NCBI GenBank assembly: GCA_000934665.2
Contig: KZ538092.1
Location: 62,001 to 126,000, forward strand
Direction: 5' to 3'
Origin: Catajapyx aquilonaris
Taxonomy: Eukaryota
Length of the DNA stretch: 64,000 bases
A model generated the notes under the pieces. It did no database searches and was not told the DNA's origin. It saw nothing but the letters and a program-made list of their open reading frames with translations. The number at the start of each line of letters is the position of its first letter. Within the stretch, counting starts at the first letter, position 1. A program made the translations under genes and the position numbers. Shown here one piece after another: positions 1 through 64,000 of this stretch.

Positions 1-174
1 ACAATGTTGCACGATTATCTTATAACATTGTAACCGTAGTTTGGTTGCGTAATCTCTATTCAAAAATCCGGATCAAAGTAGTTGATGTGCACATAAATAA
101 TCTGCGGCTTGCGTAATATCCAGTAATAGCCTATTACTAAGTACGTCTAAAATATTATCCCATTTTCATTACAG

Positions 175-207
175 GCTGACGACGAAGATGAGTCCCTCAG
201 GCGTTAA
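175..207 (+). CDS. Possible terminal coding exon of a gene lying upstream of the window (ADDEDESLRR*)
   Basis: Pyrimidine-rich tract + ACAG acceptor at 171-174, short open frame to TAA, then AT-rich UTR-like sequence. Phase not confirmed. Confidence 0.3.
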   Translation, partial: ADDEDESLRR

Positions 208-1279
208 AACAATCACTGACCTATCGTAACAAAAAGCTTATTTTTTTTGCCCGGAGCTTGGCCATACGGAAAACAAACCAAAAAAATCCCACCGGGATTT
301 ATCTGTATTGACATTCCAGTAATTATTTTGTATATGATCAAACAAACTTTTTTTCCCCCCTGCTCTCTTTTCATAAAAATAAGCACGTTTCTGTACAGCT
401 GCAATACTGCATTACAGCATATAACGTATTATATCCATTCAGTTCAAGGGTCGTTGTGTACAGTGCAATATTACTGTAAAAAAAACCATCATGTAACTAT
501 GAAGACTGTAATAAAATGTTGCAGTAAATCGGACTTGGTGACACTTTCTTATCGTCAAACAGTACAATTTACATGTTATATCCCGAACCTTTGTAATAAC
601 CTGTATACAGGGTGGTTCACTGACTAAGTCACTTGTTCATTAACAGGTGACTTGAACAGTGATGTACACTCGAGGATTGGTTAATAATTCCGATCGAATG
701 ACGAACATGGTTTATCAGCATCGAAGGCCGTCTCGTATTAACACGAATTATACTGTACATCATATCAAACAGCACATAAACCTCGTGGCAACGGTCACGT
801 ACTTTCCCAGGGTACGTCATCCCAATAGTGGATCAGTATTCAATATATACTGGTGTCTAGTTATACAAATCATATAACACAGTTTCAAAGTGCATCGCCA
901 GCAGTCGAGGACACACGGACAGGTTGAAGGACTCTCAAGGCCACTTAAAAAAAAACACACACACATCCTGCCGCACTAATTCCGACTTCTAATTTGTCCT
1001 AACGATCAATTAAACTTGGCTTTAACGAGTTTGAAAAAAAAAATATCTGGAAGTTTTGCTAACTGAGAAGACGAACATTGCAGGTATCAACAAAAACAAG
1101 TACATTCAGCGGCTATAATTATGAAAAGGTCATCGTGATCCGGACTTGTGACGAGGGATCAGATCCGGATAATCCTTGGAAAGTTCCGTGGGGGGTTTTT
1201 TTGGCAGGGAGAAAAAGATGACCTCCCGTCTCCCCCCCTGACCCACTGACCCTTCCAGTCGAGTCCTCTCGACCCCGTG

Positions 1280-1316
1280 TATATAAACCCCATCCAAAGC
1301 TGTGTGTATCTCACTT
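1280..1316 (+). promoter_or_regulatory. TATA box + initiator core promoter
   Basis: TATATAAA at 1280-1287 and Inr-like TCACTT at 1311-1316 (about 30 nt spacing), followed by a consensus donor AG|GTGAGT at 1482. Confidence 0.55.
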
Positions 1317-3369
1317 CAACTCGAGCAACTGAGCCACAACGTGTCCCACAAACGCACTGTTGCTTTAATTTCCAAAATACTTTTTATGTATCTCATGACT
1401 GTTTCTAGCAGACATACCTGTGTCCATGACGAGTGAACTTTATTGGGTCCGCGAGATCTCCAGGCCACTTCATAATATTAGGTGAGTACTCTCTTCGTTA
1501 TTATTTTTCATAAGTCAATCATTGCACGATTTGGTCACGACATATGCTCATGATCATTAAGCCGCTTACAATGTTTCACAACTATCAGGAAAGTAGCTTG
1601 TGGGACTGTGAACTTTGCGATTTTGTCGAAGTAAACAGCATCAGCAGGATGGCTTAATGGATTACCGAATTTCATATCAACAATGATTAAAATTGGGATC
1701 TGACGCTTGCCAAAAAATATTGATCGTGCTAGTTGCATGCGATGAAAAAAAATTGTGGAGTAATCATAAAAAATAGAGAGGCTTGACATATTTTGGTTAG
1801 TATACAGTTTCGTCATGACATATTTATATTGTATGGCCCATTGTTTCGTTAATTACCTTCTCGTTGTGAACCACCACCAATAACACTGTTTCGTTATCCG
1901 CATATAATTTCTAAATGACTTAAAAAGTGCGTACTGAGTCTTTGACAGATCTTCGCCACTACAACTATGATATTTCAGAAGTAGTAAATAATGCATTTGT
2001 TGAATTAGCTTAGACAAATGTAAATGTAAATTATTCATTAATCTACATGTTTAGTTTTAACCTCATGTCTCAGAGTCTAGCTTCAGTAATCAATATGCTG
2101 AATTTAATATTGTCTCTTCTCTATATAGTCACTCTTCCGAAGAAGACAATTTTCCTTAAGAAATGCCAAATCCTTGCGATAATAGCATGCAAATCAGTTC
2201 CGGTTTGTTGAAAAATTGGAACGACGCCTTTTGTGATTGAAATTATTAGTGTTGTGCAATTTTTTGTTGTTGACACACACATGCGCGTAGTTGGCTGATG
2301 AAACTTCGCAGACTCTTACAACTACTAGGATAGACTGGCTTATATCTAATCGGTCAGGCAGTTTTTGAAGCAACGTCAAGTTCCATTTTGCAATAATTAT
2401 GAATGCTGCTGTTGCTAGTATATAGAGTAGGCGGGAATGAGAAATAAACTTGCCTGACGTGCGGATAGCATTTTGACCTAGTCTGGCCTTCTCCTTAAAG
2501 TTTATCTTGCTCCTAGAATACTCTGTACCCAGTCCCCATCTCCTTAACCCCTCACTGTGAACCTTTTGTAGACAAATAAAAAAAAGAAGTACTTCAAACA
2601 TTCAATGTTTTAAGCAATTTTTCTGCGATTGTATACACATATGCTAAATGATTTCGACTTTCATTTTTACAGATTAGGCAAGAACCTGCTGAGTAAAAAA
2701 GGAAGCCGACAGGGCAACACCGGAAACCGTCTTGAACTTTTGGTTCTCACTCAGTTGCATCACGTACCATAAGGTATAACTTTATATCACCTAAACTTTT
2801 GAGTTATAGGTCATCAGCAATAAAAAAAATAATTTTTTTGATAGAAAAAAGATGATGCCGACCTTGGTAAAATTGCATCAGTCACCCTTAGTCACCTCCC
2901 CTTTTTAAAGTCAGAGAAATCAATCCTTGGCCTCTGATGACCTCTAGGCCAATCTGTCCCTCATAATGTTACTGATCAGCTCATTATGAGCCAGTATTTG
3001 GCAAAAATTAATAACTTGACAAGACGCCTATTTCGTTATCGATGATTTTCATCTGTATACTCACAATTTTGTGCTGTATTTTCAACTTTTGTGTACATTT
3101 TGTTTTGCAGCTGTAGGTTGAAAACAAATTGGCTTTGGATTAAAGAGTCGCGACTAAGCTTGACTGACCAGCCACGAGAGAGGAAAAAAAAACCGTGACA
3201 GAAGAAGAAAAAAAAGACTGAGCCAAATTAGAGCAACCTTATAACACCTCGTCTTCTGTGAAGATCAACCTTGCATTTAAAGCGGAAAGCAGCAGCCAGT
3301 AGCCGTCCTCGTCTTTTCCCCAGCACTTTGCAACCCAGCAGCAGTCTGGAAATACTTCCTTCAGCAACA

Positions 3370-3714
3370 ATGGTCCACGGAGACAACAATCGGCGCCTCA
3401 GCTTCAGCGGCAACAAAGGAAGCGTTTGGAACAGGTATGAGATTTGGTTGAATTAATTATTTCTCTCATTGTGTTTATTGTATGGTGCTGACCTTTTCCC
3501 CCATTTTTTCACTTGTATTTCTAGCAACCTAAAGGGCTACGAACCCGTACCTGTAACCAAGTGGGAGCCATCAAAGAAGTCGTGGGATGGCCCCCAACAA
3601 GCCAGCAGCAGCCCTGGAAAGGCTCAAGATAAAACATCGGCTAAGGAGAAATACGGATCTTGGGGTCCCGTCTTCAAAAACAAGCAGAACTTCGTGAACA
3701 TGCACATCTGCTAA
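3370..3714 (+). CDS. Small uncharacterised 84-aa protein (MVHGDNNRRLSFSG...YGSWGPVFKNKQNFVNMHIC)
   Basis: Exons 3370-3434 and 3525-3714 joined in frame across a 90-nt GT-AG intron (AG|GTATGA ... pyrimidine tract, CTAG). Upstream exons probably ~1311-1481, 2673-2773 and from ~3111. Family not recognised. Confidence 0.6.
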
Positions 3715-5452
3715 ACTATACGAAGAAAAAGAAAACGTAAACGGGACCAAAAAAAAAAACCTGCGTAGAGACCACCCGTAGCTTGATATATCACCTGAAG
3801 ACGCTGCATAATATCATGTTAGTCTTGGCTAGTAGCCCACCAGTGGCCTGTAGTGTTGTATGTATTATTATTGTACATGAGGAGGAATCGGCTTAGGCTT
3901 TATGGACTCTTTAAACATTCAAATTGTCGTCATCCAATCAATACTAAAGGGTCTGGCAGACTCTTTGGCATATTCAAAAAAATAATTACACAATTTAAAA
4001 CAAATTACCCCTGCTTTATATTGGCTCGAGAAAATAGACAAAGCATGTCCTATTTTGATAGCATCCTAGAGCAGAGAAAATCCGAATTCCAGTCCAAGCC
4101 ATGGCTGATTCATACTCGCATTTCACTCGTATTATATCACTATAATTATGCACCAATTGCCTTTCCTGTAGTAAACAGGTGAATTAATGGTGTAATGTAA
4201 TCTTGCTGGAATGAAGTGCTGGGGAATGAAAAAAAAGACAAAATGAACTGTGTGCATCTCATCGTATAATTGTAGTACCGGTATACCGGTATCACCGTAT
4301 AAGTAATTAATAAATTAATAATAAACTTATAATATGTATTTATTGTGGACTAGAAAAAAATACAAAGACGTTGTTAAAATCCTAATACTCTATGATGTGA
4401 AACAAATGAGAATGGAATAATACAATAAACTAATGTGACTATGGTATGCACTCAGTTCGAACCTGAGTACCTTTTATTTCTTTGTACCATATGGCCCCAT
4501 AAAATTGATGAAATTAAATTACGTGGGTCGCTGAAAGAAGGGCGTATCCCAAACTATTTTTAAGACACTTATTATAAAAGTCCTCCACCTTTACAAGGTA
4601 AATAAATACAATTTTTTTTGCGCGTACAATTGAAGCCCTTGTCCAAGGTAAATGCAACGGGAACGTCCTATTTCAGCTTTTTCTGCCAAATAAGCTTAAC
4701 CGTAATGTACCGTATAATAGTATGCCGCAGTACAGTCACTGTCAAAAGTAGTACTGACAAACATGTGAGTCATTCAAACTCTGAGGCTGGCCCCGTTAAT
4801 CCTTTTTTTTCGCATATAAAAAGCCACACCTTTTAAAATCAACTTACAAGCAGTTATAATGAAGCTCAAGGTCTCCCGACAACAAAACGTAAGTTAATAC
4901 CGCAAAAAGAGGATTCCGTAAATACACTGTGAAAATCGAGGTATATAGTCTGTAACTACTTGAGCGTGAACACTGCAAACAAGGAAGTGAAATAAAAATA
5001 TTGCAACGTAATGTTTTTTCTGCAACACTTTTGCTGATACAAAAAAAAAGTTATCAAAAGGGCAGGATGTTTGTGGTAAATCTGCCAAGTTAGAAAACCA
5101 TCGCTTTTGGCATTGGCAATACACTAACCTAAGCAGAATATGCAAATTACAAGTAAGCTGTATATCTGGAGGAGCAACTCATCGCATCCTGTATACAAAT
5201 TACATTGTATCACTTAATTTTGTTGATAACATCGAGGGAATTAAGGGCAAATAGGAATATATCCAGGCTCTCTTTGAGCATATAGTGACGAGCTACATAT
5301 GTTTCCACAGCTTCCAATGATTTGTCTGTAAGACCGTGGAGAATTTCTCAGGGTACCTCATCGATGCCGTTCCATTGTCCAAAACGACCTTAGTTGCCTC
5401 GGCTTCTCCTGGAAGACGAAACAGCATAACTGTTCTTTCCCCCCCAATAACC

Positions 5453-5453
5453 A

Positions 5454-5498
<45 letters not shown>
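5453..5498. repeat. (CAT)n microsatellite
   Basis: About 15 consecutive CAT/TCA units; produces the poly-D/poly-S spurious ORFs. Confidence 0.95.
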
Positions 5499-5499
<1 letters not shown>

Positions 5500-5830
5500 T
5501 AATTGTATACATATTTTTTTGCATGTGTACAAAAGTGTTCGATTGTCAAAGCTGCTGTTCTTTATAACTGCTTTCTTATGTCGCTGCTATTGTAACTACT
5601 GTGTTGCTAATGGCCTGCAGCAGCTTTGTACGTTTATGACTAAAAATATTTTAATATACATGACTACTTTAATAAACAGTAAATATATGGTTATTGTTAA
5701 TTGAAGGCGTCATCTTTTATTGAGATGAGTAGTGCACTGCTGTAACACCAGGTGGCAGCACAGGACGTTGCGCATTTTTTTTTTTCTGTCTCCATTTTTT
5801 TTCTTCCGGTTCCATATTTTATGAGTGAAA

Positions 5831-8669
5831 ATGGCGACTCAGTCGATTCCAGTTTCGGAGGTGATACGTCGTAAGGACGAGTTCCAGGATGAGCCAAAGA
5901 AGAAGACCAGGGAGGACTGGAGGAAGGCCAAAGAGCTCGAGGAGGCCAGGAAGGTAAAAATGCTAAAACAAAAATTCATAACGGAACATATAATTATTGA
6001 AAAGAAAGAAAAAATGTGTAGCCTATTTGCATTATAAAGAGATTAATTCACCAAATTACACCAACAGGCCGGAACAGCCCCAGCGGCTGTGGATGAGGAA
6101 GGGAGGGACATCAACCCGCACATTCCGCAGTACATCTCAACAGCCCCGTGGTACTTCGGCTCCGAGGGGCCTACTTTGAAGCATCAGAGGCCGCAGCCGG
6201 AGAAGCAGCAGGAATTCTCACGCCTTGATGAGTGGTACAAACGAGGAGTCGACTCGGTATGGACACAACCTGTAATACATTACGTGGCTATTATTACCAT
6301 TGTTTGCGTTTTCCAGAGCAAGTTGACTATCAAGTATCGGCCTGGAGCCTGCGAAAATTGTGGCGCAGTCACTCACAAGAAGAAGGACTGCATGGAACGC
6401 CCGAGGAAAGTGGGAGCCAAGTTCACAGGGGCGGACATCGCTCCTGATGAGTTTGTCCAGCCAATGCTGTCCATGGATTACGACGGAAAGAGGGATCGCT
6501 GGAATGGGTACGATCCAGTAGAGCACAGGGCCATTGTTGACCAATATAACCAGATAGAGGAGGCCAAGAGGCAGCTCAAAGCCAACAGGCTGAAGAAAGG
6601 TGGGGAAGGAGATAATGGCGAAGATGAGGTGAGTTACTTTCAACTGCAGTATTATTTATTTTGCCATCTTATGCGGATATGCGCTTAATTTTGCAATGCT
6701 GTATCGCTGCAATCGCTCACATGTAAACACGGCGTCATAGCTGTTTTATAAAGGAAGGGATTGCCCGTGTATAATTTTGCACAGCATAAGCATATCAAAA
6801 TGAAAGGAAAAAATAACGTGTAACCTACATCGGAAAGGAGAGTGAGCATCACCTCATAATATTATATGGGGTGGGCCACTCTCAGCTGTTTCTCACGAGA
6901 CGGCTGGCCCCCTTTCCCAGAGTAAACTGTGAAGGGTCTCTGGGTCTGAGTGTTTCTAAGTGCGCTTAGCCCTCGTTCCCTAATCGCACATTTTTAGGTA
7001 TGATACAATGCGGATGACTGAAAAACAGTCATTCCATTTTTAATTCAGGAAATGGCTGTGGCTTGACCACTACTGATTTATGTGTGGTTTCTTTCTAATC
7101 GATCACATGAGAGTCATGTCTTATTAACTGAGCCCTTGTTGCAGGAAGGAGGTGAGGAAGGCGAAGAGGAAGATGAAGACAAGTATGTGGAAGAGGCTGA
7201 CATGCCGGGAACCAAGGTGGACAGCAAGCAGCGTATCACTGTGCGTAATCTCCGCATCAGAGAGGACACTGCCAAGTATCTCCGCAACTTGGACCCCAAT
7301 TCGGCATACTATGATCCTAAAACTCGATCGATGAGAGACAATCCTTACAAAGACCTCCCCGGTGGTGGTAGAGGAGGAGATGGAACCGGAGGAGGGGAAG
7401 AAGAGGTGGCCTATGCGGGAGAGAACTTTGTGCGATTCACTGGCGACACCGTGTCGCACTCAAAGGCACAGATATTTGCATGGGAGGCGTACGATAAAGG
7501 TGTGGATGTCAATTTGCAAGCTGAGCCCACCAAATTGGAGATGCTGCGGAAGGAATTTGAGAAGAAGAAGGACGACTTCAAAGGTAGCCTCCAGCAGAGT
7601 GTGTTGGAAAAGTACGGTGGGGCTGAACATCTCGATGCTCCACCCAAGCAGTTGCTTCTTGCTCAGACGGAAGATTACGTCGAGTATTCTCGTCATGGAA
7701 AAGTCGTTAAGGTAAGATAATACCTTGCACATGCGGACATAAACTGACTGTTAGTACAGTTTGAGTAAGAGTGTTTATGGGAATTTTTCAGGGCCAAGAG
7801 AAGCAAATAGTGAGCTCCCGTTACGAGGAAGACATTATGATCAACAACCACGCTTGCGTGTGGGGCTCCTACTGGAGAGCAGGGAGGTGGGGCTTTAAAT
7901 GTTGCCATTCCTTTGTCAAGAACTCCTACTGTACAGGAGAAGCAGGAAAGTCAGTGGCTGCCGTTCCACTGTTGCCTATTATGCCAGGACCTTCTACGTC
8001 CATCCAAGGTGAACAGGAACAGGCTGAAGAGGGAGAAGTGGAAGAGGAGGAAGAAGAAGAGGAGCCAAAAACTTTGGTTGAGGTGTGTTGTGGTTCTTAA
8101 TTCTTCTAGTATCTAGTGTCATAACCTGTTTTAACACTTTCGTTGACGTACATTAGATACATCGAGAGAAACAGGAGAAGGAAGCAACTGAGAAGAACCT
8201 GAAAAACCGCAAGAAGAAGGAGAAGCGACGCAGGCTGCGGGGAAAGAAGAAGGTTGCTCATGAGTCGGATTCTAGCAGCAGTAGCAGCGACTCAGAAGAT
8301 GAAGACGTCAAGAAAAGGAAGAAGCTCAAGGAGGTGAGCTTTCATTCGTATGCATACTGGTACATGCAAAGACAAGGCTTTTGCAGTTATTTATTTGCAT
8401 ATTTTCATACAACACAGTCTAGTGCCACGTACTTGTGGCCATTTGTACATGAGCAAATTAGCTCAATAGTTTAAATGCCACTTTCTTATTTGCAGGCCCT
8501 ACTTCGGGAAGAGTTCTTACAGGCTCAGGCAGAGAAGGACCTGGCAATTGATGACAGGAAGCGGGCGTACAATAGCCGTTACGAGGTGAAGGCACCTACG
8601 GAAGAGGAGATGGAGGCCTATTACATGAAGAGGGCCAGAGCGGAGGACCCCATGGCAGACTTTCTGTGA
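5831..8669 (+). CDS. SLU7: Pre-mRNA splicing factor SLU7 (~610 aa)
   Basis: Exons 5831-5953, 6068-6256, 6317-6628, 7145-7711, 7792-8082, 8157-8333, 8496-8669, all GT-AG, 1833 nt in frame. Motifs [10 protein letters not shown], zinc knuckle [40 protein letters not shown]. Confidence 0.97.
6990..7040 (+). mobile_element. Possible 3' end of a Helitron/Helentron-derived (HINE-like) insertion in SLU7 intron 3
   Basis: Stem-loop GGATGACTG-AAAAA-CAGTCATTCC followed by a T-run; this intron (516 nt) is much longer than its neighbours. Confidence 0.35.
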
Positions 8670-9094
8670 TTAGGAGGCGTTTCCAGAAGCTAGGTTACGA
8701 CATTGCAAGTCGCAAATGACGGATTAAGATTCACCTGCGTGGAAGGAGACACTATGAAGTAACTTGCAATCAAAGCTGGGGAGAAGGTCTGGTGTAAATA
8801 TTGTAAATGTGTACATATTCTATGAGCCATAAATGTAGTGTGTGTAGAAATTTTTTGGTACCCACCGAATTAAACTGGATGTCATTATTTGCGATACTCC
8901 TTTCGTGATAATGCATTTTCCTTCTCTGGACCAAGTTACTGACAATGGATTCCAGTGTCGAAGAACTGATGTTCAGAATTAAGCCAAAGATATTAAGACA
9001 TGATAATAATTTATTTAACGCAAAGACAATGTACGACAAGAATCTTACAAATAAGCAGACAGGAATATGATTTTGTATGATGTACAAGGTGCTT

Positions 9095-11615
<2,521 letters not shown>

Positions 11616-11979
11616 TTTTGCCAAAATAGTCGCGAAAAAACGTCAGGAAAACGAAATTCGCAAAATGTACACTGCAGAGCGCGTCCGAATATCCCTACCA
11701 GTGTTGCCAACAGCAGCTTCATTTCAATTGGGCATAAAATTACAGTTGTATTTAGCTGTATATCCGCAGCGTTTTTTGATATTGTATGATTAAATGTACA
11801 TGCTAATTTTATTAATATGATTATTCTAATTAGAAATAGTATTGGCAACATGTGTTATTCTGACAAAATTTTCGGACGACCCCGAGTCACTTTTCAAGAT
11901 GGCGGACGACATTACGCTGATTGCAACATGAAATCGAAATACTTTTAAATTGCGACTTACGGATGAGGCATAACTCGAC

Positions 11980-12684
11980 ATGACAGTGCGTAATAGCCTG
12001 CTGCTCCTTCCGTGCTTCTTGTGCGGAGCTATTGCGGCCATAAATTCAAAGGTGTCCGGCGTAGGGGACGGGAGTTGTCCGGACAACAACTCGTGTCAGA
12101 AGCAGTACGAGCCTCATTCTCCTCTCGTGAAATGCGCGTACTTGTGAGTAATTATGGTTTTTGCAAGTGTCATTATGTAGCCGTGTAAACAATTGTTGAT
12201 TTCAGACCATTGGATTTTCTGGACTGCGAAGAACCTGTGGATCATAAGGGTAATAAGACAGCCAAGGAGGAGCTGGGATATGGCTGTGTTAAGGTACTTT
12301 TCTTCACTGGTTGTACTGTACAAGGTACTTATTAATTTTATTTGACCCATTCAGTTTGGCGGGCAGCGATATGAAGATGTAGAGAAAACAGCTGTCCGCT
12401 GCACGGTCTTGCCGCATATCGAGTGCTATGGAGACAGGAGCTTTCCCAGAGAAGGGTTTCCGTGTATGAAGTACACGGGGCATTACTTTGCAACCACTTT
12501 GTTATACAGCATTTTGTTGGGATTTCTTGGAATGGACAGATTCTGTCTCGGACAGACTGGGACGGCAGTTGGGAAGCTTCTGACATTGGGAGGTGTGGGG
12601 ATCTGGTGGGTTGTGGACATTGTGCTTCTGTGCACTGGTGGACTTATGCCCGAAGATGGAAGCAATTGGATGCCCTACGTGTGA
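11980..12684 (+). CDS. TM2D2: TM2 domain-containing protein 2-like (~193 aa)
   Basis: Exons 11980-12143, 12206-12293, 12355-12684 (582 nt). Signal-peptide-like N-terminus; TM2 domain [38 protein letters not shown]; ends PEDGSNW. Confidence 0.92.
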
Positions 12685-13226
12685 GTGCGACGTTACCAAT
12701 TAAAGCACATGGAATTGCAGATATGCATTTTTATTCTGCTGACATCAACCCAGCCTACACATAGGGAAATAAATTCTCTGTTGGAAGCATCACATTTTTA
12801 CTGGTCCACATCGTTGCCTCAAAACCTGGCATTAAATCAATAACAAACTTAATTTTAAAAAGGGCCTTTGAGAATACAATGATAATAGTTGTGTTCCCAA
12901 AGGCCAAAAATTGTGCGATGTCACATGATATTGAAACAAGGGTTACAATAATTGATAAATCTGCAGTACTTTAAAAATTTTAAAAAACCAGTCGAGCCTT
13001 CACAGCAAGCAATTATGTTTGTGTGCTCAAATATATGATCACATAGGAACCAAAGTTATAAGCAGAGAAGTTGGGCAACTGGAATGCTAGTCTTTATCAC
13101 ATTGAACATCTGAGTATTTTCAGTCCTTTGCAAAATGCAGAGAACTGCTGAGACATGCTCATAAGAGAGATTTTTTTTTCCAAAGTCGTCATCTTTTTAA
13201 TCCAACCGAGTTCACAGACGGGACAG

Positions 13227-15031
13227 TCAGTCCAGAACCAGTTCAGTCTTGCTGTCCTTAGTCACAAGCTGAACCAGACTTCCGCTTGGTGGCCGGTCTT
13301 CACCTTTGGTCCACTTCATCATCAACCTGGAAACAAGACAACAATTTTTAGTTTAGTACAAATATTTGAGTTTCAACAGAGAGCATTTGTATATCAAGTG
13401 ATTATACTTACTCGGCTACAAATTCAAGTGATGTCCAGGTTGTGTGGTCAGCTTTTGGCATCCACTTGCGATTCATTGGGGTGTCGAGTGTAACTGGAAG
13501 GACAGCCACGGCCAATGCCTTTTCAGGAAGTCCACTGCCTTTACCTGCCAGAGACTTGACCAGCTGGTGAACAGCAGCCTTGGCCATTCCGTAACCAATC
13601 ATTCCTGAGGAATATCAATGACATGTTACTTGACAGCATGCAACTTGACCAGACGTACGCTTAATTAAAGCAACAGTACCTGGAGTTCCATCCAGTGCAG
13701 CTTTGGCTCCAGGGAGGGAAACAAGTCCTCCTTCCTTCAAGTGCTTGGCAGCCACTTTTGCTGCGATAGTTGATGACCACACACTCTGCTTCCACATCAG
13801 ATCTGTCGCTTTGATTAGGTCTGGAAATATGTTAATTTGTGTGTTGTACCGATTTAGGCTTTCTATTAAAAGATATAAATTTGCCTACATGCAATAGTGT
13901 GCTTCTTGCCAACTTTGTACATGTCAATGGATGAGCTTACTCAAGCTGTTTATCAAGTTTCGATTATCAAATGGCGCTACAATTATACGCAATTAATTAC
14001 AGCACATCATGCCTGTGTTTGAATAGACAGCAATGCATGACCAGTTTGTGTTCATTTGGACTCGACCGACTCTAATATTGTACGCACCATCAGCAGCAGC
14101 ATTTCCTCCAGCCCATCCTCCAGCCACGCATATCACAGCATCCACTTTCTCTCCTTTCAGTGCTTCTTCAATGCTAGAACACACCGATGCTGACTGAAAG
14201 AATTCAATTCAAAGTTTGTAAGATTCCAGACACTAACACTGAAGGGAAGGATTGCATAGCACTTTAGCGTGTGAGCATGTGGTACACATTTCTTAGAAAA
14301 TATGCTATCACAGTATGATATAGTCTGCAGGATTTTGCTTTGGTCCACCAATATTTTCAGTACAAATAGTGCTTGATAGTGCGCTAAAAGGACTATCATT
14401 GAAAATGAGCATGTCCAAATTGCCTCTCTTTGGGGGGGGTCACATCTATCACTTTTATTGCCACCCTTCTGTTATCTGCAAAGATGAACTTTGGCCTGAA
14501 TCCAATTTCCCCCACAGAAAACTGTGCCAATGAGTTGGTACGGCCACTGTAGGTTAGGAACACATCATAGCCCCAAAAATACTCCTCATGAAATTGCTGT
14601 CACATGAACTTATATGTACTTCATACTGTCACGGATCTTAGCATATTACGCACCAGAGATATTAACGGTCGCTTTAATATCTATGTTGGAACTGCTTGGT
14701 ACTATTCATCTTTTACCATTTCTTATCAAGCGAATAAACTGTACGCTTGTGCTACATGTACCTGATCACCCCATGCGTCTTCTGGCTTCACGACAATATT
14801 GGCATCGGCTTGCTCATTCGGAGAGAGGTCGATATTGCCCACCCACTGAAATAAAAAAGAAATGTAGTTTACCTCTACGTATGACTTAGCTACATGCAAT
14901 GATTAATTGCAGCAATAAATTCAATCAATTTACTAGTTACATACCCATTTGTTGGCCTTGAAGTGCGAGATACAGGCGCTTCCCAGAGCTCCTTTCCCTC
15001 CGTACACCAAGACACGTCCAACCATCGCCAT
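13227..15031 (-). CDS. QDPR: Dihydropteridine reductase (~236 aa)
   Basis: Exons 15031-14945, 14845-14762, 14193-14088, 13820-13680, 13604-13412, 13326-13227 (711 nt). Motifs [59 protein letters not shown]. Confidence 0.96.
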
Positions 15032-15478
15032 CTTGACCCCGCTAAGAAGAGAAAAAAAACGTCTTATCTGTAATAAGCCAAATAATAAAAAAAGGAGCGC
15101 AATTACCGCAATTGACACTAATATTACGCAGCTGCTATCCCCGCAAAAAAAGCAGCTACAAACCCTGTCGCAATCTGCCGGCTCATACGACTTGCAAGTA
15201 TTCAATTACAGTATTTATAAGCAACCACTAATGCAAAATTACATATTAAAATTATGAATATTATGCTAAAAAATCAGCACCGATGTCCACGTGACGTCAC
15301 TAATGTTCTAAGCAGCTACAAACAGCTTTATCCAGTCCGGTTCGTTCCTTTCATCAGCATTGTTCCGCTTCTGAACCGAACCGTGACGTCACATTGAGGG
15401 GGGAAGGAATAACTGGCGAATAAAATTGAAGGGGGGAGGGAGAGGGAGGAGGGAGAGGGAGGGGGGAATGAGAACGGG

Positions 15479-15479
15479 C

Positions 15480-15506
<27 letters not shown>
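15479..15506. repeat. (GA)n tract in the KCMF1 5' region
   Basis: Perfect GA dinucleotide run; TGACGTCA/CACGTG motifs nearby at ~15288-15299 and ~15383-15391 in the QDPR/KCMF1 divergent promoter. Confidence 0.9.
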
Positions 15507-15510
<4 letters not shown>

Positions 15511-15810
15511 AAGGGCAAAACGAGGAGAGGCCACCGGACCCCAGGAGCAGAGTTCCACACATACTTTTTAATTATTTTTTTTAATAACTGAAAAAATAGG
15601 GCGCAAAATCTTGCTGGGATATTACCCGCCCGATGAGGTGAAACTGCTGACTACTAGAGAGAGAGAGAAGCCCCCCCTTGTTCGGGAAGCGAGAGAGGAA
15701 GAGAGAAGGGGGAAGGTAGTAGGGGGTCTGGAGGGGTGTGCAGGCGGACTAGTGTTCGGTCCGGGTTGCAAACCCTAGGCCTGGAGGCTTTTTGATTCCG
15801 CCGTTTCGCA

Positions 15811-18800
15811 ATGTCCAGGCATGAAGGTGAGTTCGGGAATGTTGTTTTATTGGGGAGGGGAGGAAGAAGGGGGGAAAAAAAGAATCGTGTATGGAGAAGG
15901 AAGGGGGGGCATCATCACTAGGCCTAGCTTTTTGTTGAAAGGGGAGGAGAAGGCTGACCTTAGGGTGACCTCCTTTTTGTGAGTCAAAAAATTGTGGGTG
16001 GTGCGATTCTGGGTGTTCGGAGAATCATATGTTCCGCTGCGGGTTGTTCGTTGAGGGGTCATTGTTGGCCGTTGTGACGATGCGAAATGGAACGGTTTTG
16101 ACAATGGTTAGCGTACCCCCGTAGTGTCCATGCCATTTCTGCATCGTTAGCATGTGACAAAATGGGCAGTGAGTCAGACGTTACTGTAATGGAGTGAAAA
16201 AAGTTCATTCCTGCCAAAAGCTGTTTTGAGGTAAACATTTTCACCGTCGCCATCTACGTTGTCTGGATGTGATTGCTGGGCAGTTCAATGTAGTTGTGGT
16301 TTCGAAGGAAAGGAGCTACATTCCGGGCATTCAATGCGGCAGATGTGTTCTAGTGGAAATTTCTGGCAATCTGTGATGTTGGCAGCCGTAGTGTTCATGT
16401 GGAGTGCACATGTCGCCATGTCTGATGAAACTATGAGTTGGGAATGCACTATTGCAATCACTGGGATCACTGCCCATGTGTCATCTGATTGAAAATTGGT
16501 GATGTGTATGCACCGTCATGAATGTAAAGTACTGCTTGGCAATACTCGCATTGGATATCACTTTTTTTTTCATTCGTTGGAGAATGTGCATGAATCATCT
16601 TGGTATGTTAGTGCATGAGATTTTCATTGATACAGAGCTGAACTTAATATTGGGGCAACAGGTCGTAACTGCGGCAGGATTTGCAGTCAGTGCAAATATG
16701 ATTGATGTTGTGTGTTCAATATTGATTTGTGAATAAGATGAGCGTGCATGTTATTAATAGAAATCCAATGATATATTGCAGTCGCCTTACTTTACTAATC
16801 TTTATTTGTGGCCAATATTGAATCGACTCCTTCGGGTGCAAGTCAGTTTTAAATGTTTGCAGTTAACATTTCAACATTTGTAGTGATATGCAAGTGATGC
16901 ATACCACACGTCTTATGCTCCTGTTTGTGAATCTATCCCCTGCCGTCATATTTCAAACAAGCCTGTTTATGCACCGCATGCGGTAAGGGTACATGTAGCG
17001 AGCAGTAACTGTACAGGAGCGTCACATGGCAGCGTGTGGAGCACCTTCTAGCGGAAGGTGTGTGGGGAGGGGACTAAGTAGGGGTCTGGCATGCAGATAT
17101 GGATTTTATCGTTGACATTTGACACCAATTGTTCCAATGGGCCATTCACAGCTAGATATTCATTGAAATTCAGGTGATTCAATTTGGCTTCTGTACTGTA
17201 GCCAGTCATAAGTTTTCCAGTTTGCCTGTGAGCTGTAGCACTGTTATTAATCATGTAATGCATTGGGAAATATGCTTGTATTTTTTAGTGTCTTGGCAGA
17301 GTTTTTGTGACAAACATTTTCTGACTTGCATAACCATGCCTGTACCATGTGGCCAAAATGCACATGGACAGAAATTATTACTCAGGGCTATGCTATTAAA
17401 GTTATTTAAAGGAGTGTCAGGAAAGTTTGACTGAACCTGTGATCAACATCATTCCTGACAATAACTGATGTCTAGGGAGGGAATGGGTTACAGAAAAAGT
17501 TTTGGAAAGAACTGATGGCTAATGAAATTAACTTCAAACACCATTTAAAAACAAGAGTTATTAATGTTGAGGTCACTGGTTGCTGTATGTATAAGCATCA
17601 AATAGCCAATGAAACGGTGCCAAAACATAGGCTAAATTTGGTTTCATACTATCAGGTGATATCTGAGGGCTGATAAATTCACACTTAACTTATTTGTATA
17701 ATAATTGATAATCTGCCACGCATTTTATAAGGGAGCACTTATTTGTACCTGGGGCTAGGCATCTTCAGCTAACTCCCTGTTGCACACAAAGTAAGGCGCG
17801 TTGCCCAGGATGGAAGTGAATTGCTTGGAGAGCTTGAATTGTTCTTGCAGTAGGGCTGTAATGTGTGACGTGTGATGCGGATTCCCCTCTCATTGCACTG
17901 ATTTTTGTAGTTCTCATGCATGCAGGATGCTCTCTCAAATGACCCTTACCTGATTTCACCAAAGTAAAAGGTCAAACCTAAATTGAAGGGAGACATGCAC
18001 TGCAGATGATCTTTGAAATGGCATGTGCAGTGCCGGCTAATAATGAACCATCTGGTCATATTGCAAAAGGTGTTTATTTATTTTCCTTAGTCATGGTGAG
18101 TTGCTCGTAGCATACTCAGAGTGGTTCTGTTACTATTCTGTTTATGTAGGCAATATAGTTGAAGTATGATTTGGGTGCCATACTGGACACAATGTCAGAC
18201 AATTAGGAGCATATATTATGGAATGAGGATTGGTTAATATGAATTACATGAAGAGCAGGTGTGTTAGAGGTTCATGCCATGTAAAAGTGCCTTCAACTAG
18301 AATACATCTACTTTACTTTATGATGTGTAGCAATGGACAAATGTTAGAGTAGCGAAAGTCATGCCTTGCTTCAATCAGGCGTATTATCATTGGAACTCAT
18401 TTGTGAATTAGGATTTTTGCTTGAATCTTGAGGTAACACAGCGATCATTCATTTGTATTTTACCATGCAGCACTAATTTTATGGCATCACCACTGGGAAA
18501 TTTTTTAATGAAACTATTGGTCCCAAAATGTGTAGTTATTCATGAGTAGCATTGATGGACAATTATGAAAGTGACACAGTTCACTGGATTGTCACATTTG
18601 CGTATGAAATGTCATTGAGTGACTGTCTTTAAATTTAATCTCGAGTACGCAGTTCAGCCTTGGACATGTGTTTTGTTTCAAAGTGTGTAGTTTTCTCCGC
18701 TACTCCCACTCTAATCAGAGAAGTGCGTCAACCTTTCCAATGTTGTATGCCGATGTGGGAGGACCGATGTGGTGTCAGCCACAATTTTAACTTTTTATTT

Positions 18801-21800
18801 TGCTATGCAAACACAGTGGGCGCATTCAGATAGCGCAAGGGTTGAAGGGCTGGCCCAGGGCCAAGGCCTTTTGGCGTTTTGGGAAACTTTGCTCTAGTGC
18901 ATTTTCAATTGCACAAATGTCATCTGACACCACAATGTAAACAACTTGATTTCTTGACCAAGTGCATTTGTATTTATTGGAAAGTAATTGCTTAAAAATC
19001 ATTAACAGGTCAAGTCGAAGTGATGAGTCTAGCGGTATTTAAAAAAAGTAGAGGGGCCGTAATGGGACTTGGGGAAGAGAGAATAGCCAAGGTTGAGGTT
19101 GGTTTGAGGGCCTCGGAGACTGTTTTGGGAATATTGGCTTGTGGCCAAAGAGGAGAACATGCTGAGTAATGGGAGCCAGGGCTCAAATCAAGACTAAAGC
19201 CACCCATATGTTCATTTTTTTTTCCTCACCATATGATGTGATTGACTCAATTATGGGGAAAGGAATTTGATTAGATGTTTCAAACTGGAGGTTTAGCACA
19301 CGAAGGAGCCCATTATAAACATTTGCTATATGCCACCATGTTCTGATTGGTGTTTTCAATGTGAACTGTGATTACATTAGTGCTATAATGGATCAGGAAG
19401 TGTCACTCAATTTAGGAGAACTGGAGGATATAGAATGTGCACGTTTGCAATACCTACGGACTTTTCCAACATTGCACGCATTATTTGGTTGAATGCTTGT
19501 GTCAGGATTGCCTCCAGATTTGCAAGATAGTAAGCAGTATCAGAATCTGTCATTGGCCTGTCGCAATTAACGTGTTTGTATTCATGTACCTTTATCATAA
19601 TATGATCTAATCTGGACTTAGCAGACATACTATTTATGTGAATGTTGGGTTGATTATTCACACTTGCAACAGCCTTGGAACAGATGTCTGGATACATAAT
19701 CAAAACTTGTTCACAAAAGAAAACCTTAAAGTAACCTGGTAATCTCCCTAAAAGCAGCGGCTAGTAAATTGCAAAATAACGCAATTATTGTGTTATTTTG
19801 TAACTTTTTTGCAACATTATGCAACTTTGAGGTTTTCTTTTGTGAAGAAGTTTTGATTATGTAGGATGTGATACTACAAGACAGAAAATAGTACTTTAAC
19901 TGTAACTTTTCTTAACTTGTTTTAATATTTTGGATTGTCTTTTAGGAATGTACCTGTAAGAAGGCCATCTCATTTTCGTTTCCACTTATTGGATGGTTGA
20001 TGATGTTTTTTTAAAAATTGAAAATGGTTAATTTGGCCTGATCAAGTGTGTGATTTGCATGTAACTCAGATCAAGGCCACTTCAGACAACTGCAGGCATA
20101 TCTTTGTTCTGAGATGTTCGAAACGACTGATTGCTGAAAAATATCTGAAACATGATAGAACGTTTGATGGCACAGTACAGGTGCAACTGAGAGCAATGAG
20201 TTCATTTATTCCAAGCTTATCAGATGTGACTAATAGACAGATGTTGGCCCTCACACCCAAAATAGAGGCCTCCTCATCTCAGAAGTTACGTGAACGAATT
20301 TCAGTGTATGAGGAAAGCCTCAATTACTGAACAAGATCTAACTCTGTAGTTAAAATTAATGTTCACACAACTGACCCTAAATGATTTTCATACCTGATGA
20401 CTTTCCAATACTGCCTAAATCCACATTATCTGGTTCCTAAGAAAATATTAGAATGTAGAATATGAAAGTGCATCGTGAGTAGTACGTACACAATTTAATT
20501 GAGTAGAAATTTCCTGTAGTGCCACCTGAAAATGGGTTTCGCTGCATTTCATCATGTTTGATTGCAGTTGAAGTACCCCAATCGAGACGGCTTAGTTGTT
20601 AAAGGAAACATTTACTTGCCACATTGTGTCACAGTGTTTCATGTCCTTTATTTGCTTAGGATAGATCAGTGCTACTATCACATTGACCAGTGGGAATCAC
20701 TGAGCAGCTTATCACTCCACTATACGCTGTTTCCGTTTTCCCCTCTGGAGCTGATATGCCCCTAACCCCTTGCCCATTTGTCCACATGAATTAGTTTTGG
20801 CAAATGCCGCTTCCTTCTATTCCACTCATAGGAGTGAGTTGCGACTCATGCCTGAAGGGGAACTTCCAAGGGCGACGGTACAAGTGTCTGATCTGTTTCG
20901 ACTATGACCTGTGTGCCAACTGCTATGAGGCAGGAGCCTCCACCACCCGACATACCACAGAGCACCCTATGCAGTGCATCCTCACCAGATCTGACTTTGG
21001 TAAGACGCTGTTTTATTTGCTTCCATTTATTATCACCCGAGATCACTATAGTTAATGAAATTTGATTTAATGATTTTGTTGATGTTGCTTACTGTTTTTC
21101 TTTCTCCAGACTTGTACTATGGTGGGGAGGCATTCTCGGCAGAACAACCCCAGTCCTTCACCTGCCCTTATTGTGGAAAAATGGGATTCACTGAGGGGTC
21201 TCTCCAGGACCATGTGACCTCGGAACACACCGAGACCTCCTTTGAAGTTGTATGTGTACTTGGGGGACAGATTGTTATTTTTCACTTCTTTGGGAATTGG
21301 AGGTCTTAACTTGGAAATTTTTCAGGTGTGTCCTGTGTGTGCGTCCCTCCCAGGAGGTGATCCCAATCATGTCACGGATGACTTTGCAGCCCACCTGACC
21401 CTGGAGCATCGCAGTGGACCTAGGGATCTCATATCCTTTTTGTACTGTTGAATGGTTGGTTGTGTTCGTTGGGAATCCATGTTGAGAAATCCTGTGAAAT
21501 AATTTCTTCGCAGAGAAGAACAAAACATAGGTGTCATTCTAAAGTGGCAAAATGCAGTGTATTGCACATTTATGGAACCATGTTTAGGGAGTCGCAGTTG
21601 GTAAAAGGTTGGAAACCACTGGATTATTGATTTGCCATGTGAAAAGGTTGGAAACCACTGGATTATTGATTTGCCATGTGAAATTATAATGCAATCAAGA
21701 GATATGGTGCCTTGAAAAATGTGTAAATTAGGTTTTCCGGCTTATTGAGTGTATATTCCTTAACCATACATCACGATGAGCCCTCAGGGTCACGTCATGG

Positions 21801-24800
21801 AGTTCGTCGGATTCCCCACCCTTCTCGAGGGGTGGGTGGCCCCAGGACACGTCGCTCTAATATGCACTTTAGGTATGTTCTGACCTAATGTTAGTTTTAC
21901 TGATTTTTTATCATATGTGGGCTTCACTTGCTATGTTGTCAATGCGAAAAATATATTTTAATTAATGTGTCACTGCATGAACATTGACATATACGGTGTA
22001 ACAAGGTTGATAGCAGGAGAACTTGATGGTGATGCATGGGTTGTTTCCTGATAAGTTCCTTTCTCATGAATGATGAAATAATTGATTCTACGGCTTGAAA
22101 CCATAAAGAAAGACAGGATTCAACCTTGATTATTCTGGCATGATGCAATTCACGTGACATGGAACTTCACTGAAATGATGCATTTGTATCATCACATGTG
22201 AGGGTATGAACAGTAGTAATAATATGTATCACTACACAAACGGCCACTGTTATTGCCTTTCGTATGAGCCTGGTGCTGCCATTTCAGTGAAGTTCGTGGC
22301 AACCTGATGTAAGGTGTGTTGCATCATGCCAAGATAATAAAGGTTTGATGCCTTCTTTTATAATACCAGACAATTTTACGATTCGTTGATAATAACAGGA
22401 AGAAAATGGTAGATGAATTGAGGGCATTTACGACTCCTTTTTTAAATATTGCAGCTCAACAGGTGGCCTATCATCACTATCACCATCGACGCGGGACTCA
22501 GTTGACCCTATTGCGGAGCTACTGTCACAGCTGTCTGGAGTGAGGCGCACTGCGGGTGGCGGGTTAGGGGTAGGGGGTGGAGGAGGGGGAGGAGGAGGTG
22601 GCGGGGGCGGGTCAGGAGGTCAGGGAGGGTCAAACTCCTCACCCCTACAGCAGCTACAGATGCAACTGCAGATGGAGAGACAGCAGGTAGGTCATTTCGG
22701 ATTTACACACTTTGGTGGGAGGTTGGGGGTTAGGGTATGGCATCAGTCACACTGGCCATGTTGGAAGGGTGTTTTCTGAATTTTTTCCTTGGTTAGATTT
22801 CTCCTTGTGCCCTTGTTTATGCTCCTGGGATTCAATGTTATGTTCGTTGTTGTATCTGAGGTTGAAGTTGAGTTTCTATAGTTTCGTTTGTTTATTTGTG
22901 CAGTCTTCAAAATTGTGGAATTCACTGCTATTCAGGAAAGGAGACTCTTGGAAGGTTTTAGGGCAGGAACACAGTGCAGATGGAGGAGTCTCTGGTTCAT
23001 GCTGTGAGACAGTTCCTTTTCGTTGTTGCAAACAATAATTTGGGTACAGTAATATGCGACTGTGACTTTTATGCAACTCATAATAATGTTTAATCTGATA
23101 ATAATGGAAGTAATTTCTGACACTGCCATTTGTCAACGGACATCCAAGAATGAACTAGTGGAACCTCCCACTTTTCAAGTTTCCATAGACATGCCGTCGC
23201 GCAACAAATGCTATAAACAGTGTCAACAAAAGGACAGTGTTTGCGTCTTTTATTGCTGAGGGAATTTCCTTGAAAATTTGGAAAGCGGAAAGTTCCAGGA
23301 GTTCATTCTCAGGGCCGGTTTCACCGAGCTCAGTATATTATAAATCCGAGTTTCTTTTCAAAAGAATCTCGGTTTTCGTTGTTGACGACAATGGTTGTTA
23401 TGTGCAATTCTTGTTATAACCGAGGTTCTACGTTATACTGAGCTCGGTGAAACTGGGCCGTAGATGTTCGTTGACTCTAGTATTATAGGGTTGTATTATC
23501 TATAGCAATCTGTATATATTGAGATGATGTGGCTCGTGGGTCACTACACTGCTGCCCTGTTTTAAAAAGCGATGGCTGCAATGTGTGGTAAGGCCAGGTA
23601 TTGTTCAGCTGCAGTAGTTTCATGCAGTCAGAGAAGCAAACCTTGTCCCTAATGCACATTGCAGTTAGCTCTCTTTCATGGGACGTTCCCAATCGTGGGG
23701 TGGGCCTCTCTTATAAATGTTTTATTTGGGATCCAAAGTTTTATGCATTTGCGCATATGCCATGAGTTTTGCACTTTATGGCCAGTTAAAGTTGTTTAAA
23801 ATTGAGCAGTGAATGATAGTTGAACTTTTGTGGTGAACTCAACCGCAGAAATAGTACCACCAGTACAACCAGTTTTTCCCATTGGCACAAAACCAGGAAA
23901 TTCCATCGATAGTCAAATCCAGCTTGTTTTGTTTTCCTTTATATTTTTGTTCTTCTCGATCTTAGTCCACTCTTCCTGTGTTCTTTGCTTTGGTTTGTTC
24001 TTGTTTGTCATTATTTGGCAATAATTTTTGAGCGGATGTGGATCCCCCGCAAGGAAGAATACATGGCCGTGCCTGCGTTTTTTTTTTTTTTTTTTCGTAC
24101 CCTTTCCCCACACAGATATCACACAGGATCCGAGCGTTTCATTTCCCTCGCCAGCTGGCCTCATTACAAGCGGCCAGGCAGCAGGCGGAGCGTCTCTCCC
24201 GCCGACCCCCAAACCCAACCAACGCCAACAACTCCAACTCCTCCACATCCAACAACTCCAACAACCCTGCTGGCGCACCCCCACTGGTCTCCAACTCCTC
24301 CAACAACTCCAGCAACGCAGCCGCTGCAGTGGCAGCAGCTGCAGCTGCGGCAGTAGGGGCCAGCAACGGCAATGCTTCTGGAAGCGGTGGAGGTGCACCA
24401 GGATCCGCCCTGGCTGCAGCAGCTGCAGCGGCGGCGGCGGCAGCAGCTGCGGCAGCTTCTTCCTCGGGAGGGGTGGGTCAGTCAGGCACCCCAGGACCTG
24501 ATTCTGCTGGAAGTAGCCTCAGTGGGCATGCACCCTCGGCTGCCTCCCATCTGCTGCTCACCAGGTGAGAAGGACCTGCACTCATAAAATGGCGTGATTT
24601 TGTAAGAGGTTTTTGGAACTATGAGGAGAATAAAATTTAATGGTGCACATTTTCTGGTTTGAATCATGTTTGTGCAAGGCTTAGGCAAAATTGATTCATT
24701 ATTTGCCGATGGGCTGGTGATAAGAGAAAGTGTATTGAGGCAAGTTCTCAAGTGCACCATGAGTTTACGGCAATTTGACATTGCAAACTACAGGGTGAAC

Positions 24801-26975
24801 CAAAAGTTAGGACACATATAGTTGGTTGACAATTGGCATTCTGGCAACCAACAATGTAATAAAAATTATTACATGTGTGTCCAGACTTTTGGGTCACCCT
24901 GTATTCTATAAGATTAGCCGGTAAAGGCCGTTAAACGAAAGAGCGAGCTGACATCATCGTTTTGTTTGCCAACTCCTAGTCAACGGAAATCTGCCAAATG
25001 CACCTCTGGAACCTGGCACTTTTCAGGTTTCCACGGAAATGCTCCTCTCACAACAATACGAGCAAACATGGTTCTTTTTTTGTTGACAATGTCTGCTCTT
25101 ATTGTTGCATGAGGACATCTCCATGGAAACAGAAAGATGGAAGGTTCCATAGGTCACACCAATATTGCTTTTCTAACAACATGAAATCATGATCTGTGCT
25201 GTGTGAGTGAACATTTCTGCAAGCTTGGCACGTAATATTGTAAATTCTGAAAGTACTTTTGTGCGACAGGTCTGGTTCCCAAAATATGTCAGCCAAAAAT
25301 GAGCCAGAGAAGTTTGTTATTCATTCAACAACGAAAAACAAAACTTATTCGGCTTTTCAGCGTGAGAATAGTCGAACGTAGCGTAACTGAAGCACGAGGC
25401 AATCAGCCCAGAAAAAGGCTGTATAATTTTAACTTGAGTTCATACATCGATCGTTCATCAGCTTTAATTCTAATTTTTGCCTAATCCGGTATTTTCCATT
25501 GCTGTTTTTGGAACATGAAGGGCTGTTGTATTAATGCAGATAATAATGGGAACTTTTAATTCTAGTGGAGTACATGTATTGTGAATATCAAGTTGCATTT
25601 GTACAAGCAGCCGTAACACTGATGGTGCACCATTTACTTGTAGTCCAGAGTCGCAGGAAGTCGATCCTGACTGAATGGGAAACCTTCCAGTTTTGTTTCC
25701 ATAGTATAACGTTTTCATTTCCATTCCCGTGCCACCAAAATGATGGAACGCCGTTCATTCTGAATTCTACCCACAGATAACTAATTATGCAAACTTGTAT
25801 AGTTACACTCACAGTTTTTTCAGCCAATGAACTCCTCGATGTCACACAAAAACTAGGGGCTGACCAGAGTGCGGGGAGGCAAAGGGGAAACCGCCAGGTG
25901 GTGGCTTTTCCGCATGTAGTCTTAGCATTGCGTTGTCTGATCTGTTGTTGTTGTTGTTCACAGGCTGGGATTGATGCTAATGGAGATATTTTTATTCCAC
26001 AGAAAGAGTTGTTTGGTGTTTGATAAGATTTGGGAGTGATTTAAGCAGGGGAAGTCAGTAATAACTTGATAATGGTCATGAAATGCTGAAGAGTTTGTGC
26101 AGAAATTTGACAATTTGCAGGCAAATAAAGTTGTTTCCAATGAATTTTATCGCTCCAAAAGAGCTGGAAAAAACAGTTGCTGTTTTACAGATATTCAGGT
26201 TTTCTGCTGCTTTTGGTTGAGGATTCACATTCAATAGTGTAATGTGGTGTAACTGGGGCTTTGCACTTTACCCTCCGGTTGTGCAATACTTGCTTACTCT
26301 ATGAATTGCACGACTTAATTCCATTTCTTGTTGACCAGGATTATGGACTCAACCCTGACGGACAGTGACCTCCAGTCTGCAGACGTGGAGAGGTCGAACA
26401 GGAGCCTCTTCGTGCAGGAGCTTCTTCTGGCCACCCTGGCTGGAACCCCCGTGCCTGGTTGTGCACCTGTCAGCTCCTCGTCTACCTCCACAACCAGCAG
26501 CACCCCGCTGGCATCAGTCAGCCCATGCATCGCCCTCACCACCTTACCCGCAAGCGCAGACTCGCCCAGGGTGTCCGAAGCCACCTCCACTGCACCGAGC
26601 ATGAAGGCCCAGCCGCAGAGGGTGAAGAAGGTGCCGTCGAGAACGTCTGCTGGATCGTCGTCATCTGGTGCTGCTGTCTCACGGCCGTCGGCAGCGACGA
26701 ACGGCCCAGTCTCGAACCATGTCAATAACAACAACAATAACAGTCAGGGGGGCGGCAGGGGTGCGGTGAGGAGAGGGTCGGGAGGTGTAGCAGCAAGCGG
26801 TGGGAGTGGTCAGGGAGGAGGAGGAGGAGGAGGCGGCGGAGGAGGAGGTGTGGCGGTGGTAGGAGGGGCAGGTGGTGGGGTGAGTGGGGGGGCCTCAGGA
26901 GCGCTCAGGAAGCCCCCTCGTCCTCTGGAGGGGCGTAACCAGTCGACCGAGCCGCCACCTCCCCCACCACACTAA
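15811..26975 (+). CDS. KCMF1: E3 ubiquitin ligase KCMF1 (ZZ + C2H2 zinc fingers, ~614 aa)
   Basis: Exons 15811-15826, 20832-20999, 21110-21249, 21326-21430, 21775-21872, 22455-22686, 24116(or 24155)-24564, 26339-26975 (1845 nt). MSRHEGVSCDSCLKGNFQGRRYKCLICFDYDLCANCYE, FTCPYCG, CPVCASLPGGDPNHVTDDFAAHL, RSLFVQELLL. Confidence 0.94.
19693..19863. mobile_element. MITE-like inverted-repeat element in KCMF1 intron 1
   Basis: ~40-bp arms TACATAATCAAAACTTGTTCACAAAAGAAAACCTTAAAGT / ACTTTGAGGTTTTCTTTTGTGAAGAAGTTTTGATTATGTA. Confidence 0.65.
21431..21774 (+). other. U12-type (minor spliceosome) AT-AC intron in KCMF1
   Basis: 5' end ATATCCTTTT, branch site TTCCTTAAC at 21756-21764, 3' end CAC|GATGAG; splicing gives in-frame PRDL|DEPS. 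Confidence 0.93.
21603..21680 (+). repeat. Perfect 39-bp tandem duplication
   Basis: AAAAGGTTGGAAACCACTGGATTATTGATTTGCCATGTG x2. Confidence 0.95.
22103..22360. mobile_element. Degenerate inverted-repeat (fold-back/MITE) element in KCMF1 intron 5
   Basis: TGGCATGATGCAA / TTGCATCATGCCA and GAACTTCACTGAAATG / CATTTCAGTGAAGTTC arranged symmetrically. Confidence 0.55.
23312..23460. mobile_element. MITE with PIF/Harbinger-like termini
   Basis: GGGCCGGTTTCACCGAGCTCAGTATA ... TATACTGAGCTCGGTGAAACTGGGCC terminal inverted repeats. Confidence 0.7.
24791..24901. mobile_element. Tc1/mariner-type MITE
   Basis: TA|CAGGGTGAACCAAAAGT ... ACTTTTGGGTCACCCTG|TA; TA target duplication. Related short copy at 46461-46540. 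Confidence 0.75.
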
Positions 26976-29900
26976 CACACATCGAGCTAGTCGGCCAGTT
27001 TATATTTCTTTTTGTTTATATTTCACTCACTCTCACCCCATCCCCTGGAGTGATCTCCCTCTCTTCCTGTTTAAAATCCTCTTGCCATAAAAAAATATAT
27101 ATATATTCGCAAAGCTTATTCGGATTATTTTTTACTGTTGCTAAGACCGGCTTGGTCGCAGTACGGCTAATTACACACTCGATTGTGAATAAGCCTCACT
27201 TGTGACCAGCCCGAGAATCATGATCATTTGCCAATGTTGTAAGCAGACTCTTCCTTCATTTCACAGTGCCTGCGGGTACCAAAAAAAAAGCTTTGGGTTA
27301 TGTAAATACAGATGCGGATTTTTTCATTTAGTTGCTCTGGATTTTTTTTATCCGAATCATTTGTGTTGCCGAACAGGAGGGAGGGAGTGGGAGGTGGGGG
27401 GAAGGCGTATGGTAATGAGAGAGAGAGAATAAAGGGTTGTGTGGGTATTTGGGTTGGGGGGTTGAAGTGGTTTAACACGAGGGTGTGAATGTGTGTGTAT
27501 GTGCCAGCTGACTCAAAAATAGTCTAAATGAAAGCCAGAAAAGGAAAAAAAACTTCTTTTTGTTTGGAATTGTGTGTGATTTTACATTTAAAAAAACAAC
27601 CTTTGATTCCCCCCTCTCCCTCCCCAACTTTAGATTTGTTTACCTTTGAAGCCTTCCATGCTGCAGTTTTTTAAACAGATTTTATTTGCCTCGTTGCGCT
27701 GTGATGTTTGGCCTCTCCCCACCCTCCCCCACACTATTTTGACCCCGAGCGCTAGTTATTTTTCACTAGTACAAGTTAGTCGATCGATTTAGCTTGGACC
27801 TTGAAGTGAAGTGTACATTTGAAATAATGGAAGAAGACTGAAAATAATAACAAGACGACAGCCGCTCCCAACCTTTGACCCCGGAATACTTTTCTTATTT
27901 TCTTCTTTTCATGACTTGTGTAATGTATGCCCTCTTTTTTTCCCCTGTGTTCGCATACAAGCGTGAGTGTATGTGCGAGTGCATGAATATAAGTGTGCTG
28001 AGCTGAAATTTTTGCAAACTTTTTTTCCCTCCTTTCCGTTTCTCCCCAACCGCCCACCTTGGTTTTGTTTTTTTTCCTTCTTAAATTCTCTTCCCTGGGG
28101 GCGTAATTATTTTGGGCGGAGTGCAAAGTACAGAAGCCAAGTGCTCAGAATATTTCAGGGAAATAAAAAATGGCGTGGAATGCAAGATATACGATGGGGG
28201 TGAATTTTTTTTTTTTTTGCCAAGGCAGGAAAAAAAAGGGCTTTGAATGCAGTCTGTTAGTGGATTTATCAGTGCTAATTAATTATTAAATGGTGAATAA
28301 ATGATGAGCTAACAAAACAAGTGTACATATTATACATACGTCAGGATAACGTTGGATATATTTAAAAAAACACATTTTTTCCTCCCCTGCCCGCCCCGAG
28401 ACAAAATGAACGGAAAATAAAAATAGTAACGGTTATGTATGTGGGAATATGTGCGTGCGTCTGTGTTTTTTCTTTTGCGATCTTAAAAAGTGTGTAGCCA
28501 AAATAGGTGTCTCCCGCCCCATCCGAAGTTTTTTTGTTGTTTTCCTCTCTATACCCGGCCCCCCGCCCCCTCTCCTCCCTCCCATTTATATAATATATTA
28601 AGATATATAAAGAAAAAAGAAAAGAAAAAAGTTCTTGGTTATGTTGACTGTGAACGAGACTGATCTATTCCATGTTGACATCACATGAACTAAATGTGAA
28701 TTTGAGATTTTGTGTTTTTTGGACTTTTGCAGGTGGGGAAGAGAATAGAATGATGATGAAAAAATAATAATACGAGAAATTTTTGCTCCAGAAATAATCC
28801 ACTTCATGACCATTAGCTTTGTTGGATTTGTGTTTTTTTTTTTGGTTCCCTGTCGTTGGGCTTGTTTTGTTTTTAACGAACTGAAGAAGTGTGCCACTTG
28901 TGTACTACACACGTATGAACCGCCTGTGATGTGCATGGATTTTGGGGCTCCAGTCGACTGAAAGTGAGAAAAAGTGCGAGTGGCGTCGGTACTTTCCGGT
29001 TCAGCCCAAAGCCTTCAGTTTTTTAATTATTAATGTTGTTATTATTATTTCTCACTCTCCATGTTTTTTTTTTGTTGCAATTTGATGAGCAGTGGGCGAT
29101 TTACAGTTGAGAATGAAGATCAAACGACGAAGTGGCAATTTGCACTTTTTAATTATAATTTTCTTCTCAATTATTACATGGCATGGAGGTGGACACACAC
29201 ACACACAACATAGTGAGTTTTGCAAAAGTGGGCAAATAAATGTTGGGCCCATTTTTGGAAATTGTTTTCAAATAAAAAGAAGAATTTAAAAAAAACAAAC
29301 AAAAAAGTGGACTGCTGCTGGCGAAAAATAAAGTCATCCTATAATGAAATGTGGTCCTCCGAAATGTATTGATTTTTAGAGAGTGACTCCCACGCATTTC
29401 CCCCAAATCGATAAGGCAACACTGGTTGAAGCCAAATTGTGGGCGCCGCCATCTTGAAGTTCTGGTTGGTCACGTGATGCTGATCCGACGTCGTGATTGG
29501 CCGGAGCTGCAATATGGCCGACCACATGTGACCAGCTGGGGCCATTTAAATTTTTTTTAAAAAACGTGGTAATGTTAATTAAATAATCGGCACATGTTTT
29601 TTTGCTAATTAATTGTTCAGTACTGTTGTGTCCAGATGGGAATTATGCTGCGGGGGGATTGAAGCGTGGAAAAAGCCACACATGCTGAGCTAACTGCACA
29701 TTTTTTTTGGCCTGAAGAGGACAAGTCTGGGCACTTGTGATGTCAAAGTAAGGGTCAAAGGTTAAGGTCGATTCGGTTGAGCCCCATTTTCCACCCGAGG
29801 AGTGACACAAGCAGCTGGAGGACACTGCCAGGGAGAGGTGACAATCCAGTGGTAATTATCACAAGGCCTTTATATTAACATGGGTGTTATGCAATTTATG

Positions 29901-30100
29901 GTAGCAGATGTTGAATAATTGAATAGTAATTAAGTTATCTAATGAGGAAGAACTGGTTAATGCTGCAGTGGAATAATTGTACGTACTGCAAACCGTTACA
30001 AGCGCAGTCGCAATAGCAGCAATAAACCTTTGATTTTCTCTGCCTGAGTCGTACCGTACATTAATTATGTTTCAGGTTGATACGCAATCGAGTAACCAAA

Positions 30101-31842
30101 ATGGAGAAGGTGAACCTGAATGAGCCGCGGTGGGACCAGAGCACGTACTGGGGTCGTGCGAAGCACTTCTTCACCACCACCAACCCTTTGAATCTGATGT
30201 GCAGTTCGGAGGAGCTGAACAGGGCCAAAGAGTTGGTGTCGAAGCATCGGAAGGGTGAATATGCGTCCCTCGGCGGAATCACTGTGGATGAGCTGTGGAG
30301 GGCCAAGCAGGTGTACGACTCTGCCTTCCATCCCGACACCGGGGAGAAGATGATCCTCATCGGACGCATGTCGGCCCAGGTCCCCATGAACATGACTATC
30401 ACCGGATGCATGATGACCTTTTACAAGTTAGCACTTACACTTTTGCGTACGCCTGACACTGGTTTATTGAAACTGGGAATTTTGCAGGACTACGCCAGCT
30501 GTCGTTTTCTGGCAGTGGATCAACCAGTCCTTCAACGCAATTGTCAACTACACCAATCGCAGCGGCGACTCGCCGTTGAGCGTACAGCAGCTGGGAACTT
30601 CATACGTGCTGGCCACCGGAGGAGCACTAGTCACGGCACTAGGGCTCAACTCCCTAGTCAAAGTGAGAAACACGAGCGTCGTCATATTACTAGTATTAAT
30701 TTGATCACGCGACCATAATTTCAGACAGCACCAGCCTTAATTGGTCGACTGGTCCCGTTTGCGGCAGTGGCTGCGGCCAACTGCGTCAACATTCCTATGA
30801 TGAGGCTGAAGTGAGTTCCTTCCAGTACTAAAAGTGCACCCTACTCACAGCATTTTTGTTCGAGTTCAACATAGAAAACTGCACTGTAGCGTTGTTCGTG
30901 TACTAACCTAATCAGATGTGTACAGATAATACGCTACCCACAGAGAAATCCGCGAGGGGATTCCGGTCGTGGATGAGAACGGGAACAGGCTGGGCGAATC
31001 CAAAGTCGCAGCCCAGAAGGGAATCTCTGCCGTTGTGTTCAGTAGAATAGGAATGGCATCGCCTGGCATGGGTAGGTAGCTCTAACCTCACACTAACGCA
31101 ACGCTTACTATCCCTGGGGCTCAACTAGTCATTAACAAGATCGCAGGCATGAGCGTTTCACGAATTAACGACTTATCTGATGATGACAGCGCATTATTCC
31201 GCTGACTAGTTATATGGAAGTTGGCATTATTCGTGATGATTTCTATCGTATGTGGTGTCTGTTGTTAGAGAACTTCGGGAAGGAATTCCGCTATTTGACG
31301 AGGCGAGCACCCGTATCGGGGAGTCACAAGTGGCGGCCAGGTCGGGCATCTCGCAGGTTGTAATTTCCAGAATACTGATGGCCGTACCTTCAATGGGTAA
31401 GATTGGGACGCATGTGTGTGGTAGTTAGAAAAGGAAAGCAGGGCAATCCTCTTCCCCCAAGCATGTACTTATTTTATTGCTTGTAAAGTGATGGAAGCAC
31501 ATTACTTCCCGGGGCAACCGATTTCCAGTACTGCCGCCTATTTTGATGAACATGCTTGAAAAGCGAGGCGTGTTACGCCGCATGCCCTGGATCAATGCTC
31601 CGCTCCAAGTACTTCTCTGCGGGTTCTGCCTCACTTTCGCCACACCCATGTGCTGTGCCATATTCCCGCAGATGTCGTCTATCAACGTGTCCAGTTTGGA
31701 GCCGGAGTTGCAGGTACTTGACATTTACACAAATTTTTTGGTTTCACTTGTCTCACCCCGATTGTTTTCTCCTATTTTCCAGGAGAAGATTAACAAGCTT
31801 CCGAATCCACCCACGGTTGTGTACTACAACAAAGGGCTGTAA
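30101..31842 (+). CDS. Sfxn1-3: Sideroflexin (SFXN1/3-like mitochondrial carrier, ~319 aa) with two alternative internal exons
   Basis: Exons 30101-30426, 30488-30662, 30725-30810, [30944-31071 OR 31269-31396], 31529-31713, 31783-31842 (960 nt). [74 protein letters not shown] possible upstream micro-exon ATGTCAAA|GT at 29740 spliced to 30076 would add 11 aa. Confidence 0.95.
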
Positions 31843-32206
31843 TTCACTGGAATTGAATGTTATTTTTTCCCCCCCGATAATTGTCCCTACAACATGTGTA
31901 GGATGGTAGCAAGATGTGTAGATAAGTGAGAATGTAAAGTGCAGTCAGCTCAAAATTTTTTTTTTTGGATGCAAGTATCCAATGGCCATAAAAAGTTGAC
32001 TGAGAAAAACGATGACAATAATACATGGCGCTCGCTAAACAATAATTTGCACTTAATCATGAAACAAAACAAAAAAAAAAATCCCTGACTAAATCCTGCG
32101 AAATTAAATATTTCAGACGCTGATCACTCAGGTAGGCAACAACAAAATCGAGGGAATAACACTACTCAGCAGCACTGACTTTGCAAATGTCTTTTCTTTA
32201 AAAATC

Positions 32207-33363
<1,157 letters not shown>

Positions 33364-33600
33364 GTCTTCCGGCTTCTGTCCCCCCTAATTATTAAATTAA
33401 TTAATCTTCTGACGTGGAGGGCACAGCAAAGGTCTCACATCGTCCTCCGGCTCCTGGGTCGCTCCATCTTGGATCGGTCGGGGCGGCGGGTGCGTCTTTG
33501 TGTCACTGATCCGGGCGCGTTCGAACTGCCCTAGAACCTGGTTAGCGAACGCACCCATTGTTTCAGAACGCACCCCTCGTACCTGGTGACGTCAAAAAGT

Positions 33601-34047
33601 CCGGAAGCCACATCACTTTATTCAAGGTCGCGGTCCCATGGACGCAGAGTCCCACGGACGCCTGGTCCGGCAGGGAATTTTTTTTTGCCATCGCAATCCC
33701 CGATCCCACTAGATACGTCGGAAGCCACACCACTTTATTTATGGTCGCGGTCCCATGGACGCACGGTCCGGCAGGGTATGGAATTTTTTTGTCATCGCAA
33801 TCCCCGATCCCACTATATATTCCGGAAGCCACACCACTTTATTCCCGGTCGCGGTCCCACGACCACACGGTTTTGCAGGGAATTTTTTTTTGTCATCGCA
33901 ATCCCCGATCCCTCTTTATATTCCGGAAGCCACATCACTTTATTCGTGGTCGCGGTCCCACGGACGCAGGGTCCGGTGTTGCGATTTTTCTTTTTTTTTT
34001 CTTTTTTTCTTTTTTTTTTCTTTTTTGCCGTAGCAATCCCCGATCCT
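33601..34047 (+). repeat. Tandem array of four ~101-125-bp units in the TEX261/SMC3 intergenic region
   Basis: Units start ~33601, 33718, 33822, 33923; shared CGGAAGCCACAYCACTTTATT..GGTCGCGGTCCCA..T-run..GCAATCCCCGATCC. Confidence 0.92.
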
Positions 34048-34328
34048 CGTATCATCTCGGATCCGGTACAGTACTGTACAGTACCNGGAAAAGGGGGGGG
34101 GGGGGCAAGGGGTGGTAGCAAGAGTTATTAGCTCTTGGTGGTAGTATTAAACAGACTATAACCTTGCTATAACTAGTATAACAGCTACATTGCAATAACT
34201 TTTTGTTGCGCAGGTAAAGGGTGGGCCAACCGGGTGCGACTTGGCCGCGACTTGACTGCTGGCTGCGTGCCCTGGCTGCGCGCAGCTCAGTTGGTGCGAA
34301 AAAAAGAGAAGACTATTTGTGACCATGA

Positions 34329-39670
<5,342 letters not shown>

Positions 39671-41153
39671 AGTGCATATGGACACATACTGGAAGGTTTA
39701 TTGCATCCGAACATTTTATTGTAACTCCCAAACGTGTGACTTCGACATAACATGTTGGGGGAATGATGTGGAGAACATTATATTGTAACTGACGTGTTCA
39801 ACAAAAGAATTTATCTAAAAAAAAAACATGTACGGTTTGGCAGTTGGTAGAAGCATAGTTATTTCAACAATGATGTGTTATTTGCATGGTATAAAAAAAA
39901 ATGCTGCACGATTAATTATGTACGAAAAGTCCGCCATATAATTATGTTGAAATCCTGCAAATGTCTGTTTCGTCCAACAAATTAATATTGCAATTAGAGC
40001 AGGGTTAAAATTAATGCATGTACTGTACATTGAATTTTTGTAGGGATACTTTAATTGCTTATTATTTCCCCAGTGCGGCAATTTGAATGTTTTACCGTGC
40101 AAATGACAATAATAATCAGTATTTGTGGTGTGTCTGGTTCGGCATGTAGCAAGTAGAGTAAACAATTTTTTCAAACCGCAGCACAGTACCTTTTATACAA
40201 AATAAAACGCTATCGTTCACATGTTGCTTTTGGATTAATCCCATTCATTTCGTGAGTGTATCGAAGCGTCCCGTTGGTATTGAACCATATTTTTTTGACC
40301 CTCTTACGTGTTCCCCCCCCCCNAGGTCAAACAGTGAGAGCAACGTTGATTTTGGCCTCATCCACTGCCAAGACTTCATTACAAGCTTTTAGTCTGTACT
40401 AATAGCCCCCCCTTGCATCCAGAGCACTCCAACCCCTCCCCTCTTTGCAAATAGGCATCTATTGTTTAATTTTCGCCATTTTGGTAGAGGGTGGCTGCTT
40501 TTGCCTGGTTTAATTTTCTAGAGTGGTTAGGGAGAGAGTTTGTGAGGCTTTTCATCGGACAATAGGCAGCATGTTGAGTACAGTTTGCTGGCTTTTGTCT
40601 GAATGCGAGGCCGGCTTTTGCAAGGATTCCGTACTGAAAATTGGGCATGGAAGTACTGCTGTGTCGGAGCTAATTAGCTGGTTGGAGCCCCCCCTGGAGC
40701 TCAAAAAAAAGGGAGAGAAGCCCGGGCCAATTTATTCAGTGTAACAGGTGAGCTACCTTCATTTTTGCTCATGTTTCGCTCAGCTTCCAACTGCCGGCTC
40801 TTGTTTAGATTGTGTGTCGTGTGTACTGTAGACGAGGCGGCTTTGGTAACAAAAGGCAAACTCCGCACACGTTTCTCATGTGCGAAAATTCACAGTCTCA
40901 CTGTGTACATATTTGTCATCTTCTGCTAGCAAGCACTGATATGTTCATTTATTACACGCTTTATATTAGCTTCACCGCCACGGATGTGTGTGAAGACGCG
41001 TGCGGCGAGTTCCGCCATTCCCACACCATCTAGCGGTAGTAGTCAAGTGAATGGGTGAGTTCGCAACCTCCCAGTTTTTTTTCATAAGAAAATTATTTAC
41101 TAAGTGAACTCATTGTCGAAATGTGGCAACACTGCCCAGCTCGCTTGTATCAA

Positions 41154-41337
41154 CACCAACGTGCATGTAAGTTACCACTTTCTCCGTGAGATGGCAGTAG
41201 TGTGCAGAGAGGATGCGCGCCATCTGTTGGTGCCGCATTGTAGTATGATACGCCACCAACAGATGGCGCGCATCCTCTCTACACAGTGCACGCTACTGCC
41301 ACCCGACGGAGAAAGTGGTAACTACATGCACGTTGGT
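41154..41337. repeat. Long palindrome formed by two inverted copies of a dispersed repeat
   Basis: ~80-bp arms (CACCAACGTGCATGTA..GCGCGCCATCTGTTGGTG and its reverse complement); single-orientation relatives at ~42188-42315, ~51207-51340 and ~56840-56900. Confidence 0.85.
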
Positions 41338-42813
41338 GATGAGTCGCATGTAGGGACAAAGTTCTACGACGTAATTCTACATACGATTTTCGTGTCCTCT
41401 GCTTACTTCCAGGTGTAATTTGCAGAATTATGGCCCTTGATTTTCGTACTCCCCCCCCCCCNAAAAAAGTTCGGCGGGACTCAAAAGGGTATATTTTTTA
41501 GTGTGCGCCGCAGTCGAGCGGACTTTAGTAGAGGGTGCGATTTAAAAAAAAAAAAAAAAATGCAATTAGTGCTTCAATTCACATGAGAACCCGAGGGGTG
41601 ACAAAAGGGACAGTACAGTGGGGGAACTTTGAACCGTAAAATAGTCCCCCATGTTTTCCGCACCCCTAGCTAGATCCCGGGAGGGTTTGTTTTGACAGTT
41701 GTATTTACACAGACAGATGTTAGTTGCCACTCTTTTGGATGGGTGCTGGGTCAGAAGTTGACTTAATTTTTTGACAACTCACATCTGCAGTCCTCACGTG
41801 CAGTATTTTTCCAAACTTTTACAGTATTTTTTGAGGGGGTTGAAACTGTCACACTTTCCTGTCCTGATTGACTGCCTTTTCTTGACAGGACCCCCTTCTT
41901 TGGACTAGTGATTAATTGGGTTCGGAAGTGATTGCTGCCTCATCCATTCTAAAGTCCCAGAAACTGACAGCCCTAATCCAAGGAAACGGGGCTAAAAAGT
42001 CATCACCATATTGGACTTCGAGACAGAAGGGATCAGACGAGGGAGCTAGACGCGAGAGAGAGAAAAAAAAGCTTTAACGTGTAATAAGCACGCCAGCTGC
42101 ACAAAAATGTCAGCTCTCTGATTCGTGGAGGTGAAAAGTTGAAGAATCGTATATAGAAATTGGCTAGGCGTAACTTTGTCTTGTGTTGACTCATCACCAA
42201 CGTGCATGTAGTTACCACTTTTCACGTGGAGTGGCAGTAGTGTGCAGACAATGCGCGACATCTTGTTACGGCATATTGTACTACGTCCAAGTGGGCCGGG
42301 CAGTGTTGCCAAATTTTGTGCTTGCGATTTTGCCTAAAACAAATTCGTTAAATATGCCAATGTTGTTCCAGCAATTCATGTAACTAGTCATTTGTGCCCA
42401 CCAACACTGCCATTTGCCGTAACAAAAATTGCGCCAATTTCTGCTTTGTGATAACCCATATGGGTTTGCCCTCCCAGTAATAGAGTCAAGATGTTGAATT
42501 AATAAAAAGCGGCTCCCTCAGGATAAAAATGGCATGTCTCATAATGGCCAAACATGCGCAGCAGGAAAAGAAGCCGGGAAAAAAATATTCCACGCCGTTG
42601 TTTTTTAGGTTCACTTGAGCTGGAGCCTCGAGTCTGTCCAGCAGGTCTGTAGTAACCTGACGAGGTGTGCGTGTGACGCAACTTGTCGCGTCATCCTTTT
42701 TGGCCAAAATCGACGAGTGATGAGCAGAGTAGGAGGCCTGCTTGGCAACGCGCGCCACCAGCAGTCACTTGTCTCCCGGCAACCGGAGAGGACGCTCCTC
42801 GTAGACGTAGCTC

Positions 42814-42853
42814 ATGCTCGTGGAGAACATCCATCACTACGAACGTGTCAAAG
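42814..42853 (+). CDS. Possible first coding exon (MLVENIHHYERVK..) of an unidentified large-intron gene
   Basis: ATG, 13 codons, then consensus donor AAG|GTGAGC; possible acceptor TTTTTTAG at ~42608. No downstream exon identified. Confidence 0.25.
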
Positions 42854-45397
42854 GTGAGCTTATTTTGTTAATTAACAAAAGCTTGATGAGTCATGTTGAT
42901 TGAGTCTATTAGTGAAAACCATGTGGTTGTCATACCAACCTGTAGACGCACCGGATGTCATCTGGGGCTCATATGACCTTTCCCACATAACTTGAGCGTG
43001 GGAACTACCTGGACAGATGCAAAGGGGGTGCACTGACACCTTTATTTCCGGAATTACTGTGCATATTCCTCTTCCGCAAAATTCAGACCTGTTTAGATAG
43101 TTCCTGGAAAATTTAGTGGGGGGGACACGGTTGCAACACGACCCGAAATTAACCTGCAAAATATTTAAACAGGGCAACCCGATCGGCTGATGCCTGACCT
43201 ACCCTCCCTGTAGACTATTATAAAACGTCATATCGCGTTTCATGATTGCATTTTGTGGGGGGGAGGCCTTCTCCATTAAATATGTAGACCCCCCTATCGT
43301 AATTTTCTGTTGCACGGTATATAGGTAAAGCATTGTCTCTCTTGGTGTGGATTGCCTGCTAAGCATGCACTTAAGTTTTACTTTGTAGATAACTTCTTTT
43401 TTTTATGAGTCTATTGGAAAGGAGTAAAGGATCCGGAACCTTCTTCAGGTCTTTTCCAACCCAACCAACCCGGTTCGGCCATCAGCCCTAGGAAAATAAG
43501 TCGAAACGAGGACCTTAACCAACGGCGCGCTAAGCGATTTGAGTATATAAAATTCATGAGGGAAGCAGTTTATCAGGGGGGGTAAAAGGGAGATACGGTT
43601 AAGGGGGTGGAAAAGGCAGTTTCTACATTTTTCGTTGTAACGACCTCCCATGCTTTCGGACAGGTAAAAGGTTCGCCGTTCATCTCTGGGTCCCACATGG
43701 GTCCCCACCTACTTCTGATATGTAAATCACGTTCGGCTGTACTTTTTTTCCCCCCTTTCTCTATGTGAATGTGCGCTAGCTGAGTAAAACGACATTTATT
43801 GTTATCTACATGCACTGGGAACGTCCGGCATAATTTTTTAAAGAGACTAAGGATCTATAGGATGACCCACCTATGCAATCATAGATAAGAGGGAAAGTTT
43901 GGGCCAATCGGATGATTTGTGTGTAGAAATCGACTGGTGTGCTCGATCACTATGTTTCGAACCGGACGTACTGATGAATGGTGAGTTGAAGTGATATTGT
44001 TTTATTCAAAGGCGCGCCAACTGAAATCGTGGTCCAGTTTCTATTTTTAGATTTTGACCGCAATGGCGATTTATTTAGGAAAAAATAGCACACATTGGGC
44101 AAAGAAACGTTGCCTCACAATTTTCACCACTTTAATACTACTTACAAATTCAGTGAATCCATAAATCTGAGCGAATAATTACATTTGCGTTTGAGATCAC
44201 ACGATTTTAAGAGTCTCTTTCAAGTTGCGAAATCCTTTGAAATCCTCTCAACATTTCATTTTGAAAGAACTTGTCAACACAGTGCTTTTGACTAAGAGTT
44301 GACATACTCTTTGAGAAAATCCGCTAAATCGCTTTTAAAATGATGTGTACCTAAACTTTCTACTGCGACGTTCGTTAATTATTGTGTCAACCACTGCATA
44401 CTTTCCCATTCAATGCGACACATTTCTCTGAAATCCGTGTCCAGAATCGATTAGGAAAATACCCGCATGTACCCGGGTACACCCTTCACAATGTAGGAAA
44501 AAAAAATCTATTAATCCCCAGCCATCTTCCGCCCATATTTTTTGGTGGGGACGATGATATAGTACACGGCACGTATACAAAACGCACACACGTGACACGT
44601 GTTTGCATGTCCCCCACAGGTGACACGCCTGTCACATGACAAAATAAAAAACGACCGCGCTCCGCCAGTTAGGACCCGTCCAGAAGATAAAAAATATATA
44701 GAGAGTGCTGGAGTTGGGGAGGGTTGGGTCGAATCGATGCACTTGGGCTGCCATTATTTACTCGGGGAGCCTCTCTGGAGCAGGTAGGAAATGATGGAGA
44801 GTGATGGGGATAGAAAGAGGAAGGTACATGGAATATGTGCGTGCTACTCCTCATTGGGGAGAAAAAAAAATCACATTTACATAACATTTTTCTGGATTAC
44901 TGACAGGACATGCTCAACTGATGCATTGTTTAGGATCAGACGAAAAAATGTTAAAAATGTGTACGTATGTAAGCTTCGTACACGTTGTACAGGACCGTAA
45001 ACCGTACAGGTTTAATGGATTATTCATATAACCATATCTTTCCAAAAGTACCTAGGTTCGTGTAGGCCATCTAGTCCGATATTGCACAGGAAGTGGCGGA
45101 AGTTACGGTTATATCCAATCACGAAAGGGCTGCAATATTTTCTGACAGGTAATAACATAATTTATATATTTTTTAAAAAATATTCACGTTCAGTCTACTG
45201 AAGCCAATATTTTTCATATTTACAGTGCGCAATTTTTTGGGGGGTGATTGGTTATTGTAATTTCCGGTTATACTTCTGGTGTAATCTTTACGGAGATGTC
45301 CCATACCCGTTTTCACTCAGGCACAACGTGTACGTATACATGTTTTTACGTGTACTGTATGCTGGTGGCCCTCATTTTCTCTAGTCGTAAGTAGGTA

Positions 45398-45538
45398 CAT
45401 TCCGTGAGCCAAAGAACGATCTGACGTCACGTTCAGCCCCGCCTCCACCCGGCTCTTCTCTCCAATCATGCTCGCGAATCGCTCTGCGCATGCTCAGAAA
45501 AGGTGTGACGTCAGATCGTTCTTTGGCTTACCGGACTG
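45398..45538. mobile_element. Tc1/mariner-type MITE
   Basis: ~33-bp TIRs containing AGCCAAAGAACGATCTGACGTCAC / GTGACGTCAGATCGTTCTTTGGCT, flanked by TA on both sides. Confidence 0.75.
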
Positions 45539-48500
45539 TACATATAGGGTAAGAGAGAAAATGAAAATCATACTACTGTAGTACAGAATGATACTCACCT
45601 GCAGAGGCACATCCGGCGATAATCAGCTCTGTCTACAACACGTATTTTTAAAAACCGGGTATACGCAGCGTGTAGTAAGAGATTGCTTTATTGAAATATG
45701 CAAATGACGTTGTAATCAGGCCCAGCCAACCTTCACAGTACACATGACGAACCGATAGCAGTTCGCTTAAAGCGCGTGTTTTAATCTCTATTCCAGCTAA
45801 CATTTCAAAATTTGAGAGGGGGGGATGGTGGAATGTATGTGTGCAGGGGGGGGGGGTGCAGGGGGGTTATGGATATAAATCTGCAACGCTGCAACTATGA
45901 CCTATTGTTCGGGATATGAGGGAGAGGCTAAAAATTCATTCCCCCGGACCTCCCCCAAAATTTATGCGGAATAATTTACAAGTGCAAACAGCTCGGAGGC
46001 AGATTCATTGAGCGAGAAGGCGCGTGTGCAGCTGGATTTACATCATTCCTATAACCCCCCCTCCCCCTATAGCTACTCTTTTTAACCTTAAAAAAATCAA
46101 GCAAAAAAATAAACGATAAGTAAACAACGTGCAAGGAAGGGGGGGTTATTAATTGGTATAAAGCTTGGGGGATCTTCATTTATGAGGAGTTTGAATCCCC
46201 CCCAACCTCCTCTTCAGTCTATAACCTTATGCGAATTCAACCTCGAGGCGGTATAAAGTTTGGTCGGGGCGATAATGAGGTCCGGATCGGTTAATTAAGA
46301 CGCCTCAAGACCGGGCTCCGGTGTACTTCAGGCAGATTCAAACTCCGGATTCCGGGAGAAGCTCGGGCCCCAACTTTTTATGCATAGAAAAACCGGGGGG
46401 GTTTATTCCTCCGGGCGAAATCACTTTGCCAGAATGTCGCTTTGCAAATGTCCATGTGTACAGGGTGGTCCAATTTAGCTGTGAAGTAAATCTAAAATAA
46501 TATGGGGGATATTTTTTGGGGGGAGCACTGGAGCACCCTGTATGTGGCCAATCTGTTGAAAGAAGATGGCGGGGGGGGGGGGGGGGNCTTAGAGGGAGAG
46601 GCTGAGGAATTGATTAAGCTTGCTAATTAGGTTGAGCCAAGCACTCTCCGTGAGGTAAATGCAACTGCAGCGATTTCTCAAACGTATCGGGATGTTCGCA
46701 GAGCACACTATCAATAGTTGGAGGGAGGATGGAGGCTATGTAAACTATGCATAGTCAATATGGCTATACGGGGGGGCTGGAATGTGACTGACGTCAAAAA
46801 TGTTGGAGGTATATAAAATATGTGTAGTCCAACCAAAAAAAAAGTAATGACATAATTATGTTCAGTCATGAATATTTGTGGAGTACTGCACTGCCATATA
46901 AATGTGTAGGAATTTCAGTGAAGTAAAGACTGGAATTACAGTGCCAGCCGACTTTGAAAGATCGATAGTAGTCTATAGACTTGACATCTACGAGTTATAT
47001 TAACTACACCCGGAAGACTATAGAAGCATATGAATTTTTTTTGTAGCAGACTGTTACCTTTTGTTGACTCTGTCTGTCTGTAGATAGAGGAAAAAAAGGT
47101 ATTGTTTTCGATTGAACCAGGGTTGAACTTTGATCCTTAGTGCGCTGTACACAATCCGTCAGCGAGGTGCTAGCTTTATTATACATATTCCGTCTGGTTC
47201 CAAAGGTTGGACAGTTGTTGAGCCTTGTTTGACGACCAGATTTCGCAAAAAGCTATACTTTTACCACAGCTTTTAGAAAGTTACGACGAACTATAAGTGG
47301 ACACTTCAGCCGGATGATCAGGATTAGGCAGCTCTTTTTTTCCCCCCTTGTATGAGTACAGCACACTGCGAATTCCTAACGTCAGTTTGCCAACTATCCC
47401 AATTTTTTTTTCTATCTCGCATTTTTTTATTCTTTTGTGCCTTTTTTTTTTTGCGGGGATTCGCATCGTCGGAGGCATGTCTGAAGCAAAGGAAAGTGGC
47501 AGTGGGGGTTATGGAATTTAACGGAAGAAGAGACGGCATGATCCATCGGGGATGGTGCCTTCCCATTTGTTTCCCAGGCAACCGAAACCCTTGCTGACAG
47601 GTGAGATCTGCAGTGAAGGGGGTGTTAGTGTGCAGTATATGCTATATGCTATATATCTAAAAGTTGTGGCCCCCTAGTATATGGCCAGCGGGGTTTCTGA
47701 GTTCCCATGCCAACTGATTGAAACTTGACGCGTGCTCAGGTCTAGATCAAGTGATGAAGCCCACGACATAAATCAACTCTGCCCCCACCCCCACCAACCT
47801 TGTCTTGAACCGAAAAAATGTCCCCTGGTTGTCGTGACCATGCGACGGACAGGTCACGTGAAGACTGTGTTTTCACTGGACACACACACACACATTTTTG
47901 TTTCTAAATAGACCTGTAAGCCACGCCTCTTACCGCATTATTAGGCACAATCGTTTTTAACGAGTTTGGAGCGGAAAAGCAGCAGGGTGACAACTTAAAT
48001 TGTAAGGATACTGTAGAATTTATTTTGGAACGTATAGGCAAAGCTGACCATATGAAATGTTGGTTTTGAACCGACCTGTAGCTCAGGCCAATAGTTTTAC
48101 TTTTCGCGCGGATTATGCGAGCGACAAGGGAACAATGGGACGAGAAAATGATTGATGGGTGTTGCCGAATCGATGCTAATCTTGGGCGACTAAATTGCAA
48201 GGCTGACGAAGTAATTAAGGAGGGGTTTTTTTTTGCTCGAATTAATGTCACGGGGCTCTGAGGAATTTGCATTTAGTAGCAGCTCGTTATTATTTTTGGC
48301 ATAAAAGTACAGACACACGTGTTTATCCTGTAATAACCGCAATTATTATTTGCACAGTAATGTCACCTGAACGGTTACGGAAGTGTCACTGGTTTCAATG
48401 ATCCGGATCTGGTTTTAGGTGTAAACATATCACAGTTGCTCCATCAGTAGGTCAAACGTTATTATGTAACATAGGCCTAATTATACACACTGTTGCATAA

Positions 48501-48592
48501 TATTATTAGGCCGAATGGCTGCCTCTGAATTAACACCATCACTAATGGGACAAATAATATTGGAATCAATCACCTGTTGGAATAATATTGAT

Positions 48593-48705
48593 ACAACAAC
48601 AACAACAACAAACAACAACAACAAAAATAACAACGACAACAACAATAAAAATAAAATAAAACTCCCGAGGCAGTTTTCTTTTACAGTATTTTCTTTTTGT
48701 TGATG

Positions 48706-48734
<29 letters not shown>
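48593..48734. repeat. (AAC)n and (AAT)n microsatellites
   Basis: Imperfect ACA run ~48593-48645 and ATA run ~48705-48734. Confidence 0.9.
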
Positions 48735-48737
<3 letters not shown>

Positions 48738-50304
48738 ATTATAATTTATTTGTAAAACTTTCTTTATGAACTCAGTAATGATGTATTTTGAGATAAAAAG
48801 TCCTCCTATCGGGAGATTGAACATAATTTAAATTAATTCATGTGCATCCAGAAGGAAGGTAGGCTGTTTGTTACACCAACAGATAATATCATGTGTATTT
48901 TGTGCAACGAAATTAGCTTAATTAGAGTACATACAAAAGGTACAATATTTTTGCTAGCTATTGTTTCTAGTTTCAAAACAGTTTTTCCTCTCGTGCAAGT
49001 GAATGTTACTGATTCAGTCCAACCGCAAAATTACAATTTGACTCCACAAAAAAAAAAATTACTTACTCGTCATGTATACTGAGTACATTTGTCATCCTAC
49101 CCTTTTGTGTGTTTGGTACAGCAACCACATCATTCATTTCGCTATCTCGAGCATTTTGTCACATTTCGATAAAAATCGCACCCCCTTCCCTCCCCCTCTC
49201 GAAAAAAAAAAAAATTGCATTTGTATCTAGCACGCGGAACCAGCACGTTACTTCCACCCGCAGACTAACGAGTAAGCCGTACTGTCCGCCCGAATTAAAC
49301 TTGAAATTATTATTTCCCAGGGGAAAACCACCCCCCCCCCCGACAACACCACCACCTCCCCCCCATGAAAAAAACACATAAATTCGCGTGCGTGTTTTTT
49401 CACTCCCAAACGTGCGTGCCAAACACCCCCCAAAAATCCTAACCAGCGCTAAGCAGGCGACAAAACCCCCCTCCTTTTTTTTCCCCCAAAAATTCCTAAT
49501 AAGAAAACTGAGCCAATATCTTCCTTCATAAAAATCGAGAGGTCTATCCCTCTTAATGCGATGAGTTCCCGGAGATCTAAACAAGCGACAAACAAACGGG
49601 GGAGACAAGCTGCTTTGGAATAAAAGACGACGCTGGAGGTTTTTGGAGGGTGGGTTGGAGGATGGGGGTTTCCATGGAGATAACGCCCCTCCTCCTTCCA
49701 AACTCTCAAGTCACTTTTTTTTTTCGTCTTCTTACTCTTCCTTGCTTGCTGCCTCCCAATCCAACTTTTCTCTCTTTAGGCAGGCCCGAGGCTTCCTTTC
49801 CCACACTTGTCGAGCTGTCACTTTGCGAGAGTTGGGAGCGGATTTAGCTTTGCCTAGAGAGTAGAAGAACCCAAAGGAAACTGGGGGAGAGAAGAAGAAG
49901 AAGGTTCTCTCTTGAAGAGAGAGCGAGGGATAGAAAATGAAAATGGAAAAGCGAGACATTAGTGAGCGAGTACAAATGCCCCCTTGTGCGAGAGGGGGTG
50001 GACTCTCTCTTTCTCTCTGCGCTTATCGCGACCAAACATGGAAAATGGCAATTACTCTTTTCATTTCGACCCTCCCCCACTCTCTCTCTAGCTCTCCTTT
50101 CCAACCCACCTCGTAGCCCCCAAGGAGATTTGATTTACGCCTAGCAAGCACGCCAGGCAGCAGCGGATAGGGAACTTTTGCGACCTAACTTTTCCTCCAC
50201 CCACCACATCTCTTAAAAGTTAAACTTAGAGCTAAAGGTAGATGATACGTTTTTTTATCCAGCTTAGCAAATTTAATTATGTTCTTTCCTTTTCATTTTT
50301 ATAT

Positions 50305-50520
50305 ACTTTTTTTTTCATCGAAAACAAGGTTATAGAACGGATCTGTCCGTCTGTCCGTCCGTGGACAGGTATCAGGGCCTAAACCGCAAGAGATAGCGAC
50401 AAACGGTTTTCGGATTCGGATTCAGTGTGCACGAAATGGGTTTCATAGGCAATTTGCGGCGACTGGGCACTTCCGGCGACCGGGCACTGAAAACCGGAAG
50501 TGCCCAGTCGCCGGAACGAA
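50305..50520 (+). mobile_element. DINE-1/HINE-like (Helentron-derived) element fragment
   Basis: T-run start, GGTTATA followed by (TCYG)n microsatellite, and a perfect 20-bp inverted repeat CGGCGACTGGGCACTTCCGG (50457-50476 / 50494-50513). Confidence 0.55.
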
Positions 50521-52636
50521 AAATGAGACTGACAGCAGTAAATGTCATTGTTGTCCTATTATAATCGCATAGTGTCGTATCGTATCGGGTTTGTCAGCCT
50601 CATTTCCCGCTGCTAAAAAGACGACTCGGATCACGCCCATCTTGGCAAATTTAATNTAACGCTATTGTAAGATTTAAGTGTAGATTGCCCAATAACATTT
50701 GGTTTGACTTACGATCAAGTCTGATACATGTTTGAAAAAAACTGGGTATGCAAATGGGGGGTAGGTTGCACCTATTTTGCCAAATTTATGCATTGCGCAA
50801 AGCATGAAGTTTGCAAGATTTTTTTATTTCATCTCTGCAGTCTCCCGCATTTAGGTTTCTGTTTGGATAGGGCCGTGCCGACGTATAATTTAATCAAGTC
50901 TCAAGATGAATTAATCATCGGTCACTCGCGGATTTTAGCTCCTTTTTTTTTCTCAGACTGCAAAAAGGCAAAAAAGAGCTCTATAAGGTATAAAGAGGGC
51001 TGTCACTAAGGCTGATTATTCTGATTATGCAAAGAGTTCTCTTTGCGTCTGCCAGACGTTGCCGGGCTGTACACAAGATTATGCAGAATTTTAAGCAAAT
51101 GACTGCGACAAGAAATCATCACCTAGATAGTAGTGCTTTCACTTTCCCCGTTCAACAGTTAGAGTACAGAGTAGTACAGCTCCCTGGTGGACTTTGTCCG
51201 CGAAATGACTCATCACCAACGTGCATATGGTTCGCCCTGAGAGTGGCAGGGGTGTGCAGAGTAGTGCGCCAACTGGTAGTGGCCTATCGTACTAAGTCCA
51301 AGTTGGGGAGGTGGGCCAAGCAGTGTTGCCAAAATTTGGCTACTACAGTTTTCTATAATTTCCACACACACACACAAAATCGAGCGTGGCTGGACTCTCC
51401 ATGAGATTTGGGTGCAAGTGTCGGAGAGACGAGCAGGAATAATTTTGAGGGTGGGCTTGGCTGGCAAATGAGATACATCCCCCCCCCCCCCCCCCCNCCC
51501 CCACGAAAAGCCAGATAAGCTCAATTTTCTCCCCAGTGGAAAGTGCCGCACCGCATGCAACACAATCCGTATATATACACCGGAATTTCCCCGCAACCCT
51601 CCTCCGGTTTGTATTCCGTGGCAATAACCCGCCTTTTCCGGTTGGGAGTGCACAGAAGTGCGGAGGTGGAAACCGAGCATAAATCAGGCAAAAGGCTTAA
51701 ATCGTCATAATTAAGCCATAACTATAAAGGGTGTGGCGAGGGATGAAGAGGGAAAATAGATGAGATATTTATCCCTCCCCTAGTATAGCCGTCTACTAAT
51801 TGAGCCAGCGAGTGCAATTAATCCCTTAGGCTTCGGGATGAGGGAGGATGTAAAAAGAAGTGTATTATGAGGGGGGNGGGGGGGGGGGGGTATGTGTGTG
51901 TGTGTGTGCTTTTCCCTCTCATTTGCAGGCCATTTCTTCCCCTCCTCCAGGGTCCGGATCTAAGCCCGGAAACCCTTATAGAGCTATAGGGGAGGGTCAG
52001 ATGGGAGGGGGGAATGAGATTCCGGTCCGTGTTGCCGACTTCATACCGAGAGAGGCTATACGTGAGGGAATCCCTGCACTTGTTGCTGCATGCCTCTCAT
52101 TCCACGGGGGGAAATCTAATCGCGGAGTTCTCTGGTGACGTAGAGACCCCCTTTGCACCATGGTAACCTGATTCACTTATGGGTTTTTGAAATGGAGTCA
52201 TTTGAAAATTCATGACCGAGCGAGGCTCGTTAATCATTGAGTGGTTACTGCCATTGTGAACTGGAGAAGTCGGGAGGAGATCAATGTCGAAAATTGTGGC
52301 CGGATTTAGAGAGTGACGGTCATCCGCGGGCAAAAATTATATAGATGAAATAAACAGAAAGTTGCGGTCAGGCTGTGGCGTGTTTTGCAGTACGGTAAAA
52401 TGCGAAAAACAAGTTGCATTAGCGAGAAATGTTGCTGTTATATGAATTCCAAATATGCAGTTGGTATACGCTCACTATGCTGTTTGTGAGCGACAAAATT
52501 ATTGGTTATTTGCGAACGGTCGGTTTTTTTAGCCATAATTTTTGTATAATGGAAGCTTGAAATTTCTCATTTTTTTTACAACACACGTAATCAATAGCAG
52601 TTGAAATATTTTGTGTCTAGCATTCAGGCCGTTGGT

Positions 52637-52784
52637 GTACTATCGGGTTCAAATTCTTTTGCCCACTTTATCCTGGTCTTGAAGCAACCCTTCGCACAGA
52701 GCCCACGTTAAGGAGATGTGTGTATGTGAAGGGTTGCTTCAAGACCAGGATAAAGTGGTCAAAAGTACTTGAACCTGATAGTAC
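52637..52784. mobile_element. Near-perfect fold-back/MITE
   Basis: ~57-bp arms including a perfect 31-bp core CCACTTTATCCTGGTCTTGAAGCAACCCTTC; ends GTACTATCGGGT / ACCTGATAGTAC. Confidence 0.8.
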
Positions 52785-55700
52785 ATAATGCACATTACCT
52801 GTGAATGTGGCCTTTGCTTGGAAAATGTTATAAATGACACCCCCTGACCTTTCCACACATCTCTTAAGGTCCAGATATTGGCCCATACTCCATAATTTCC
52901 GATCGACCTTTCCTTGTCGCCCTTTCACTCTCGTACAATTATTCCAAACACTCTCCAGCAAATTTTTTTCTACGCAGCTGGCATTGCATTGCTCTAAAAC
53001 GCTTCCAGCTCGCTTTTGCTGCTTTCACCTGCTGAATTAATTACCCTCGGCGGTTTGTCGCATCTCATAGTAAGTGCAGACCCGGTTTAGTCCTGAGAGC
53101 CCTCTTTAATTCATCTCCGAAAGTGGAAACCGATCTGAGTTCAGCCCCCCCTCCATCCAAAATCCCCAAGATCCATATACACAGAACCGCATTCGCAATG
53201 AAGTGTCTCTACACAATGCTTAGTTCCTTGCAACTTGTACACACACACGTAATGATGGCAGCAGAGGTGGCAACCCGGTGGAGAGAAAGCGTGGTGATTG
53301 GCTGCCAAGCTCATTCGCTCGCGAAAAGCAAGTTGCCGCTCTGACGGTCAAAGGGAAGAGGAAAAGCGGGGCCCCAGCTTTTGGCTTTGAAGCTGGAGGC
53401 CCCCCCTAGGCTTCGACCAAGGGAATTAAAATCCGCCCCCCCTCTCTCTATATGTACCTATACATATATATGTACAGTACAGATCCCCCTCCAGCTCTCT
53501 GCCTCCCTCCCCCCCCTTCCAAAAGCGATTAGCCAAGTTGTTTCCTCTCCCTGTGAAAAGAGAGGAGGGTTGGGGGAAAAAGATAGATGGAGAAGGGGGA
53601 TTCTGGGAGAGGACCACCCCCGATGGCAACGTCAGCTGCCTCTCTTCTCGTCATATTATAGAGTACCTGAAAATGTAGCTCATATGCATGTCATTCCTGC
53701 TGAAAAAAAGGGCGGAGGGCAGATATATGCACGCGGTTGGGAGGGTGGAAAAAAAAAGTGGAAGTAGTTGGTGACATGTCAAAGGCTGTTGGAATGATGA
53801 AAAGGTTGGGAGTAGAGTTTGTCACATTTTTGTAACGCGGTTTTCCTCTGGCAGAGAGAGAGAGAGATTGACATGTCGACTAGGTGGGGAGGTAAAACTG
53901 TAGTTGGGAGTTAAATGGGATGTAAAAAAATGTAGCCTTTTTTTTGATGTCTCAGCGAGTGGTGTACTACCTTTTTGGGGGCAGTTTTGCAGGCTGTGTA
54001 GAGCTGGAAGAATAAAAGGGGAATTTAAAATGTGTGAAAGCCACAGTGTAATTATGCATGGTTTACATGTTAGTCTTGGGCCAGATTTTTTTGCAATAAA
54101 GTTCAGGGTAAGTTTCGCCAGATTTTAATAACTGATTTGCAATCTACAGCTGCCCGATGTGCTGGAAGCAATAAGCAGATGAAAATTGATTTTAAAAAAA
54201 ACACAGCACCGAAATTGCTTTTCGGAGCAAACGCCAAATATTTCTGGGCCGGTTTTGTATCGACTCAAATTAAGGGAACTTGTATTACGAATACCTGTGC
54301 ATAATCGTATTTTCTTAATTTGCGTTCATACAGCGGTGCCTCAAATGTTTATAATTAATGAGATGCTGGATATTTTTTTTCCTTTCAAAAAAATATGGCG
54401 CAGATTATGTTTTGTTCAAATATTTTTGCACCACTTTTTTAAGGATGAAATTAGGCATTTCTATTGTGGAATTCAAGTGTAATTATGCGTCAGATAGTTT
54501 TTAAAATGCAAAATATGCAGAATTGTTACGGTTCGTTTTTTGGGGGGTAAAAATCTAGATCTGACTTGTTCGACCCCCCCAGGAAACCCTGGATGTGCAT
54601 TTTACATTCAAAAAGTCGGCATGGAGTTCAATCTGGCGTGGAGTGCATTAATGCATTATTACACCCCAGCATTTTTTTTAGGCAGTGAGACTATAGAAAT
54701 ATATTGATTATGCCTGCTGGGTGTAACATCGAGCATTCAAGTCAGCGAAGAGAACCGAAAAAAACGCGACATTTTTACCTGATTGGCTTCAAGGCAACTC
54801 TCTCTTTTTTATCCAGTTCCGTTCGCTACATTCCCTGCAACTCATGGATATAATCAACGCGATTCGAGCTTGCAAAAAATTTAGGCATGTAATAATTTTT
54901 TAGCTGACTATTCCCCTGCAGAGTTGGCCTGCACAGTGTTCTCGGCGGTTGATCATCAATGGAATTTCGGTGTTTTAAAATCCTCGTTAGATTTTTTAAA
55001 TATTTAAAATGTGGGCAATGTACGAACCGAATTCTCTGAAATTTTTTTTGAACAGTTATTTTTATGAAAGCATACAGTTATCCTAACCACTCCGTGACCC
55101 TTGCGTCTCTCTTGTTCGCCACATTGACTACATCTAAGGGGCAAATATGTTTCTCCCAGAGTTATTTTTTTGCCGGAAATGAAACTCGCCGAAAGATGAA
55201 TGACGTTTGATGTCAGTTTTGGACGTCGATGACGGCAGCATGTGAGACACAGCAGTTGTCAAATTCGCAAGGTATACATCAGGTTGTGGCAGGAGGATGG
55301 GGGAAAATGCAATTCATGGCCCCCCTCCCCCCAAAAAAAAAGTTTGGGGGGAAAAAATGGACAAGGGGAGATTTCACCTGCGGCTGCGAATGGGCGTCGA
55401 CGGCGTCGTCATAGAAACGACGCTGATGGGGGAAAAAATATAGGGAGAGAAGAGAAAAGCAGCGCGGGAAAGCGCATCAGGTTTTGTTTTGGATAACTTT
55501 CTAGGGACCCATGGGTGGGGGGGTTTGAATGGGTTGGGTCCCTATAGAGAGAGAGACGACTATAGTGTCAGAGCGTGTGATCTGAATTTTTATTTCGGAG
55601 GCCTTTTCAATTGTGCCAGTTGCTGCCAATGATGAGTTCGGAGGGGCAGGAAATGTCTGCAATTGGAAATCGTTTGCGCAGCGTCCCCTTTTGTTTTCTG

Positions 55701-56792
55701 GGTGAATGATTTGTGGGCCTGATTGTTGTTTTGGGGGGGTGGGCTCCCAACCCACCGTCTGTCTATATAGAAAAGCCTAGGATCTAGCGACCTTCCGCGA
55801 CATAAAGCTCGTCAGCATCCACATTCATCTTCCGTTCCCTAGGATTTTCATTCAATCCTCCTTCCCCNCCCCCCATTATTATTATTGCTTCGAGACCAAT
55901 TTCTGCTTACATGCCGACCTGACTTCTTAGACAATGCTATCGGGAGATTTCAGGACCCTACTTCCAACAACTTGTCCTGAAAATGGGATTTACAGGGGAG
56001 TTTTTTTTGTAACCTAACTGGCAAACTTTGATACCCTGCGTAACATTTTCCCCTGATGCAATAGTCATGTCAAGTTTAGTTACGCAGCACCCTGTGACAA
56101 TGTCTTTCCCAGCAAGATGAATTGTTTCAATCTTGCAGCTACTTCTTTCTGGCACATAAACTCCCCCTTTCCATCTGGTATAAAACGACCTTTCTCCACG
56201 CAACAATATTGTTGGCAACCCCAATTTGGCTTATTTTTACAGCCCCATTTACTCGCCGGTTCATACGTAAAAATGGAGAGATCTCTTTAGTCTTAAAAGC
56301 TGAAATTGTCAAGGGTACTCCTGCATGCGTGGCCTGTCGTCTCGCTGGTATTTTTTCTTCTTCGTGGAGGGACACACCCACGATTTATCTCCCTCTCTTC
56401 ATCCCCTCTGAACCTCAATCTCCTCTCTGGCGGAAGGGGCAAATTTCCCGCTCGGTTTGGCAGTCGACGTATCGACATGTTATTTGAGCCCACAATTTCT
56501 TCCTATTTACTCCGGATTTCCAACAGCCCCTCTCCAGCAACAGCCTCTCCCTTCTCTCCAGCAGCCAATCCCGCCCACCTCAATTTCCACCTCATCCATC
56601 ACACTGTTGCCATTTCTCATTTCCCGCTCATCTCTCGTCAAATCCGTCCCAAAAGAGGCGACTAATTTGTTCCGTTAAGGGACGCTTTTTTTTAAAAAAA
56701 AAAAGAGGCAGCTATAGACCAACAAGTAGTCGAAACTGGTGATGCTGTCGTCAGAAGCAAAAAAAGGCCACAATAACTAAAACAAACAACAC

Positions 56793-56991
56793 CTAATATC
56801 CTTATTCTCTCCGTCGGATGTTTGCACGACCTGATAGTACCACTATCTCCCGCACGACTTGAGAGTGGCGGGAGTGTGCAGAGGAAGGGCGCGCCATCTA
56901 TCCGTGAAAAATAGTACGACATGGTAAATCGACCACCAGAGCTGTACTATCAGGTCGGACAAACATCCGACGGAGAGAAATAGCTTATTAG
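56793..56991. mobile_element. Inverted-repeat element enclosing a piece of the 41.2-kb repeat family
   Basis: TCTCTCCGTCGGATGTTTG.CGACCTGATAGTAC / GTACTATCAGGTCG.CAAACATCCGACGGAGAGA. Confidence 0.7.
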
Positions 56992-57731
56992 AAGAAAGTG
57001 TTGCCAAATTTTGGCAACAGGTTCACTTCTGAATAAATAAATGCGATGCGTTTTTTAAAAGTGTCGCATCAGTCCAAGCTGCAAAAAGGTTCTCGCAGCT
57101 TTTTTTTGTGTCACAGACCGATGCGCGTCATGCGGGGGGGGCCATAATTTTCGGGCGTGCTGGTCACAAAATGACGGGGCCGACTATGGCGGATTTTTTG
57201 TTTAATTTTTCGAGGGGGGGGGGAGAGTGCAAATCTAATTCGTCACCTCTCGCAGTAATTGCTTTACGCTTCATTATTATTGTCATTAGCGAAATCGGGG
57301 CGGTTTTGGGACAAGCCTCATTTGGCACGTGTCGATTACATGAATTCATGGATGACGGATTGTTTTCATAACGTACACACTGATAGACAGTTGTGTAAAA
57401 AACTGCCCATGTTTTTTTTTAAATGCCGAAAATGCGAATCTCCCTGCAAATTTGCGAATATTTACGTCAACAGTTTCATTGAATGGCTGCATCGAGAGAA
57501 ATCTAGGCCAGGTTCAATGTGGTGCTGCATTCTAATGGTATTTTCATGTGTGTAATTTGAGTGTTTATTTTTTATTTTTTTTAATGACAACCGGTCCGGA
57601 CCAGGTCCACTTTTGACTGTCTCGTGTAAATGTGCCCTGCTACGTGAATCGACCGCTGCAAGTTTTTAATTATCAATATTTGACAACACTTTAGATCAAC
57701 GCGGTTGCCCGGATTTACCCCCCCCCCCCCC

Positions 57732-57949
57732 NNNNNNNNNNNNNNNNNNNNNNNNNNNNNNNNNNNNNNNNNNNNNNNNNNNNNNNNNNNNNNNNNNNNN
57801 NNNNNNNNNNNNNNNNNNNNNNNNNNNNNNNNNNNNNNNNNNNNNNNNNNNNNNNNNNNNNNNNNNNNNNNNNNNNNNNNNNNNNNNNNNNNNNNNNNNN
57901 NNNNNNNNNNNNNNNNNNNNNNNNNNNNNNNNNNNNNNNNNNNNNNNNN
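57732..57949. other. Assembly gap
   Basis: 218 N flanked by poly-C and poly-G runs. Confidence 1.
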
Positions 57950-60900
57950 GGGGGGGGGGGGACGTTGAATGACCCCGAGGATGGCCTCAGGGGAGTTGTG
58001 GGGGGGTCCGATTTGAGGGGGTTGCATATAGTGTGCTTTTCCCTCTTTATTCCCCTCCCACATATACACACACTCAACATACGACACACACATAATAGGG
58101 ACAGCATGCCACAACATACATATGTCCCTCCAGGGCAGGACCCCCCCAAAAAAAAACAACCCGGAAGGGGCTCGTTTCAAGCGCTGACCTGACACCCTCT
58201 TGACAAGTGCGGTCGCCTCGCTTCTGGCCACTAAATTGACATTGGGTTGATTGTCATGTGGCTGGTGTGTGGCACACCCGTTTGCACTGTAAACTAGGTC
58301 TGATGCTCTTGTGTTGGCGTGTATGTGGGGGTCCAGCAAGCGGTATATGTGTGGACGTGTAAGATCCTGTGTTTGCCACCCGGGATTGTGTTGACTTCGG
58401 ATTAAAGGTTGTGTTGACTTGGAGGATTCAGAGGATGGTGTTTGTGACGGACAATGGCGATAAGTTCGAGACGTTGTGTGACCTTTAACAAGAAAAGATG
58501 TGACAGGAACTATCCAGACTTTTTTCATACACACTTACACTCAAGGGTCGAATCTTAAATATTTTTTGCACTCCTGACGTTCATCTGGAGTGAAAATTAC
58601 TTGCTTGGAGTGCTTAATTGTAATTACTGGGGTTAACTTATAAAGTTAAAAAGCAGAACCAAATGGAGTGCACACCAAAGGCTCGGTTTGGAGTGCAGTT
58701 GACAATTTGGACTGAGTTGCATCCGAATATTTCGACCCCTCTGCTTACACGAAATATAGTGTTAATATTTAAACGGATTCAATCCATGCACTGCCTTTGA
58801 TATGATCAGGAATGGCATAAATTGTATGAATAAATGAGCTCATAATTCTTGCAGTTCAATGACGTTATTTTCTACCTGGATCCGCCATTATAAAATATTA
58901 AGAAAGCCATCTACAGTGCGATAATGGAGGTATGTCGGCTGTATTGATTTTATAAACAATGGATGTGCCTTACACGCCCTGCTGGAATTTTTTTAAAGAA
59001 TCCTCTTTATAGGCCGAATATGATAAGCAAGTAGTACGCATGCCGTAATTAATTATATTTATTTTGCCCCGCAACATGCCATGATTATATAGTCTGAGTC
59101 TGTACAGGGTTGATTTTCCCACATTTTTGACCTTATCCGGTTTGGATCGGCTATTCTTCCGGATATATTTTCTGGACTAGAGATCGATCATGTTTCAATA
59201 GGTTTGACGAAGCGAGCTTGTTTTTGGCAACGGTCTAACGGACTATACGTTATTATATAAAGGGACTTCTCGTCAATAACGGATTCTCTCCACACCGTCC
59301 GGTCTAGTCCGATGGAGCGTTTGCCCTCTTGATTTTCCTTTGTAACTAGATACACACAACCCTGTTGTGTACGTGCCATAACCTATGATGTCGGAGATCA
59401 GGACGGCGCCATAAATTTATTAGTAACCGACCGATCTATTTTTCATCCGACCCACGCCACAAAATATTGACACACCACTCCAAATGGTATGGTTCACATA
59501 AACGTGAGGTTCCCGATATAGTACATACGACGGTCAGGTTCCGTCCAATCATTTAGCTTCAATTAGCTATATAGGGGACCTCTCAAAATCGATTAGTGCT
59601 GCATGTCTCCCACAATTTGTATATCATTTATTAAGGTGTCACGAACTGCTTTAAGACACTTGGCTAGTAATTGGAATCACGATTTTCTGCACCTGTTTGC
59701 GTTTGGGACACTTTACAAAAGGGGGGGGAAATGGCCCGATTTTTTTTCTTCCTCGTCCTCTCTCGGAAGATATTAAGTTCCGTGACGGATTCGCCCTACG
59801 AAAGTGGTCTTCCATCATAGTTATCTCGCAAACTGACAGTGGAAAGGACAGGCAGAGCAATATTTGCGGTGAATCTTCCCCCCCTATATAACATCCCCAT
59901 GTCCGCAAAACTTCTTTTTTGGGGGGGGTCCCCTCCCATCACATTTCCATCCCCCCCTCCACACACCACAGGTTATAATCCAATGTAAATGATGCTATTA
60001 ATAATGTAATAACAAACATCTATACCTGTGCAAATGCCGGTTTATTGATTATTGCATCTCGTTTTGTTCATTGCGCCGGCAAATCGCTGCGATTTGACTC
60101 GAATTAAAATTAGTCGCGGGAGAACGAAGCGGAAAAGTGGGGGGGTATAGGGAGGGGGTAGGTATAGAGGAGGGGTAGGAAAAATATTTCGGACTTTCAA
60201 CCCTGTTCACATACACGCTATTAATCTTTCCGGAACTTTCAACATTATGCGATCAGGAACCCGGGCGAGTGTTCAAAATTTTATTTTTGTGAATTGGAGA
60301 GGAGGAGGTTTCGATCCTCCATTAACGCCATAAAGTGGATATTAATCAGGTTTAAGAGCGGTTTGGGCCCCCAATAATGGGGGAGATTTGCACAAAAAAA
60401 ATATATATTGCAACGGGGATAGTACTAAATCCTATAGGGGATATAGGGGGTCGAAGTCCAATATTTAGTGGGACCCAAATGGAGCTCCATTTAGTCGGCA
60501 ATATTTCACGGGAAAATGTAGTGATTGCGTGACAAAATATTAATGGAACGGGTTTTTCTCATTTTTGATTATTTGCACACGGTAGATACGTGAGATCAAT
60601 TCTGAATTCTTAATAGGTATTGATTTGCTTTAAACCATAACTTATCGACAGGAAATGCAATAGGGATTTTAAAAATTGAATCCTTTGAAATTGGACCTGT
60701 AGGAGCAATTTGACTGTTTATTTGAATTATGTTCGCACAGTATAGGCCTACTATGTATACAGTTGACGTTGCACTCATTTATTCAACACTATGCATGCAA
60801 AACCTGCAGGAAATTTGTACTGCATCATATTGAAATATGAATATTGCGATAAAAAACCTCCATTAATTTTTCATTAATTGCCTTCCTTTTGATTTTTCAT

Positions 60901-63900
60901 TGCGATTTTTTTAAAACACTAGCTTCATTATTACAAGGGAGCATTCACCCATAGAGTGAGTTATATACGAACAGCAGGGCTCACCATTTTGAGTGGCATT
61001 TTCCTTTCAAAATATTTTAGAGCTCGTGCTGAAATATACCTCCAGGGGAAGGCATTTGTTATATCCAAAAACAACAGCGTATGGTATGTATCGGTCGAGG
61101 GATCCAAGAATAAATTGTTGGCGAAACGTTGTATGTTTGTATATCAACCGCAGCGTACCCACCACATAACTCATTGTCTGTTGAGATAATCCACATGCCC
61201 CCATGCCATATTTTTAAAGAGGGGGAAAGAATGTGTGCGTGTGCTGATGTGCATATGAAATGTTTCCATGTGTGTGTGTGTGTGTGTGTATGCCCACACA
61301 GCAGGCAAGAGGTATAGCTAAATAGGGGACAGGGCCAGCTGCGGTTTTCGCAGTTTGGAAAATTTCGTTCGCTTTCCGAAATGATTAGCAGCTTGTTTCT
61401 CGTCCGGTCCGCTTACGGGGGCGGAATAATACATTTTTCCGGCTTAAGCATCGGTCGAATAGCCAGCTCCCAAACTACAGGGTGGTACAAATTCGCCAGT
61501 ACAGTTCAACAGGGAACAATCTGTGGAAAAAAAAATCGTATATAAACAATCATAAAAGAGACGAGAAAAAATCGTATATAAATATACGACTCAAATACAA
61601 GTAACTTTTGTGATGAACATGCATGCCATGCTTCATTTTAATAATTTTCTTTCCGTGTCCCCTCCATCATCATTCCCCCCCACAACATGTTAAAAAGCGA
61701 ATGAGGGTTGGCAGCATTGTACACAATAATTTCTACTTTTTTTGGGAAGCTGCTGGGGGAGAGGGAGGCACATATTTATGCACCCCCAGTTTTATTTACC
61801 TGGGTCCATTTTATTTGTGCACAGTGGTGCGGGCAGGTGGAAATATGTTGCCAGGGAGAGGCATGCAGTTTGCAACTCGAGCCTATAAAGCCTGCATATA
61901 CAGTATATATACTGCACACACGACGCCCTGGGCCTCTAGAAGCCTACTATTATGAGGCACACACAAAAAAAAGTGTATGGGAGATAAAATAGGTTGCCAT
62001 GGAGACTTTTGGCTGGGGAGGTTAGGAATCTTCGGGGCTGGGGGTTGCCAGGCGACTTCCACCTATAGTATACACACTACACAGAGGACTATATGAATAT
62101 ACCTTTTTGCCATGGGGATGCTGGATGACAGGCAGGGGCAAGACGGGGGAGTACACTCCAGAAGATCAAGTCGAGGGGTCATTTCCCGGAAGCAATATGG
62201 TGGCAGCAGATTGCGTACATTGTTGACTATATAGAGCCACCTGATATGAGAGGCAGCGCAAATCAATTTTACTTGCACTATAGGGTTTTTGGACCTTCCA
62301 GGGTATACGAAAGACGATGCGGTAGTGTAAATATGTGCTTGCGTTGTCGTTTCTTGCTCGACAAGATGCGCAAGAAAATTATGGCGTGTTGCACTATATA
62401 CATGGAGGAAAGTGCTTGGGAATTGATTAATTGCGTTGTGGTTAGGAGCGACAGGTCGTCAATTATTGCTTCATCTGCATAGGCGGCAGACAAGTGAGCT
62501 ACACGCTTCTGCAGGGTTTTGAAGCTGCTGGAGGTGATGCGTTCAAGTTATACTGCAGTGGGACTCATTCGAGTTTAATATGAATAATTGCTGGAATATA
62601 GTCGGGACAAGTTTCTCTCTCGTTTTACCATAAAAGCGGTGCAGTTTTGTGACATCTCTCTGCGTCTGCTGTGACAAATTACTGAATATTGCGGCGACTC
62701 CTGTTACTATACTCGCATTTAATTGCTCGTTTTTGGTGTTTTTTGAGTATGTTTTCTTAATTAGGGCTTGCTGCACCATTATATTGGAACTGCGAATATA
62801 TACTGTGTCCTGTTTATATCGTCATGACGTGTCGCCTGTCCAAGGGGAAAAAAAGTACGCTGAAAGTTTTTTAAGAGAACATGATGCAAATAAGTGAGCG
62901 CAAACATCAGCATTAATTCGCAGCATTTGGGCAACGATGTGCTAAGGCGTTACGGATCATTCCGTCGTATATGGTGTGTGACAAACTAATTCAGCGTGAC
63001 ACTTCATGCAACCAACGGCCTTTGAGTGGACTATACCCCCTCTCTTTTTTTTGAATATTCCGTTTGGTCGAAAGCGCGACGTCACTTGTACATACACCAG
63101 ACATAAAAAGTTATGCGACGAAATCACCGTCGCGTAATGCAACACGACCACTGATTGCAGCTCGACCTGTACAGTTTGCAAAACGTGACAACTGTACGTG
63201 CGGAGATAATTTCGACGATAATTAAATGACACCGGGTTCCGCTCCACCCATTCTAGCTCATATGATATGATCATGCTCACACGTGCATAAGGATAATCTT
63301 CTCTTTCCCCCCTCCCATCATCTATATATATATATATGAAAAAAAAACTGGGAATCTCCCGTGTGGACCGAAAAAATGAAAAGAAAAATGCTGTTAGAGA
63401 GCTGGCGGATTCTTCAGCAAGAGTGCTCGAGTCAATAAGTAATGAGTATTGACGGGCAAGTTAGGAATATCATCGGTGGGTGGGGCTTATGTGTATATGA
63501 AGAGAGAGAAAAAAAGAGGTGCTGGCTTCCCCTCTTCGTCCCTGTTCCGGGGTTGTACTTAATAATTCATCGGTCTGGGCTGCAAAACTCATGAATAAAA
63601 GCTGCAGACTTTAAAGCGAACCCCCTCTCGCTTTTTACTGACATCGCAAAAAATTTGATAGATTTTTATACCTTTCCTGCCATCATATGCAATTTTTTTT
63701 CCAGCGAATGTACGATTCCATATGGGATTGTTTTCCAGTATCGCAGCATCGATTATTTGCTTCTTTTTTTTTGCAAACGGATTAAATGCAGAGAGTGTGT
63801 GTGCTGTGTTATAGAGAGAGATGAGGAGTGGGGGGTTCACAGTCCTGGACAAACTTGTTGGGCACACATCCTCGCCATGGCAACCTGACCTAACTCTCCC

Positions 63901-64000
63901 CAGGACCCCCCCTTATAATACCGGCCTTAACCTCCTTAACCCCACCCCCTCTGGACTTTCAAATTAATTGGGCAAAGGGACGTGCCACCTTTAAGTGCAG

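What the first reader, a model, noticed from the sequence alone, without database searches (positions are those of the whole stretch)
13212..13229. Hidden peroxisomal targeting signal behind the QDPR stop codon (UGA-CUG readthrough gives ...D-X-L-S-R-L*)
Seen: on the minus strand the QDPR frame ends GTT CTG GAC TGA CTG TCC CGT CTG TGA, so one readthrough event adds five residues ending in SRL. Established: SRL is a canonical PTS1; UGA followed by C is the leakiest stop context, and UGA-CUA readthrough makes PTS1-bearing isoforms of the NAD(H) enzymes MDH1 and LDHB in mammals. Inference: a minor peroxisomal isoform of this NADH-dependent pteridine reductase, implying peroxisomal pterin or redox recycling. 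I do not recall this being described for QDPR. Caveat: the context is CUG, not the stronger CUA(G).
Basis: partly seen in the sequence, partly recalled or inferred. Interest (0 to 1): 0.85.

Follow-up and report, generated by a model that had tools for sequence, protein, structure and literature searches.

The report
Hidden peroxisome tag behind QDPR stop
The gene for a pterin-recycling enzyme (QDPR) ends in a moderately leaky stop codon followed by four codons that spell a classic peroxisome address tag, so a small share of this cytosolic enzyme probably enters peroxisomes, a known trick not yet reported for this enzyme, but nothing yet shows that the cell uses it.

Summary
Confirmed: an intact six-exon QDPR gene ends in TGA CTG, followed in frame by L-S-R-L and a second TGA; a spliced contig from another sample carries it unchanged. 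The motif alone is not beyond chance (about 0.2-1.7 expected per genome), CUG is weaker than CUA, and there is no 3' hairpin. No close relative was available; 70 of 71 distant QDPR loci lack a readthrough PTS1. For it: MDH1 of the same genome has the same five-residue layout; one mollusc-like QDPR has TGA-CTT with an HRL end; 4 of 302 QDPR proteins end in a strict PTS1 against 0.26 expected, including vertebrate-like AHL and hymenopteran AKL/SKM; mouse Ldhb is a TGA-CTG/SRL precedent. No pterin-using enzyme end examined has a PTS1, so pterin recycling is unsupported. Verdict: probable (0.58) new member of readthrough-derived peroxisomal isoforms; untested. Not found in print or earlier in this scan for QDPR; the scan noted this genome's MDH1 case before.

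The parts
14945..15031 (-). QDPR coding exon 1 (ATG at 15031)
   Evidence: contig reaches 15021
14762..14845 (-). QDPR exon 2
14088..14193 (-). QDPR exon 3
13680..13820 (-). QDPR exon 4
13412..13604 (-). QDPR exon 5
13230..13326 (-). QDPR exon 6, coding part up to the regular C-terminus (Asp236)
   Evidence: homologue ends in register
13227..13229 (-). Regular stop codon TGA, candidate readthrough site
13224..13226 (-). CTG directly 3' of the stop: UGA-CU core context, G instead of the stronger A; also the Leu codon of the extension
   Evidence: context from PMC4207609; model score 0.29 against 0.45 for own MDH1
13215..13223 (-). TCC CGT CTG = Ser-Arg-Leu, hidden PTS1
   Evidence: SRL tested as functional PTS1 of zebra finch MDH1x in PMC5133446
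13212..13214 (-). Second in-frame stop TGA, places SRL at the C-terminus
12934..13211 (-). 3' untranslated region as far as contigs of X5 reach; 35% GC, no significant hairpin, no SECIS match

Best explanation
QDPR mRNA gives two proteins. Most ribosomes stop at the UGA and release the 236-aa cytosolic NADH-dependent reductase (gene and mRNA shown). A small fraction, probably a few tenths of a percent up to about 1% (inferred from reporter data on related contexts), decodes UGA-CUG with a near-cognate tRNA (Trp, Arg or Cys; inferred) and adds X-L-S-R-L. The tail projects six residues beyond the last beta-strand (inferred from a model of a homologue), binds PEX5 and brings the enzyme into peroxisomes (inferred). 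There it most likely reoxidises NADH while reducing quinonoid pterins as a local redox function, beside the readthrough MDH1 of the same genome, rather than feeding an aromatic amino acid hydroxylase or NOS (inferred, weakest step). The signal is local to this lineage, one of several separate ways in which QDPR gained a PTS1-like end.
For: Spliced contig holds the motif unchanged. Peroxisome import machinery present: 1 Pex14_N match over cut-off. Own MDH1 ends Asp-TGA-CTA then L-G-K-L-TGA, the same length and layout. UGA-CU is the core readthrough element and A at the third place only adds to it (PMC4207609); its Table S2 lists mouse Ldhb with TGA CTG and an SRL end. L069, nearest named protein Haliotis 73%, has TGA CTT and a ten-codon extension ending HRL; HRL is the PTS1 of yeast Eci1; 1 of 2 TGA-CT loci doing so has roughly 2% chance with the broad set. 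Strict PTS1 ends in 4 of 302 QDPR proteins with a homologous end, 3 lineages, against a column-shuffle mean of 0.26 (P of 3 or more 0.002); broad set 9 of 302 against 1.07. Last strand of the model of P0146 ends at the position of window Leu235.
Against: No close relative tested: best full-length identities about 70-73%. 69 of 71 distinct orthologous loci lack TGA-CT and 70 of 71 lack a readthrough PTS1, including termite-, planthopper-, ant-, midge- and Daphnia-like loci; the three loci nearest L069 in the tree (L022, L026, L038) lack it too. About 0.2-1.7 such motifs are expected by chance per genome, and the human screen's two hits without listed orthologues (CAMK1D, SYNJ2) are both TGA CTG. 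Model score only 0.29; no hairpin, z -0.06; fly top-tier readthrough genes prefer A at +5 and structures. 298 of 302 family members have no strict PTS1; the broad set was fixed after seeing the data and gives 14 hits at an internal offset; hymenopteran ends could follow from stop loss into A-rich UTRs behind a terminal Ala. No PTS1 on 3 of 3 hydroxylase ends, NOS, PCD, 12 of 12 sepiapterin-reductase-like or 2 of 2 XDH-like ends. Fly Dhpr looked diffuse, though with C-terminal tags that mask a PTS1.
Confidence: 0.58

Rival explanations
1. Chance arrangement in the 3' UTR: the stop context and SRL are not under selection. Basal leak may still send a trace of enzyme to peroxisomes, without any function.
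For: 0.2-1.7 such motifs expected per genome; TGA CTG hits without listed conservation exist in human and mouse; absent from 70 of 71 distant loci; weak context, no hairpin; no pterin partner with PTS1.
Against: It falls on a soluble NADH-linked reductase, the class that the confirmed cases belong to; layout identical to own MDH1; PTS1-like ends enriched in the family; second TGA-CT case in L069.
Confidence: 0.33
2. The tail is made and imported, and its role is true BH4 (or tetrahydrofolate) regeneration for a peroxisomal pterin-dependent enzyme such as NOS, imported without its own PTS1; or it recycles products of a peroxisomal molybdo-hydroxylase. This is a variant of the best explanation in the last step only.
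For: A review lists fly Nos as peroxisome-positive and fly XDH as exclusively peroxisomal; Dhpr RNAi enlarged SKL-GFP puncta in fly fat body; an aldehyde-oxidase-like gene of this genome ends in SRL.
Against: NOS, hydroxylases, PCD and XDH-like genes here have no PTS1; the authors of the RNAi study suggested machinery shared by mitochondria and peroxisomes.
Confidence: 0.2
3. The UGA is bypassed by another route: A-to-I editing to a Trp codon, selenocysteine insertion, alternative splicing, or an assembly error hiding a constitutive SRL end.
For: A weak predicted stem spans the stop; contigs drop rare variants.
Against: 0 other letters in X5, X1 and X4; stem not above shuffles, z -0.14; no SECIS family match in 12700-13350; no AG acceptor between the TGA and the Ser codon; homologues end at the first stop.
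Confidence: 0.04

Closest known systems
LDHBx, readthrough-extended lactate dehydrogenase B (Stiebler 2014 PMC4207609; Schueren 2014 PMC4359377)
   Same: Cytosolic NAD(H) oxidoreductase, UGA-CU stop, short extension starting with Leu and ending SRL; mouse Ldhb is listed with TGA CTG.
   Different: Other enzyme family; human LDHB has CUAG and 1.55% measured readthrough; conserved across eutherians, whereas conservation is untested here.
MDH1x (Stiebler 2014; Hofhuis 2016 PMC5133446) and the MDH1 of this genome
   Same: Same mechanism; own MDH1 has the same Asp-stop-Leu-x-basic-Leu-TGA layout.
   Different: MDH1 has CUAG and is conserved across animals; QDPR has CUG and is patchy.
Insect readthrough PTS1 candidates: Drosophila Idh (Stiebler 2014), CG1969/AGAP010769 (Dunn 2013 PMC3840789; Jungreis 2016 PMC5100048)
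   Same: Arthropod metabolic enzymes with a PTS1 behind a UGA-C stop.
   Different: Those rest on multi-genome conservation or ribosome profiling; Dhpr was not found in the passages or held supplements.
Inorganic pyrophosphatase (Stiebler 2014)
   Same: One enzyme family reaching peroxisomes by different routes in different lineages, the pattern suggested here for QDPR.
   Different: Partly tested by GFP fusion for human PPA2; nothing is tested for QDPR.

Membership tests
Dihydropteridine reductase (QDPR/DHPR) | Sequence match to solved DHPRs, intact reading frame, spliced transcript | tested here: met
   about 70% identity to named DHPRs
Readthrough-derived PTS1 isoforms | UGA stop followed by CU | tested here: met
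   TGA CTG
Readthrough-derived PTS1 isoforms | High-readthrough motif UGA-CUA(G) | tested here: not met
   G at +6, T at +7; model score 0.29. Not required by the wider definition of PMC4207609
Readthrough-derived PTS1 isoforms | In-frame extension ending in a canonical PTS1 before the next stop, in the mature mRNA | tested here: met
   X-L-S-R-L-stop
Readthrough-derived PTS1 isoforms | Favourable 12-residue PTS1 context and exposed tail | tested here: inconclusive
   No PTS1 predictor on hand; tail lies six residues past the last strand by a homologue model; resembles the LDHB tails of Table S2
Readthrough-derived PTS1 isoforms | Phylogenetic conservation of context and PTS1 | tested here: inconclusive
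   No close relatives held; absent in 70 of 71 distant loci, 1 independent case
Readthrough-derived PTS1 isoforms | PTS1 import machinery in the organism | tested here: met
   Pex14_N match; PEX5 itself not searched
Readthrough-derived PTS1 isoforms | Measured readthrough above background | not testable with these tools
   needs reporter, ribosome profiling or mass spectrometry
Readthrough-derived PTS1 isoforms | Peroxisomal import of the extended protein | not testable with these tools
   needs imaging or fractionation
Structure-stimulated insect readthrough | Stable RNA structure 3' of the stop | tested here: not met
   z -0.06 and -0.14
Selenoprotein | SECIS element in the 3' UTR | tested here: not met
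   no SECIS among 2 weak Rfam matches at E up to 1

The most novel reading that the evidence does not exclude
QDPR is an overlooked dually localised peroxisomal enzyme of many animals, reached by separate routes: readthrough here and in a mollusc-like lineage, a constitutive A-[HNQ]-L end in vertebrate-like proteins at the position where mammals have AYF, and stop-loss extensions in some Hymenoptera. That would mean peroxisomes hold their own quinonoid-pterin reducing, NADH-consuming activity, kept in many animals and weakened or lost in mammals.
Probability: 0.3. Interest if true: 0.75.

Novelty: new member of a known kind. Interest (0 to 1): 0.5.

Why it matters
The mechanism is known; the cargo is not. 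If real, it adds a pterin-handling, NADH-consuming enzyme to the short list of readthrough-made peroxisomal isoforms, shows that the weaker UGA-CUG context can serve in an arthropod, and points to a peroxisomal role of QDPR that C-terminally tagged localisation studies would have missed. The vertebrate-like AHL forms make the family-wide idea directly testable with a simple GFP fusion.

Tried and rejected
Close relatives: the own genome has no relatives held; the run search listed only organism A, 5 runs in 2 studies, no RNA holder listed; 80 of 114 metagenome loci were returned, none close; a search with the last exon read through gave 1 hit, ending at the regular position. The protein tree does not place the window (no starred set; quick tree only). 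Cluster members and names for the PTS1-ending proteins could not be looked up, so P0242, P0243, P0289 and P0233 are only 'vertebrate-like' by alignment to human and rat DHPR. Rows dropped before the count of 71: L016 and L019 (no tail hit), L007 and L009 (weak, wrong tail hit), L002 (aberrant end), and 4 duplicates. L020 (TAG, TKL end), P0276 (TRL) and P0033 (SKI) were not counted as support. Origin of the tail by duplication of the gene end: no direct repeat. 3' hairpin, SECIS, splice bypass, assembly error: rejected. Hidden PTS1 on two IDH ends and one LDH-like end of this genome: none seen; other IDH and LDH copies were not resolved. Literature: QDPR+peroxisomal+PTS1 0 papers; readthrough+peroxisom+dihydropteridine reductase 2, unrelated by title and abstract start; QDPR+peroxisom 108, top 30 listed, none on peroxisomal QDPR by title; searches gave none either; one search gave 0 papers; PMC2448379 held none of the terms. 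Supplement searches for Dhpr were blank but weak: the fly and mosquito identifiers used were recalled, file 1 of PMC5100048 was not searched, the held files of PMC4359377 and PMC3840789 are small, and the tables of PMC13278127 were not seen. No complex prediction was run.

Full report
Observation. On the minus strand the window holds a six-exon gene (15031-14945, 14845-14762, 14193-14088, 13820-13680, 13604-13412, 13326-13230), all introns GT-AG, with an unbroken 236-codon frame that ends in TGA at 13229-13227 and continues CTG TCC CGT CTG TGA to 13212. Exon 5 matches 7 solved dihydropteridine reductases and one place in the own genome. A 982-nt contig of run X5, from another sample and study of the same organism, covers 12946-15021 with all 5 introns removed and 0 other letters; X1 and X4, which may be the source of this DNA, agree. 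Homologues end in register with the first TGA, so that is the regular stop and X-L-S-R-L can only come from recoding it.

Chance. Random in-frame extensions end in a strict PTS1 in 399 of 127,600 window positions and 96 of 75,879 positions of other own loci; CT follows TGA in 4.9%; 18 of 71 orthologous stops are TGA, 2 of them TGA-CT. That is 2e-5 to 9e-5 per gene, or 0.2-1.7 per genome for an assumed 15,000-20,000 genes. This fits Table S2 of Stiebler 2014 (PMC4207609; I read parts 1-2 of 5 of the text, supplement 5 whole, supplement 4 part 1 of 2), where human CAMK1D and SYNJ2, both TGA CTG, are listed without orthologues, and Mboat2 has TGA CTG in mouse but TGA TCG in human; the authors require conservation to exclude chance. 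The motif alone is therefore not enough.

Strength of the context. UGA-CU is the core element and A at the next place adds to it. In the HeLa reporter table of Schueren 2014 (PMC4359377; section 6 part 1 of 2 and passages), CUAG contexts gave 1.55 and 2.91%, the 4 CUC/CUU contexts 0.13-0.66%, the remaining rows 0.10-0.27%; no CUG row. With that paper's weights the QDPR context scores 0.29, own MDH1 0.45, L069 0.43. There is no stable 3' structure (z -0.06), no SECIS match, no repeat. Passages of PMC5868278 give 0.7% for UGA-C alone in another reporter; passages of PMC13278127 say top fly readthrough genes favour A at +5 and RNA structures, CUAG being a smaller class; passages of PMC12233894 concern CUAG only. 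Expected readthrough is thus low but above background. Mouse Ldhb is listed with TGA CTG and an SRL end, the closest precedent. SRL worked as PTS1 for zebra finch MDH1x (PMC5133446 passages).

Own genome. Pex14_N is present. Cytosolic MDH1 (G000 C501, L083:1888-1905) ends Asp, TGA CTA, then L-G-K-L and TGA: same length and layout as QDPR. I found this before seeing the earlier scan note on it. Earlier notes report many readthrough candidates in this genome (23 fit, 8 shown; not checked by me); abundant readthrough in Pancrustacea is described in passages of PMC5100048. Pterin-pathway ends examined carry no PTS1: 3 of 3 PF00351 hydroxylases, NOS, PCD, 12 of 12 sepiapterin-reductase-like copies, 2 of 2 XDH-like genes. 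Of 4 aldehyde-oxidase-like ends (label recalled from the C-terminal motif), one ends in SRL and a 96.8% identical copy has SRL behind a TAG-C stop.

Orthologues, DNA. Of 80 metagenome loci returned (of 114 found), 75 had a readable stop, 71 distinct; none is close. Two have TGA-CT: L030 (extension of one residue) and L069, a mollusc-like protein (Haliotis 73%) with a ten-codon extension ending HRL and TGA. HRL is the PTS1 of yeast Eci1 (bioRxiv 2024.06.02.597006 passages). The three loci nearest to L069 lack it, and so do termite-, planthopper-, ant- and Daphnia-like loci. The readthrough signal is therefore not ancestral to arthropods; at best it is local and convergent.

Orthologues, protein. 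Of 379 proteins held, 302 have a homologous C-terminal end; 4 end in a strict PTS1 (P0122 AKL, Pseudomyrmex gracilis P0146 SKM, P0242 and P0243 AHL) against 0.26 in column shuffles (3 lineages; P of 3 or more 0.002), and 9 in a broader, post hoc set against 1.07. The first set of 120 had 0 strict ends. All four strict cases are extensions of 2-3 residues over the commonest end. P0242, P0243, P0289 (ANL) and P0233 (AQL) are vertebrate-like and align with the mammalian AYF end; their species could not be looked up. Caveats: related sequences, a broad set that gives 14 hits at an internal offset, and hymenopteran ends that stop loss behind a terminal Ala could produce. An AlphaFold model of P0146 (pLDDT 96.6) ends its last strand at residue 236 of 240, which by alignment leaves six free residues in the extended window protein, more than in the constitutive forms.

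How it most likely works. Shown: gene, spliced transcript, both stops, the tripeptide. Inferred: a fraction of a percent of ribosomes insert Trp, Arg or Cys at the UGA, the extended subunit binds PEX5 and is imported, perhaps with a normal subunit since DHPR is a dimer (recalled); because peroxisomes are 1-2% of cell volume this can give a meaningful local level. The likeliest job is NADH reoxidation with quinonoid pterins as acceptors; a partner is not identified. Passages of PMC7477296 list fly XDH as exclusively peroxisomal and Nos as peroxisome-positive; passages of PMC6750926 report diffuse Dhpr with C-terminal tags and larger SKL-GFP puncta after Dhpr RNAi. I put a selected, functional tail at 0.58 and a chance arrangement at 0.33.

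Comparison and novelty. It works like LDHBx and MDH1x and meets the sequence features of that class except the strong CUA(G) form; conservation is inconclusive, readthrough and import untested. Searches and the supplement searches found no report for QDPR; the library lacks most subscription papers, and supplements I could not see (file 1 of PMC5100048, the large tables of PMC4359377, PMC3840789, PMC13278127) may bear on this. Passages of PMC3840789 and PMC8919083 do not name it. Verdict: new member of a known kind, probable but unproven; interest 0.5, raised by the family-wide hint of an unrecognised peroxisomal QDPR.

Noticed in passing
G000:C173 minus strand, codon starting 126791 (L133) and G000:C1882 minus strand, codon starting 2352 (L130): Two aldehyde-oxidase-like copies, 722 of 746 bases identical at the 3' end: one ends E-S-S-R-L (constitutive PTS1), the other has TAG at that Glu codon with P-S-R-L and a stop behind it. 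Two further paralogues (L131, L132) stop at the same place with no PTS1, which suggests a hidden SRL exposed by stop loss; alleles or paralogues not resolved.
   Followed up: partly
P0242, P0243, P0289, P0233: Vertebrate-like QDPRs end AHL, AHL, ANL, AQL where mammal-like ones end AYF: a possible constitutive PTS1 outside mammals.
   Followed up: partly
P0122 (= L024), P0146, P0161: Hymenopteran QDPRs with 2-3 extra residues end AKL, SKM and SHI; the other hymenopteran proteins listed stop at the usual place.
   Followed up: partly
L069:818-853: Mollusc-like QDPR transcript with TGA CTT and a ten-codon extension ending HRL.
   Followed up: partly
L083:1888-1905 (G000:C501): Own MDH1 has TGA CTA G and a hidden GKL end; noted earlier by the scan.
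   Followed up: yes
G000 contigs C984, C4456, C942, C1102, C5825, C7747: Sepiapterin-reductase-like family expanded to about 12 copies, mostly single-exon, partly in tandem.
   Followed up: no
G000 contigs C8300, C9638, C4849, C1480, C17697: NADP-isocitrate dehydrogenase matches on five contigs, more than the usual two genes; duplicates or assembly pieces not resolved.
   Followed up: no
window 7700-12700 and 20795-21052: Dense neighbourhood: Slu7-like (+), DEAD-box helicase (-), TM2-domain gene (+) whose 3' end faces the QDPR 3' UTR about 250 bases away, ZZ zinc-finger gene (+).
   Followed up: no
window 14340-14690: Short repeated element in QDPR intron 3: other genomic contigs match parts of it at raised depth.
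   Followed up: no

Follow-up and report, generated by a model that had tools for sequence, protein, structure and literature searches.

A probable pair of mutually exclusive, tandem-duplicated exons in a sideroflexin gene of Catajapyx aquilonaris

The sideroflexin locus and its two alternative exons

The window, by which we mean the whole stretch of 64,000 nucleotides of Catajapyx aquilonaris DNA analysed here, carries ordinary nuclear genes at 6047-7720 (+), 9814-10314 (-) and 34329-39578 (+) (a Slu7 splicing factor, a DEAD-box helicase and an SMC protein), and contains a run of 218 N at 57732-57949 plus eight single Ns. Close to its middle lies an intron-rich nuclear gene on the plus strand, the coding region of which was assembled as six exons joined across GT..AG borders (Table 1). 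All five exon translations tested match the Pfam family PF03820 above its cut-off of 22 bits, and they follow one another along the profile without rearrangement (positions 1-102, with an E value of 6.1e-46 for exon 1, then 104-161, 197-238 twice and 240-300). The translation also contains AFHPDTGEK, with the HPDT motif, and an Asn-rich segment, which are motifs of the sideroflexin or SLC56 family, named as such in PMC12180156. The predicted product is an SFXN1/3-type sideroflexin, a mitochondrial carrier.

Table 1. Features of the sideroflexin gene (positions in the window)
Feature	Position	Strand	Basis
5' untranslated exon	29573..29850	+	X1 contig joint 29850>30075; 224-nt GT..AG intron
Exon 1, coding from ATG 30101; HPDT motif	30075..30426	+	Joint 30426>30488 (X1)
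Exon 2, with 13-residue Asn-rich segment	30488..30662	+	Gene model, Pfam, X1 contigs
Exon 3, constitutive; ends in phase 2; donor GTGAGT, the consensus	30725..30810	+	Gene model, X1
Alternative exon A, 128 nt, the form present in RNA	30944..31071	+	X1 joints 30810>30944 and 31071>31529; PF03820 197-238
A-B intron, 197 nt, GT..AG	31072..31268	+	Sequence reading
Alternative exon B, 128 nt, intact	31269..31396	+	AG/GT sites, open frame, PF03820 197-238
Exon 5, constitutive acceptor for A or B	31529..31713	+	Gene model, Pfam, X1
Last coding exon; stop 31840-31842; 3' UTR continues	31783..31842	+	Joint 31713>31783 (X1)
Coding pieces joined	30101-30426, 30488-30662, 30725-30810, A 30944-31071 or B 31269-31396, 31529-31713, 31783-31842	+	

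The RNA-like data for this species come from Logan contigs of one public run, X1, whose kind is unrecorded; its contigs are spliced and therefore behave as RNA. The 5' limit of the untranslated exon is merely the end of such a contig, and the last joint in Table 1 was given by the X1 alignment as 31710>31780 with a cut of +3. In the same data, one contig that includes the final two sideroflexin exons continues directly through 31843-32400 into a minus-strand gene that is itself spliced (intron 32326-32391, read as CT..AC), so that the convergent 3' ends of both genes abut or overlap. The exons of this neighbour match the Pfam family Erv26 (PF04148).

The unusual part of the gene is its fourth exon, which occurs twice. 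Both direct reading and computation confirmed the central claim of the original prediction, namely two exons that agree in length (128 nt) and phase, are each bordered by AG and GT, and encode homologous peptides; the peptide sequences given there proved exact. Each of them opens with one base that closes the codon left open at the end of exon 3. The copies are identical at 77 of 128 nucleotides, and thus differ at 51, and at 27 of 42 amino acids; identical bases at codon positions 1, 2 and 3 number 26, 33 and 16 of 42, so third positions are near random and second positions are kept. Searched by tblastn against the whole 64-kb window, A finds B with an E value of 2.8e-14 and the next best place at 0.16, and there is no third copy of the exon in it. 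Both copies fit the same stretch of the family profile, A with 53.0 bits (E 3.2e-14) and B with 48.1 bits (E 1e-12).

It had also been claimed that including both exons, or neither, would shift the frame, and this holds as well: either exon alone leaves 319 open codons, the two resulting carriers differing at 15 of 319 residues, while A and B together run into a first stop at codon 270, inside B, and skipping both leads to a stop at codon 206. The marks of tandem-duplicated exons are found together at this locus, that is, adjacency, equal length, phase, homology, splice sites of their own and a frame that needs a single inclusion.

In X1, a contig of 1048 letters joins the 5' untranslated exon with exons 1, 2, 3 and A and the first 30 letters of exon 5, confirming both junctions of an A-only transcript. 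No X1 contig covers exon B (bins 31180-31447), which says nothing either way because contigs drop rare variants. The contig with A stops 30 letters into exon 5 at the point where another one begins; this break looks like a branch of the assembly graph, and the overlap, starting from a single G, fits an unspliced path and a path through B equally. As a separate observation, the summed contig depth in the bin 31448-31581 amounts to 84.5, above what the listed contigs account for; one of the four aligned records falls entirely inside this bin.

The pair and its exon types in other genomes

Outside the window, exon B gave 152 matches among protein representatives at E <= 0.001, none of them above 67% identity. 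A word-indexed search against longer proteins, in a collection without the protein of C. aquilonaris itself, matched four of seven candidates for exon A, with a best identity of 81%, and none of eight for exon B. Scanning metagenomes with an alignment of the segment yielded 126 confirmed loci, 80 of which were analysed, and judged by their flanks roughly 45 of these look genomic and roughly 35 transcript-like. Two tandem copies on the same strand are present in 5 of these 80 loci, where all ten exons are 128 nt long and have AG/GT sites, with an intervening intron of 68 to 249 nt. In 40 of the approximately 45 genomic-looking loci there is one copy only, even by sensitive profile search, which likewise revealed no additional or decayed copies in the 80 loci; the pair as a general feature of sideroflexins is therefore out. 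One of the loci, L051, where 74 nt separate the exon from exon 5, is clearly single-copy, and the transcript-like loci nearest to the pair (L004 and L029) are of the A type only.

Four of the metagenome loci (L001, L007, L008 and L023) show an intact pair in the order A then B, with the same type signatures as the window. The first copy in all of them has K at column 20, A or S at column 29 and a final S/A-P-G-M, whereas the second has S at column 25, Q at column 29 and a final V/I-P-S-M. Other duplications of this segment were also noted. At L045 (6000-6359) there is a tandem pair whose second copy carries SRD in place of the conserved SRI. Among the 152 protein matches, P0005 and P0037 each hold two homologous stretches within a single ORF. 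In P0037, from another, G+C-rich organism, the copies are separated by a short intron (about 67 nt) that is read as part of the ORF; in P0005 (106 aa) one copy follows the other immediately, with no such translated intron, and the second contains one additional residue close to its beginning as well as a Cys for the otherwise invariant final Met.

A profile made of five B exons led to named springtail proteins, which are also the closest to the constant parts of the C. aquilonaris gene (identities of 81% and 80% for Allacma, 82% for Orchesella, and 76% and 72.5% for Folsomia). In Folsomia candida, the 328-aa P0158 (sideroflexin-3 isoform X2, an NCBI database model) carries B alone between the flanking exons, and the 383-aa P0155 (Sideroflexin-3) carries A, 13 read-through residues and B; that is, P0155 is P0158 plus 55 residues made of the A-type exon and the read-through. 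Allacma fusca P0156 has a partial A plus B, and B-like segments are found in a protein of Orchesella dallaii and in a transcript-like Logan protein (P0159, 320 aa, from a 1672-nt contig). Lengths of 383 aa for P0155 and 364 aa for P0156, against some 320-328 aa, indicate that the merging of both exons is probably an annotation error caused by the pair. The Folsomia models thus share with C. aquilonaris the gene family, the exon, the A-then-B order and the type signatures, and one of them has the B-type exon alone; they differ in belonging to another species, with constant parts diverged as given above, and in being database models. A second, diverged Folsomia gene (P0183, Sideroflexin-1 [Folsomia candida], 55% identical in its N-terminal part) has a B-type segment ending in A-V-P-S-M and a long branch among the B exons, and may have originated from the B form as a gene copy.

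The comparison with relatives also bears on how both copies have been kept. Between exon B of the window and those of four other genomes, pN is 0.25-0.34 and pS 0.74-0.89, the latter being saturated, and exon A differs from other A exons by a pN of 0.16-0.21. Saturated synonymous sites next to so low a pN indicate that exon B is under purifying selection; the pair is old, with both copies kept so in several genomes. Judged from these sequence comparisons, an unused exon could not have retained frame, splice sites and fit to the family over such a distance. The selection on both copies that had been proposed from the window sequence is in this way supported, and strengthened by the relatives, in which pN is far below pS and the pairs are intact. 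Nor is the second exon decayed or absent in them, the outcome originally named as contrary to the prediction, given that it is intact in four metagenome contigs and two named springtails.

The history of the pair is harder to read from so short a segment. In a tree of 45 segments, B of the window falls in a clade of B exons (support 96/97), and the two L045 copies, each the other's nearest kin, form a clade of their own (99/90), and thus stem from a separate duplication. Trees with more rows recover the A exons as a clade (93/75 and 88/90), in which A of the window joins the first copies of the relatives' pairs, with the B exons as an unresolved grade that includes vertebrate SFXN1 and SFXN3. 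An AU test does not reject A and B of the window as sisters (p = 0.34), a topology that would imply that this lineage had a duplication of its own. A single old duplication common to these genomes is nevertheless likely, as supported by the signatures and the shared order, on a question that 42 columns cannot settle. No B exon has a longer end branch than that of the window (0.31-0.53), which has therefore evolved faster. In the springtail-type pair, B resembles the general animal form, grouping with vertebrate SFXN1 and SFXN3, and A may be a derived type; if so, a new, lineage-specific module A became the main form of the carrier, and an ancestral-like B was kept for special use. Moreover, pairs occur beside the springtail type (the window, L001, L007, L008, L023, Folsomia and Allacma), namely at L045 (99/90 and 96/87) and in P0037, and we tentatively raise the possibility, doubtful as it is, that this hairpin-plus-helix exon of SFXN1/3-type genes is a recurrent hot spot of tandem duplication.

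A view of the exchanged part of the protein was obtained from an AlphaFold2 model of Folsomia P0158 (pLDDT 82.9, pTM 0.75), in which the exon corresponds to residues 206-247; a sequence search returned no experimental structure of a sideroflexin. The model has a helix at 204-209, a beta-hairpin formed by strands 211-214 and 220-224, a helix at 225-242 and, at the end of the module, a kink that precedes the next helix. According to this prediction, the swapped module is a short helix, the beta-hairpin and the next helix with its invariant Ser-Arg, up to the P-G/S-M kink. Six points consistently tell the A and B types apart: the residue that ends strand one of the hairpin, the position where the helix begins, which is K in A, columns 25 and 29, which are S and Q in B, and the kink, with S/A-P-G-M in A versus V/I-P-S-M in B.

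Splicing of the pair and alternative explanations

Altogether, we regard as probable that this SFXN1/3-type sideroflexin gene contains a tandem-duplicated, mutually exclusive exon pair. In the mechanism that we propose, B would replace A in some cells, stages or conditions of C. aquilonaris, giving a second carrier. Exclusivity would be imposed by the reading frame: since 128 is not a multiple of 3, transcripts with both exons and those with neither meet early stops and would yield no working carrier, and they are likely to be degraded. The swap might tune the transport properties of the carrier or its contacts with partners, with A as the presumed main form. The original prediction of one gene making two carrier variants, to be checked by the junctions of both exons, stands in its anatomy and, through one X1 run, in the splicing of exon A; the inclusion of B in C. 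aquilonaris we infer, and the difference in substrate or tissue specificity that it proposed for the variants is conjectural.

Other devices for keeping two exons apart were also considered. Steric hindrance is unlikely in the window since its A-B intron (197 nt) is long enough for splicing; the corresponding intron has 249 nt in L001, 218 nt in L023, and 68 nt in L007 and L008. An incompatibility of U2 and U12 splice sites was likewise set aside: the U12-type donor consensus is GTATCC, and neither the donor of A (GTAGGT) nor that of B (GTAAGA) is of this type. Compared with GTRAGT, the donor of exon 3 agrees at 5-6 of 6 positions in each of the five genomes. The donors of A and B are weak in the four relatives, where 3-4 of 6 positions agree, and better in the window, with 5 of 6; this pattern fits regulated exons. 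Pairing between docking and selector RNA elements, as in Dscam, was not found in the introns by k-mer and duplex tests, both crude: no 7-9-mer word is conserved in at least four of the five genomes in any of the three introns, and the duplex energies between introns stay within about 2.7 SD of those of shuffled sequences, with none clearly better. Only short, weak inverted repeats are present in 30811-31528. In view of these negative results, the proposed choice between the exons is deduced from the reading frame alone.

The best surviving alternative is that exon B is a relic in this species, the pair being at work in relatives while the lineage of C. aquilonaris uses A only and B has started to decay. 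Its long end branch would agree with this, and so would its hairpin turn, which reads EAST in place of the Gly-Asn turn of the relatives. Yet B is intact in frame, acceptor (AG), donor (GTAAGA) and length (128 nt), its profile score comes near that of A, and it departs at none of the 22 columns invariant among the five B exons, being itself one of these five rows. Moreover, the low pN with saturated synonymous sites implies constraint during most of the time since the split, and we consider a relic unlikely. Less probable still is a role of B as a poison exon, whose inclusion along with A would shift the frame and reduce the level of the carrier. The stop of the double-inclusion transcript does lie within B, but a poison exon needs no family-conforming peptide in the frame without A, and B keeps one in at least seven genomes; besides, a B-only protein model is on record for Folsomia. 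As for an assembly artefact that placed two haplotypes or paralogues side by side, there is practically no chance of it, given the number of bases at which the copies differ, the separate intron sequences around each of them and the recurrence of the arrangement in independent assemblies.

Meaning and comparison with known systems

The mutually exclusive pair, favoured over these alternatives, appears to be undescribed in sideroflexins; it is an ordinary case of a classic device, and is implicit in the isoform models of NCBI for Folsomia. None of the papers returned by our literature search, judged largely by title, reports mutually exclusive exons or tandem exon duplication in a sideroflexin, Drosophila Sfxn1-3 and CG11739 included. 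The family is absent from the main texts of PMC5740500, PMC3303723 and PMC9741552, although supplementary tables of such surveys could list the fly gene, and the words exon and alternative splicing do not occur in the SLC56 review. For annotation, the lesson is that such a pair is easily mis-modelled, as in the two database proteins, P0155 and P0156, that merge both exons.

Sideroflexins of the SFXN1/3 type are mitochondrial serine carriers that feed one-carbon metabolism, according to PMC12180156. The conserved natural swap of a hairpin and a helix points to a part that selection has tuned repeatedly. The pair also offers two ready-made variants of one protein for a comparison of transport.

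A parallel is offered by vertebrates, where SFXN1 and SFXN3 are likewise two related SFXN1/3-type carriers in one animal, differing at the helix kink among other places (A-P-G-M in five named SFXN1 proteins and I-P-A-M in one SFXN3 protein so named). Mouse heart is reported to shift from SFXN1 to SFXN3 (bioRxiv 10.1101/2024.04.09.588716). The vertebrate case differs in being a gene duplication and not an exon swap. The A/B and SFXN1/SFXN3 pairs have residues in common at the kink and within the hairpin, and we asked of the trees whether an ancestral pair could have been split between the paralogues, A becoming SFXN1 and B becoming SFXN3. This correspondence is unsupported: the exon tree places both vertebrate types with B (86/91), and therefore A and B do not represent the SFXN1/SFXN3 split, on an alignment of 42 columns for which AU tests reject neither B with SFXN3 (p 0.42) nor SFXN1 with SFXN3 (p 0.38).

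Mutually exclusive exons derived from tandem duplication have been surveyed in human (PMC5740500) and in insects (PMC3303723). With these known systems the sideroflexin pair shares equal length and phase, homologous peptides, a frame that fits a single exon and selection on both copies. Unlike them, it shows A alone of the pair in the RNA of C. aquilonaris.

A further likeness is found among the carriers of the mitochondrial inner membrane themselves. The mitochondrial phosphate carrier SLC25A3 has alternative homologous exons, 3A and 3B, whose tissue-specific use is documented. It differs from the sideroflexin pair in this documented use and in belonging to an unrelated family, SLC25 and not SLC56, and resembles it as an inner-membrane carrier of mitochondria whose isoforms arise from two alternative homologous exons.
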